A DNA stretch of 60,803 bases, taken from positions 186,001 through 246,803 of the forward strand of contig RSEE01000095.1 in assembly GCA_003971905.1 (NCBI GenBank). Direction: 5' to 3'. The stretch is from Moniliella sp. 'wahieum'. Lineage: Eukaryota. Both the position numbers and the translations under genes were made by a program. Each line of letters opens with the position of its first letter. Position 1 is the stretch's first letter. Shown one piece after another: positions 1 through 60,803 of this stretch. Under the pieces are notes generated by a model, which was not told the DNA's origin, ran no database searches, and worked only from the letters and a program-made list of their open reading frames with translations.

Positions 1-17
1 ATACCCTCGACCACGGC

Positions 18-1661
18 ATGACCACTGTTCTCTCCAGGCTCTTTTCCCTTGCCGATATGCAGGATGTCGTGCAGACCGTCCCGCCGACGATTAAAGAGTC
101 GGGTATGTATATGTTTGTGCTCTTTCCTCTTGGGTGCCATCACAATGGTCGAAGAGAGGGTGGAAAGGCTGACGACCTGAGGACGTGGTTTTGTATTTGG
201 TGGCCTCTATCGGTCGGCATAACAGCGGACCAGCTGAGGGCTGAGCAGGCCAAGATGGCGCGTGCGATCGAGGGCCAGTTAGACAGCATCCAACAACACA
301 TGTTAATGCAACAAGACGCAAGCAAAAACAGGTCCGTATATCCCCCCTCCCACCTTCCCTTTGCATTCCCTCCCTCTCTTTTTCTTCCCCCAAAAAGCAA
401 CGTATGGAGAGGAAGCTGAGTCGCACCCCCCATTCCTTACATACACCAGCCTATGCCGGTCGCCGCGTGCCAAGTCACCGACCTTGCGACGCAAGTGGAA
501 ACCGTACAAACTCACCTCCAAACCCTGCACACCAAGCTCGACACGCTCTACCCGCTTGTCTGCCCCCCAACCTGAATCCCTTACAACAAGCCGTCGATGG
601 CGTGGCGCAGTCTCTGGCGCTCGGCATTGCGAGTGTGAAAACGCATCTGACACAGCTCGACGATACCGTTGCCACCGAGGGGAGCAAGTGGAAAACGGGG
701 TTAGAAGCTGTACTCAACGCCCAGGCAGATGCCGTGCAGGCGGTACAGAGGATGCACCACACTCCTTTCCACGACCACCAACGTGGTCTGGATAACGTAC
801 TTGACGCCATACATTCCCTGGCGGAAAAAGTTACGCTTCTCATGCCCTTGGTACACTCGGGTCCACCTCCCCCTCCAGTCTCACGTACCACCAACCCTCC
901 ACTTCCTATTCCGACCACCCCCGTCGCCCTTCCTACTCTTCATCACACACAATGTCGTCCGACCAGACCGTCATACCTCCCTCCTCCCTCCCCGCCGAAG
1001 TCCCCGCCCACTCGCCTCGCCTACATCCACATCCACACCCACATCCAGACCCACGCCCACACCCTTCATCTTCCCCGCCGGCACCCGTTCGCCCTGCGAC
1101 CTATTTGCAGTGGTTCACCAGCGGGAACAAGTCCAGGTACTGGACGAGTCCCAGACGGATGTGGAGGTGGAGATGGAGATGAATTGTACCTCGGTCCCCG
1201 TTCCCAACACGCCCGAGATGCGGGGCAAGTTGCGTCCCCGTTGCGTGCCCGCTGCAACCGGGATGGACACGCAGCCTGCCACCCACCTCGCACGCCCACG
1301 TCCCCCGCCCCCTGCCAACAGCAAGGCCATGCGCGATCCGGGACAGAAGGCCAAGGCCAAGCGCGAACCGGGGGGGAACGCTAAGGTCAAACGCGACCCC
1401 GCTGGACACAGGAAAGTCAAACGTGAACGCGAACGTGAACGTGAACGCGAACGCGAGCCAGCTGGGCACGGCAAGGTCAAGCGCGAAGCTACAGCTACAG
1501 TGACCGATCACAAGAGCCGAGCTTCGTCGCCTACTGCACAAGCGGCCTCGCGCCGTCGTCGTAGGCGCATCCTGAGTACCACGGCCGGTCTGGGTCTGGG
1601 CAGGGCGATGCCCGCCATGCCAAGGAGCACAAGGCCACGCGAAGGCGGAAGGGAGCGGTAG
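18..1661 (+). CDS. Hypothetical protein with coiled-coil-like N-terminal part and basic low-complexity repeat C-terminus (approximate limits; probably spliced/frameshifted)
   Basis: Overlapping + ORFs 18-419, 404-1384 and 729-1661 give amphipathic segments (QLRAEQAKMARAIEGQLDSIQQH; LDNVLDAIHSLAEKVTLL) and a KVKRE/D-repeat tail ending at TAG 1661. No family recognised. Confidence 0.35.
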
Positions 1662-2449
1662 CTTCAGCACCCACTGTAACATGTAATGGTTTGTTGACGG
1701 TTCCCAATTCCAGGTATTACCCTGATTGAGGGGGGTATGGGTCTAAACTATAAAATAGTATGGTACAGAAGGCACGGTGTGTCTTTTGTTGGGGCGTGTT
1801 TTGTGTTCCCTTTGCGGGCTAACATCTTACATGGATACCGCACCATGTGCATGATGAGCGGGCCACTATATGATCCAAACTAGAGTCTGTGCTGCCAGGG
1901 ATGTTAGGAAGAAACTGAGAGATCTCTGGGCAGAGATCAAGGAGCGGATGCAGCAATGTGGAAACCCTACTAACGGAAGAGAGAAGAGTGGCCGAGAGGC
2001 GAATGTGGTGAGACGCAGATTGAGCTTTAATTCGTGAGCCTTTTGGAGACTGGCACAGTCCAAGACCAGGCCACTGTGCTGTGTGGGATGAGAAAGAGTC
2101 GGCATATCGTGCTTCGATGCCTATAGCTGAGCCCAAGGGAGATAGATGAGTACGAAGGTGGGTTTGGCGGGGTGCCACTCAGTGACGATTTCCCGGCAGG
2201 CGTGGCCGTCGGTATATAAATACGTCGCTCTGGGAGTTGTAAACCGGCGTACTAACTCGCTCAGATAGGCTCTTAACGCCACGGATCCTTGTAAATCAAT
2301 CTATTTGAAACGAATGATATAGACTACCTGCCAGTGCACACTCCAACAGCTGGTTTCCCAAAGGATATAATGGACATGCGGATGGACCGAGGTTGGGGTG
2401 CACCCAACACAGTTTTGAAGAGAGAGGAATGAGAGCCAAGGACCTAAGC

Positions 2450-3625
2450 TTACTCGAAGACGGCCTTGAGCTTGCGCGGGCCGAGGAAAGCGTCGGCCTC
2501 CTCGCGGGTCTGGAACTGACCGTGACCGTGCTTGGACGAGGTGTCGATCCACTTGAGAGCGACGTTCTCGAGCGCAGCACGCGAGGTGTGGTGAGCCATC
2601 GACTTACGGAGAGTCACCACGCGCTTCTTGGTGCCGGGGATGGAGCCCTTGAGCAGGACAAAGTCCGAGTTGACGATACCGTAGTGAGGGAAGCCACCCA
2701 TGGGCGTGATGGCCTTCTTGGTAGCGTCAAACTCGGTCGAGCCCGAGCCCTCCTCCGAGCCAGTGGCGATCCGGTAGATCTTCTTGTTGAGCTCAGTACG
2801 GTGGTGGTAGCCGTCCTGACCAGCACGGGCGACAGTGAAGCGCACGTTGGCCGGGTGCCAGGCACCAATGCAGGCAACCTTACGCAGACCACGGTGGGTC
2901 TTGCGAGGCAGCTTCTTGACGCCCCAACGGGCCACCACACCCTCGTTACCGTGACCCTTGGTGATCGAGATAACGTCAACAATCTCGTTCTCGGCAAAGA
3001 CCGACTTGAGGTCGACCGTCTTCTCAAAGTGCTCCTTGGCAAAGTCGACCTTGTCGGAGATAGAGCCACCGTTGACCTGGATCTCCATCAGGTGCGCCTT
3101 CTTCTGCTTTAGACCAGTCTTGGAGAGCTGGGTGTGGGCAAGCACACGGACGACCGTGCAGTACTTGCGGATGCGCTCCAGCTCCTTGCTGATCGAAGCA
3201 CCGCCATCCTCAGAGTACTTCTTGGCGTAGGTAGTGAACGCCTTGCGCTTGGAGCGGTACCAGTTCTTGTAGAAGCGACGCTTGACTTCCTCGGACAGGT
3301 GCTCGGCCCAGACGGTGGTCAGGGCACGAAGACCCTTGGGCGTCTCAATGTACCCAACGGCACCCACAACCACCAGAGGAGGCGCCTCGACGACGGTAGC
3401 CGACTCGACAATCTCCTTCTTGTGCATCTTGGACCCAGGGCGCTCGAGCTCACGCACAATGTGGGTCATGCCAGCCTTGTAGCCCAGGAAGGCGGTCAGG
3501 TGGACGGGCTTCTTAGGGTCGTCCTTGGGGAACGCACGCACGCGTCCGCGCGGGTGGGCGGCACGCTTGCGCGGAAGGAAGGCAGTGCTGCCGTGGCGGG
3601 GGTGCTCGTACTTGCAGTGGGACAT
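2450..3625 (-). CDS. RPL3: 60S ribosomal protein L3 (uL3), intronless, 391 aa
   Basis: Intact ORF from ATG 3625: [75 protein letters not shown], the characteristic eukaryotic uL3 sequence. Confidence 0.98.
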
Positions 3626-5670
3626 GGCGGTGGAGGGCGGCGTTGTCGAGTCGTCTGCCCGTCGTTTTCCGTAGCCAGTCGGCGGCTGGAAGCGGCGGCA
3701 GCAAAAGAAAACGCACACGCAAAATGATAGGGTTGCCGCATTGCACCGTATGACCCCCTGCGGGGTTCTATTTATTGCGGACGGCCACCCGGGGGGTCTA
3801 GTGCCAGTGCTGGCTGCAGCTACAATCGCAGGTCAAACTTTCAGTCGGTCGCATCGCCCACTTTAACCCCCGGCCGCGGCAGACCAATGGGCTCAGACGA
3901 GGCCCAACACGTCCCAAAGCAACGCAACACTTGTTAGTTCTCAGTAGCACCCCCGTTTTGGTCAGGACAGCACTGCAGGGTTAGCCAAGAACGACAGCAA
4001 TGAGATCCTAGTCATGCCATCCATCCTCACCCGCCCCGACGCCGGAGGTGGGTCGAGGGTTGAGAAACCCCCCCTTACCCAGTCAGCTGTGTGACAGATG
4101 CGGATGTGCATCGCCACCCACTTCCCCGGCAGCACCCGCCTTGTTGTCCTCACGCCGACGGATGCGTACTTGGAGCTCACCCACCTTCTTCCAATTGGGG
4201 TTACTATGTTGCCACCGTTCATGCATTGCTCTCATTCTCTACCCGTTCTGATCCAAGCCCAATCGCTATGGGCATATACGACACCCTATGGCCCAGTCGA
4301 GCGAATTTGGCGCGACACTGGAAATATGGAAAACCTACACTAATACATTTCTGAGTGGCTCGACCGAAACATGTGAGAAGATGGAGATCGATCCCTTTGC
4401 ACAGAATGGCAAGTTCGAATTGGCTTTCGGGACCGATGAGCCGTGTCGAGCTGTCCAAACCCACCCCCTTGGCTACGAAACCCACTTGAGCCAGGCAGAG
4501 TTCGAAGCTGGCTCTCGTAAGAATGCGTTATCTGTCTCTCCAGCTCGCGCGGGGACCGTTGCATCCGTCTTAGTTCCAAATGTGGCTACACATCTTGCAC
4601 ATCTTGTTTCGAAGATGGGATTACCTTGTATCATAACCCTTAACCCAAGGTGACTTCCCAGCTGTTCGTGCGTGTCCGACCATCGAGGGCGATGCTGTGC
4701 ACAAGGAACGGAATTCTCCCCAATGACATACGCTCCGACTGCTTCAACATGATAGAATTGAATTTGACGATGACGATGAGGTCGACGACCAGAAACGGCT
4801 GTGTGGATGTGCTCCGGATCGGAGAAAAGTTTAGCCTTCTCTTTTCTCCATCATTCACCACACCACCTATACCCAACAGATCGCGCTTATCATCCATCTT
4901 CTGGCCGACAAACCCACCTCTTTGTCACACCTTTGCACACGAATTGACTATACACGGCCCTTCAGACGCGGATAAATGACGGTCATAATGTTGTATAGTA
5001 CCAGCAATGGATTATAACCGACACGATGTATCTCCGTTGAGGGCGATTGCGAGTTCAGAAGGTACATTGACTTCACTGTGATGGTGATGGTAGCTTCCCC
5101 AGACAGAGACCATGTGTTTGATGGTGGTAGTAGGTTACCGCGCGTTGTATTTGCGCCTGCACATTTTTCTTTGCGCTCTCTTCATCTCTCTTTATCTTTT
5201 GCTAGTATCCTCTCCTCCCCTTTGCCTGTTCATCTATCTTTGAGCCATTGACCACTTTCACCTGCACTCCCGGCATCTTGATCCCACTTAAATGCCAATC
5301 TGTCTACTATTTCCTTTCTCCCTTTTGCCGGTGTTCAGCTGTAGAATGATATGGATGGTGGCTGTGAGAGTAGCAAACACGAGACACTGGCTTATGCTTG
5401 GTCCTGCCTCTGCCAGTTCGTAATTAGAGGTTGGCGCCTGAGGTGTTTTGAAAGGTGAAAGCAACATCCCCGGCTGCTGTGTATGTGACGGGTGAGACTG
5501 AGGCGATTGATTGGTGATGCATGATGGTCCTCGGCGGAAAGCAGGCGCGGAACGCGGGCCCTGGCGAATAATAAGGCCATTGCAGGCCATCCCAAGCCAC
5601 GCCCCCGCCAGACAGCGCCGAGGGACGACACTTCAATCCAGACGCTGGCACTGCTCCGGCTGAGCCACCA

Positions 5671-6432
5671 ATGTCTGTCCCACGCTTGGGCCTTGGCGTG
5701 CGCACCTTGAGCACCGCGTCTGCCCTCTGTGCTTCTGCCCCTCCCGCGCGTCCGCCCCCTTCCTCTGTCTCTTCCTCTTCCTCTTCTTCTTCCTCTCCTT
5801 CTGCCGCTGCCGCTCCTGCCCCCACTCCTGCGCCCGACGGCGACTCGGACCACAGCAAGGCCCATCCCTACACCCTCGCCGAATTCCGTGCGCCCATCGA
5901 GCTCGACCACAATGACTTCCTATCCCGCCATCCCTTCTGGAGTGGCATGGCAGGTCTGCTGAGGCTGCGCCGAGTCCCCCACTCGTGGTACTACCGCGAC
6001 TTGCTCCAACGGCTCGAGGTGAGCCAGATGCAAGCGCGCCTGCGCACCGCCCACCTCGACCTGTTTCACCAACAGTTTTGGCGTGTGCGCGGGGACCCAG
6101 CAGCTCTCGCTGCGCCATCAACGCGCAGCCTTGCCCAACTGCCCCAGCCATCGTTTCCTGCCACCTCTTCATCCACATCACCTCCTTCCCCTCAACCCAC
6201 CGACCCCGCCGTCGTGGCCAGCGAGGCACCCCCGTTGCCGAGCAAACACCGACCTAGTACGCTGGATGTGCTCTACCATTCCCGTGTTGGTTCCGAGCCG
6301 GAACGTGAGTACAACCGTGCGCTCTTTTCGCAGCTCCTGCCCACGTTGCGCCCTAGCTGGGAATTTGCACGGCTCCAAATGTGGGTCCGCATTGTGGGTC
6401 GGGTTGAGCGTCTGTTGGGATGGGGTCCCTAG
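5671..6432 (+). CDS. Putative mitochondrial COA8/APOPT1 (DUF2315)-like protein
   Basis: Arg/Ser/Ala-rich presequence-like N-terminus (MSVPRLGLGVRTLSTASALC). Motifs HPYTLAEF, LDLFHQQFW and EYNRALF resemble fungal APOPT1-family proteins as recalled. Possible internal frameshifts. Confidence 0.45.
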   Translation: MSVPRLGLGVRTLSTASALCASAPPARPPPSSVSSSSSSSSSPSAAAAPAPTPAPDGDSDHSKAHPYTLAEFRAPIELDHNDFLSRHPFWSGMAGLLRLRRVPHSWYYRDLLQRLEVSQMQARLRTAHLDLFHQQFWRVRGDPAALAAPSTRSLAQLPQPSFPATSSSTSPPSPQPTDPAVVASEAPPLPSKHRPSTLDVLYHSRVGSEPEREYNRALFSQLLPTLRPSWEFARLQMWVRIVGRVERLLGWGP

Positions 6433-7058
6433 GCGTCCCTTCCTCTCTTGCTTTGGTGCATTGGCCCTGCCCCTCTTTTGCATTTGCTCAAAAATCTCAT
6501 CTAGTATCGTCATCCATTTGTGTTCCGGTTGGGTTGGACTGGGGTGCTAGTGCCCCTCCGCCGAGTCCAGCCTGAGTGAGACGTTCGGTTAATGCGCTGC
6601 ACCATAGTAGGACAAGTCCAAACTACATACGTCCCTCACCTGAGAGGAAAGCAAGACTTGTATGGCTACCCACGTCCGATTGAAACCTAAGAAACCGCGC
6701 CGAAGAGAGGAAGAGGAAGTGACGAAAAGTGAGGTCAGTAGACTGCGGCCTGTGAGTGCCCTCTGTCCATGTGTGCCTTTGGAAACCGCTGGTGTTCGAA
6801 GCTCCCGCCATACCAAGCATGGGCAGCAACGGTGGTGGTAGTGCTGTCAGGCCTAACAACCAGAATAACCCTCTGGCTTAGTAGAGTGCGCAGGGCTGAT
6901 TAACGTTTAACGTTTAACGCCGTGGCGCTTCCCCCACAAAATGAAATCAAGTAGGTGCGGGGTATGTGTACGTAAGCACTCGGTCCTAGCCTGGTTCCAC
7001 CTGGGCTGCCCGTCGAAGGCCACCAACTGCCATCCCCATCGGCATTTCCGTCGCGATC

Positions 7059-7128
7059 GCCACCACCACCACCACCGCCACCACCGCTATCGCCGCCACC
7101 ACCACCGCCACCACCACCACCACCACCA
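7059..7128 (+). repeat. Imperfect (CAC)n/(CGC)n microsatellite upstream of the FabD-like gene
   Basis: ccaccaccaccaccaccgccaccaccgctatcgccgccaccacc... read directly. Confidence 0.85.
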
Positions 7129-7157
7129 CGTTATCCCAGTCCACATCCACTACACTG

Positions 7158-9755
7158 ATGGGTAGGATGCGCACCTGGCCTGCGCCGCCACTGGCCAGAC
7201 TGCGTGTCGGTGCGCGCCGGTTTCACACGAGCCCCCATCGGCCCGCAGAACGTCGGCCTCCCGGCTCCGGCGCAGCGGCTGTGCCTCTCGGCGTGCGCGC
7301 CTCTCCCGACACGCGCGTTCACGCCATTGGCGGTGCTTCTCACCCCCCTGGCTCGACGAACCGCCTGACACTGACTGGGCCTTTGGAGGCGGCGACAAGA
7401 GTCGCTCTGGGCCTCGCGATGCTCCAGGTAGCCTCCGCACGCCGGTACCCGCCGGAGGCACGACTGGCACCGCTTTTAGTTCTCCCCCCCGTGTACAGTG
7501 TCGATGGCACGAACCTTTGGGAGCAGATGCCCCAGATTACCTCTTCCACCGCCGCCGCCGCTGCCACCACCTCTTCCTCTTCCTCTGCCGCCACCTCAGC
7601 CTCTCCCCGCCTCCCGCCCCGGCAGGTGAGATGTTTACTTACTCAGCACCGACAAGCAGTGTTCCCGCGTCGCCCTTTGACCCGACCCCTGGTGTGCCGC
7701 GCCTAACGCCGTGGCGGTCTCCCGCGCCTGGAGAGTGAGTCGGATTTGTTGGGCCAGCGACGGCGCAAAAGCAGCGCTTCCTCTCGGGTTCCTACCAATC
7801 TACTGCGCGGGCAGCTGGCATCACAGGTTCGGCCGGGACAGGGGCGGTACCCAATTATGGGCGCAAGAACCGTATTCGTCACTCTGCAGGGGTGGGTCAA
7901 CCCGAATCAGCTGCTACTGCCGCTAGCTCTGCCTTTGCCTCTGCTCTGCCACAACGGACCATGTTTGCTAGTCCCTCGTCCTCCTTCAATGCCAACAACT
8001 TGGCTTCGCTCGGGTCCGACCCGCCCCTCGAACGCGTGCTGACAGCGGCGGGTCTGGCTGAGTATGCGGCGAGCCGGACCCCGACGCGGAAACGTACTGC
8101 GCTCATCTTCCCTGGCTTGGTGCGTGTTTCTCCTCCTATTTTATTGGCCTTCCCCGTGGGCCAGAGCGCGTGTTCACTTTAGCTAACTTGCTCTTTTCCT
8201 CTTCAGCTCGGATCGCATACGTTGGCATGGGACGAAACCTGTTCCGGACGTTTGCGCAAGCGCGCGACGTGTGGCAGGCGCCGAACAGGCGCTGTTTGTC
8301 TCCTCTGCCGAACCAGGGGAGCCTACTGGATATCAGGTAGTGCATTGACAGATTGTGCCGGATCGCCACTGAGCGAGGAAGAGCTCCTGACCGAGCAACA
8401 ACACCGCCAGCACTTTCTGCGCCACCTCGAGGGCGTAGACGTAACCTACACGGACCCGGTCCGTGACGCTGGTCCATCTACTACCCCTTCTGGTCCTGAA
8501 CCGTCGAAGGCGGATGGCTGCGCCAACTTGTCTTTGGCGGCGACCAACTCGCCCTGACCCGACCTGAAAATGCGGCACCGGCAACGTTGGCATGTACCAT
8601 GGCCTTTTTCAATGTGCTCCGTACTGCCTTCCTACCGATTTGGTCGCGGACCATATGATGTGCTCTGTGGCCATGGAACCGGGACGTATGCTGCGCTCGT
8701 GGCGGCTGGCCATGCGAGCTTGACGGACATGGTGCGATTGTTACGGCACCAAGGCCTGGTCACCGAACAGTGCTGGCACGACGACCCGCTCCTCTTCCCG
8801 CCCGGCTGCCAGCGGCCAGACACGGACTATGCCAGCTGGGGATTCACCAACGCCGGCGCGCAGCTGTCTTCAGCCACGGACGCAGCCGGCTCGGGATCAG
8901 GATCGGGATCTAGCTTCCGCAGTCCCTCATGACGGCGGTGATGATCCGCCCGGGCCAGCTGCAGCGCGTGTGCGGATCGAAGAACTGCGAACGCTGATCC
9001 ACCTTGGTGCGGCCCCGATCGAGGTGCGCACAGGCACGGGCGAGAGCGCCGACCAGGGCCACGAAGCGTTCTTGGACGCCCACGAACTCGTCGAGATCGC
9101 CCAGTACAACTCGCACTTCCAAATCGTCTTGTCGGGCACGCGGCGCGCGGTGGACTACGTGTGCGACGTACTGCAGCGCGAGCGACTGGGTCATCGCGCA
9201 GTCAACCTCCCCGTAGCTGGACCGTATGGGACGAGCCTGATGCGCGCGGCGGACCGGGCGGTGCAGCCGGCGATCCGGGCGTTGCCGCTGCGCGAGCTGC
9301 CGCGTGCGAAGCGGGCAGGCGGGGGGAGCGGATCAGGGGCACCTGCGCCGCCGTCGGTTGCGCAGCTGGAGCTGGTGAGCGGGTACGATGGCGAGCCAAC
9401 CAGCTCGGCGCGGGCGGTGCGGTGGGAGATGCAAGGCGGGCTGGGGCGGCCGGTGCGGTGGCTGGACGCGCTGGATCGGATGCTGGAGCGCGGGGTGGAG
9501 CGCTTCATCTGTCTGGGCCCGGGGCGGGCGGTGGGCCACCTGCTGAGCAAGGAGCTGGCGCATCGCCAGCGCGTCGAGGCGAGCAATGCGCAGCGCGGCC
9601 TGGCGGAGGTGCACCACGCCTCGGCCGCGCCGTACGACGCGCCGCGCACACCAGCCCACTACGAGGTGTGGTCCGTCGCGTCGACGGAGGATGTGCGGCA
9701 GCTGGGCGGCGTGCTCAGCCGCCTCTCCCACTCGGAGCGCGGCGGGGCGGCGTAG
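7158..9755 (+). CDS. Malonyl-CoA:ACP transacylase (FabD/Mct1)-like protein with long N-terminal extension; catalytic residues substituted
   Basis: Motifs in order across frameshifts: RTALIFPG / intron 8120-8206 (GTGCGT..GCTAAC..CAG) / YVGMGRNLFRTFAQARDVW, LTRPENAAPATLA, GHGTGTYAALVAAG, MTAVMIRPG, EIAQYNSHFQIVLSG, RAVNLPVAGPYGTSLM, PVRWLDALDRM, FICLGPGRAV. Presequence-like start (RLRVGARRFHTS). Start position uncertain. Confidence 0.8.
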
Positions 9756-9776
9756 GCGCGTCGGATGGGAGTGTAC

Positions 9777-9815
9777 TATGACTGCTATGACTGCTATGAC
9801 TGCTGCTACGACTGC
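9777..9815 (+). repeat. Short 9-bp tandem repeat (ACTGCTATG-like) just downstream of the FabD-like stop
   Basis: tatgactgctatgactgctatgactgctgctacgactgc. Confidence 0.7.
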
Positions 9816-10358
9816 TGGAGACTGCGCAGAGGACAGACTATGCGCTGTGGGTTGGGGTTTGCCAGTGTGCCCGACGGAGGAGTGCCTTGTGGCTTGCGGG
9901 GTAAACTAGCCCAGGAGGCAGCACAGACACGACGAATGACGTCATGCACCATGGGGCTCTGCATGCATCATGCATCATGCACCATTCATCGATCATCACC
10001 GTTCGCACGGGCCGATGCGATGCACCATGCAGATCCTGCTGCGATCTGGTGGGAGGCACGAGGCAGCAGGCAGCAGGCAGCAGCTAGTCGCTAGGCAGGA
10101 AATCGTTGTCTCCGCGGCAGAATCTGCGTCATGGGTGCTCGCACAGCGCCAGTGCCGGCGCTCAGGGACACCCACACTGCCCCCGTGGCGGCTGGGTGTC
10201 GTCCATCGGCGATGGGCGAGCAGGGCAGCCGTCTCTGACGTCATTCGCTCGCGGCTGTGCTGCCGCCAGCCAGTCGCCCCCCGCGGCCTCAGCGGGCAGT
10301 CGCCCAACACCAACTCTGCCTCTCCGCCACCTCCTCCTCCCCGATTCGCCCATCCGCC

Positions 10359-13300
10359 ATGCTGGGCATCTCCAAGTCCGGCGGCATCGATACCGAGCTG
10401 CTCGACAACCTCATCCTCGCCGAGCGCAAGCTCGCCAGCACCCTTTCCCATGCCCACGCCGCCGCCGACGCCAGCTCCCTCGCCACCTCGGCCTGGGCCG
10501 CCCCCGAGGGTCCCGCGTCGCAGCACACGGCGGCAGTACTGACCGCCGCCCTCCAGGCTTCTTCCTCTGCCCTCGCTTCCTACGCCTCCTCCGTCGGCAC
10601 CTTTGCCGCCGAGCTCGAGAGCCTCATCGCCAAGGAGGCCGCTGTCGGCGAGGTGGCCCGCGACCGCGACATCCTCGTCTCCCGCATGGTCCGCCTCACC
10701 AAGAAAAAGACCAAGCCCGGACACGAGGCGCAGCAACTCCAGAACATGGCTGACGTCCAGCACGAGCTCGCTGCCTGCGAGGCCGTCCTTGTGTCCGAGC
10801 AGAATGCTCTCTCTCTCGCCCGCCGCCAGCTGCTGACGCAACATGCTCGCACCCGTCTCACCACCCTTGTCCAGGCCACCTCGGCCTCTCACCAGTCCGC
10901 TCTTGACGCCCTGCACCAGCTGGATGGGCTCGACACTGCGGGTACGTAGTTGCCTTTTTGCACTCTGTCTTCTGCCACCTCCTGACCTCGTTTTTTTTTG
11001 TTCCAGGCCAACCAACAGAACAGCCTGCGGAAGCTGCCGCGGAGCAACCATCTACCAACGAGACCCAGGCGTCCGCCGTGCCAAACCCGAATCTGAACCC
11101 AGTGTTGAGCCAACCCCTGCTCTCAGTTCCGCTGTTCCCGCCGTGCAGGAGACGATTCCCGAGGCCGACGCGGTGGAGCCTGTCCCTGAAGCCGTACTGG
11201 ACGTCGAGACGCCCAGTGACGTGCCTGGTGAAAATGCAGCCGCTGCTGAGACCACAGTAGAGACCCGGGACCCTACTTCGGCCTCGTATGAGACTACTCA
11301 CGAACCTTCTCCCTATGAGACGGCCGAAATCGGGGTCGTAGCCCCAACCGCGACCGAACAGACGCCGGTAGGCGAGCAGCTGAGCACCGCAGCCGAAGCC
11401 GCTCCCGAGTTGGCCACGGAACGTTTGGCCGAGCCTGCTTTCATTGCGCCTCCTTCTGGCCTGGGGCAAGAGCAATCGCTCGCGCCTCCTTCTGGCCTGG
11501 GGCAAGAGCAATCGCTCGCGCCTCCTACCACGGCTGAGGAATACATTACTCTCGACTGAAGAAGTGGAGGAGCCAGTGGCGGACGAGTACGAGGGCTACT
11601 CTTCCTCCGACCCGGATGCCGAAGCCGAAGTGCACCAAGGCACTTACGCTACCGAGGCCGCCCAGCGCACGGCGCAATACAATGCCCAGGCGGTCGCTAC
11701 GCCTCCTCATGGTAAGTATCTACCCGCGTCGTTGCAGACCGAGGCTCCTAGTGCACCCCGTACGCCCTCGCGCTCTGCCGCCGCCGCAGTGCAGCCTGCC
11801 CCCAACTCACAGCCCATCGAGGTCGGCCAGATGGCGCACTGGACACGGTGGGCCTTGCAGCGGACGCGGATGTGGCGCAGCGCTATGTTGCCACGCACGA
11901 TGCTGGCGATGCTGAGGAGGCACCTGCGCTGGAGAGGAAATCGTCCAAATTGGCCAAGCGCCTTTCGCTGCGTCGGAATGGCAGCAAATCAGGTTCTACC
12001 CCTGACAAGGCGGCCAAGCGTGCCAGTGGTGGTAGCTTTTTGCACCGCCTCAACTCGGTCCTCTTGACCGACATTGCTACTGCAGCAGGCGAAGCAGCCC
12101 ACGAAGATGGCTCGCCGCACGTGAAAGCAGAGAAGAGCGAGGTGGGCGAGGGCAAAGCGAGTGGTCTGCTGCGCTCCCTTTCGGCTCGCTCGCCCAAACG
12201 TCCTTCGAGCGCCCGCCCAACCTTGCCTCAGGGTGTCTTGTCGGACGATGAGGCAGAGGACGCTTCCCGAGCGCCTCCGCACGAATGGAAGACCCGGATC
12301 GATAAGCACGCCGCACGGGCGACCGACGATGGCGGGAGCCTGCGTAACCGCCACTCTATTCTTTCCTCGCGCCGGTTTGGCGTGGGCAATGGCAGCGACT
12401 CGGACGAGGCGTCGGAGGTGGTGGTGCACCACAATGACCCGACCCAAGCGTGGCCCAGCAAGGACGCCATCTTTGGTGGAGAACGCCCCTTCCTGCAGCA
12501 GCCCAGCGATGCGCCCCTCCCGACCCACAAGCGCAAGCCATCCAAGCGCTCTCACCGCTCGGCCCCGCCGCACGTGTCGACAGCCGTGCCCGCAGCTGCG
12601 TTGACCCACGGAGAAAGCAGTCCCGCTTCGACGACCCGCAAACGCCGCCGACGCCAGGCCAGGAGCCACACTCGCACCATAGCACCCTCTCCCGGCCGGC
12701 TCAAAAGACCCCTTGCCCCCACGAAGTCTACGTCCCTGGCGACGCTTCCGATTGGGTGGAAGCAGGAAAGCACGATTCGCTCGCCACGTCGGGCGTAGGT
12801 TCGGTCCCGGAGCCCTCTCGCCCGGGCGCCTCGGTCCGAGGTGGCTCAGTGCGCACCAGCTCGAAACGGACCGAGGGGGCCACGCTACGCATGACGTGTA
12901 CGTCCCTGGCGATGCGTCCGATTGGGTCCAGGCCGGCAAGCACGATAGTCTGGCTCGTGCCGGCAGTGGCTCGGTGCGGGGAACGACGGCCAGCCGCAAA
13001 AAGCCCTGAATGGCACGTTGCTGCCCGCCGAAAAGAATGGTCCGTCCAACTGGATCGCTCACCCGCAAGAGTACTGGACCGCCCAGGACCACGCTGCCCA
13101 CGCGGGCGTCGTCCCGCGCGGCCAGGGAGACCCCACATCGGAAAGCGCAGCGGCCGAGTGGAAGCACCACAAGAAACTCTACCGTCGCTCGGTGCGCGAC
13201 AAGCAGGCGGCGCAAGCGGCAACGTTGGCCGCCCAGCCACCTCCGGAGCCCGTGTGGAACCCGAACCGGAACCGGACCGGTGGCGCCGCCCAAGCAGTAC

Positions 13301-14195
13301 CTCGACCTCGATGCGCTCTACTCGGCGCCCGGTGGCCACTCGCCTCCCCCACCGAAGGTCGAGCCGGTTGCTGCGCCGCCCGATGCGTTGGCTGCCGCCG
13401 TCGCGGCTCCTCCTGGACTGGCGTTGCCGTACAGCAGCTCTGCCCTGGCGCCGTCTGCCCCGGCCGCCGCATTGGCTGCGCCGCCGGGCCCTGTGCTCCC
13501 CTCGGCCGAACAGCAAGCCAAGTTGACCAGCGCTGGCTCGGCAACGAGCTGGACGCGCCGACCAACACGGAGACCAAGCCCACGGCTCGGTCGATGCGTA
13601 CGGTGCGGACCAAGAGCAGCAAAAAGTCTCGTCGCACGTCGATACCACTGCCACGGCCGGTTCGCGCCCCACGGGAACAGGTACCGGCCACACGTACGAG
13701 GCGTTGCTCTACCCCCCTGGCGCTGGCACGGCCCCGACTGACGCGGGCAGTGTGCTGGGTCTCGTGCCCCACCCGGCCGCCGAGCCAGCACCAACGGGTG
13801 CCGTTCCAAGTGACCGCACCGGGCTCATCGTTGGCGTCTGGTGCGTATCCGCCTGGCGTGCCCAAGGCCCGTCGCACAGCGGCGAATGGGCACGCGCGTT
13901 GCTGCCCGCTCACCCACCCGGCCTTCAAGGGTAAGTCCAACGGTCGGAAGTGGTCGACGAGAATTGCGGGCCAGCCCCGGCCGGCTCAGCGCTCGGCTCG
14001 CAACGCGTTAGCGACACGGAAGATGAGCCGGACTACCGCCGTGCTCAAGATGAGTACGAGACGGCCACGTCGGCCTACCACGCTGCTCGGTCGCCCAAGT
14101 CGTCCGACTTGGCTTCGGTCGCATCGCGCATGCTCAATGTGGGGCGTGAGGTTGCCTATTTTGAAGAACGCTTCCTTTCCTTGCCTCCTCCTTGA
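10359..14195 (+). CDS. Pil1/Lsp1-like (eisosome-type BAR) N-terminal domain followed by a long disordered tail; 3' end approximate
   Basis: N-terminal helical domain LDNLILAERKL..SAWAAPE..LESLIAKEAAVGEVARDRDILVSRMVRLTKK..VQHELAACEAVL resembles basidiomycete Pil1-like BAR proteins. Intron donor GTACGT at 10942, CTGAC branch, acceptor near 11007. Then Pro/Ala/Ser/Glu-rich ORFs chained by frameshifts. Confidence 0.5.
11446..11526 (+). repeat. 36-bp perfect coding tandem duplication (APPSGLGQEQSL x2 plus partial)
   Basis: gcgcctccttctggcctggggcaagagcaatcgctc at 11446-11481 and 11482-11517, partial third copy. Confidence 0.95.
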
Positions 14196-14474
14196 CCCCT
14201 CCCCTTCTTCGTCCTTGTGATTCTCCTCTACCATCCTCCCTGTCAACTACTATCCTCCTTGGCCGTCGTCGGCCTCGCGCTCCTCTTCTCCTCGCTCGTT
14301 GCCTGTCTTTCTGTTCTTTTCTGTGTCCTTGTTTTGTTCCCCTTGTTCTGTTCTATGTCGCTGCTTGACGTGATTGCTTGCACCTTTGTGGAGATGGAAG
14401 CCCTTTCTCCCGTGTACTGCCGCTTGATTCCGATTTTTATTTTGGTTGTTCGCTGTTGTTTCGTGTTTGCAGAC

Positions 14475-17400
14475 CTAATTAGGGACAGAGGGGGACAAAG
14501 CGTTGGCGTCGTCGCGTCAGCGTCGTCATCGTCGTCCGACACCACGTGGCCATGGGCACGGAGGATGGGTTTGGTGGCAGCACGCTTCATCGTCAGTTCC
14601 TCGAGCAACACGAGTAATCCTCATTTTCCTGCCGCACCGTCGCCAGCCGATCGGGCGCGGGCTCAGATAGCGCATCCACCTTGGCCTGCAGCGTGGCTAC
14701 CAGGTGCGTCAAGCGCGCCCTCGGCGCATCCCCGGCAGGCGGCACCAGCAGTTGGTCCAATGACCAATGCTGGACTTCACTGGCACCTTGTTCCTTAGCT
14801 GCCGCTTCTAGCGCCGCCGCACGCCGATCACTTTGTCGTTGCCCCGCCCGGCACGGGCATCTGCGCGTGCGGCCTTGCGTGCGCGCTTGGCCATCACCCG
14901 TGCGGTCCGCTGCCGTGCGGCAAGCGCCTGACGTAGTCCGCAATCGCCTGCCCGGCATGTTCTTCCGCTTGGTCGTACGCTTGGAGCGCTTCTTGGTGCG
15001 TTTGCTCCGCCTCGGCGCGTTCGGTATCGGTACGCACGGTGGCCCGGTCCAGTTTGCCCGTTGCATCCTTTTGCTGGACAAGGCAGGCGGACAAACTGAC
15101 GCGCTCGATCGCCTGCGAACGCTCCGTCGTTGCCCACCAGCGTACGAGCTTCCCATCTCGGCAGGCCCAGCAACGATGTTTCCGCTGCCACTGTGGAGAT
15201 CGGTCAGGTGGTTAGTCGTCGTGTGGGCATGCGGGGAAAAGGGGGGGGAAGGGGACATACAGTGCGTCTGGTCCAGGAACCGAGTAAATGTGTCCTGCGC
15301 AAATAGCGGCATCGCGTCGGCGTCCTCTTCGTCCGTCGCGTCGGAGCGGGACGGTGAGGTTACGAATGAGCCAAGGCGTCTCGGTCGCAGCGGGCGCAGC
15401 AGCCAGGAGGGGCTGGCGTTGCGCGACTCAAGCCGTGCGCCGCACGGTCCCACTCGTACACCGCCGCCAAAAGGAACGACGCCAGACCAGCCAGACGCGC
15501 CACGCCAGCGGAGCGGCCGGTGCCTGGGCCGCTGCCGCGGGCGTCACGAGATCGCCAGGGCAACAGTGCATGCACATTCTCGCTTTCTCGCAACACCATC
15601 CCCGCTGCTGCGGGCGACGCCCACACCCACATGCTCAACAGCGACAAAGCGCTTCTGCCGTCCTGCCCACCGGCTCGAGACTAGCAGCTTCCGAAAGTGC
15701 TCCGGTACCGCGCCCACCCGCGCAAGACAGCGCGTCGCACGCGCTGCAACGACCTGCAATAACGGTTCTCGCGGATCATCGTCATCATCCTCCTCTCTTC
15801 CTCCTCTACTTGTCCATTCTCCCCTGATCCGGCACCGCCCTCGCCGCCTGGCCCGGCGCTGGGCTCTTGGTGGACCAGGCACGACCAAGGGCCGCATACA
15901 TACTTGCCCATTCAGGTCAAATGCCACCTCCAGCGCCGCCTGCTTGGTGCGCGCCACCGACCCTACTGCCTCCACGGCACTTCTCCTGCTGCAGGGGAAT
16001 GAGTGTGGCGAAAAGAGCAGCAGCGCTGGCGGCCGCTGCAGATACCGCCCCATCATCCTCGGCTGCCGTCTCACGCGGTGGAGGCCCCACCAACGCACCC
16101 AGCAGTGGCCCGCCAGCATCTCAGCCTTGGCCCGCTCGGGGGTATGATGGGCATGGGCAGGGGCGAGCGTGGCCGCAGGCGGCGGCACAGCTCCTCCCCC
16201 TTCGAGCCGGTCGGGTTGGTTTCGACGGTCGCTAGGGGTGGAGGAGCCACCATTTCAATTGGGAGGGAGCAAGGCGGAGAGGACAGCGAGCTTGGCGTGG
16301 GTGGTGTTGAGCATGGTAGCAATCGCCTGGGACGCCGCGGCTCGCAGCGGTCGATCGGCCTTACGAGCAGCGCGGTCCGCCTGCCTCTGCGCCCGTTCGG
16401 TCCCTTCCCGATCCGCCGCGTCCGCATCTGCCGTCTCGGCCGCGGCCAAGGCACGGAGCTCAGGAAGCACCTCGGCAAATGTTTTCTCGCCCGCCCACGT
16501 TCGCGTCAGCGGGTCACCGGCCAGCGCCAAATCCGCCAACGCTGCCGGTACGGGGCGTGGTGGCGTCCGCAGTGCTCCCTGGGGTGGGGGGCCGGAAGCA
16601 AAGGCGAAACAAAGGTATTGTACAGCGCATCTTCAATGAAGGTGAGCTCCCACGACCTGGTAGCCGCTACGCGCGTATGCTCGTTCGCTACCAACCCACC
16701 GATCGTGGTGAGTGCCACGGCACGATTGATGCCGGGGCCGTACTGGCACATGCCAAGTTGGCACACAGGCCACCATCCCACCCGACACAAGCGCTGCCGC
16801 GGTCGTGCCGCTGGGATCGGCGTCGGGCTTGCAGAGCGCCTCGGCAATAGTCAATACCAGTGCAACGTTGTTCTCTTTGCGCTGGGCCAGGCGGGGCGTA
16901 TCGGGCCAAGGTTGATAGGCGAACGCATCGAGGCGCAGTGGGTCGGTCATTGCCGTCGCGGGAGGGAAGAAGAGCAAGGGGGGAAGAAGGACGATGGCAC
17001 CCGTTTCGCGGAAATAGGTACCGTTGCTCGCCGCCGCATCGTCTTGCAGTAAAGCCAAGATGCACGTCAAGGCCAGACGACTCGTCTGCCCGCCCTCCAC
17101 CCGCCCAGCACGTGCAATCACATCGAGCAGCGCCTCAAAGGACCCTCCAAAGGCGACCAGCTTGGCTAGCTCGGCTGAGCCAGTAACAAGGTCCGGCAAT
17201 AGGGCCAGAACGACAGCACGGATTTGCAGGTCAGGAAGGCCCGGGTGATCAAGGAGCGGATCCAGGTCCTCCTCCTCCTCTGTGGGTGCCGGCGCATCGC
17301 CCCCCTGTGCAATGGCCAGGGTGAGGTGCTCCACCACTTCCCCGCACCCACCTGGGCGGACAAGACATGGGATTGGACCGCGGGGCCGTGGGCACGGAGC

Positions 17401-18148
17401 ATGCGAGCTAGGAGGCGCAGGGCAGAGAGACGAGTGTACACGGCGCGTTGCGGGGACAAGAGCGTCAGAAGGGCATGGGTCGTATCAGGGGCATGAGCCA
17501 GCGCATCCAGCACATACGTCGCCATCGCCTCGTCGGCTGGAGACGGCATCGCATCGTCGGGATTGGCGGCGACGGCGGCGCCAGACCTGCATTCGCAGCC
17601 GAAGGCGGCGGAGCGGAAGCAGCCGAGGCAGCGGCAGCTTCGGCAGCCTCGCGTGCCGCTGCTACCGCATAGGTCCGAGCGTCGGCCAGAGCACCAAAAA
17701 TGTCAGTAATCATCTGCGCTGCCTCGTCCTCCGCAATACTCGGACGATAGCCCCCCGTGTCGGCCGGGCGGGCGTTCAGGAGCGCATGGGCACGAGACGA
17801 CAGCGCCGATGCACGCAGCAGCGCATCGAGGGGGCGCGCGGTGCCCTCGACGACCTGGCGCGGATGGGAACGGAGGGCAGCTTGGATGCCGGCAAGCGGG
17901 ACGCGCGCGTCGGCGAGAAGCGAGGCAATCTCCGTACCCGCCAGGGCAGCTGCCTGCGCGGCCTGATCAGCCTCGGCGGGAGAAGCGGTGGTGGGGGGCG
18001 GGCGGACGCGGGTGGCGAGCTGTGCGAGGTGGGACTCGGCGGGAAGCTCGTCGGCGAGGGATTGGAGATGGGCGAGCGCGGCCTGGGCGGCCTGGGCACG
18101 GCTGAGGGCGCCCCACTTGCGCCCAACCCACGCGGCGGTGGCGAGCAT
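14475..18148 (-). CDS. USO1: Uso1/p115 ER-Golgi vesicle tether (several frameshifts; 3' end approximate)
   Basis: Head-domain motifs YTRLSALRLL, KLVAFGGSFEALLDVIARAGRVEGG, SNGTYFRETGAIVLLPPLLFFP, DAFAYQPW. C-terminal RQENED..LLEELTMKR..GHVVSDDDDD acidic tail. Intron about 15191-15260 (GTATGT..CTAAC..CAG on minus). Confidence 0.8.
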
Positions 18149-18821
18149 GCTAGCTGGCCGGGATGGGGGTCTGGGTGAGCGTGTAGCGGCGTGGCGCCGC
18201 GCGGAGCAGCCCAAGCACACCAGCACAACCCTACTGCTTGCTTCCACGCCTGGTGGGGTTAAATACCCGTGGGAAGCGGTCGCTCTTCCGCCTATTACCG
18301 CTGTGCCCATTTGTCCCAACGACTCAAGGGTTGGTAAGTTAATACAAGACAGGGCTATATGGGGTCACAAAAGGATGAATCGGACAAAGAGTCTTCAGGC
18401 CTAGAACAGACCAACTAACGGAACAAGGAAAACGGTTCAAAACCATGGAAGCAAAAGTTCCAAAGAACAAACAAAACGCAAAGAAAAAAGGAAACAAGGG
18501 AAACGGGGCAGGAAAAAGGACAACGCCGGGAAAGTTCTTCCTCATCAACGAGGAACGAAACGCGAGAGAGGAAACCCTCGCGAAAAGAACAAGCCCGTTA
18601 CAAAAAGTATAGGAAGCTCAACTCGGAGCTCTTCTTGTCCCACACCCACGCCTGCTGTTGTCGGTCGAAGGCCTCCTTTTCTTCCTCCGCGAGACAAACA
18701 GATGGGCTCCAAAAAAAGAGAATTGTGCAGAGGACGAAGGCGGGACCCAAACGACATAAGCTGGACTTAGAGTGGGGTGCGGTAAACACGTAATCCGGAC
18801 CGTGGCGAGCAGGCCAGCGAT

Positions 18822-20616
18822 TCACTGTTGACGGTATTCACTGTCGAAGGGCAGTGGGATCGGTAGTTCAAATTGCTCCATTTTGATGGCATAAGGGTCC
18901 ACAAACGGGACCGCCAAGTCGTCAAAGTCAGGGTACATGCTCCTGGTACACGTACGCCCGGGAAAAGCAGAAAGTGTGGCCCGCGCTTTCTTCCTTGCAA
19001 TCTCCCATAGCTGCTGTTTGGTGGCGGGCTTGGTGGCGGTCATCTTCAATAGATCCCCCAAATCGGTCCAGTTTCTTTTAGTGTGTTGGGCTTGGCCAGC
19101 TGCAGCAATCCGACGGTTTCTTGCCGTGGACCCGGAACTGGTGGTGCCATGTGCGTCCACTTTGCGAGCAGAACCAGTGGCGCCATCGCCACCGGCTTTA
19201 CCTTGACCGCCACGATCCTCGATACCAGCCTTTTTCTTGTATCTAGGCATCTCTTCCTGCATGATATGCAGAAATTGGTACTTGACAACGGTATCAAAGC
19301 ACATCGCGGGCTTGCTCCTTGAGGGAGGTAAAACTTTGGTCAAGCTGACCCACTCCCGATAGACAAGCTCGAAGGGTGTGCATTTCTCATGAAACTTAAG
19401 CCAAGGTTAATGAAGGCTTTGGAGAAGCTAGTCCAGCGAGGAAAGGCAGTAACGTACAATTTGAGAAGCGACCTTGTGACGCATACCGTCCCAAATTGGT
19501 CCCACGCTGTTCCGGAGAACTGCTGATATGGTCCTGCGTGGAACTTCATCCAAGGCGCTCTGCTGAAACAATGTACTGTCCTTGATATTTTTGTAGGTCC
19601 AGCTCCAAAGTTCGTTGTTGGTGGTAATGGGACTCTTGGGATGGAGGAAAGCCCAGCGGGCAAGAACTCCGACATAGTTCTTCACATGCATATTAGCTGG
19701 ATCCTGGATGGAGGAGAGGTGCAAGATAGAGGCAACTCTGTGGAACGTACCTTGTTTTTCGTGAACACCACATCAGGGTAGTTAGGTTGCGCACGCATAG
19801 CCCGTATGAAGGTGTCCTCATAGGACCTGTACATATCATGCATGTAGACGATGGAGGCGAGAAGAGCTTGGTCCACCGGGCTAATCTTACTCGGGTCGGT
19901 AAGATCTTCCACCCGTGGCAGCGGAATTCCACGATAAGTCTTCACTTCGTGGGCGTTCTCGCGAGCACGCGTCGTTGGACCTGGGGGTACTGCACCCCGG
20001 TTTGGCATTTCAGTATCATGATCAAGATGGTCTGCCTGGACGGCTGAATCGTCAGAGCAAATGTCGTCCGTATCATCCATATCCGATCCAACGCTGCAAT
20101 AGCTGCTGAGGGAAGAGTCGTCGCTTTCCATTGCATCCCATTCCGGAGCCCAACTTTGACTGGGGTGCTCATCAGCCACGCTTTGCGCCAAACGCTGACC
20201 AACAGGAAGATGGGGTTCTTCAGAAGTCTTCTTCCAACCTTTGACATCGTTCGATGGCTGTTGGGGTTCTGAGGAAACCGATTCCCGGGGTTCCCGCTTA
20301 ACGGTGATGCCGGTAGCCTCCTGGTGGTCATGGCGTGGTGCAGCCTCGCATTTTCGTAAATGCAAGGTGCAATAAAATGGTCCAAAGCCGGCTGGTAACT
20401 CTTCGGCTGCCCACCACAAACGAGGCACTTGTAGGCCCACCTTGACCCGCCGTTCTCGTTTCCGCGATGTGCTTCCATCACTTGCCACACTTGGCGCTGT
20501 GGTCTGCCCGCCCTCTGGAAACGTTCACGATCGCCGTCTTCCAGCTCCTTGAGGCGTTCTGCAACCTGCTGGGGAAGATGCCTACCGGAACGAATCGCAC
20601 TCCACTGGGTGGGCAT
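18822..20616 (-). CDS. Hypothetical protein with possible C2HC zinc finger and acidic tract (frameshifted, possibly spliced)
   Basis: Chained minus ORFs 19942-20616, 19682-20488, 19428-19724 and 18822-19343. YKCLVC-x12-H-x4-C at 20362-20427; acidic DSDMDDTDD-like tract. Confidence 0.35.
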
Positions 20617-23192
20617 GTTGGATGGAGGTGCAAAAAGTCGACAGCGAGGTAGATGGAAGGAGAGTGCAGCTGTCGCTACAGGTATGGTCTGCCAGCTTTC
20701 ACAAGCGCGGAAGAGTCAAACGCGAACCATCAAAACGCGGAACCATGGAAGGGCCAACTCGTGGGCCCACGCATGAGTCGCGTCCGTCAACCGCGTCCAA
20801 ACGCGCCCAAAAATGGGTACAGAGAAAAAAATTGGAGCAAACGCGGCGCGTGGCAATGCGTTACGTAACGCGTAGAGCGCGTCGCGCGCTTGGGCTCAAA
20901 ACGTGAAAAGAAATGCCAGGAAATTGGCGGATACACGAGTAGTAAAGATATGTTTTTTGAACCACATCCACTCTCCCTCATCGACCATCGCTCATTCAGC
21001 CTCTATTGCCCCTTCTCCACATCCTTCGTTACCGGTTGGTTACCCTGCCTCAGTTCGCTCACCGTGGTCAACCCCAAGCGGCTACACAGTGATATGCTTT
21101 TGCCGCTGCTTCTTGTAGTTCCATCCCGTCGGCTCCATAGCGTATAGTGATAGAGATGCGCGTCCCTGACCAGCTACAGGAGACTATTGAGGACGCCATA
21201 TGCGCCCGCATCCCATTCGTGCCATTGTAGCAGCAGAGCAAGAGTGTTCGGGCCGTCGGTCCCGTACAAAAATGTTTGAGCGGCTGCTGCCCGGGCATCC
21301 GCCTCAGATGGGAGTCCTGAACCGTCGCTTGTCTCAGCAGTACCAATCCCGTCCTCATCCGACGCGCAGAGACGAGATATCTGCGGTTTAAGCCCGTGGC
21401 GGTCACTATAACCGACTCCAGCTCGACGCGAAAACGCATTTGTGGCTGTCCCCGATGAAAACAGGGTGCAAAAACACTTGTCATAGTTTGGCTGATCTCG
21501 CTCCCATATTGCCAATTTCTTCGTCTCGAGCGTCTCGCACTTTCCCTGCTTCTTCCACTGCGCGCCATGTCCTCTGCTCTTGCTTCTTCCCCACAGACGA
21601 TTGCTACACCCCTTTTGGCCTCGTCTCGATTTCGTCGTCTCCCTCGTCTTAACCCCGATTCTGTGGTTTCCCTCACCTTAATCCCGACTGTGACAGCGCT
21701 TGTCATGCTATTTTTCTGCAAATCTCCGTTTCTGCACTTTCCGTCCTCACATGTGACAAGTGATTAGTGACATGTGAAAAGTGACATGCGAGCGCTAAGC
21801 GCTTAGCGCTGATCGCACCGTTTCTTCGGCCCGTACGGCACAGAAGAAGGTTTGAGGCGTAGGGCGCACTCCAAAAGTTGGCTGTATACTTCTCATATCC
21901 ATCCTATCCAACTCTCGAAGATGAGAAAGAGGCCACCAATGCGCGAAAAAGGGGACGGGATTGTTTTTGATCGCGATCATCTCTCGGCCCACACCATACG
22001 CGCGGGCCAGGCGATATACTCCGGTCTAAGCACCTCCTCTACCCCCTACTGGCATTCCCAAAGGGGGATGCAGAGAAGCAGCCAGTTGGCACTTTCAAAG
22101 CATGAAGAGCGTGAATCCGTGGGAGCAGTGACTGGCTAGCACACAGAGAGGAAACCACGGAAGAGTGAGGAGGCGCCCGTTACTACTAGTTACTACAACC
22201 CCCCAGTGCAAATCATGCTGCGGCGTGTGACACTATGGGATCCCATATCCATCTAGCTGTGGAATTTCACAGTTGATCAAGCACAGGGAGTCTTTCGATG
22301 TTGACCGCTGCTAAGTTGCCAGCCGGAGGACTGAGTCTATAATGCTAGCGTATGGAAGGGATGTCGAAGCGAGGATGACATATGCATAATGATGGCATGT
22401 GACATGATGACAAAAGATGTGACAATAGGAAGAACACCATATCATTAAAGCGTCATATATCATACAAGCGAGATTTTAGCCACAGAGAATGGTACCCCTG
22501 AATAGGCAGTAAAACCGAGCTATAGGGGAAAGGAGGAACTAGCGGTCGTTTTGCTTTCTGATGTATCGCTTTCTTGTTGAGCAACAAGCATAATATCATC
22601 AGGACATGTATCCAGGAGCTTCTAGGGCACCGTTCACAGACATCACGCCCCACCCTAATAGGGTTAGGGCCATGTTCAACGGTGAAGTTCACCTGTAACG
22701 TGCGCATCTAAACACAAGTGGAGAAAGAATACAGCACGGGGGAAGCGAGGTGTTTTCAGTTGCCGGAGAGACGAGCATCGCGACTCTGGCACATGGAACA
22801 TCAAACATATGTAAACTCGTCTTTCCTGGCTTACTTTGGTATCGAGGAGTTTTAGACGATAAGAGGTGTGTTATTGAGGCCATAGAGTCTGCTACAGCCC
22901 CCTATGGGTCATGAAAACTACATATGGTAGCTCAAGATGTCTTGCGCCGGTGCGATCTGTAACCTTTGCCCCTGAAACCTGGGAAAAGATTGCTTTAGGA
23001 GACGGTGAAGATCCAATCACGGCACGAACCCCATTTGGAACTTCATTAAAACTAGACAAAAGAAAACGAAGAGAGTAGTTTAGACCACGTCCATTTCATT
23101 GACAGAGCTAAGGCTGGTGGGACAGGGGGAACGCTACGTCTAGACCTAACCGTTCATCTTGCGGGGGTTACTTGGAAGCGCCACCAAGGTTA

Positions 23193-24625
23193 TTAAGGAA
23201 CCAGCGGGATCGCCAGGATATCAGGACCCTCCGGTTTTCGCCATCCGGTACCGTACCCTAGGAAGCGCGGGTGGACACGGATGAACGTGGTTGACATCCG
23301 AGCGAGGAACCATTTCCACTGAGACTTAGTAGCCAACTCATTCCAATGCGCAAACAACTTGCCCGCCGTCCTGGCGCCGTAGTATCCTCGCGTCGTCAAA
23401 ACCAGGGGGAAAACGGCTCTTGAGTGCGTCCCTGGTACTTGGCGTTCTTGTCGCATTCTGTTTGTTCAAGCAGCCGAAGCAGCTCCTTCTCCCGGCGTTC
23501 CAAGGGGGTTGCGGTGCTCTCCTGCACCACCCTCCGGAACGCGCTCTGCGCCTCCAGCGATCCGTGTCGCGCAGCGTGTGGTCTACTACCTCCATTCCTG
23601 ATCCTCCGAGTGCTCCGGCCCCATCACGCGGTAGTCGGTGCGCTGTGTCCTCTGTCTCCTGCCATCCTCTTCCTCCACCATAGGTTCGGTGTGGACGTGG
23701 GTGTCGGGGATGGAGCGTATAGGAGCTGGAGAATGGGCTCCCGCACTGCCTCATGCAACGCACCAAACTTAGCCTGGGAGCGGGTGCAAGACATGATGTG
23801 CTCCAGCGAGGACATGACGCCGCACTTTTGCACATGCTGCCCGTGGTGCGGCACAGCGTTCGGAGCTGGAGACCAACCTGGACCTGCTGGTCAGAGAGCT
23901 TGAGGTATGGGACGGATGGAATGGCGGAGAGCCAGTTGTGGCTCAGCGGGTTGCTGTGCTCAACCACATTGCGACCATCGGCAGCGTCCAGCTTCTGGAG
24001 CTCCTGTCGACTTTGCTCCCACATCTCCCGGCAGCACTGGCGTTGCTTCGTAAATGCGTTGGCCGTAGCCGTTTGCGGTCCCGCTGGGTCAACATAAGTG
24101 GTAATAAGATAGTCGTTGACCTCGTTGGCCGCGGCGCGGGCGTAGGGCGCGATATACGAGTAAAGCGGGCTGCCACATCTTCCCATCCGGAGAGGCAGGC
24201 TCATGAGCATGTCGAAGTGGTCGTCTTTGGCACCTTGGGGTCCTCGTCACCCCGGATCCGTCTGAAAACTCCGTACAGATGAAGGCATCAATCTCGGCCA
24301 GCACGTCGTCTAGCTCTCCTTCCATCTGCATGGTGCGGAGCAGGTGGCGCAGCTTGGTCTGAGTACTGAGCCGCCATAGTAAGAGGCGTCCCTGGCGGGT
24401 GATGCCATCAAACTTAGGCATGTTCTCCCTCAGACTGGCCAGCTGGGCCCGGAGCCACGATCGACGACAGTCTACCCCTCCCACACAAGTGCCCAGAACC
24501 TGCAGGCCATCCTCCCGAATCTGGTCCCGGTCCCGCTCGACACTTGCGCAGGTTGAGCTTGAGGCCTGACGCGTCGTCTTCCAAAATCTCCGCGGCTGGG
24601 CCGGTAATGCCTGGCCCTGGACCAT
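23193..24625 (-). mobile_element. 5'-truncated, degenerate CRE-clade (RLE) non-LTR retrotransposon, MoTeR/Cnl1-like
   Basis: RT C-terminal part GLQVLGTCVG..RQGRLLLWRLS.QTKLRHLLRTM, then SLPLRMG(R)CG (LPxRxGGxG), WLSAIPSVPYLKLSDQQVQVGLQLRTL, C-x2-C-x7-H-x3-C knuckle followed by LHEAV (RHE-like), and FPLVLTTRG in the endonuclease region. Confidence 0.75.
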
Positions 24626-25456
24626 ATTCGTAGTTCACAAGCCCAGATCGGAACAGTGATAGTTCTGTATATCCATTCCCCCCCATTTACATAAGGAATT
24701 GGGTGGATTGGTGGGCACGGTTTTGGCATTCGATATGTAGCGCCTGGGTAAAGTATGCAACATCTGGTAACGTGCCTACGTATAACCACTTTGGGCGTGT
24801 GTGGCGACGTTACTGGTGTATAATAGCCTCGTGTACATGGGGATACCGGTGGGCCAAGCCTTCAGCCCGTGTGCCCATCAGGCAGTCCCAGGCAGTCCCA
24901 GGCAGTATATCCCTAGCGCACGGCCCACACAACCCAGATCTTCACTGTGGCACTAGGTTATTAGTCACTAACAACAGTCACTTTAGTCATTAGCCGCCCC
25001 ACAGTCTGACAGATCGAGTGCCCTGTCGGACATCGAAGAGATGCCGACATCAGGATCTGAGATCGGGTGCTATCTGAATCAGAAGACTCGTCTGAGGAGC
25101 TGCTCCAGTACTAGGTACTACTTCCCAGGCTCTGAAAAGCGTGCTGGGAATGGCAGCTTGTCACATGTCAATGGGCTGTGCCCAAGAAGTGCGGCCCACA
25201 TCCACGCATCATGCCTTTAGCGTCTTGAGCGCTGAGCGGAGAGGTTAGAATATAGGAGAACGGCGCATTACCACCCTGCCTCAGACCTCCGGCCTCTCAG
25301 GTCTCACCTTGGCCTCAGCCTCAGATCTGAGGCGAGTTGGAAGGATGCAGCAGAAGCGTCGCTTGGTGGCCACCGTGTTGGAAGGAGATATGGTTGCTGG
25401 AGAGTAGGATAGTGTGGTGGTGTGTTGTGGATGCTGGTCCGACGCTGGTTCCTCGC

Positions 25457-25593
25457 GTGACGCGGTGACGCGGTGACGCGTGACGCGTGAGGGTGACAGT
25501 GACTTGGATTAAGCTTGGGTGCCGGTGCTAATGATCGAAATCAGTGACGTAGTGGCGCATGACGAGTGACGCGTGACGGGTGACGCGTGACGA
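25457..25593 (+). repeat. Two GTGACGC-type tandem arrays upstream of the forkhead gene
   Basis: 25457-25505 GTGACGCG GTGACGCG GTGACGC GTGACGC GTGAGG GTGACA GTGACTT; 25552-25593 GTGGCGC ATGACGA GTGACGC GTGACGG GTGACGC GTGACGA. Confidence 0.85.
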
Positions 25594-26050
25594 GTGCTGG
25601 TGATGCAGATGCATGATGCGTGACGAACGACATGCACAACCGCGTAACGCGTGAGGATAACGGGTGACCGGGACAGGAGCGCAACAGGGTACACCGCCCG
25701 GTGCCCCTGCTGTGTGATGCACGGAAGCTGCAGCAGGCTGGGTGACGGGATGCATGCGACTGGAGCAGTGCCCGGCAGGGGGTGGCACAGGCCGAGCACA
25801 GCTGAGGCGACGCGCTAAGCGCCAGCGGTAGCAGCCCAGGCCATCGGCGCAGGACAGCCCGATCGGCGGGGGGGCAGCCGAGCGGATGGGGCGGATGGAA
25901 TCTGGAGGGGCGCAAGTGGATCCAGTCGACGACGGCTGGCACCCGCTGTTGGCACGCAGTGTTGGTGCACCCTGGCCGGCCGCTGTAAGCCGACTGGGGA
26001 TGTGGGACGGGCGCTGCTGCACCCTGTCTTGCGTCCAGTCTCCCTGTCAC

Positions 26051-27735
26051 ATGCACTTCTCCAGCATGTCGGGCCCAGCGATCGACCCCAGCTACAGCAG
26101 TATCCACTCGCAAGGGTCGTGCCAGGTACTTAGGCCATGGCCCGAGCATGACGCTTCCTCGCTTGCGCCCTCCGCCTCCGCCTCCGCCTCTTCCTCCCTC
26201 CACCTCACTTCGCAAGCCACACGCCGCAAGCTCGTCGCCCCCCCCCCCCGCGCCCAGCGTAAACCCTTTGGCCATGTGGCTCGCTTCTCTACCATCAGCC
26301 TGCGCCTCTCCGACCCCGCCAGCTCCGCCTCTGCGACTGCCCCCCACTCACCCAATGTGTCCCCTACCACCTCCTCCATCCCTCTGCCCACGCTCAACAA
26401 GTCGACCTACGTCTCCCACCCCACCTTCTCCGCCACGCTCCCCCAGCCCACCTCGTCTGCCTTGCCCCTGTGGATGACCGACATCCCTCAGGCCCCTACT
26501 CCTCCACCATGCTCCCCAGCCCCGACCCCCATCTCTGGACAGGCACTCTTTCCTGTGATCACCGTACCCCACGACCCCATGGCCTCCGTGCACGCCGCTG
26601 GCTCTTATGCCTCGCATTCCCCACGGGGCTCCTTGGTGGGTGGCCGGCTCAACTGGTGCGACATGATCTGCCAACGTTGGCCGAGGTGCCAGGTACCAAG
26701 CTAGTCGTCCAAGACCTGTTTCTTTGCATGTGCCACAACTTTCCTGAAATACGAGTGGGCCGTGGGCAAGAATTGGGAGGTGCGTCGGGATCATCTCTCC
26801 TTATGAGCGTAGTGTGTAAGACTGACCCATCATCCCTCCTTTCCTTCCGCTCCCAGGCCAAAGTCAAGAATCGGATCAAATCCACCTTGTCCATCAAGGG
26901 GCACATTTTCCAAAAGATTCTCCGCCCATCCTCTGTGCCGGGCAAGGGGGCGTGGTGGGCGTTGCAGCCTGATGCACTGGAGGAATGGCGGACGGGCAAG
27001 AAGGCAGTTGTGATTCGCACCATGCCCGGGCATCCCCAACGTCGTGCATCCCGTCCCACACCCACCGTCCAAGCAGCGGGCTCGGGAAGGATGTCTCTCC
27101 GTGAGGCCAAGTCTTTGCCCAACATTCATTCCATCTCGCATCAACAGAGCCCGCCTGTGCCCACCCTGGGACTCAATTGGGAACCTGGTGTGGAGTCCCA
27201 ATTTCCTTTGGCGTACAACCGCTCCCTCCCTTTGGACCTTCTATGCCTACATCTTTTGCTCCACAGAGACTCGTATTTCCCGGTGCGCCCAAGCGTGCAA
27301 GTGTGGCGCGGGTAAACCAAGCTCCTGCTCCCATGCACAACATGGCTCTTGCCCCGTCGCCCCAACTAGAAGGACAGATGTGCCTATCCCCCTCACTCCT
27401 TTCCACCCCTGGGTTCGCCCCTTCCCCTCTCCCCGCAAATAGAGACGTCCACCTTGCCCACACCCGTCGTGCCGCTTCAACACTTGTCTTCTGTACCCGA
27501 TCTGGCCAACCAAAAGGGGAGGGATATGGCCCCTTTGCCTTCTGACTTTCTTCCCTTTGGATGCGGATCGGCTTTGGACTTGGATTTGATGAGCTCCGGC
27601 TTGCCTGCCCAACTACCGGCCCTGGCCTCGCCAGCACTGCCTGCCACATCAGTGCCGGTGTGCAGAGGACAACACATCCCACCGTCGTTCTTGATGAGCC
27701 AACACGGCCCAGACAACCGTGACGAGTCTAGCTGA
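26051..27735 (+). CDS. Divergent forkhead transcription factor, similar to Ustilago Fox1 (limits approximate)
   Basis: LNWCDMIC..LAEVPGTKLVVQDLF..MCHNFPEI(R)EWAVGKNWE | intron 26780-26856 (GTGCGT..ACTGAC..CCCAG) | AKVKNRIKSTLSIKGHIFQKILRPSSVPGKGAWWAL. This is the winged-helix order ending in PGKGxWW, flanked by Ser/Pro-rich regions. The Fox1 match is from recall. Confidence 0.7.
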
Positions 27736-29214
27736 AAAGCCATCCTGGCGTCTGATTCCCGTACATACACCTTAGCGGTGCCACCCCCTCTCTCTCTGGT
27801 GCCAGTCTCGTCCTGCTGTCCCCCGCGCGGTTATTGGGCATCCTATGCATGCCTATAGACCGAATCCGTTGCCTTTCTTATTCCCCTCCTCCATACGCTC
27901 TGCATAAGTAACCATGGGATACATTATCCTTTTTCCTGTCGTGTATATGCGCCTTGTATCTTCCGGGCCCCTTCTTCCACGCCTATACAACGCTGTACCA
28001 GTCTCTGGGATGTTTTTCCCGTCCAGTATCACATTCTGCTCCCGAGACAGTGTGGTGCAGCGCTAGTGCCTAGTGACTTTAGTGTGTTTAATGAATGGCG
28101 TGCTCTGTAGTCTTCGCAGGTTTCGCCCCTTCGTCAGTAACAAGTAACTTGCGCTGTGGAACTGGAGAATCAACAAATCTGAGAATGCGCAAGATGAGGG
28201 ACCGTGGAAGGGTAGGTAGATGGGAAGTTGCTCTTGGCATAGGCGGGCGCGCGCGCCATACACGCACAGCATTTTTCATCCTGACTGGTCGGCTGTCGAA
28301 GACACACATAGATACTACGCGGTTTACGCGTTAGGCAAGGGCCCTTTTCTGTGTAGATCCAACGCTTTTCAGCCTTCTCAGGCCGTGGCCAGAGTAGGTA
28401 GGAGCAGGTATTGGGCCTCTTCCTTCAAGCTTCAAGCTCCACCGGCCAGCGTGCTGATCGCCCTGTTCCACGTGCGCTCCTTTAATTCCTCCACATTCCA
28501 CAATCTCAGAATGCTCGAGTAGAACTAGAGAACAACGATTAGCCGGTAGAACTGAGTGCTGAGAATGTAGTGCCCGAAAACCAACACCAGGCGGCCTCGG
28601 CCTATCTAGCCCACAGAGTTATATCCGCCTGGACGCTACCAGCTACTAGTAACAAGTGACTAGCGCGAAGCGGGGCACCAGGCGGGTTTTTCTCGAAAGT
28701 TTTCATAGAGAGGATTGGTGGGGTGCAGCCTGGTGCTGCCATTGACATTCTTCGCACCAGACCAGCCAGTCTACCACACTGCCCGTCCGCTGGCTCCGCA
28801 GCAAACCACTCCATCACGCGGCACACTGCCCCTCCGCATGGGTTCAACGGCGATCCGTTCCCTGCCCCCGCGCCTGGAATGGCGTCGGGCAGCGCTACGC
28901 CACGGCGCCGCTTTCACGACACATGCTTCTTTTCTTCTACTGGCACGCCCGCGCGCGCGCTTTTGGGCCTCCGATCTCAACGTCAGCGTTCTCAACGGTG
29001 AGTTAACCCCCTCAAATCTTTTTTGGCCGCAAGTACAAAAGGATAGCCTTGGCCACTCTTGTCATCTATCTACCACCTACCACCCTACCACTCACAACCT
29101 TCACAACCCCGCTCACCAGCGTCGCTCTTTCTGCTACTGTAGGTCTCTTCCCCCCGCCCCGCCTTCTTGCATCGCGCCGCTAACCCCCTTCTTTCTCTTT
29201 CGCTTTCATTGCAG

Positions 29215-30094
29215 ATGTCTGCTGCCCCTGTGACTGCCCCCACGACGGAAACCCCTGTTGCCGCGCAGGCCGACGTCGTCGCTCCTGCCGTTGAGGCGCC
29301 TGTGGTTGAGGCCACTCCTGCCCCCGCCGCTGAGGAGGTCAAGGAGGCGGAGAAGCCCGCGGAAGAGGCTGTGGCTGAGACTGAGGCCGAGGCCAAGCCG
29401 GCCGAGCCCACTCCGGCTGCCGAGGAGGCCAAGGAGGAGGCCCCCAAGGAGGAAGAAGTTTCCAAGAAGGAGAAGAAGGTCGAGCCCAAGGCCAAGCGCA
29501 CCTCTTTCTTCCACCGTCTTTTCGCTCCTCTCTCCTTGAAGAAGAAGACCGAGGCGCCGGCCAAGGAGGAGGCCAAGCCCGCCGAGGCACCCCGGCCACC
29601 GCGGAGACCACGAAGGAGGAGAAGCCCGTTGAAGAGGCCAAGGAGGAGAAGCCGGTCGAGGAGGCCAAGGAGGAGAAGCTGTGGAGGAGGCTAAGGAGGA
29701 GAAGCCGAGAGGAGACCAAGGAGGAGACGCCTGCTACTGAGGAGGCCAAGGAGGAGGAGAAGCCTGCTGAGACCCCGGCTGAAGACAAGCCTGCCGAAAC
29801 CAAGGCCGTCAAGGTCGCGGAGGATGCTAAGGCTGACGCCCCTGCTCCTGCCACGGAGAAGGCCGGCCGTCGCTTGAGCCTCAAGGTCAACAAGCTACGT
29901 GCCTCGTTTTCGGACGTACCAAGAAGGCTCTCGAGGAGGCCGCTGAGAAGCTTGAGCACAAGAAGTCCCCCGCCCCTGAGGTGGTTGACGAGAAGACGGC
30001 CAAGCCCGCTGAGGAGGCCGCCGAGGTCACCAACGAGAAGGTGGCTGACGTCGAACAGCCTGCCCCGGCCGCTGCCCCTGCTGCGACGGCTTAA
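29215..30094 (+). CDS. Acidic Ala/Glu/Lys/Pro-rich low-complexity protein (frameshifted)
   Basis: Strong codon bias (GAG/AAG/GCC). MSAAPVTAPTTETPVAA..EEAKEE repeats with basic islands KRTSFFHRLF and GRRLSLKV. ATG follows directly on a GCTAAC..TTGCAG acceptor, implying a 5'UTR intron (donor GTGAGT at 28998). Confidence 0.65.
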
Positions 30095-31005
30095 GCGGCT
30101 CACACTTCTTTTTCGTGTGTGCCTACCGGCATACTGTCGGCCCATTTTTCTGTTCGTTGAGTTTCATCGGACGCCATACCCGCCGACCCCATATCCCCCT
30201 GGCAAATTGCCAGGGAGGTGTGAACATTCCTGCCACACACTTGTTGTGTGAAAGATACACCCAGTCGAGCACCGGTCCTTGCTACTTGCCCGTGGCAGGA
30301 CTGCTGCAATATTACCCGCCGCCTCTGCGTATCTCGTTATACTGCAAAGGCCGCTTTCCCTCCCTTGTCTTCCCCCAACCCGCTCCCCCCCTTTCGTTTT
30401 TCAACGACATCTCGTACTGCCCCTCCCGCTTTTGGCGTTGTTCTTATAGACCTTGACATGTTTGCCATAGATATCATCTGTATTTAATCCGTGGTCGCCT
30501 TGGGGATTCATGAGCTTGCTCTCAACCTCTAGAAGATGGTTTGCACGGCCTAATGATTAATGATCCTGTTTCCCAGCGATATCCTAAGTGCAGTGGTAAA
30601 GCGACGAAAGGTGCTGGGTTGAACGTTGAACGTTGAACACAGACTGTGGAAGAGAAGAAGGAGGAATGGCACTATAATAGCAGGCCTGCGAGAGAGCACA
30701 TGGATACTAGTGCGGTGCCGTATGTGTAAGAAGGTCAGAGTGATGGGAGGTGGCTGGCCCTCGGACACTTAGTCAACAGGCCCATCCTCCCAATACATGA
30801 ACGAAACAAGGAGCGAAGGAAGCATCCCAGGAGCGCCAGTCAAAACGGCTCGTTGCAGGTAGGTGTGGGCAAAAAAATTGCTCTTGGGCTGTTGAAACAG
30901 CTGCATGTGTTTTACCAACTCCGCACAGAAGCGGAATCGATTAAACGACGGCTACTTGCAATTTTGTGGGCGGGCCCGGCCCACTGCCACTCCATTCCCC
31001 ATCCC

Positions 31006-34000
31006 ATGCCATCCCACTACCTCCTCTATGGACCCCAGCTCGTCCCGGGCCAGTCCCCGCCCCCTTGGTATGCACCTACGGAGGATGCTGCGATGGCAGC
31101 GTTTGGAAGCACTTCTTTTGTTTCTTCTACGCCCTCTGCCTTGCCCTTTTCTCCCGACCCGCAGACGCCGCAGCCGGCAGCAGCGGCGCGGGGTCGTGGT
31201 TCTTTGGGTGCGCGTCGAGGGCAAGTAGCCGGAAGATTCGATGAAGGGGGGGGCGAACGGCGGGATCAAAGAGGCGGCGGATCAGGGAACGGAATGCGAG
31301 GTGGACGAGGAGGTGGGCGGCGGGGCGGACGGGGAGGCTCAAATGGGGTGGTCGATCAACTGGCCCAGTTCTGGCCCAGATTTATCTCGTCCCCCGCGAT
31401 TGGTGTTGCGCGTCCTAAGGCGCCGGTACCACGACATCCATCAAGCAGACCACCTCGACCTCCCCCTCCTCCTCCCCATAATTCCCATCGCCCGTATCAC
31501 CGTGATGACCATGTCCATGCGCCCCGAGGGCGAAGGGCAGCGCCTAGAGGGAGAGGGGCAGCACGAGGGGGAGGGCGCAGCCGACCGCGCCCCTCTTCGA
31601 AAAGCCCCGAAATTCTCCCGCCAACGACACTTTGGCCAGTCTCGAGGCTGCCGATGCACTCGACTTTCGAGCGTTGGAGTTGGCTGGATATCCGCGCTCT
31701 GTCCTCGCTCAACCCTCCCGCAGGTTGCGCCAGTCCAAAGCGAATGAAGAAGATGTCCAACGGGCCACACGCGAAGCAGCCGGAGATCCAGACCGGCAAA
31801 GGGATTTGCTTCGTGGTTACCGCAACTTTCGCGGTGTGTGCTTCCAATGTGCTCGTTTGGAGCGGGACGGATACCCCAAGGAGGTCTGCGACGTCAACCT
31901 TCTGCTCAAGAACGGGCCCGGCTCGTACAAAAGAAGACGATCGTCGCCGCGATCTTCGCTATGCGCAGCAGCAGGAACATGAACTGTTGGAACAGAAGAA
32001 GGCACAGACTCCACCCCCCCCCGACGCCTGATCCATCCACAACGCTGGACCAACCGGCCTTGGAACCCACTGAGGCCATTGAGTTAGAATCCTCACCACT
32101 GCCTTCCAGCCCTGGATCAGCTATTGCTTTGTCTGACAATGGTTCAAGGCGTCCCTCTTTACCCGCCGCATATGGCGGTTCGTTTGAGGCCGAAAGCTCC
32201 TGTTCTGAAGTTGAGGTGGGTCCGATCCCCGACACAGAGGATGAGTTGGGACATGTCGACGATGATGTGGTGGAGCTTGTCCACCCCCCCTCTTCTCCTG
32301 TGGCGTCTGCAAGAACCCGCGAAGGGTCCCAGTCCCCTGCCCCCGTTCGGGGCAAGCGCAAGCGGGTCATCGTCAGCTCTTCCCCAGAACCCGGCGAGGG
32401 AGAAGGGATGTCCACCCTTCTTGACTTTGCCTCCAATGGACTTCTGGATGACGAGCCCCCCAATTTAGACCCGCTACGAATTCGTCGCAACAGCAGGCAT
32501 CGCCCCGTCTGCACTGCCAACATCGACATCTGCCGTTCCCTTGTCCACCGAGCCCTCTTCGACTCATGGCCATTCCGTGGACGCACCATCTGTTCTCGCA
32601 ACATCCCCACCGTTCTTCCCCTTTTTTCTCCATCTGTTCCAGTCCCCGAGGAGGGAGGGTCATCGTGTCCAGTTACCCGAGGCCCCATCCCATCCTATCA
32701 GGGTGAAGGAAGAAGGTGGCGGAGCGGAGTCTCCTTTTGCGGGCGTGCAACCACATCCAACGGATGCTCAAGGCCCAACCTTGAACGAGGGCGGGGAACA
32801 TGCTACACCTCATGTACCGTGGGACCCACTTGCACTTGACTCGTCCTCCCTTGGCTGGAACGACGATCAAAGCTGAATGCCACGCACCTCCCCTAAGGTC
32901 CGCTGATCTAGCTCCGGCTCCTGTGCTGTGGACTGGCGCATCTGCACTGGGATCTTCCTCCTCCGTTGGGACGACGATTTCCGCGGAAGTTTACGCCCCT
33001 CCCCTGAGCTCGGCTGTTCTGCCAACATCCTCGGGCAGTCCAATTACCTTCCCTCTCAGTTGGGTGCGGAGCAATCGCCAGCAAGTGTGCCCTACCTGCC
33101 CACCGGAATGACAATGCGCTGTGCCGAGAACTGCATCACGTGGCCTTTCCGAGTCAACTTTATGACGCCCCTCCAAGCTAGTCCTCACACGAGTACAAGT
33201 GCGTCGCAATTTGATACCCTGGTTGTTGCTAGTCCTCGGGCCACTTGGGGTACGTCCGGACGGATAGGTCAGAGCAAGCCACCTTGGCTGACCCTCCTGG
33301 TATCAAGACCGAGGGGTTCCAGGTGCACGATTTTCGCCGCATTACTTCTCGCGCTTCCGTCTTGGTTGCTTCAAACTGGAGTTGCAACCGGGACAGAGCA
33401 GCCGTTTCAGGCGGCGATCCTGATATCGGACGGGTCGGGCGGGCAAGAGTGGTGTGTCCACGTACTGGAAAATAAGCCTCACAATATGGGTGCGACCTGT
33501 GTGTCGGGGTTCCCAAGGGGAGCGAAGACGTTGCCTTTGCCACGGGCGGCTCAGACTCGAGTGTGTACTATTGGGCGTGGGCTTCGACAATGGATCAGGG
33601 CTCGCTCAACACGGCGGCGACGACGATGCGGTTGCATACGCTGCACCAGGGCCAAGCGCTGCATGCGTTGGAGGTGCTCCCTTCGACCGCGCTGGACACA
33701 GGCACGGGACAACACGACGAGCCGCCGCACCCCAGCCGCTGTCTCGTGTCGTGCAGCACGGGGGCGAGCGCCAGCCGCGCAGGCCGGCTCGTGGGCTGGG
33801 ACATCCACGCGCACAAGGAACGGTTTGTCTGGACACTGTCCGACCGGTACTCGCGCCTGCTGCGCACAGCCCAAGGTCGATCTCATGCTCGCCACGTGCC
33901 TGCGTGCGGACGCCGAGAAGCTCAAGCTGTGGGACGTGCGGCAGGCGCGGTGCCGGTGCGCGTGTTCGGGTGGGCGTCGGCGACGAACGCCGCGGCGGCT

Positions 34001-34228
34001 GGCCCGGGGGCGCATTCCACCCGGTGCGCAGATGCTGTATGCGCAAGGATGCGACGACGGGCGGGTGCGCGTGTACGACTGCGCAAGCCGGCGGTGGCGG
34101 TGCACGTGGGCGACCCGCAGTTTGACCGTCCGTTCGGCGACCTGTTCTGGCAGGACGAGGGGTGGTGGGCGCACAGGGCGCCTCGATTGTGTCCTTCTCG
34201 GGGCTGCTGTAGGCTGGATCTAATCTAA
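31006..34228 (+). CDS. Putative WD40-repeat protein with RGG-rich N-terminus and Cys cluster (heavily frameshifted)
   Basis: GGRGGGRRGGRGG tract; CFQCARLERDGYPKEVCD; C-terminal WD-like segments RLVGWDI, EKLKLWDVR, YAQGCDDGRVRVYD spread over different frames. Confidence 0.45.
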
Positions 34229-34486
34229 TGCATAAAGAGCGACCGTCCCATGGATGCACGAAGCTTGGATGGATATGGGCGTGGGGACGCAGAGAGCGCA
34301 CACGCCCCAAGGCTGCCGCCGACAGGGCGGCAGTGGCTGTGCTCCACCTGGGCCGCACGGCCCCGCCGTGGCCTGTGCGTCGTAAAGTAGTGCACTGCCT
34401 ATTCGCTACCTTTAGTTAGTCTCTGGTGCAGCTTATAAGAGGGCAGGGGCGCAACTACCCCGTTCGCCCCTTCATCCCCCCCCCCA

Positions 34487-36480
34487 ATGAGCCTGTTTGA
34501 CAAGTTCGAGAGTGCCAGGGACAAGGCCCAGCAGGCCGCGCAAAAGACGCTTTGGGCCGAGCCAGCAGGACCACCCTCCCCATCCCGCCCCACCGCATCG
34601 GGCGGCGCTCCCAACAGGGCACACAGCCTGGACAGGCCAGCTACGTCTACAGACAGCCACATCCCGGGGTGCCCCTCCGCCGGGCTCAGCCACAATCAGG
34701 CCCATTCCCACCTGCAGGCCAGCAGCCAGACGTACCTCCCCGACGCTCTCCTCCTATGCCATTGGCGGAACCACCAGCTCCTTCAACTGCCCCATTTGTT
34801 GCGCCAGGGTATTGCCCAGTATGACCCGCGCTTGAACGCCAACAGAGCGTTTTTCGTGTACAATGCCGCGCTCAAGGGTGTGTCGGTCGACTTTGATGCA
34901 CTTGACCGCGAGCTCCACAAGCTGGCCCAATCTTCCTACGAATATTCCCAAGACCATCTTGGCTCCCGTCGACTCGATGGTGTGGGCGATGAGGTGTTGG
35001 TGGACATGCTAGACCGCTTTGCCTACACTTCGGCATTGCAAGGCGATCTGTTTCAGGGCCATGCCAAGAGACTCGAGGAGGCACGCAAGGAACAAAAACA
35101 TATGTGGCTCGCTGCTCCCCCGAGTCGGACGAGCTGCTGCAGGCTCGTCTTCACCGCATTCGCCTTCATCGGCAACTGAATGAACTTCGTTCCGAGGCGA
35201 CCAAGAAACCCTCTTCACCCCAGGCGAAAAAATTCCATGACGTTCAAGTCGAGCTCACCAAACTCGAAGCCGACGCTGGCCCCAAGGAGGTGGAGGCAGC
35301 ATATGCCAAGCGGGCTCTTGTTCGTACCTACTATGAGAAACGAGGAGATGCGCTGGCGCAGCTTGGGGCTCAACTGATGGAGTTGGGGCGGTATGAGAAG
35401 CTGCTCGCCCGCCAAATCCCACAAGCAGCGGACCAGAGCCGGATTTCGGACCCTGTCACGTTCCCCTCTGAGCGCGAGGAGAAGCATGACCGAAACGCCA
35501 AACCAGCTTGGTCTGGCGCGATCCGCACGAGCGAAATCTTTGCTGCCATCAAGCCCGCGCTTGACGTTGTTCAGATTGATACCTCCGATTTGCCCAATGT
35601 ACCTTCTTCCCAGACTCCCGCGGCACAAGTTGACAACCAGGCTATCGTCACCACCCCTTCCAGCACCGCGGACTTGGTCAAGCCCACAACTATCACTAGC
35701 ACGGGTCTGAGCCCGCTCGCGAATAGCCCCGGGGAGAGGGGAGAGGACGAGCCAAGGATCTGTGCTACCTACCTCGTCTGCCTCTGGACACGGTGCCGGA
35801 GGACCGGATGCTCACGTCACTGTCGCCCCACTTCCCAATAAATATGCGACCGAAGCTGATCCTGGTGCGCCAGCGGTGCTGCTGTCAACAACGGATCATC
35901 CCACCGCCACGGTCGCCCCCCCGCTTGCGCTCCAACCCGGTGCTGCAGGACAACTGGGAAATTCGGCTGCACAACCAGAGGTGCCTTTTGAAGCAGAGCC
36001 TGCGCAGAACAGCATGCTTTCATCCCCGCCTGCGGAAGAGTTCCACGATGCCCACGAGCCGATCGAGCCCTCGCCCGCGGAACAGGTGTGGGCCACCCCC
36101 GTGCGGCGTGATACGGAGGTATGGCCAGGCAGGCTACAACCCCTTCATTACGAACAACGTGGTATTACCTCCACCGACGGTGGGGCTGGTCATCCCTTGG
36201 GCGAGTATGGGGGAGGAGGGACAGCAGACGTCGTCGATGTCGATAGACCAACTGTCACCTGCCGCCCTGTTGCCGGCAGCTCCAGCTCCAGCTTCCGCTC
36301 CCGCTCCCTCCCCATCAGCACAGGCGGCCGTAGCTCCGCCATCGGCTACACCCGACCTGGAGACGCGGATGCAGGCTGCGCGCGACGCCAAGGAGAAGGA
36401 GGCGCAGCTGGACAGGGCGCGCAGCGCAGCAGTACGAGGATGCAGACGCGGAAGACGCACCGCCGCCTTACCACGGATAG
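34487..36480 (+). CDS. Second Pil1/Lsp1-like BAR-domain protein with C-terminal PPPY
   Basis: YNAALKGVSVDFDALDRELHKLAQSSYEYSQDH..DEVLVDMLDRFAY..VELTKLEAD..KRALVRTYYEKRGDALAQLGAQLMELGRYEKLLARQIP is a helical domain like basidiomycete eisosome-type BAR proteins. Ends EDAPPPYHG* at 36480. Frameshifts present. Confidence 0.55.
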
Positions 36481-36842
36481 GAGCCGAGCTGGAGTTGAAA
36501 TTGAACACTGGATACGTAATGCGCGGGGTAGGCGGGCGGAATTGGGGCAGGCGCGGCGATGCGCCGTTCGAACGGGCGGTGCTGGCGTGCACGGGGCAGC
36601 ACCAGGCAGCACAGCACACACCCGCAGCACCGTCGATCCAGTTCGCAAACTTAGCCTGTCCGCCGCCGCCGCCGCTGGCTCTCTCCACCTCACCACCTTC
36701 GCGCCCCGTCTTGAGGTATGTCCTGCCGCCCCTCCTCTCCCACCACCACCACCACGGCTGCCACCATGGCCGCCACCACGCCCCCATCCTCACCGCGTCC
36801 GATGCTGCTGCCCGTTCTAACCCTGCCTGCTAGACTGCCGCC

Positions 36843-37351
36843 ATGACTGCCGCCGACTTTAACACGGAGCTCTGCCCTGTCTATGCGCCCTTCTTTGGCG
36901 CCATGGGCTGCGCCGCGGCCATCGTTTTCACCTGCTTTGGCGCCTCGTACGGCACGGCCAAGAGCGGTGTGGGCCTGAGTGCAATGGGTGTCCTGCGCCC
37001 CGACCTGCTCATCAAGTCCATCATCCCCGTCATTATGGCCGGTATCGTGGCCATCTACGGCCTGGTGGTATCGGTGCTGATCTCGTCGGGCATCAAGTCG
37101 CCCATGTCGCTGTATGCTGGCTTTGTTCAGCTGGGCGCTGGCTTGTCCGTCGGCCTCGCTGGTCTGGCCGCTGGGTTTGCCATTGGCGTGGTGGGCGACG
37201 CGGGCGTGCGCGGCACGGCGCAGCAGCCCCCCGTCTCTTCATTGGTATGGTCCTCATCCTCATTTTCGCCGAGGTGCTGGGTCTGTACGGCCTGATTGTT
37301 GCCCTGATCATGAACACGCGTGTGCAGGACGACATTGGCTGCTCCCTCTAA
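36843..37351 (+). CDS. VMA3: V-ATPase V0 proteolipid subunit c (16 kDa)
   Basis: [51 protein letters not shown]. After removing 2 extra C in the run at ~37227-37232 it continues [31 protein letters not shown], with the proton-carrying Glu. Confidence 0.95.
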
Positions 37352-37827
37352 ATGTTCTAATGCACCCCTTGGGGCCCCGCTTGTCTCGCTCTGCGCTGGG
37401 TGGGGGGTAGGTAAACACACCATTTTGTTTCAACCTTGGAGGATCCCAGCCAAATCAATCTATGGTTGACTTGATGGACACAGCATTGCCTTTTTTTTCA
37501 AGGAGGGACCCACCCTGTCCTCGCTTGGGGTTTCCCTCCACCCCCTCGGCCCTTTCCCGTTTGCTTTTTGTTTCCGGACCAATTCGGATTGCCCCCCTTG
37601 GACACCAGTTGCTCTTGCTTATCGTTGCTTGTAGTAACGCCCAAGCACACCCCGGCACAACTGTAAGCCTATCATCCCTTTCTCTATGCACAAAATGTGG
37701 TCTATTGCCCCCATGCTGCGGACAGGTAGAGCTAGCGTAGTGATATGTGCCTACTGCGCATGACGGGTTCCTGAACAAGACAAAAGGGAGCTGAGGAGAG
37801 ATGCAAGAATGGATGGATATAGGTCAA

Positions 37828-39545
37828 TCATACAGACATGGCGTCCTCGTCGTCACTCCATGCGTCCCCTCCGCCGAGCGGCTCCTCGAGCAGTTCCCCC
37901 CGAGCCGTTGAATTGACCAGCTCGCGGCGCACTTCGGGAGAGATACCATCATGGTACTGGACACGGAGCAAATCGATCAGTGCCGTCTTTTGGTCGGGCG
38001 TCAAGTCTTGTTTGTAGCGCTGGGCAAATACCAGTAAGCTCTGGTGCCACAGCACGGGCATGCGGCGTTCTCCGGTCGAGTACCCATCCACCTTGACTGC
38101 CTCAACGCCTTTGCTTGGGTCGGAAAATTTAAGAAAGTGGAAAACGAGCGCATCAACAACCTTGTAGGGCAATGCGTACTTCTTGTCGAGCAAGACGCGG
38201 ATAAAAAGCGAGGTGGGGCCCTTGTATGGCATCGTAGCCAAATGAAGCAGCGCCGCAGCCGAGTGGAGCATGGGCACCGATACTTTTGCAGGACAGAGGA
38301 AATGATGGCGGCTTCCTTGAGCGTCACTGTGCCGCTCTCAATCATGGGGAACAGGAACCCCTTGAAAAAGGCCGAGGGTTTGTAGAGCGCCTTCTTGATC
38401 GCATCGTACATCTGTACCGACAGTTTCCCCTTGTCGTCAATCTCGTCGCGTACCTTGTCCAGCAGAACAAGCTCAAAGTACCGTTGCGTCTGGTACGCCT
38501 TGAGGTTGCTCACGCAGATCCTCGTCACAGCCAGTGTGGCATGAGGGGTCCACTCTTGGATTGGTAATGTACAAGATCGTCTCCCAGGCGGGCAGGGTGG
38601 GAATGATCTTCAATGGCTTAGGAAGCGGGCCGGACTTGTAACGGGAAAGGAGTTGTCCAACCCTGGGGTGCGACGCGAGTCAGTAGGAGAGACCAACATA
38701 TTGGAAGGGGCACAACGTACTTTGTGTAGACCTCGACCACCTTCGGGGTGATGCTAGGCGGGAGCTTGTTCTCAGGCCCCGAGGCACCTCCGCCACCCAT
38801 CTTCATTGCCTCTTGCTCTTCCAGCTTGGCCATGATGATGTCCGCAAGCGTCCGTCCTCCTGCTGCCGGGGGCTCGTCCCCATCAGGCAATGCGTCGGCC
38901 AAGGCGGCAAACTCGCCACCCAATTTGGCACCTGCGCGTTCACGCTTGCGCTCTCCAACAGGGCCTTCCAGCTCTTCAATCAACTCACGCTGGTTGGGGT
39001 CCAGTTCGAGCCCGCGATAGGTTTCTTCCAGATCCTCGTCGCCCGACTCGGCTTGGGCCTCATCAAGTTCCCCGTCATCGGACGAAATCTCATCGTCGTC
39101 AGCCAAGACCACTTGGCGACCAAATCGAACCGTCTTTCCCACTTCCTCATCATCCCTTTGGCGCAGATGCATGCGTGCATCCACCCCGAGCCGCTCCGCC
39201 TCCTCCTCAGCTTCGATCTCGGCTTGCTGCTCCTGCGCGAGGCGGAGAATGTTGCGGGACAACTTGGGATCGACAAATGCACCCGCACCCGCATCGGCCG
39301 AGCCGTGGACTTGGGCACCCGTGATGTGGCCACCAGGACCGTCGAGGTCCATCTCTGCTTCCTCGTCGTGCGCGGCGCCCGTCTTGCCCACTTTGCCCTT
39401 GCGGCGGCCGGGGCACTGACCCGACCGTATTTGTTCCGCAGCTCCTCCTCGCGCAGCTCCTGGGCGAGAGACTGCTTCTGGCCTGCTTGTCGAGCGGCTT
39501 GAGCGCCGACTTCTTCTTGGGCTTGGACGCAGGCGCACGCGGCAT
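37828..39545 (-). CDS. ENP1: Bystin / Enp1, 40S biogenesis factor (frameshifts; intron 38663-38720)
   Basis: [112 protein letters not shown]. Confidence 0.95.
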
Positions 39546-39625
39546 CGTGGTGGCTGGGTCGGGTGAGTAACGAGTAACCAGCGCGGTGGGTGCGTAGCAC
39601 GCCCTTGCACCGCAAGCACTCTACT

Positions 39626-39763
39626 CGAAAAAAAAATTTTTCGGGTTCGGAACTGGAGCAAACAATTGAAAATTGAAATGCCGTGGGGGCACAGGCAATG
39701 TTTCAACTGAAGGCGTTATTTGAGCTGGATCCAGTCGCTCCGTCGGGCCTCGAAAAAATATTT
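39626..39763. promoter_or_regulatory. Bidirectional ENP1/RMT3 promoter with RRPE-like A/T tracts
   Basis: CGAAAAAAAAATTTTTCG at 39626-39643 and CGAAAAAATATTT at 39751-39763 lie in the 270-bp gap between divergent ATGs (39545, 39816). They resemble the yeast RRPE (TGAAAAWTTTT). Confidence 0.45.
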
Positions 39764-39815
39764 GCTGGGCGTGCCCTTCTCCCGACAACCAGCAACTGCC
39801 CTTGCCTGCTAAACG

Positions 39816-41947
39816 ATGGCAGCCGACGCTTCTCTCTGCGGCCGCCTCGCCCTCTGCGCCTACATCCGCACCGACCACCGTGCCTCCGGCTTCTTCCGCC
39901 TCTGCCTCTGCCTCTGCCTCTGCCTCTGCCTCTGCCTCCGCTCCCTCCCGCCGCGGTCCGTCCGTCCCTCGCTTCCGACTCGGACGATTCGGACGGCGAC
40001 GATGACGACACGTGGGACGACTTTGACGACCAGGAGGGCACGGGCCTCTCCTACGCCGAAGGAGCCACCCACGGGGCGTCTGGGGGCTCCGCCAACCCAC
40101 CTTGCCTTGTTTCCAGACGCTGGTTCGACAGAGCTCAAGACGTTTTCGAGTGCCACCGAGGCACTGGACCACGCCTCGGCGCTTGGATGCGACCTGGTCG
40201 CCGTTGTCCAGCGCCTGGGATTGGATGCGCTGGCTGTAATTCGCCTACTCAACCATTTGCGCCGTGCCCCTGGCAGTGTCAGCCCCCAACAAGTCGCGGC
40301 TCTGACTGGGAACGAGCCGTACCTGTCGGATGACGCAGAACTGAACCCTGTTCCTGGTCGGAAAACGATGGTCTACTGCGTGTGTATCCTACCCCCACCC
40401 CCGTTTCCTATGTTAACCCTTGATTTGGGGTACCAAACGCTAACGTGTACCTTTACCTTGTGTCGGATGGGATCTACCAGAAATCGACTTTGATGACCTT
40501 CTCGAGGCACGTGCCAACGCGGGCCAAGCGGATTCGGGCGACATTCATTTGCGCAACCGGGTAGCTGAACTCGAGTCGCAGTTGCAAGCGATCCAAATGT
40601 CCTATGCCGACTTGCAAGCGCGCTCCCTCAAGATGCTAGGACTCAAAGCGGATGGGACACCGACAAAGGATGCCGCTGGACTGGCGGCGACGCCTGCCAA
40701 GCGAGACGACGATACCAATTACTTTGATTCGTATGCTGGCAACGACATTCACCAGACCATGCTGAGTGACACGGTGCGTACCCTCACCTACGCCAAGTTC
40801 ATTCTTGCGCCCGAGAATGCGCACATCTTCCGCGGCGCCCGCGTGATGGACATTGGTGCCGGAAGCGGGATTTTGAGCATGCTCGCGGCGCGTGCGGGCG
40901 CAGCACAAGTGATCGCTGTCGATGCAAGCAACATTGCCGTTCGTGCCGAGAAGAACATTCGTGAAAACGGACTGAACCACATCATCCGTGTTGTGCGAGG
41001 CAAAATCGAAGACTTGGACGAGGAGCTGGCGCCGTACCGGGGTAAGGTGGACGTGATCATTTCCGAGTGGATGGGTACTTTTTGCTGTACGAGTGCATGC
41101 TGCCTTCGGTCCTGCATGCGCGAGACCTGTACCTGCGCACAAAGCCCAACCCCCAGCGTCCCCTTGCTGGGCCCACCGGGCTGCTCGCTCCCAGCCACAA
41201 CCGCATGACGCTGGCGGCCGTGTCGGATGCGGAGCTGCTGCACGAGCGGATCAACTTTTGGAACGACGTGTACGGGTTCAAGATGAGCGCTATGACCGAG
41301 GGCCTGTTTGACGAGGCGTATGTCGAGACCCTTTCACCCGAGAGCATCGTGTCGAACGTGGTGGACATCTTTGACCTCCCGCTCGGTATCCTGCCTGCCA
41401 AGCAGCCTGTCTTCCGCAGCCCGTTCCAGCTGGAGCTGCAGAAGGATGCGACGGTGCACGGGTTCACCTCGTGGTTCGACACGTGGTTCATGACTTCTCA
41501 CCAGCCCTACCGAGTGGACGACAAGGGGAGCCGGTGCAGATGAAGGGGGGGCAGGTGCTGGACCTGCCCACGTGCACGACCAAGCCGGTCGAGGCGTCGG
41601 ACGTACCGGGGATTGAGCTGCGCGGCAACCAGATCGCGCCGGCGCCCACGGCGGAGCAGGAAGAGAAGGACGCCAAGGCGGGGGGGCTGGCAGTGTCGTT
41701 TACCACGGGGCCGTACGGCAAGCCGACGCACTGGAAGCAGAGTGTGTTCCTGCTCCGGGAGCCGATCGAGGCCAAGCGGGGGGAGCGGATCGTGGGGGAC
41801 ATGATCGTGACGCAGTCGGAGAGCAACTCGCGCGAGCTGGATGTGGAGCTGCACTACCTCGTCCAGCCGTCGACGGCGGGCACGGCGGGCAAGACGGCGG
41901 GCAAGCACGTGCAGACGCGCATGGTGAGTCTGTTCAAGGTGAGGTAG
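39816..41947 (+). CDS. RMT3: Type I protein arginine methyltransferase, PRMT3/Rmt3-like (frameshifts; intron ~40380-40480)
   Basis: YFDSYAGNDIHQTMLSDTVRT, VMDIGAGSGILSMLAARAGA (SAM motif I), IISEWMG..LLYECML (double-E loop), THWKQSVFLL (THW loop). Acidic N-terminus and IRLLNHLR..YLSDD..PV segment typical of Rmt3. Confidence 0.88.
39898..39939 (+). repeat. (GCCTCT)n hexamer repeat in the 5' part of RMT3
   Basis: gcctctgcctctgcctctgcctctgcctctgcctctgcctcc. Confidence 0.9.
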
Positions 41948-42276
41948 GCGGCGGTTGAATGAATGCTGTCAGGGACTGCGACCGAGGGCTGGTCGAATAG
42001 CGAGTAGTGGCCAGTGTAACCCCAGGCGGAATGCATGCCGTGCTCTGTATTCCGCCCGCTATCCATGCTTAGTGTTTAGGTTTAGCTGGGAGCAAACGAC
42101 AACTCTTGAACGTTCAACGTTCAATGTTGCGAGTGGGTGGAGGCGTGTCGCGGTGGATGGGCTACATCAGCCAGCCAAATCCGAGCTGCACCGCCGCCCT
42201 GGCCGCTGTCTCCACCGCCATCTCCACCGCCGCCCCACCACCGCCTCCACCGCCGCCCGCGTGCTGCCTTTCTGCC

Positions 42277-43846
42277 ATGAGTGACGCTGCCGCCGAGGCA
42301 TCCCCACCGCCCGCTTCGCCCGCCTCCCCCGCCTCCCCCGCCTCGCCCGCCAAAGACGCAGACGCAGGCTCACCGTCCGCACCGCCTTCGACGTCGGCCG
42401 CCGCGCCCGCCGATTCCCACCCCCTCAGCCGCAAGCGCGACCGCGAAGTCAGCCTCGAGCCCTCTGCCTTTGTATGCGCCTCCGCCCCCCCACTAATTTG
42501 TGCCGGTGCACATGCTGACCTGCTCTTTCCCTTGTAGCCGCCGCCGGATGCCGTGTCGACGAAGCGCAACAGGCGGCTCGACTCGGACTCGGTCTCGGAT
42601 CGCAGTGCGTCGCCGTCCAAACCCAGTCCTGGCAAGGCAGGCGAGGACGAAGGCTTGGCGCCGGGTGTGGGTCAGATCCGGAAGAAAGTGCAAGACCTAG
42701 ACTGGAAAGAAAAGGAGGGCAAAGGAGAGAGCGGGGCTGAAGCACCTCTGGAGCCTGCTGCCGCTGCCGCTGCCGTAGACGCCAAGTCCCCCAATGCAGA
42801 GGCGAGCAAGCCCGCAGAGGAAGCAGACGCAGCGGCTGGTGCGAGCACGCCCTCGGAACGCACCTCGGACGCTCCGTCTGCGCCTACAGAGCCCAAGCCT
42901 GCGTCCCCTCCCGCACCCAAGTCTACCCAGCCAACATTTGCCTCGTTCACCAGCAGCAGCAACTCGTCTCCTTTTGTAACGGGTGCGAGCGGGTCCAAGT
43001 CCTGGCTGGCCTCCTCGACACCGACCACGCCCGGTCTGCGTCCCAGTGCGCTGGGGTCTTCGCTCGGGAAGCTAGGAGGCTCTCAGACATCGCCTGGGGC
43101 CGCGTCGACACCGCCGCGCGTCTCGCCTCGATCGCCCGCCACCTCCAATCCCGTCAAGGGCAAGGCGGCGATGCCAACCACGGCTTCGTTGGGCTTCGGT
43201 TCCTTTGCGGCTGGTGCGGGATTCGGCCATGCCGGGAACGCTTCGCCGTTTAGCTCGGCTGCTGCTTCGGTGACCAAGAAGGCTGCTGCTAAACCAGATG
43301 AGACGGCTCCGGCCTCCTTTGTCACCGCGCTGGAAGAGTCTGGGCCAAAGTCCAATGTGGCGGATGAGATTGCTAAAGAGGAGGAAGCAAACAAGCCCAA
43401 GCTGGAGGTCAAGGCAGAGAACTGTATGTGGACGACGCTCCTCCGTTGCGAGAGTAAGACAGGACTGACACGGGGAACGATTAGTGTGGACAGGCGAGGA
43501 GGACGAGACGAGCGTCTTTTCCAACCGCGCCAAGCTCTTCACGGGCGCCGAGAAGGGTGCGTGGCGCGAGCGCGGCACAGGCACGATCCGGGTCAATGTG
43601 CCCAAGGACGCCAAGGATGGGCAGGGCGGTCGTCTGGTCATGCGCGCCGAGGGGGTGCTGCGGGTGATCCTCAATGTCAAGCTCTTTGCCGGCCTGCGCT
43701 GCGAGTTGGCCCAGGACAAGTTTATCAAGCTGCTTGCGTTTGAAGACGGGGAGCTGGTGCACTTTGCGCTCCGCTTCCCCAACCCAGCTGCCGCCGCCGG
43801 GTTTAAGGAGGCTGTCGAGGCGCATGTGCCTTCGCCGACGGCGTGA
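42277..43846 (+). CDS. RanBP1-domain protein (Yrb2/RanBP3- or Nup2-like); introns 42472-42537 and 43424-43484
   Basis: NLS-like RKRDREVSLEP, FG/FS-rich middle, C-terminal RanBD TGEEDETSVFSNRAKLF..WRERGTGTIRVN..RLVMRAEGVLRVILNVKLF. Both GT-AG introns restore the frame. Confidence 0.88.
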
Positions 43847-44019
43847 GTGCCGGGATCGCTTTGTTGCCCCTCGTGCCTCTTCCCCTGACGTGGCTGCTCC
43901 GCTCCCCCCCCGATCTTCCTGGCCATGGCCACTATCTAGGACGCCCATCCAACCCCCCACTACACTTGCCCCTCGGGTCCGCCCGGTGTCCACGCATGCA
44001 TTGGGCGCGCGTCCCCATG

Positions 44020-47000
44020 GGCTAATGGGACACCGAGCCCGTTGCTGTACTGTGCAACCATAAATAGACGCCTTCCAACCCTCCTTCCTGCCTAGTCCGC
44101 CTCCGTTGCTGCTGGCCGAGGGGCCTCGGCCAACTGGGCCTGATAGACCTGCACCAGCTGCTCGTAGCCCCATAGCATCCAGTTCGCACGTCAGCTCATA
44201 CACCTGCCGTGCCAACCGTTCCCGTTCGGCCTCCGCCTCGCCCTGCTGCACGCGGTCCGCCACGAGATAGCCAGCGGCGGGGGGCGTGTGTGTCGCGGCG
44301 TCGTGCCAGTGCCAGCGGGGGACAGCCATGCGCGCTGGGCATGCTGTTGTTGCTCCAGCTGCTGTGCCAGCTGCTGCGCCCGCGCCTCAAAGTGCTGCGC
44401 GCGGTCACGGGCGGAACTGTACTGGGCCTGGACGGTGGCCAGCGCGTTCTGGGCAGTGGCGAGTTGACGGGCGAGGGTGGACCAATTGGAGAGGAGTGCG
44501 ACCATCTCGTGCCGCTGCCGCTCGTACTTCTCCACGTCGCCGTCCCAATGAACCAGGGCGGCGGTGAGCTGGCGCACACGCTCAGCGTACATGTCGGACA
44601 AGTGGATCTTGGGCTTGGCCAGCTCATAGTCCCCGCGCAGTTGCTCCTTGTCAGCCTCCTCTTGTTGCAGCAGCCGTGCCACGCGCGCCTTCTCGGCCCG
44701 CAACGCATTCACCTCCGTCGTCAAATGTGCCTTTTCGCGCTTCCACACCCGCTCGCTGTGCGAATGACTCGCCTGCCGCTGCGTCTGCGTCGAGTTCCAC
44801 AGTTTGTACTCCCGCACCACCTGGCCAATCCGTTCTCGCTCCCGCTGCGCATCCTTCTCCAGCGCAGACACTTGCCAGGTCAACTGCCGCACGCGGAACT
44901 CGAGGTTCTGCTGCTCGGCCTCAGTCGCGGTCTGCTTGATTCGCTTGGCATGCACGTGGCCGAGATGGGCGAGGTGCTGCTCTTGGAGATAAAGCTCGTA
45001 CGCCAGTTCGTTACGCAACAACATATTTTCTCGCTCCAGCTGCGCTCCGTACCGACCCGGAGAGGCATGCGGAAGATCACCACTGGTATCGCCCGTGTCG
45101 CCGGTACCCCCCTCGGGACCAAGAGAAGAGGCAGTTTGCTCCTGCGACCGGGCGGACGTACCCGTACCAGAAGGCATGACGACCGAGTGCCTCAACGGAT
45201 GCACGCCCCTCTCTCCTGACAGGCCCCGTTCCGACGAAGCATACGAGTCCCGAAGCGACCGGCGGTCGCGCAAATTGCTCCCCACGGAACGGCGTGAAAG
45301 GGAGGCAGAGCGCGAGACGGCAGGAGAGCCCCGCGACTAAATTGCCCATCACCACGGCGGATGCTACGGCGGGCGTGGCTCGCGTCCCAGCCAAAGAGGC
45401 GAATCAGGTCCCGATAACGAGTCGGGCAGAGACGAGGGGTTGACTTCGGGACTGGGTTTGAGCGGTGTGGCGAGCTGGCGGTTTGACTGACTTCCTTGAC
45501 GGATGTTGTGGGTTCGGCAGTAGCGGCGGCCAGCGTGGTTGCAGCGGGCCCTGTGCCCCCTCGACCGGGGGGTCGTGGTACAGGCGCAAGGACAAGTGCG
45601 TCCGGCGCGTCCGACTGTTTGAGACGGGCATGCTGGGCGAGAATATGATGAGCGTCACGCGGGCTGGGCGAGCCAAGAGCCTGCATGGTAGATACTGAGC
45701 TCTTGCGCACAGGGACCACAGGCGCTGCGCCCGATGCTGCTGCCGCAACGATGGGGCTGCCCGCGTCTCCCAAGGGAAGAGAGGCGGGCGTAGATGGCGC
45801 AGAAAACGAGTGAGGTCCGGCTGGCGGGGGCGGTAGGGGCGAGGGGATGGGAAGGAGCGTCGGCGGCCTCTCAGCCTCCAACCCGCTACCCCCGCGCGTC
45901 GGTGGGCCAGGCTGAAAGGGCGTATCAATCTCCGCTGCAACACCTTCCCTGCCAGGACCCAAATGGAGGCGCAGCGACTTGGTGGCCACAATGCTGGCGT
46001 CGTACCCCCGCCAGCGGGCCGTGTCGCTGATTTCTTGCTGAGCGTCGAGCGTGATGAGACTGGGATGGAGTACGTGGCTCTTCAAGATGGGACGGATACG
46101 AGCTTGGAGCTGGCGCTGGTCCATGACATCTGCCCAGGATCCCTTGAAGAGCGTAGGATACCCACTGCTCTCCATGTAGGCAATGGGTTCGCGGAAGAAG
46201 CGAACTGTGTTGCAGGGAAAGATACCGTACAGAAACGTGAACAGTGGTTGGGCATTCGGTTCGGGCAGGTCCACCGCATCGGAACTGGAGGCTGGCGGGG
46301 CGATAAGCAGTCAGCAGTGCACGTTGAGACGGCACTAACACATGGTAAAAGGCATGATAACGTACTAACGGGTTCCCACGCGATGCCCGCTTTGAGAGAG
46401 GTCCGCTGGCCAATCCGATCCATATCCAGGTAATCGACATCAAGCATCCGACGATCCGACTCTTTCCCTAACCCAAGACGCTCTTCCCATCCCACGCCCA
46501 ATGTCCTCCAATCCACAATACGGGCCAGGACCGAAAGGAAGGCAGGAAGCCCACCTGCACCCCCAGCGCAATCCAATCGGGAATGTGGGGGATGAGCATG
46601 GTCAAGACCCGCAGGCCAACAGTGACGATCGTCTTGGACGTATCCAGCTCAAGGGAGAGCAGTAAATGTTGGGGAAGAAGTGTCCGGGTTATCTGATAGA
46701 TCAGATTAGGAGCGTAGCGGAAGAAACGCACCAGCAGCTCCAGCAGACACAAGCGTGCTTCGGCCCGCAAAAATGTATCGGCAACATGGTGGAAAAAAGG
46801 GGTTGGAGCATGGTGCCCAAACTGGAGCACAATCTCGCCCAAGTTGTATCGCCATGTACTTTTGCGCTCTGCCTCTTCGTCGGACGAGTCGTACGCGCCC
46901 ACAGGGCTCGAGAGCCCGACGGGGTCGACAGTATCCTCCAGAGAAAACATGCTCTGCGACAAATAAGTCAATGATGCGCTGGGCGAAAGCGCGGGGGTCT

Positions 47001-47776
47001 TGTTCTTTCTGCCAGGGGCGGCCGGCCCGGTGGGGAAGCCGTGCGTGTCGGGCTGGGTGGGTGGGACGAGGGCGCGGGCGGACCAGGTACCGGGTCAAGC
47101 ATTCCTTCCGCCTGGTTCGCGGGACGGCGCGGGGGCAAGTCATGGCCCTGCTCTAGCGCAGGCGAATGCAGAGTCTCATCAGAAGGGTCAAGAAGGCTGT
47201 CGTGGGGTGCAGCACGAGACAGGATCGTCGGCCGAGGCAGATCGGAGTATGCGTTCTTGGGAGCGGCGGCCATAGCAAGCACGGCGAGGGCGCGCGCTTT
47301 GGCAGCGGTGGCGACGCTGATCTGGGGCGTGTGGAGGATAGGACGGAGGAGAAGGTCCCACCAATCGTATGCATAGCGCTGGGGATCCAGGATGTTGCGC
47401 AGCGCATAGAGCAGCTCAACAAAGTGCACGCGATGCTCGAGCGAGGCGCGGGCGACATCCTTGACGAACAGACGAAGCAGCTCCTCGCTGAGGGCCTGGG
47501 ACGTGGCAGCGCGGTAGTCGGGCGCGACGGCCGTGGCGGCGGCATACGTGGTGCTGTGGCGTCCACGGCGTCCTGCAGATCGTCGATGGCGGCAAGAAGG
47601 GCGGGGAAGGGGGTGGCGGGGTCGGGGCTGGCGAAGACGGTGTGGGTGCGGGTGGCCAGCGCGGCCACCAGCGCGGCGAGTGGGCGTGGCAGCGGCGCAT
47701 CGTCCCGTGCCGCCGATGCGGGTGCGTCGGCACGGGGCGTGGAGGGCGTGGAGCCAATGAACGGCGGGGGCACCAT
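44020..47776 (-). CDS. TSC1: Hamartin / Tsc1 (frameshifts; 3' end approximate)
   Basis: WWDLLLRPIL, NLGEIVLQFG, LTMLIPHIP, PLFTFLYGIFPCNTVRFFREP, HVLHPSLI..EISDTARW, LERENMLLRNELAYELYLQEQHLAHLG followed by a long coiled coil. Confidence 0.88.
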
Positions 47777-48983
47777 CGCGGCTGCCGATGGGGTTGGGCG
47801 TGACGGATGCGATGCGATGCGATGCGATGGGCGATGGCCAAGGCCGAGGGTGATAAATGGCAGCGGGCACGTGACCGGGCCCGGCCGCACCAGGGCCCAC
47901 CCCGATGAGGTAATGGCCGTGTCCAGCGCGAGTGTCGAGGGAGAATGCACTGGAGGAGGTATAGTCCTCAGCTGAGGCCTGAGGAGAGGTGAGGGGAAGA
48001 GGCAATGAGAAGGACAGGGGCAGGACTGCTCTCGAGGGGTTACCCGCGCTACTACCGACCCGTCCAGTTCATTCCGTCCAATATGCCTTCCTGGAGGGCA
48101 AGAATATTCTCTCACGCTTCTGTAGCTCATGTGCAATGCAATACACACGATCAACTACTTGCTCTCTGGTCTTCTATGCCGGGGTACTATAGAGGGACAT
48201 TGGCTGTCCTCTTTACCGTCTACCGCACTGTCATCATGACGGCCCTCTAGACAGCCGCATCGCAGCGAATTGTCCGAGAGAAAAAAATGCGTCGCGACGT
48301 GCACTGGACCGTCGCGGCACAATATATGGAGCAAGGCTGACCCTTTGATTGTCCAAAATAAAGTCGGCCGTCGAAATGACCTGCATCAGGCCAGGGGAAT
48401 CGGCGAGATCATAGAAGCAATCAAGATCGCAAGAGTAACCAAGAGTAACCAAGTGTGACCTATGGAATCGTGGTAAATACGCGCAGATTGAGTGGTTTAC
48501 TCCATGGTTGTAGGCGGCAAGATCCATCATGCATCAAGTAGCTAGCTATATATATGAAGCTCTAGACGTTTAAGGCTATGGCTCAAAGCTGATGAGAATG
48601 AAGATGATGAGATGATGAGAATGCTTGCCTTCTCGAGTCACTTGAATTTCCAAGACAACAACGGCAAAAAGTATACACGGTTTCGGGGGCAGGGGGGGGG
48701 GGGCATGCGAGAAAGAAAGCAAAGCAAAGGGCATATTGAGGAAAAGGTAACGGAGCGGTGCATGAGACCGAGCAGGGCGATGGAGCATGTTTGCAATGCA
48801 TACGTGGCGAAAGGTGGCGGGGCAAGGGGCGAAAAAAAGATAGAGGAACGAGCCATACTAGCAACACGCCAAAACGGGCGAGTACGACAACGAATCCAGA
48901 AACTGCGTTCGAGTAGCGGAGCCAGTGGAGGAGGCAAAGTAGCACACATGCGAACACGAACCAGCGCAGACCCGTCACCCTTT

Positions 48984-50201
48984 TCACCAAGGCATCTCGA
49001 CAAGGTATTTCTTGTCAATGTTCTCGTTTGGCCCCTCGTCGCGGGGCAAAACGCTGCCAAAGACACGGTCCCAGATACGCGTCTGTTTACCGTAGTTGCC
49101 CGAGTGCTTCCACCCCCGGCGGTGGTGAATGTCATGGTCCTCCATAGTGATGTCCATGTCAAGCGGCTGCAGCAGGAACGGGAACGCCTGGAACGCAGTA
49201 AAGTAGAGTCGCACGCCCGCGTGTCCGAAAAGCTCAACGACCGTCACCATAGCGTTGCAGAACCACCATTCATAGAAGTTGGGCCGCAGGAACGAGATGG
49301 GGTACATGGTGAGCCATGTAAGGAATGGAATGCCAACCATGTCAAAGAGTTCCTGCTCATCGTCGGCAAAGAGGGTGAGGAGCGTGTTGGGGTGGCGTGA
49401 GAGGTGGTGCGTGCGGTGGAATGGCCAAAGCGAATCCGACTCGTGCATGACCCGGTGGTACCAGTAATAGTAGAAATCGAGCGTCCACGTGTAGACGGCC
49501 ATCTGGATAGGCAGCTGCCAGCGAACCGTGGGTTTCGAGTCGGCGTCCCACGTCGTCATGACTTCCATAAAGACACGTTGGGTCACGGTGAGCAGCAGAC
49601 TGGCAGCAACCTTGCCGCCGAGGGCGTCGGGCACTTCGTCACGCGGCACGCCCGAGTCAAAGTACCCATACTTGGCACCAAGGTCGCGGCACCTCCAGAT
49701 GACCTGGATGCCCACGTGGTAGTAGAACAGCATGTAGAAGGGAATAGCGAGCCACTTGTTGATGCCAGCCTGGGATACGGGCGACTCCTGGTCTTTGTAG
49801 AGCACGTCGTTGAAGAGGTACGAGATGGCGTACTGGATGAGGACGGGGGGCGCGGCACGGAACATGGCCCAACGGAGCTGGGTGAGGGGCGAAAGGTAGG
49901 GCACGGGGGCCTTGGGGTCGACGTACTTGGGCTCGTCCGCTAGAGGCCAGAGGTCAAGCAGCGTCATAACGTGGACGGCCCAGTTCTTGGGGGCGTCGGG
50001 GTTGGCCCTCCATTCGGACCGGAAGGAAGAGTTGCCCATGCTGATCTTGCGCACCTCGGCGATGTTCTCGTCGAGGTCAGCAGCGCGCATGTAAGCTGGG
50101 GTGTCATCGGTATCGGGTGCGGTGGTGGTGGTGGCGGCGGCGGGGCGCGCAGCGGGAGGCTGTGGCTGGCTGATGCCAGTGGCGGTGGCGGCGGCGGTCA
50201 T
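48984..50201 (-). CDS. Fatty acid hydroxylase / sterol desaturase superfamily membrane enzyme, 405 aa
   Basis: Intact ORF with His boxes DFYYYWYHRVMH, HRTHH, ELFGHAG and HDIHH..NYGKQTRIWDRVFGS. Confidence 0.9.
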   Translation of the reverse strand: MTAAATATGISQPQPPAARPAAATTTTAPDTDDTPAYMRAADLDENIAEVRKISMGNSSFRSEWRANPDAPKNWAVHVMTLLDLWPLADEPKYVDPKAPVPYLSPLTQLRWAMFRAAPPVLIQYAISYLFNDVLYKDQESPVSQAGINKWLAIPFYMLFYYHVGIQVIWRCRDLGAKYGYFDSGVPRDEVPDALGGKVAASLLLTVTQRVFMEVMTTWDADSKPTVRWQLPIQMAVYTWTLDFYYYWYHRVMHESDSLWPFHRTHHLSRHPNTLLTLFADDEQELFDMVGIPFLTWLTMYPISFLRPNFYEWWFCNAMVTVVELFGHAGVRLYFTAFQAFPFLLQPLDMDITMEDHDIHHRRGWKHSGNYGKQTRIWDRVFGSVLPRDEGPNENIDKKYLVEMPW

Positions 50202-52379
50202 GGTGGTGGCGGGGGTAGCAGGACGCGGGGGACTGCTTCTTATAGGATGGGCGAGCGGGCGGGGGGCGGATGCGCTGACGCTTGAAACGAACTGGTTGGG
50301 GCGGGGACATGCGAGGCACGGGAGGGCAGTGGAGCGGCGTGTGGTGGGGCGGGATGCGAGCAGGGCGGCGGGTGCTGAAGGGTGATGCTGATGAGCAAGT
50401 GCGTGTTGAAAGAGCGTGCGCTGCAGCTGGCAGCAGCCCAGCCTTGCGCTGCCGTGCGTGGCTTGCGTCGCGTCTGCAGCGGCTGCGTGAAAGAGGCGCT
50501 TGAACGTTCAAAATTCAATATTCACGATCCAAGTATGGGAATCGTATCGAACCGTGTGGAAGCACCAGCGCAAGTGGCACATTGGTTGCACGTGCAGATG
50601 ACGTCACCTACGATGCATGTGAGAGTGACTTGTGACGTGTGATGCGTGACGCCAGACCTACGCTGTGCCCACCAACCGGCAACCGCTGGTGCTTGGTCAC
50701 ATTCACATGTCGCACTAATTGTGTCAGAGAGTGCCTGCTCTGCGGGAGACTTGTGCCCCTCCTTGCCCAACAAGGCGCACCGTGAGGCCTCAGCCTGAGG
50801 GTTCCCTGGGGCCTGAAGCTCATCAGGCGCTTTGGCGGGAGAGTCGGGCGTAGACGCACGAGTCAGTGGGTCATGGAGGGCAACTGCCAGAGGGGAGATG
50901 GGGGCGTAGTGGGGGTGCGGGTGACGTGGTGTGGGACGGGGATGCCATCCCCGGCCATGTGGAGCTGGGGCTGAGGGCAGGGTCATTGCACCGGACCTGG
51001 GCGATATGATGTCCGCCGAAGGCTGGGTGTTTTTCTTGTTTGGCTGTTTCGCTAACTCGCGCCCTCCATCACCTGCAATTGGCAGCCTTACTACTATACT
51101 CTCTCACACGACGGGTCCCCGCGTACAGCCCGTCCCAGGTTACACGAATGACTGGGTAGGGCTGAACGAGCGCCAAACATGACGAGAGGGAGGCAGCTGA
51201 TGCGCCGATCCGAGGACCCCAGCTGTCCTTGGGGCGACGACAATGATGGAGTAACCGTCGATGCGCCTCATCGATCATCTGCCTTCTTGGATTGCTGCTG
51301 GTGAAACGCTCTCCGACAGAACTCCGCTTTCGAGGGAGGCAATGTGTGTCACGGGGCGATGCGCAGCTCAGCCACCGGAAATATTTCCGTTGGCGCCGCC
51401 GCTGCTTATCGTACGCTCTTGGCTTCTAATCAGTTCGATCGCCGATGTTCCGCGCGTGCGGATCGGCGGGAGCTATCAGCCGCGTGGTCTCCAACAGACC
51501 ACAGTTAGGCCGCTTGCATATTGTACGACTTGCGGGCCTTTGCCTGCCTATATAAAGACCCGCTCTGTACTAAGAATGCATGGAGGCAAGCGACCAATCG
51601 TCTTGTCCTACGTCCACCCTCAGCGCCGCCTTCTCCAGGACTCAGCTTAGGAACGCTATCGCTAGGAAGGCAGTAGGGAGGACGTCTCTCTGGTGCGAAG
51701 CTCGCGCGCTTCGGGCCTACGACTGGTCCCCTTGCCTGACGAGCCAGAGGGCTGGCTCCCCTTTGTGCCCCCCCGTCGGGCGAGGTTGTCATCGCCCGGG
51801 AGGCCACACCGTTACAATGTGCCTATTTTATGGTCCCTGGGCCGCCGACCTCTCTTCCCTGCCTCGCCGCATGCGTCCCGCCAGGCTCCACCCAGTCAAC
51901 CTTCAACGCTGCCACCATGCTGGCAGGACACCAGAGTGAGAATCTGCCCCCACGCTGTACAGTCGAGGCAGCCACACAGGCACTAGGCCGGAGCGCCATA
52001 CCAATCGTCGTGGGGTGCCGTATGGTTCCAGGTCTGGCTTTGGCATGTACCGCCAAGGCAACGCTACTAACAGCTTTGTAATTGCCAATCTTTTCTTCCT
52101 GTCCGTTCCACTGTCCCCGTCGCCGCCCACCGCCATACCATACCACACCACCACGCCGACAGCGCCATCCATCTCCTCCCTCGTCCTGTCCCTGTCATTT
52201 CACTCACCACCATCCCGTATGGACCCCGCGTTTCCGGGCGAGGTGGAGCCGTCCGCCCACCGACGCCTGCGCTCGTCGTGCCCTCCGGTCATTCTAACGC
52301 CTCTTCACCTTTCCAGCTGTATTGAATTCATCAGGACAGGGTGTTGGTGTACTCTTTAACGAGAGCTGGCAGGATCGAC

Positions 52380-55150
52380 ACCAACTGCTAATCATTGATC
52401 AGAACCTGTCGCAGACTTCCAGCACTCAGATCTACCAGCTTCCCCTGCGCTGCCGAAGTCGGAGACGCGCCAGGCCTAGCGATTGCATTGGACGACGCCC
52501 GCCTGTTATGTGGTCTGAACTTCGTATTCGGTATTGGCCAGAGCAGGCTGACGGGACCCCTCCCCCAAGGCACGATGGAGGCCCTCGGCTTGGGGCACCA
52601 TACTGCTCGCAAAGTATATTTTCTTTTCTCTCCTCCACCGCTGGCCATCGAGAGTAGAGGCACAAAAGGCGCGGTGCTCCAGCTTGGCCTGTCGCAATTC
52701 ATCCTGCAGCTTGTTTCTTCCCACCTGGTACGAAAAGTCGGGTTAATGGGGAGAAGGAAAAGCGAAGACCCTCTTGAGGTCGTCGAAGGCGCTTTGGCCG
52801 ACAGGTGTTTAAACAAACCGCTGAAGAGTCTTGCGGACGAGGTCGGATAGGGGTGTGGACATGCGGGCATAGGAGCAAGTGAAGTGGCGGTAGTAATTGG
52901 CAAACACAAGGAACACCTGAACTTGGCTGCTGGTCTTGAGCGTGGGCCATGCCTTGATCGCTTCCATTTTAGCCGGATCCATCCCAATCCCCGTGAACGA
53001 AACTACGTAGCCCAAATACTTGATGCGGGATGTGTGAAACCGACATTTGTCCGGATTAAGGTAGACCCTGGCTCGCTGCAGATCCCATAACACCTCAGCA
53101 ACATGCTCCTCGTGTGCCTTTTCGTCTGACGAGAAGAGCAAGATATCGTCCAGATATGTCAGCACCGAGACGTCGAGGATGTTCCGAAGGAGATCATTCA
53201 TTACGGCTTGGAAAGTGGCGGACGCGTTAAAGAGACCGAACGGCATGACGAGGGACTCAAAAGGATCATATCCAGTACCAAACTCCGTCTTGTACTCCTC
53301 GCCCTCTTTGACCTTCAAAAGGTTGTGCGCCCCACGGAGGTCAAGCGTGTAAAAAACGCGAGCCCCGGACAAGCGATCGGATAGTCAATGCAGAGTGTCG
53401 GAGTGAGCCATCCTGCTTCTTAATAGAAATGACACCCGCCCCAAACGGCGATTTAGACGGACGAATGAACCCAGAGGCCAGATTTTCGTCAATGCCCCGG
53501 CCCAGGACACCCTTCTCGGCCCCAGAAACAGAGTAGAGGCTAGTGAAGGTGGGAGTAGCCCCGGGCGCGAGGCCAATTATGGTCCGCCGCACGATGGGTG
53601 GGACGTGTCTTGGCGTCAGACTTGAAGAAGGTATCGAGAGAAAGGCTTGGTAACGCGAACGCACCGTTTTCCCAACGTGGTCGACATACTCTGGTGTGTC
53701 TATAATTGGTCAAGAAACACTTCCTCCGGACCCTCTGACATGGATACAGACGAGATGACCAAAGCTGGATCACTGGGATGGGCAACGCATACCTCGGCCT
53801 CCATATCGTCGACCATCTCTCCTTCAAACTTTTCCAAGGATAGGAGGTCAATCGGCAGACTAATAGGGGAGAGTGAGGACTGAGGAGGGGCGGGACCAAA
53901 GCATGAGGAGCGGAGATACGTAACTTGGGAAGGGGGGTGCTGGCTCTGAGATGAGATTACAGACTGGTACGGGAGCTGAAAGGAAGACTGTGCAGCAGAT
54001 GCTGGGGAGGTGAAAACTGGCTGGGGGAAGGCTGGGAATGGGTCTGGAGTTGGAACTGAGGAGGACGACAACGTCCGCGACATTTGCGGTTTATCGAAAT
54101 GTAACGTGTGCGAGAAGTAGTCCGGGGAAGGGTTGTGGGCCTCGAGAAAGGGAAGGCCAAGAATCAAGGGATGGTGGAGGGACTGAGGCGACGGAACATT
54201 TCTCTCTCTCGGTCGACACATTTCCGAGCCGAGACCGTGACGGATGCCTCCACCGCCAGGGTCACCAGACCCGAAGAGATGGGACGTTCGTCAACCACGC
54301 GGATTGACAAGGGCGCCGACTCCAGCGGAAGGGCGAGCAGGCCGTTCCGGTGGGCAAACACCCGATCCACATGAAGACACTGTTAGAACCAGACTCAGCG
54401 AGGGCAAGAAGCGGGATCGGAACTGGGGACGGGGACGAGGACGAAGAACCAGGACCAAATGAACGAGTACCGCGAAAGATCCTGTTGGGAAGACCGCCCG
54501 GGGCCGACGCCTGCCTGAGACACACAGCCGTGGAAGATTCGGCCTGACGAGGCGGGGGCGGACCGTCGAGCGCGCAGTGTTGTGGGCAATGTGGTGGTCA
54601 CGGGTGCCGCAAAAGTAGCAGGATCCTTCCACGCTCTACGCTCACGATACCGCGCTGCCCTCGCTGTGGCATGCGTCTCAGCTGCGCTAAGGTCCATGTA
54701 TTCGGGTTCGGACGGCGACGGCCCGAAGAACTGGCTGCCGCTGGGAAGTCTGAGAGGTGCCATACTATTGCTGCGTATACCCAATGCCTGGGGCTCGTCG
54801 ATATTGATTACTTGCGAAGCGCGCAACTGCTCAAACGACGGCCGATTGACGTGCGTAGACTCACCACGAGCAGAACGACCGTCCCGCACCTTGGGTTTCA
54901 GCCCATAGAGAGAAAGTCCCAATAGAACTGCTCAGGAGGGGTATTGGGGCTGTATAGCACCTCTCAGCAGACGCACAAAATGAGCGGCATAGTCAGCAGC
55001 CGACTCGGACTGAGTGAGCGCCCGATACTCCACATAGGCTTACTGCTGCGGAGGGTTACGTTCATCCCATTCGGTCAAAAGTACAGCCCGAAAGGCGGGC
55101 CACGACTGAGGTTCAGGGGAGGTGCGCTGACCCAATGGTAGTTCAGGCTC
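52380..55150 (-). mobile_element. Degenerate Ty3/Gypsy LTR retrotransposon remnant (gag-protease-RT-RNase H; integrase core and LTRs not seen)
   Basis: Gag-like YRALTQSESAADYAAHF..YGLKPKVR, knuckle CYFCGTRDH, protease ALAESGSNSVF and LILGLPFLEAHNP, RT FIRPSKSPFGA..LDLRGAHNLLKV..VMPFGLFNASATFQ..YLDDILLFS..KYLGYVV. Many stops and frameshifts. Confidence 0.9.
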
Positions 55151-56019
55151 CGACCCGTACTGTCGGAGACACAGACATCAATGCCATGATGAACCGGCCA
55201 ATCTTTTCCGTATCGTTGTCTGCGTGGCGACCAAAAGGGAGACACCAGCGTATATCTCGAAGGAAGTCACGACCTCTTCTGATCGGCCGAAATAATTAGG
55301 GTCGCTTTTGCTAGGCTCTGAGCATGAGAGGACGGGCGGAAATGGACGGGTTCGAACATATTAAGGTCGCGAGATGCACAGGTGCAGGGCGAGCTCAGAG
55401 ACGGAAAGGGTGGGGCCGTCCATATATTACTGAGCGTGGGTCCGGTCGACTCGGATCTTCTCGGCATCGTCGGCCTTGTCGTCGCGAATCTTCTCTCGTA
55501 CTAAGGCCGACCTCCCGCTACAATAATATTTTATCGCTCCCCGCCTTTTTACTGATTGGTGGCAGGGTCGGGCTCGCCGTGGTGGCCGGCATTTTTCTCG
55601 TGTCGTCTTTGAGGGGATAAGGAGAGTTGCGCACAATGCGAACTGCTTCCAGAACAAAAGCTCCTCGGTGTATGCGTAAGTAGCCTTCCTTCAATTTGTT
55701 GCAGCGGTGGCGTTCCCTCTGTTTTTATGTGTACTATAATAACATTATATGAGTGTGGTTGCCGCTTCATTGACCGTGGGCTGGCAACAGTACGTCCGTG
55801 CAGCAGTAACTCTCGACGCACTACATCTACATGCGCAGTATCTTCGAGACTCGCGAGAGTCCAAACAGGATATACAGCGCCTCAATGACGACCACGGCAT
55901 TTCTCCTGAACTGCCCCCTGGAATTTATTCTCCACCGCGCGAGCCGCGAGCACTGCAACTAGAAGCATCCCGATTGCGTCGCTTGTAGCTACCCCTTCTC
56001 GTTTTCCATCCTTCATCCC

Positions 56020-56270
56020 ACCTCCATCCAGCCCAGAAACCGGATCGGTATGCCGCTAAGTACCACCATCGCCAGTTCCCCTCGCGCTTGGGCGTGCATC
56101 AGAGGAAATGCAGTTGGGTAGGGTGTGGTCTCATGCATTCCATGCCGACTCCGGTGTGTGGGAGGATCAATGTACAAAGAAAACCACAGGGAACCCGGCA
56201 TTCACGTCGCAAGCCAGAGCCAGCCATCAAACAAACATGCCCCACAAACAAGAACAACAGAGACAAGTGA
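56020..56270 (+). repeat. Diverged subtelomeric direct repeat, copy 1
   Basis: Shares tcatgcattccatgccgact, ggaggat, cgcaagccagagccagccatc and acaaacatgcccc with 60207-60460. Confidence 0.8.
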
Positions 56271-58299
56271 ACAATGGGTACAGTGCGTGTCTTCAATGTG
56301 GCGCGCCCCGCCCTCCATGCTGGCTGGCAACTCTCGGCCCCGCACTCGCCATCGGCGGCGTGACGACTCGAGGACGGGGGTGTTGAATTGACCTCGTTAT
56401 CTTGGTGGGGCGACGCGTCCTCACAGGCGTCCGGAAGCGCGGTTGACGCTTCGAACCACTTCCTTGCACCAAACGTCAGAGCGCAAAGCAACCACCACAC
56501 CGAGTTGAATGGGTTATTCTGTAACGAAATGTCCAGCAGACGCACAATCTGCCCCACTCTCCCTTAGACTTGATTCCCATCGGGGAGAAGAGGGGGAGAG
56601 GACCCTAATATGCGGCAGTCGGATATTGGCCCCCAGACGAGACGGAGCCTGGAAGCATACGACTTGGCATCTTCCACAGCGTTATGATGTTGGGGAGTGG
56701 CCAAGTGCAAAGCAATTCCGAACCACTAACATCTCCCACATACATGAAAAGCGGATATTGACTGGATCCACGTCCTTGCCCTAGTGTTCAGATATCTTTG
56801 TTGATCATCTCTGCCCGCATACCCGTGCCTGCACGCCCCGGCGTGCACAAGCGCGTTAGTCAGGACATAGTCAGTACATCATACCAGAGGAAGTCGGGTG
56901 GGGGTCGTCGTCAGACTTGTAAACCCGATAGATGAAATCGCGGCCCAGGTGTTGAGTTGGGCCGTGCAGATGTTCGTTTTCGGCGTTAGTAGGATCATGA
57001 GCAAGCAAGACGGCCATTGCTAGCCATCGGCGCTCTTTGGCAAAAGGAGGGGTCGGACTCTCAGGTGTATGGCGGTTTGCTACTCGTCGCCACCAGCTCC
57101 AGGAGTACCGTCATGTTGGCACCCGTGCGACCCTTTCCCGCCCGCAGCACGTACATCGGTAGCGCACTTGACAGAGTCAAAGCCGATATCAGAATTCTTG
57201 CCGACACATTGGATATGCGGGGGCTACTGGGTGTCGTCTTTTGCTCCGACTGCAGAGGAGGCACACACTGCCATTCTCTTCACGGGTCCATACGAGGGGT
57301 ATGAAGAGCAGCGAGGCGCCCCCCGGACCTGTTCTACGCGCTCGTCCCGTATAACGGAGCCGCATCGAGCTGCATTTGCTCTTCGCCAGCCGTAGAGGCC
57401 TTCCCTGCCGGCGCATCCGCAGGGGGCGTAAAGCGTGCTCTGCCATTGCCAGTACTCCCTGCATTTGTGCCTTAAAGGGCGGCCTGAGCGCACGCACATT
57501 GCCTCTGGAGCTGCTCCAGCTAATGTGCAATGTCAGCCACTTGGGTTCCAACAGAAGGGTATGAACACGTACAGGCATCACCCCCATCAGGTACTCCCTG
57601 GAAATTTGTATTTCACCACGCAGTGTGTCGACCTCGCTAACCCAGTCGCGCTCTCGATGCCAGTTCGGGTGTTGAATGAACAAGGATGGGGAACAAGAAG
57701 CGGAGGCAAGGGCGCACGCCCCTTGACGCATCTGGCTCGGTGCACAGAGAGGAAGGAAACGAGCTGTCGCAGCGGTTCCCAAGTGTTGGCTGGTGGCGAA
57801 GAAGCAAAAGGCGCCCAGACGCGACGAGATCGAATCTGGCGCGGGGCCAGGGTTATGGGCGGCGTGGCTGCAGCCAATCCGGATGAATATATGAATTGCG
57901 ACTGCTTCGGCGCGCCAAGCCAGACTGTTAACCGTCAACCGCGAAGGGGACCCTCAACCGGTTGGTCATGTCCACCCCGCCGCCATGAGCCACGCGCGGA
58001 TGCGAGCGGACAGCCGCTCTTTCGGGGCGGCGTGGGGGTGCGGTCGACTGCGTTTGCTCGCGGGGCTGCTCGGTTTGTGTGCGCCGCCGCCATCTTGCGC
58101 GGTTGGCGCAGATGCTGTCTGTGGCCAAAGCGCGCAGTGGAGGTACCCTCTCCTTAGGCGCTTTGCACGACTGCTGAGGGACGTTGATGTGGCAACGGCT
58201 ACGCGAATGTGGGCGCTCCGACTGCGTCTGGCCAATGCGAAATGTCAGCAACTTGGCCCACCGCAGAAGGACATGGGCAACGTACAGGTATCCCAGCCA

Positions 58300-59970
58300 A
58301 TAAAGGTGGGCGGGTCGGTAAGCGCAAAGAGAGACGGGCACCGCGGCCAAGCACATCCCGAAGGACAATAAGTAGCGGCACAGCTTTTCATCCTGTTGGT
58401 CCCCCATCTCTGACCAACATTCCTCGGGCTTGGGCAAGACGACCTCCAGATGTGCAGCCCCTTACTCATGTATCACATCGCGACCGAAGCTGGTAATGTC
58501 TCGATCCATGCTTTTATCTTGCACCTCAGTTTCTTGTAGTGCTTGTCCGTTGTTTTCATCTGCAGCGTCCTCTGGTCACCGTTGGGACGGGCCCTGGCAA
58601 ACCGGCCCCGCCACCATCCGAGGTTGTCGTTGCCTGGCGGGGTGTGTTTAATCTGGGGCGGGGAATGCCTCTGCAAAGAGCAGGGCGATCATTTGCTTAT
58701 TCCGTCGGCTATTCTCCTCCATCGAGCGTATTCGTACCTGCCGAGCCCACTAGTTAGCACATTACAGCACAGCAAGGCTTGGGTGGCTTCGTACCTGATG
58801 AACAGATAGTGGGTACATTGCGCATGACAGTGTGAAAAAGCATTTGCACGTCTGGCACCTCGGCGTGAGAGGAAGGCAGGGCGGGCGCGAGATAGGCGTG
58901 TCGGATGTAAACGCAACAGAAACGGACCGATGAGATGCCACACCGCGTCACGGTGTGCCTTGATTGGAGCGTCAATCCTTTTTTGGCCGCACCACCACCA
59001 CGTGGAACAGGAGCGATATGAGCCCAGTCTTATCAGGGTACGAGCGGCCCCACTGCAATGGAAGGTGCCATATCCAACCCCACCTTCCGAGTAGCTGCGG
59101 ATAGGACCAACCGGATATCACCACTGATGGCACCCGAAAGCCTAAGCCATCCATACGGGCTGGCAAGGAGAAATGAGCTCTGTCCCACTTGTGAACGTCC
59201 GCATCTCTCGGATGCGCCACCCTGATTGCCTTTACCTCAAATCAGAGCTGCTTGCCAATCTGGTTGAACCGGACCGCCAGATCTTCCGTCCTCTTTGAAC
59301 GAAGCGGATGCCGAAGTTTGGCTGCGGAGCGACCCGCAACAAAGCAGGCGGTCCTGTAGCGGCAACCCATGCAAGGAGGTACAAAGCCGCCTGGGCCGCA
59401 TCCCCACCGTCGCGTCATGGGGACGCAGCGTACGAACCGCCCGCCCTAGCATGCCTGCTTTGGCCTGGAGATGCGCACGGGCGAAACTATCGGAATGCTG
59501 ACGCTCTGCAGAGTCCTTCCGCATAGCTGGAGGTCAGGTCACCTCCGGATCCGCCCTGAGGGAGCGCAAACATCGAGCGAGGAGCCTCCCTGCAAGCCCG
59601 CCTTCGGGAAGAACAAGCAGGTTGAACACATCGTGATCGTCGAGATGATCTAGGTAGGCAATTCCTAAGCGACCCGCGGCGTGTTTGAATCGACGCGGCA
59701 CCATCGTGCTGCCCGGCAGCGAGGGCACAGTGCACTCCACCGCTTGAATGGATCTGAATTTCGGCCCGCCGCCAGATTGGGCTGAGACCGCCGACACCGA
59801 CTGGATGGCGTAGCGCGTGCGCGCCTGAGCTGTTTGGTGCTACGTTCGTTCCCACCGGCCTCGTTCACGCGCATCACGCAAGGGGCCACATAATTTGCCA
59901 CGACTTCCAGGCGGCGGGCAAGGCGGAGGAGAAGGTGGTGGTGGAAGAGAAGGAACAAGTTCAACTTGAC
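58300..59970 (-). mobile_element. Highly degenerate CRE-clade non-LTR retrotransposon near the telomere (limits approximate)
   Basis: Minus-strand motif remnants in the expected order: EVVANYVAPCVMR, IAYLDHLDD (YLDD-like), GMLGRAV, LHGLPLQDRLL, HFSLPARMDGLGF (LPxRxGGLG), HCHAQC..IRYEAT (knuckle/RHE-like). Confidence 0.5.
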
Positions 59971-60206
59971 CGCGCCAGGGGGGTCAGCCGCTTGTTGGGC
60001 TCACCCGTCACCCGTCACCGCGTCACTGCATCATTTCAATCGTGCAAATATCATCGATCATCGATCACCGGGCGACGGAAAGCGCCTCCATTAACCATTG
60101 CTCGACGAACGCATTCGCGAGCGACGAGCGCCAGTGCAGCGACCAAGACGCACCGCTCGGATCGCGTCTCTTGCCACCACCGCCAGCTGCCCCCTCCCGC
60201 CTTGCT

Positions 60207-60460
60207 CCCGACCCACATCTTGCCACGGACCAGATCGACATCCCACTACGCAGCATCGCTTCGTTCTCCTCGCTCTTGGGCGTAGATGAGAGGAACAACA
60301 GGCAGGTAGGGGGTGGTTCTCATGCATTCCATGCCGACTGGCTGTTTGGGAGGATGAACGTACGAAGAAGACCGCAGGGAGCCCGCGAGTGCGGTCCCTC
60401 ACGCCGCAAGCCAGAGCCAGCCATCCCACAAACATGCCCCTCAAGCAAGGACGACAAACA
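60207..60460 (+). repeat. Diverged subtelomeric direct repeat, copy 2
   Basis: Aligns by eye with 56020-56270. Confidence 0.8.
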
Positions 60461-60537
60461 CAACGCTTCCTCCAGCCCACCAGGTCTAGGGTGCGCCCGG
60501 ACCAGTCAGGTGATACCAGTCCCAATGCAGAGCCCAC

Positions 60538-60571
60538 GGGTTAGGGGGTGAGGGTTAGGGGGGGTGGGTTA
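60538..60571 (+). repeat. Interstitial variant telomeric tract
   Basis: GGG TTAGGG GG TGAGGG TTAGGG GGGGT GGGTTA. Confidence 0.7.
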
Positions 60572-60731
60572 CAAGGGCATGCCCACCCCACCCATTCAGG
60601 GTTGGACAACTTTTGACTGGAAGACCACGGGAGTGAGTTAGTTTAGTAGCCCAGGCTGTAGCTATCCACCCATACCACTCTCACTGTGATGCGACGCCTG
60701 TCTTGGTGTGTCGGGGGGGTGTGTCGGCATG

Positions 60732-60803
60732 GTGGTGGTTAGGGTGGGTGAGTTGAGGGGGGTGAGGGTTAGGGTGGGGTGGGTGAGTTAGGGTTAGGGT
60801 TAG
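60732..60803 (+). repeat. Telomere start: variant G-rich repeats grading into canonical TTAGGG
   Basis: ggtggttagggtgggtgagttgaggggggtgagggttagggtggggtgggtgag then TTAGGG TTAGGG TTAG (60788-60803) at the window end. Confidence 0.8.

Follow-up and report, generated by a model that had tools for sequence, protein, structure and literature searches.

A probable pseudoenzyme of the Mct1/MCAT family in Moniliella sp. 'wahieum', with four catalytic residues replaced

A gene of the Mct1/MCAT family found in the smut-related fungus Moniliella sp. 'wahieum' probably encodes a genuine pseudoenzyme maintained by selection, in which the family fold is kept and four catalytic residues are replaced. The gene is located in a stretch of 60,803 nt (GCA_003971905.1, contig RSEE01000095.1, positions 186,001-246,803, forward strand), termed here the window, and gene positions are counted from the first letter of the window. 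By sequence similarity, the gene is orthologous to the mitochondrial malonyl-CoA:ACP transacylase (EC 2.3.1.39), represented by Mct1 in fungi, MCAT in humans and FabD in bacteria. The gene seems broken in the assembly because single bases are missing. Its protein now probably does something other than catalysis.

Malonyl-CoA:ACP transacylases need a Ser in the motif GHSxG, an Arg in LVxxRG and a His in xAFHS or PFHS. In the window protein, the oxyanion Gln is replaced by Leu, the nucleophile Ser by Gly, the carboxylate-binding Arg by Gln and the general-base His by Gly; the roles of these four sites are those of E. coli FabD. The absence of catalytic residues that marks a pseudoenzyme extends to four of four positions. 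Replacement of Ser, Arg and His had been claimed in the initial annotation from the elbow GHGTGTY (8669-8689), the helix VRLLRHQG and the stretch VAGPYGTSLM (Gly at 9228-9230). The letters read as given there and the three replacements are borne out, with the oxyanion Gln lost as well. When P0025, a relative 83% identical to the window product, is aligned by HMMER to solved FabD chains, the elbow Gly falls at the Ser of G(H/L)SLGEY, the Gln at the Arg of the R-x-R-G helix and the second Gly at the His in PFH(S/C). P0025 and its two cluster mates, P0211 and P0212 (all from other assemblies and 83% identical to the window product), share Gly, Gln and Gly with the window at these three sites, and therefore the substitutions are real. 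Leu occupies the Gln column of FPGQGSQ in the window, P0025, P0211 and P0212, the window's reading being dependent on the inferred splice at 8120-8206. Two further residues, conserved in 100% and 90% of 20 canonical sequences compared, are changed from Asn to Gln and from Ser to Ala in the window's lineage.

By comparison, 133 of 135 FabD-like proteins outside the family have Ser and 125 have Arg, and His is found in all 134 that cover the position. The Gln column has Q in 115 of 122 covering non-family proteins and in 49 of 49 covering family members. We infer from the sequence that transferase activity has been lost in the window protein. Since the four residues of ping-pong malonyl transfer are replaced, the protein would most likely be unable to form the malonyl-enzyme or to hold malonate, and would act without catalysis.

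The features of the gene are listed in Table 1. An Arg-rich N-terminus is read in frame 0 from the ATG at 7158, a tentative start, and the family motif WAFGGG is found near 7384 in frame 2. Homology to family proteins spans 7841-9752. The conserved stretch at the end of exon 1 (7820-8119) aligns with Tilletiaria P0029, P0027 and Violaceomyces P0030, and two motifs of the N-terminal extension, AG.GAVPNYG.. and LPQ.T.F.SPSSSFNA.., are conserved across the family. The putative intron (8120-8206) has a stop codon in frame 2 at 8180, and homology picks up again at 8207. The elbow codons (8669-8689, frame 2) are ggc cat gga acc ggg acg tat, the VRLLRHQG helix is encoded at 8732-8755, and VAGPYGTSLM, with the His motif, is encoded at 9213-9242 in frame 0. 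The insert at 8783-8865 corresponds to alignment columns 897-917, where the window retains L, F, P, G, P, Y, W, F, N and A.

Table 1. Features of the Mct1/MCAT-like gene, in window coordinates
Feature	Position	Strand	Details
Whole Mct1/MCAT-like gene	7158..9755	+	start tentative; stop tag 9753-9755; one intron; ~2.6 kb
Exon 1 end, conserved stretch of family N-terminal extension	7820..8119	+	frame 2, unbroken; ends ...RKRTALIFPGL
FPGQGSQ motif site	8117..8209	+	FPGL/LGS(Q); Leu codons 8117-8119 and 8207-8209; no Gln
Intron, 87 bases	8120..8206	+	GTGCGT...CTAAC...CAG; inferred splice model, read from sequence
Frame break 1	8216..8217	+	one base missing; leftover CA, P0025 Gln
Frame break 2	8278..8279	+	one base missing; leftover GC, P0025 Ala
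Frame break 3	8325..8326	+	one base missing; leftover AC, P0025 Phe
Frame break 4	8504..8505	+	one base missing; leftover TC, P0025 Val
Frame break 5	8629..8630	+	one base missing; leftover TT, P0025 Phe
Frame break 6	8655..8656	+	one base missing; leftover AT, P0025 Ile; 4 codons 5' of elbow
Nucleophile elbow G-H-G-T-G-T-Y	8669..8689	+	Gly gga 8675-8677 opposite FabD catalytic Ser
Gln replacing malonyl-carboxylate Arg	8750..8752	+	caa; RHQG vs family RHRG
Family-specific conserved insert LLFPPGCQRPDTDYASWGFTNAGA	8783..8865	+	without counterpart in canonical FabD
Frame break 7	8918..8919	+	one base missing; leftover CG, P0025 Arg; between ...SSF and QSLMTAVM
Frame break 8	8962..8963	+	one base missing; leftover CA, P0025 His; unbroken thereafter to stop
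Gly replacing catalytic His	9228..9230	+	ggg; GPYGTS vs family GPYH[ST]S
Strongly conserved C-terminal block GVERFICLGPGRAVGHLLSKELAHR ... YEVWSVASTEDV	9480..9725	+	family alignment

Close homologues in Tilletiaria, Ustilago, Sporisorium, Malassezia and others are annotated as [acyl-carrier-protein] S-malonyltransferase, an automatic name that is very probably wrong for the window's lineage. A phmmer search of the PDB with P0025 matched 21 solved FabD-type chains, the best with an E value of 1.5e-18, and leaves homology in no doubt. With the Pfam family PF00698 (Acyl_transf_1), P0025 scores 30.4 bits, narrowly below the curated cut-off of 32.7; Tilletiaria P0029 (43.2), Ustilago P0047 (47.8) and P0027 (41.0) score above it. 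None of the five single-frame pieces of the window gene matched Pfam at E 0.01, and the stop-to-stop open reading frames of the locus had no Pfam match at 1e-5, the pieces in both cases being too short and divergent for the outcome to bear on homology. An AlphaFold2 model of P0025 has a pLDDT of 87.5 and a pTM of 0.90, and the best 20 Foldseek matches listed are all FabD/MCAT chains, with TM scores to the target of 0.79-0.91. Thus the model indicates that the two-subdomain FabD fold (large alpha/beta and small ferredoxin-like) is kept, as had been proposed from the flanking motifs.

The P0025 model shows the same fold as bacterial FabD (chains such as 1mla, 2g1h, 3ptw, 3qat, 6u0j and 6smd_B; TM to target 0.83-0.91, the highest for 6smd_B), and the sequence matches have E values from 1.5e-18 to 2.4e-9. 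The window family and FabD share the elbow surroundings, A-N-x-N-S-x-x-Q-I-V-L-S-G, LPV..(P/A)(F/Y) and GPG. The window protein differs from FabD in the replacement of all catalytic positions, and also in length, with ~500 residues after removal of the intron versus ~310. Further differences are inserts that are conserved, at least 200 residues of N-terminal extension and a YEVWS tail conserved at the C-terminus. Human MCAT is mitochondrial and of the same family, and its likeness to the P0025 model is at the level of the fold (TM 0.80 for 2c2n_A and 0.79 for 8csp_8, MCAT in a human mitoribosomal small-subunit (mtSSU) intermediate).

The Ser-to-Gly replacement is not peculiar to the window gene, where it was first noticed. 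Gly is present at the elbow in 58 of the 59 Ustilaginomycotina family homologues that cover it, so that an elbow Gly, for which a check in a tree of homologues had been proposed, characterises nearly the whole subphylum. Malassezia furfur has a naturally occurring GHSSG allele as well as a GHGSG one. The other residues are mostly retained; of the family proteins that cover these sites, 55 of 59 still have Arg and 64 of 69 still have His, and most keep Gln too. Orthologues described as 'related to malonyl CoA-ACP transacylase' are found in Tilletiaria anomala (P0029), Sporisorium reilianum (P0062), Ustilago trichophora (P0049) and Malassezia cuniculi (P0069), with 40-51% identity. They share the window's N-terminal extension motifs, inserts, C-terminal tail and elbow Gly, but retain Gln, Arg and His, whereas none of the three is left in the window's lineage, which also has a much longer branch: the stem of the window plus P0025 measures 1.50 changes per column versus 0.19 for the Tilletiaria group. 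Like the window, two other groups have lost more after Ser, with different replacement residues. P0003/P0027 have GHGMG, RHYG and GPWFTS, with Arg and His lost and Gln kept; the Malassezia-like P0076 cluster has GPYNTS, with His alone lost after Ser. At least three Ustilaginomycotina lineages have thus lost further active-site residues. Grouping of the window lineage with P0003/P0027, which bears on whether Arg and His were lost once or twice, has an SH-aLRT of 86 in one tree, is a trichotomy in a second and has 72/35 in a careful tree.

Pucciniomycotina form the sister group in the tree (SH-aLRT 95). Their Mct1 proteins (Mixia P0079, Rhodotorula, Sporobolomyces, Microbotryum, Puccinia, Phakopsora) carry long extensions at the N-terminus, in which the motif Y-x-A-R-Y-R is shared; unlike the window protein, they keep Ser and His and show Gln-to-Ser/Thr and Arg-to-His/Leu changes. 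The closest canonical matches to P0025 are from early-diverging fungi, e.g. Coemansia, Dispira, Ambispora, Entomortierella, Nowakowskiella and Blastocladiella. When Mixia P0079 was used to search for a Ser-bearing paralogue, no Ustilaginomycotina or Agaricomycotina appeared among the best 120 of 666 matches, which are Pucciniomycotina, then bacteria and Dimargaris; a more distant paralogue may nonetheless exist. A metagenome scan with P0025 for DNA of close relatives gave 50 pattern matches, of which none was confirmed. On the proposed history, the Ser-to-Gly change would have arisen at the base of Ustilaginomycotina, and Gln, Arg and His would have disappeared afterwards in the lineage of the window, whose branch is some eight times as long as those of its nearest neighbours.

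Frameshift-aware alignment to P0025 requires eight frame changes between 8216 and 8963, each corresponding to one missing base. Break 7 was moved by hand from the aligner's 8879 to 8918-8919 on reading the sequence, and the segment that follows it (8920-8961) translates to QSLMTAVMIRPGQL. The leftover dinucleotide is compatible with the P0025 residue at seven of the eight breaks. The three key codons (elbow Gly, Gln and Gly) are untouched by the mapped breaks, the nearest being at 8655-8656. Additional frame breaks must be present between 7158 and 7820. The initial annotation had argued that the motifs are in frame and that indel errors do not explain the replacements; the premise fails, as the elbow is read in frame 2 but the His motif is read in frame 0, with the eight breaks among the intervening and preceding sequence.

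The gene might be a decaying pseudogene of a dispensable enzyme, the frame breaks and residue losses both representing real degeneration. Consistent with this, the breaks (eight in ~750 bases, then none in the next 790) are denser than in the neighbours judged (at least one in Bystin, at least two in the PRMT gene and none in 1.2 kb of RPL3), the stem branch is long, and about 21% of family-conserved columns are lost. However, all eight breaks are single missing bases; there are no insertions or larger indels, and no in-frame stops within the segments between breaks. The same type of break is found in essential neighbours, the Bystin and PRMT genes of the window being split inside Pfam domains into overlapping frames with the same offset, and it extends window-wide: a composition-only frame tracker gives 18 same-strand phase switches, 14 of the one-base-deletion type, and the longest ATG-to-stop open reading frame in the 60.8 kb is 405 aa. 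P0025, moreover, has a single intact frame of 502 residues with the same substitutions. Because the breaks are all single missing bases, are of the same type in essential neighbours and are absent from the P0025 frame, they are read here as assembly errors rather than decay. Independent contigs from public reads, which cover 7 of 30 bins, show no differences at 9445-9671 (227 bases) and one at 9037-9175, hence a single difference and no gap over a total of 366 bases. Differences between the window and P0025 are also strongly depleted at conserved columns, being found at 9 of 145 family-conserved, 30 of 187 intermediate and 53 of 149 variable columns (conserved versus variable, Fisher p 2.2e-10). 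Since the differences avoid family-conserved columns, selection continued after the residue losses. The window retains 126 of 160 family-conserved columns, some of them family-specific and absent from canonical FabD. P0003 and P0027 likewise differ at 26 of 152 family-conserved versus 49 of 112 variable columns (p 4e-6). By these sequence comparisons purifying selection is maintaining the gene and it is not decaying, in agreement with the earlier proposal; decay is very unlikely. It is scarcely credible, too, that a poor assembly has miscalled the bases of the odd codons and that the gene really encodes a normal MCAT. The assembly is error-prone and the key codons lie outside both public-read contigs, but the errors observed are missing bases, not substitutions, identical residues are found at all three sites in P0025, P0211 and P0212, and the elbow Gly of the family comes from many independent genomes.

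A further alternative, unlikely but less so than these, is that the protein is still an enzyme, with the FabD fold re-tooled for another reaction or nucleophile, or is a ligand-binding sensor. Candidate nucleophiles would be the Thr after the elbow Gly and the Cys two residues before the first Gly of the elbow (LCGHGTG). Ser or Thr follows the elbow Gly in 54 of 59 family proteins, Thr in the window, and the retention of Gln, Arg and His by most family members also favours some remaining activity. In addition, the Pucciniomycotina combine GHSSGE with their Gln and Arg changes, so remodelling of the pocket preceded the loss of Ser. The window lineage, however, is also without Gln, Arg and His, and with the additional Asn and Ser changes neither a base nor an oxyanion hole nor a carboxylate anchor can be recognised any longer. 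The replacements Leu, Gly, Gln and Gly are not catalytic-looking. Furthermore, where both Arg and His were lost, the replacements differ between the two lineages concerned (Gln/Gly versus Tyr/Phe), as expected of a constraint that was released rather than redirected. The long retention of Gln, Arg and His without Ser suggests that the pocket still matters in those species, and family members that keep the three may have Ser-independent chemistry. As most family species retain these residues, the term 'dead' can be applied much more safely to the window's lineage than to the family as a whole.

A mitochondrial location for the protein is inferred from sequence, with an Arg-rich N-terminus at the tentative start. 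Human MCAT is still an enzyme with its catalytic residues in place. It is also an assembly factor of the mtSSU, seen in assembly intermediates, according to PMC9892005; the precedent cited in the initial annotation is thus a real one, and the MCAT fold is capable of a second, non-catalytic job on the mitoribosome. The retained job of the window protein could perhaps be structural, either ACP docking or chaperoning of the mtSSU head, around h31/h42, in the manner of human MCAT, but this is speculative and rather doubtful. A basic shift that might hint at RNA binding is absent from the FabD-like domain, which is acidic (pI 5.9, net charge -12).

No entry point of malonate into mitochondrial fatty acid synthesis other than MCAT/Mct1 is known. 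This pathway feeds lipoic acid synthesis and, via acyl-ACP, respiratory-chain and iron-sulfur assembly. A broader and tentative possibility, on balance doubtful, is that Ustilaginomycotina are without a Ser-dependent mitochondrial malonyl-CoA:ACP transacylase, their sole Mct1/MCAT orthologue having been deprived of its nucleophile when the group arose and been kept for a second, non-catalytic mitochondrial job. If so, that job could lie in ACP docking or, as in human MCAT, in building the mtSSU; these fungi would either lack malonyl-ACP for lipoate synthesis or obtain it along some unknown route; and the window's lineage would represent the end state, where the whole active site is erased and the fold is still under selection. 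The question that arises is the source of malonyl-ACP and lipoate in a subphylum whose orthologue lacks the nucleophile; both crop smuts and Malassezia, a skin yeast, belong to the group. No publication on an MCAT or Mct1 lacking the Ser in these fungi came up in literature searches. For the moonlighting of MCAT on intermediates of human mitoribosome assembly, the proteins may supply separation-of-function alleles that occur naturally. Yeast Rsm22, of an unrelated fold and comparable by analogy only, is an mtSSU assembly factor with a methyltransferase fold that has lost SAM binding, according to PMC9892005, and serves as a precedent for the persistence in mitochondria of an enzyme fold whose cofactor site has been lost.

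By descent and fold, the window's Mct1-like protein belongs to the Mct1/MCAT lineage, and it lacks each catalytic residue that the FabD/MCAT family requires: Ser, Arg, His and Gln are all replaced. The motif letters reported in the initial annotation were recovered on re-reading the sequence (see table). In HMMER alignments, Gly, Gln and Gly stand opposite the Ser, Arg and His of solved FabD chains, and Leu occupies the Gln column in both the window product and P0025, the closest relative's protein. The Ser is indispensable in FabD-type enzymes. Against 20 canonical sequences, further residues are lost in the window product and P0025, with Asn (100%) changed to Gln and Ser (90%) to Ala. The replacements recur in other assemblies, from a clearly different organism: P0025 and its cluster mates P0211 and P0212 (83% identity to the window product) read GHGTGTY, RLLRHQG and VAGPYGTSLL.

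The motifs had also been said to lie in one frame, and this does not hold. With four homologues and P0025 as tblastn queries, the matching pieces run through frames 2, 1, 0, 2, 1, 0, 2, 1, 0. When frameshifts are allowed for, P0025 residues 13–502 align with window 8190–9760 at 397 identical of 480 aligned residues (83%), with eight frame breaks. One base is missing at each, the window having two bases opposite one P0025 residue (8/8), and the leftover dinucleotide is compatible with that residue at seven of the eight. The seventh break, placed at 8879 by the alignment, was re-placed by reading the sequence. There are zero breaks from 8964 to the stop codon. The inferred intron divides ...TALIFPGL from LGS(Q)YVGMG.

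Features of the Mct1-like gene and of other elements in the window
Feature	Position	Strand	Basis or remark
Tentative Arg-rich start	7158	+	Sequence reading
WAFGGG motif	near 7384	+	Upstream of conserved N-terminal part
Conserved motifs of family N-terminal extension	7820-8119	+	Comparison with family
Intron, 87 bases, GTGCGT...CTAAC...CAG	8120-8206	+	Inferred splice, read from sequence
Frame breaks 1-8	8216, 8278, 8325, 8504, 8629, 8655, 8918, 8962	+	Frameshift-aware alignment to P0025
Elbow, GHGTGTY	8669-8689	+	Sequence re-read
Arg helix, VRLLRHQG	8732-8755	+	Sequence re-read; Gln codon 8750-8752
His motif, VAGPYGTSLM	9213-9242	+	Sequence re-read; Gly codon 9228-9230
Stop codon	9753-9755	+	End of gene
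Short tandem arrays around the gene (CTATGACTG x3.2, CATGCAT x4.1, AGGCAGC x3.3, TTAACGT x2.9) and upstream CCA x23 run	9776-9817, 9962-10004, 10061-10083, 6900-6919, 7060-7129		Listed jointly; CCA run encodes a His/Pro-rich stretch
RPL3	2450-3625	-	Full Pfam profile 1-369
V-ATPase proteolipid (ATP-synt_C) gene, two overlapping frames	36834-37348	+	Pfam
Bystin (Enp1-like) gene, two overlapping ORFs	37831-38609	-	Pfam; profile 84-181 and 174-290
Protein arginine methyltransferase (PRMT) gene, three frames	40444-41944	+	Pfam; methyltransferase domain, PRMT_C 5-105, PRMT_C 105-162
RanBP1 domain ORF	43469-43843	+	
Weak Hamartin-like match	45195-46310	-	E 1e-4
Fatty acid hydroxylase-domain gene	48984-50201	-	Intact
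Reverse transcriptase (RVT_1) fragment	52812-53384	-	Probably a retroelement remnant

We conclude that the eight breaks are assembly errors. This is based on splits in neighbouring genes, frame tracking, the intact P0025 frame, gapless matches to independent contigs and the shortness of ORFs in the window. P0025 and its cluster mates each have one unbroken 502-residue frame. In the second half of the window, essential genes are cut within domains, their parts lying in overlapping ORFs of differing frame, and the splits in the Bystin, PRMT and ATP-synt_C genes share the frame offset of the Mct1-like gene's breaks. The Bystin break (near 38265–38289) and both PRMT frame switches are of the one-base-deletion type; the two frames of the ATP-synt_C gene could represent a frame break or an intron. 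A tracker based only on codon-position G+C detects 18 same-strand phase switches in the window, of which 14 are of the kind that a one-base deletion produces. The longest ATG-to-stop ORF in the 60.8 kb is 405 aa, stop-to-stop ORFs of at least 110 aa number 255, and RPL3 is the sole Pfam family matched by the 128 ORFs of the first half (E 1e-5). Independent short contigs align gaplessly with 9445–9671 (0 differences) and 9037–9175 (1 difference). A caveat is that the breaks lie closer together within 8207–8964 than in those neighbouring genes whose break density could be judged. Missing bases are unevenly spread, since RPL3 and the fatty acid hydroxylase-domain gene are intact; these two sit in lower G+C (0.55–0.59) than the broken genes.

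An AlphaFold2 model of P0025, built on a 102-sequence alignment (pLDDT 87.5, pTM 0.90), displays the FabD fold that had been predicted: every one of its top Foldseek hits is a FabD/MCAT structure, with TM to target up to 0.91. The TM is 0.80 with human MCAT and 0.79 with MCAT inside the human small-subunit intermediate 8csp. The Pfam score of P0025, 30.4 bits, is just below the cut-off of 32.7. Across 52 family members, 163 columns are at least 90% conserved and were taken as the conserved set; the window product retains 126 of 160, among them family-specific positions absent from canonical FabDs. The window product and P0025 differ at 9/145 conserved, 30/187 intermediate and 53/149 variable columns (conserved versus variable, Fisher p 2.2e-10). 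The family proteins P0003 and P0027 display the same depletion (26/152 conserved and 49/112 variable columns, p 4e-6). Because both the window organism and that of P0025 lack the catalytic set, the depletion shows, as far as substitution patterns tell, that selection on the fold persisted after catalytic loss in their lineage. A decaying pseudogene, the outcome named in the initial annotation as contrary to its reading, is unlikely: the breaks read as assembly errors, and differences are depleted at conserved columns.

The family was found by two word-index searches and an exhaustive HMMER search with P0025 (3407 matches at E 1e-3, 17 at 1e-30). It includes proteins from Tilletiaria, Tilletia, Violaceomyces, Exobasidium, Ceraceosorus, Sympodiomycopsis, Parajaminaea, Ustilago, Sporisorium, Kalmanozyma, Moesziomyces, Thecaphora, Testicularia and Malassezia. 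Of 206 proteins aligned jointly, 71 belong to the family and 135 do not. Among the 71, the elbow is Gly in 58 and Ser in one (12 not covering); the Arg position has 55 Arg, two Tyr and two Gln (12 not covering), the His position 64 His, two Phe and one each of Tyr, Gly and Asn (two not covering), and the Gln position 49 Gln (22 not covering). The non-family proteins have Ser in 133, Arg in 125 and His in 134. Arg and His are gone in P0003/P0027, to Tyr and Phe; Arg is lost in Ceraceosorus, P0006 has Tyr in place of His, and all 12 covering members of the abundant P0076 cluster carry Asn instead of His. Literature searches found no report on Ser-less MCAT/Mct1 in these fungi.

In trees the Ustilaginomycotina family forms one clade. 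Its sister is a Pucciniomycotina group (SH-aLRT 95), which keeps Ser and His and has Gln changed to Ser/Thr and Arg to His/Leu; a Y-x-A-R-Y-R motif is common to the N-terminal extensions of both groups. The Pucciniomycotina Mct1 orthologues P0079, P0081, P0085, P0088, P0089, P0092 and P0104, together with the Pucciniomycotina matches listed for P0079 as query, have FPG(S/T)GSQ and RL(H/L)G, and thus the oxyanion Gln and malonyl-binding Arg are also replaced across Pucciniomycotina. The window/P0025 pair has full support; it shares a clade (98/90) with the Tilletiaria group and P0003/P0027. Its stem is 1.50 changes per column; those of P0003/P0027 and the Tilletiaria group are 0.66 and 0.19. 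A possible sisterhood of window/P0025 and P0003/P0027, both without Arg and His, has support of 72/35, and their differing replacement residues would be compatible with two separate losses or with drift following a single one.

The best reading of the window protein is a pseudoenzyme retained for a non-catalytic purpose. Catalytic death is probable for the window's lineage, in which all catalytic positions are replaced, but the Ser to Gly change is near family-wide and most members keep Gln, Arg and His. Their long retention without Ser in most Ustilaginomycotina argues that the pocket in those species still binds something. The family at large may thus be a Ser-less binder or unusual catalyst, and not a pure scaffold. 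The proposed mitoribosomal precedent is genuine, PMC9892005 describing human MCAT as a chaperone of the small-subunit head. For the fungal protein such a role would be speculative. The fungal FabD-like domain is acidic.

The lone family Ser belongs to P0072, from a Malassezia furfur cluster whose 13 covering members have GHGSG in 11 and GHSSG in two. The elbow is therefore polymorphic inside one 90% cluster (P0072 and P0217 versus P0213–P0225), and this natural Gly/Ser pair could be used to ask whether Ser restores activity. P0074 (Tilletia horrida, 971 aa) has an elbow with one extra residue, GHGTSGTY, and an N-terminal extension of ∼430 residues. The P0164 cluster (319–320 aa, nine members) consists of a bacterial-size FabD homologue with GHGLGQY in 9/9; it is a separate Ser-less FabD lineage, and P0164 itself retains Arg and His.
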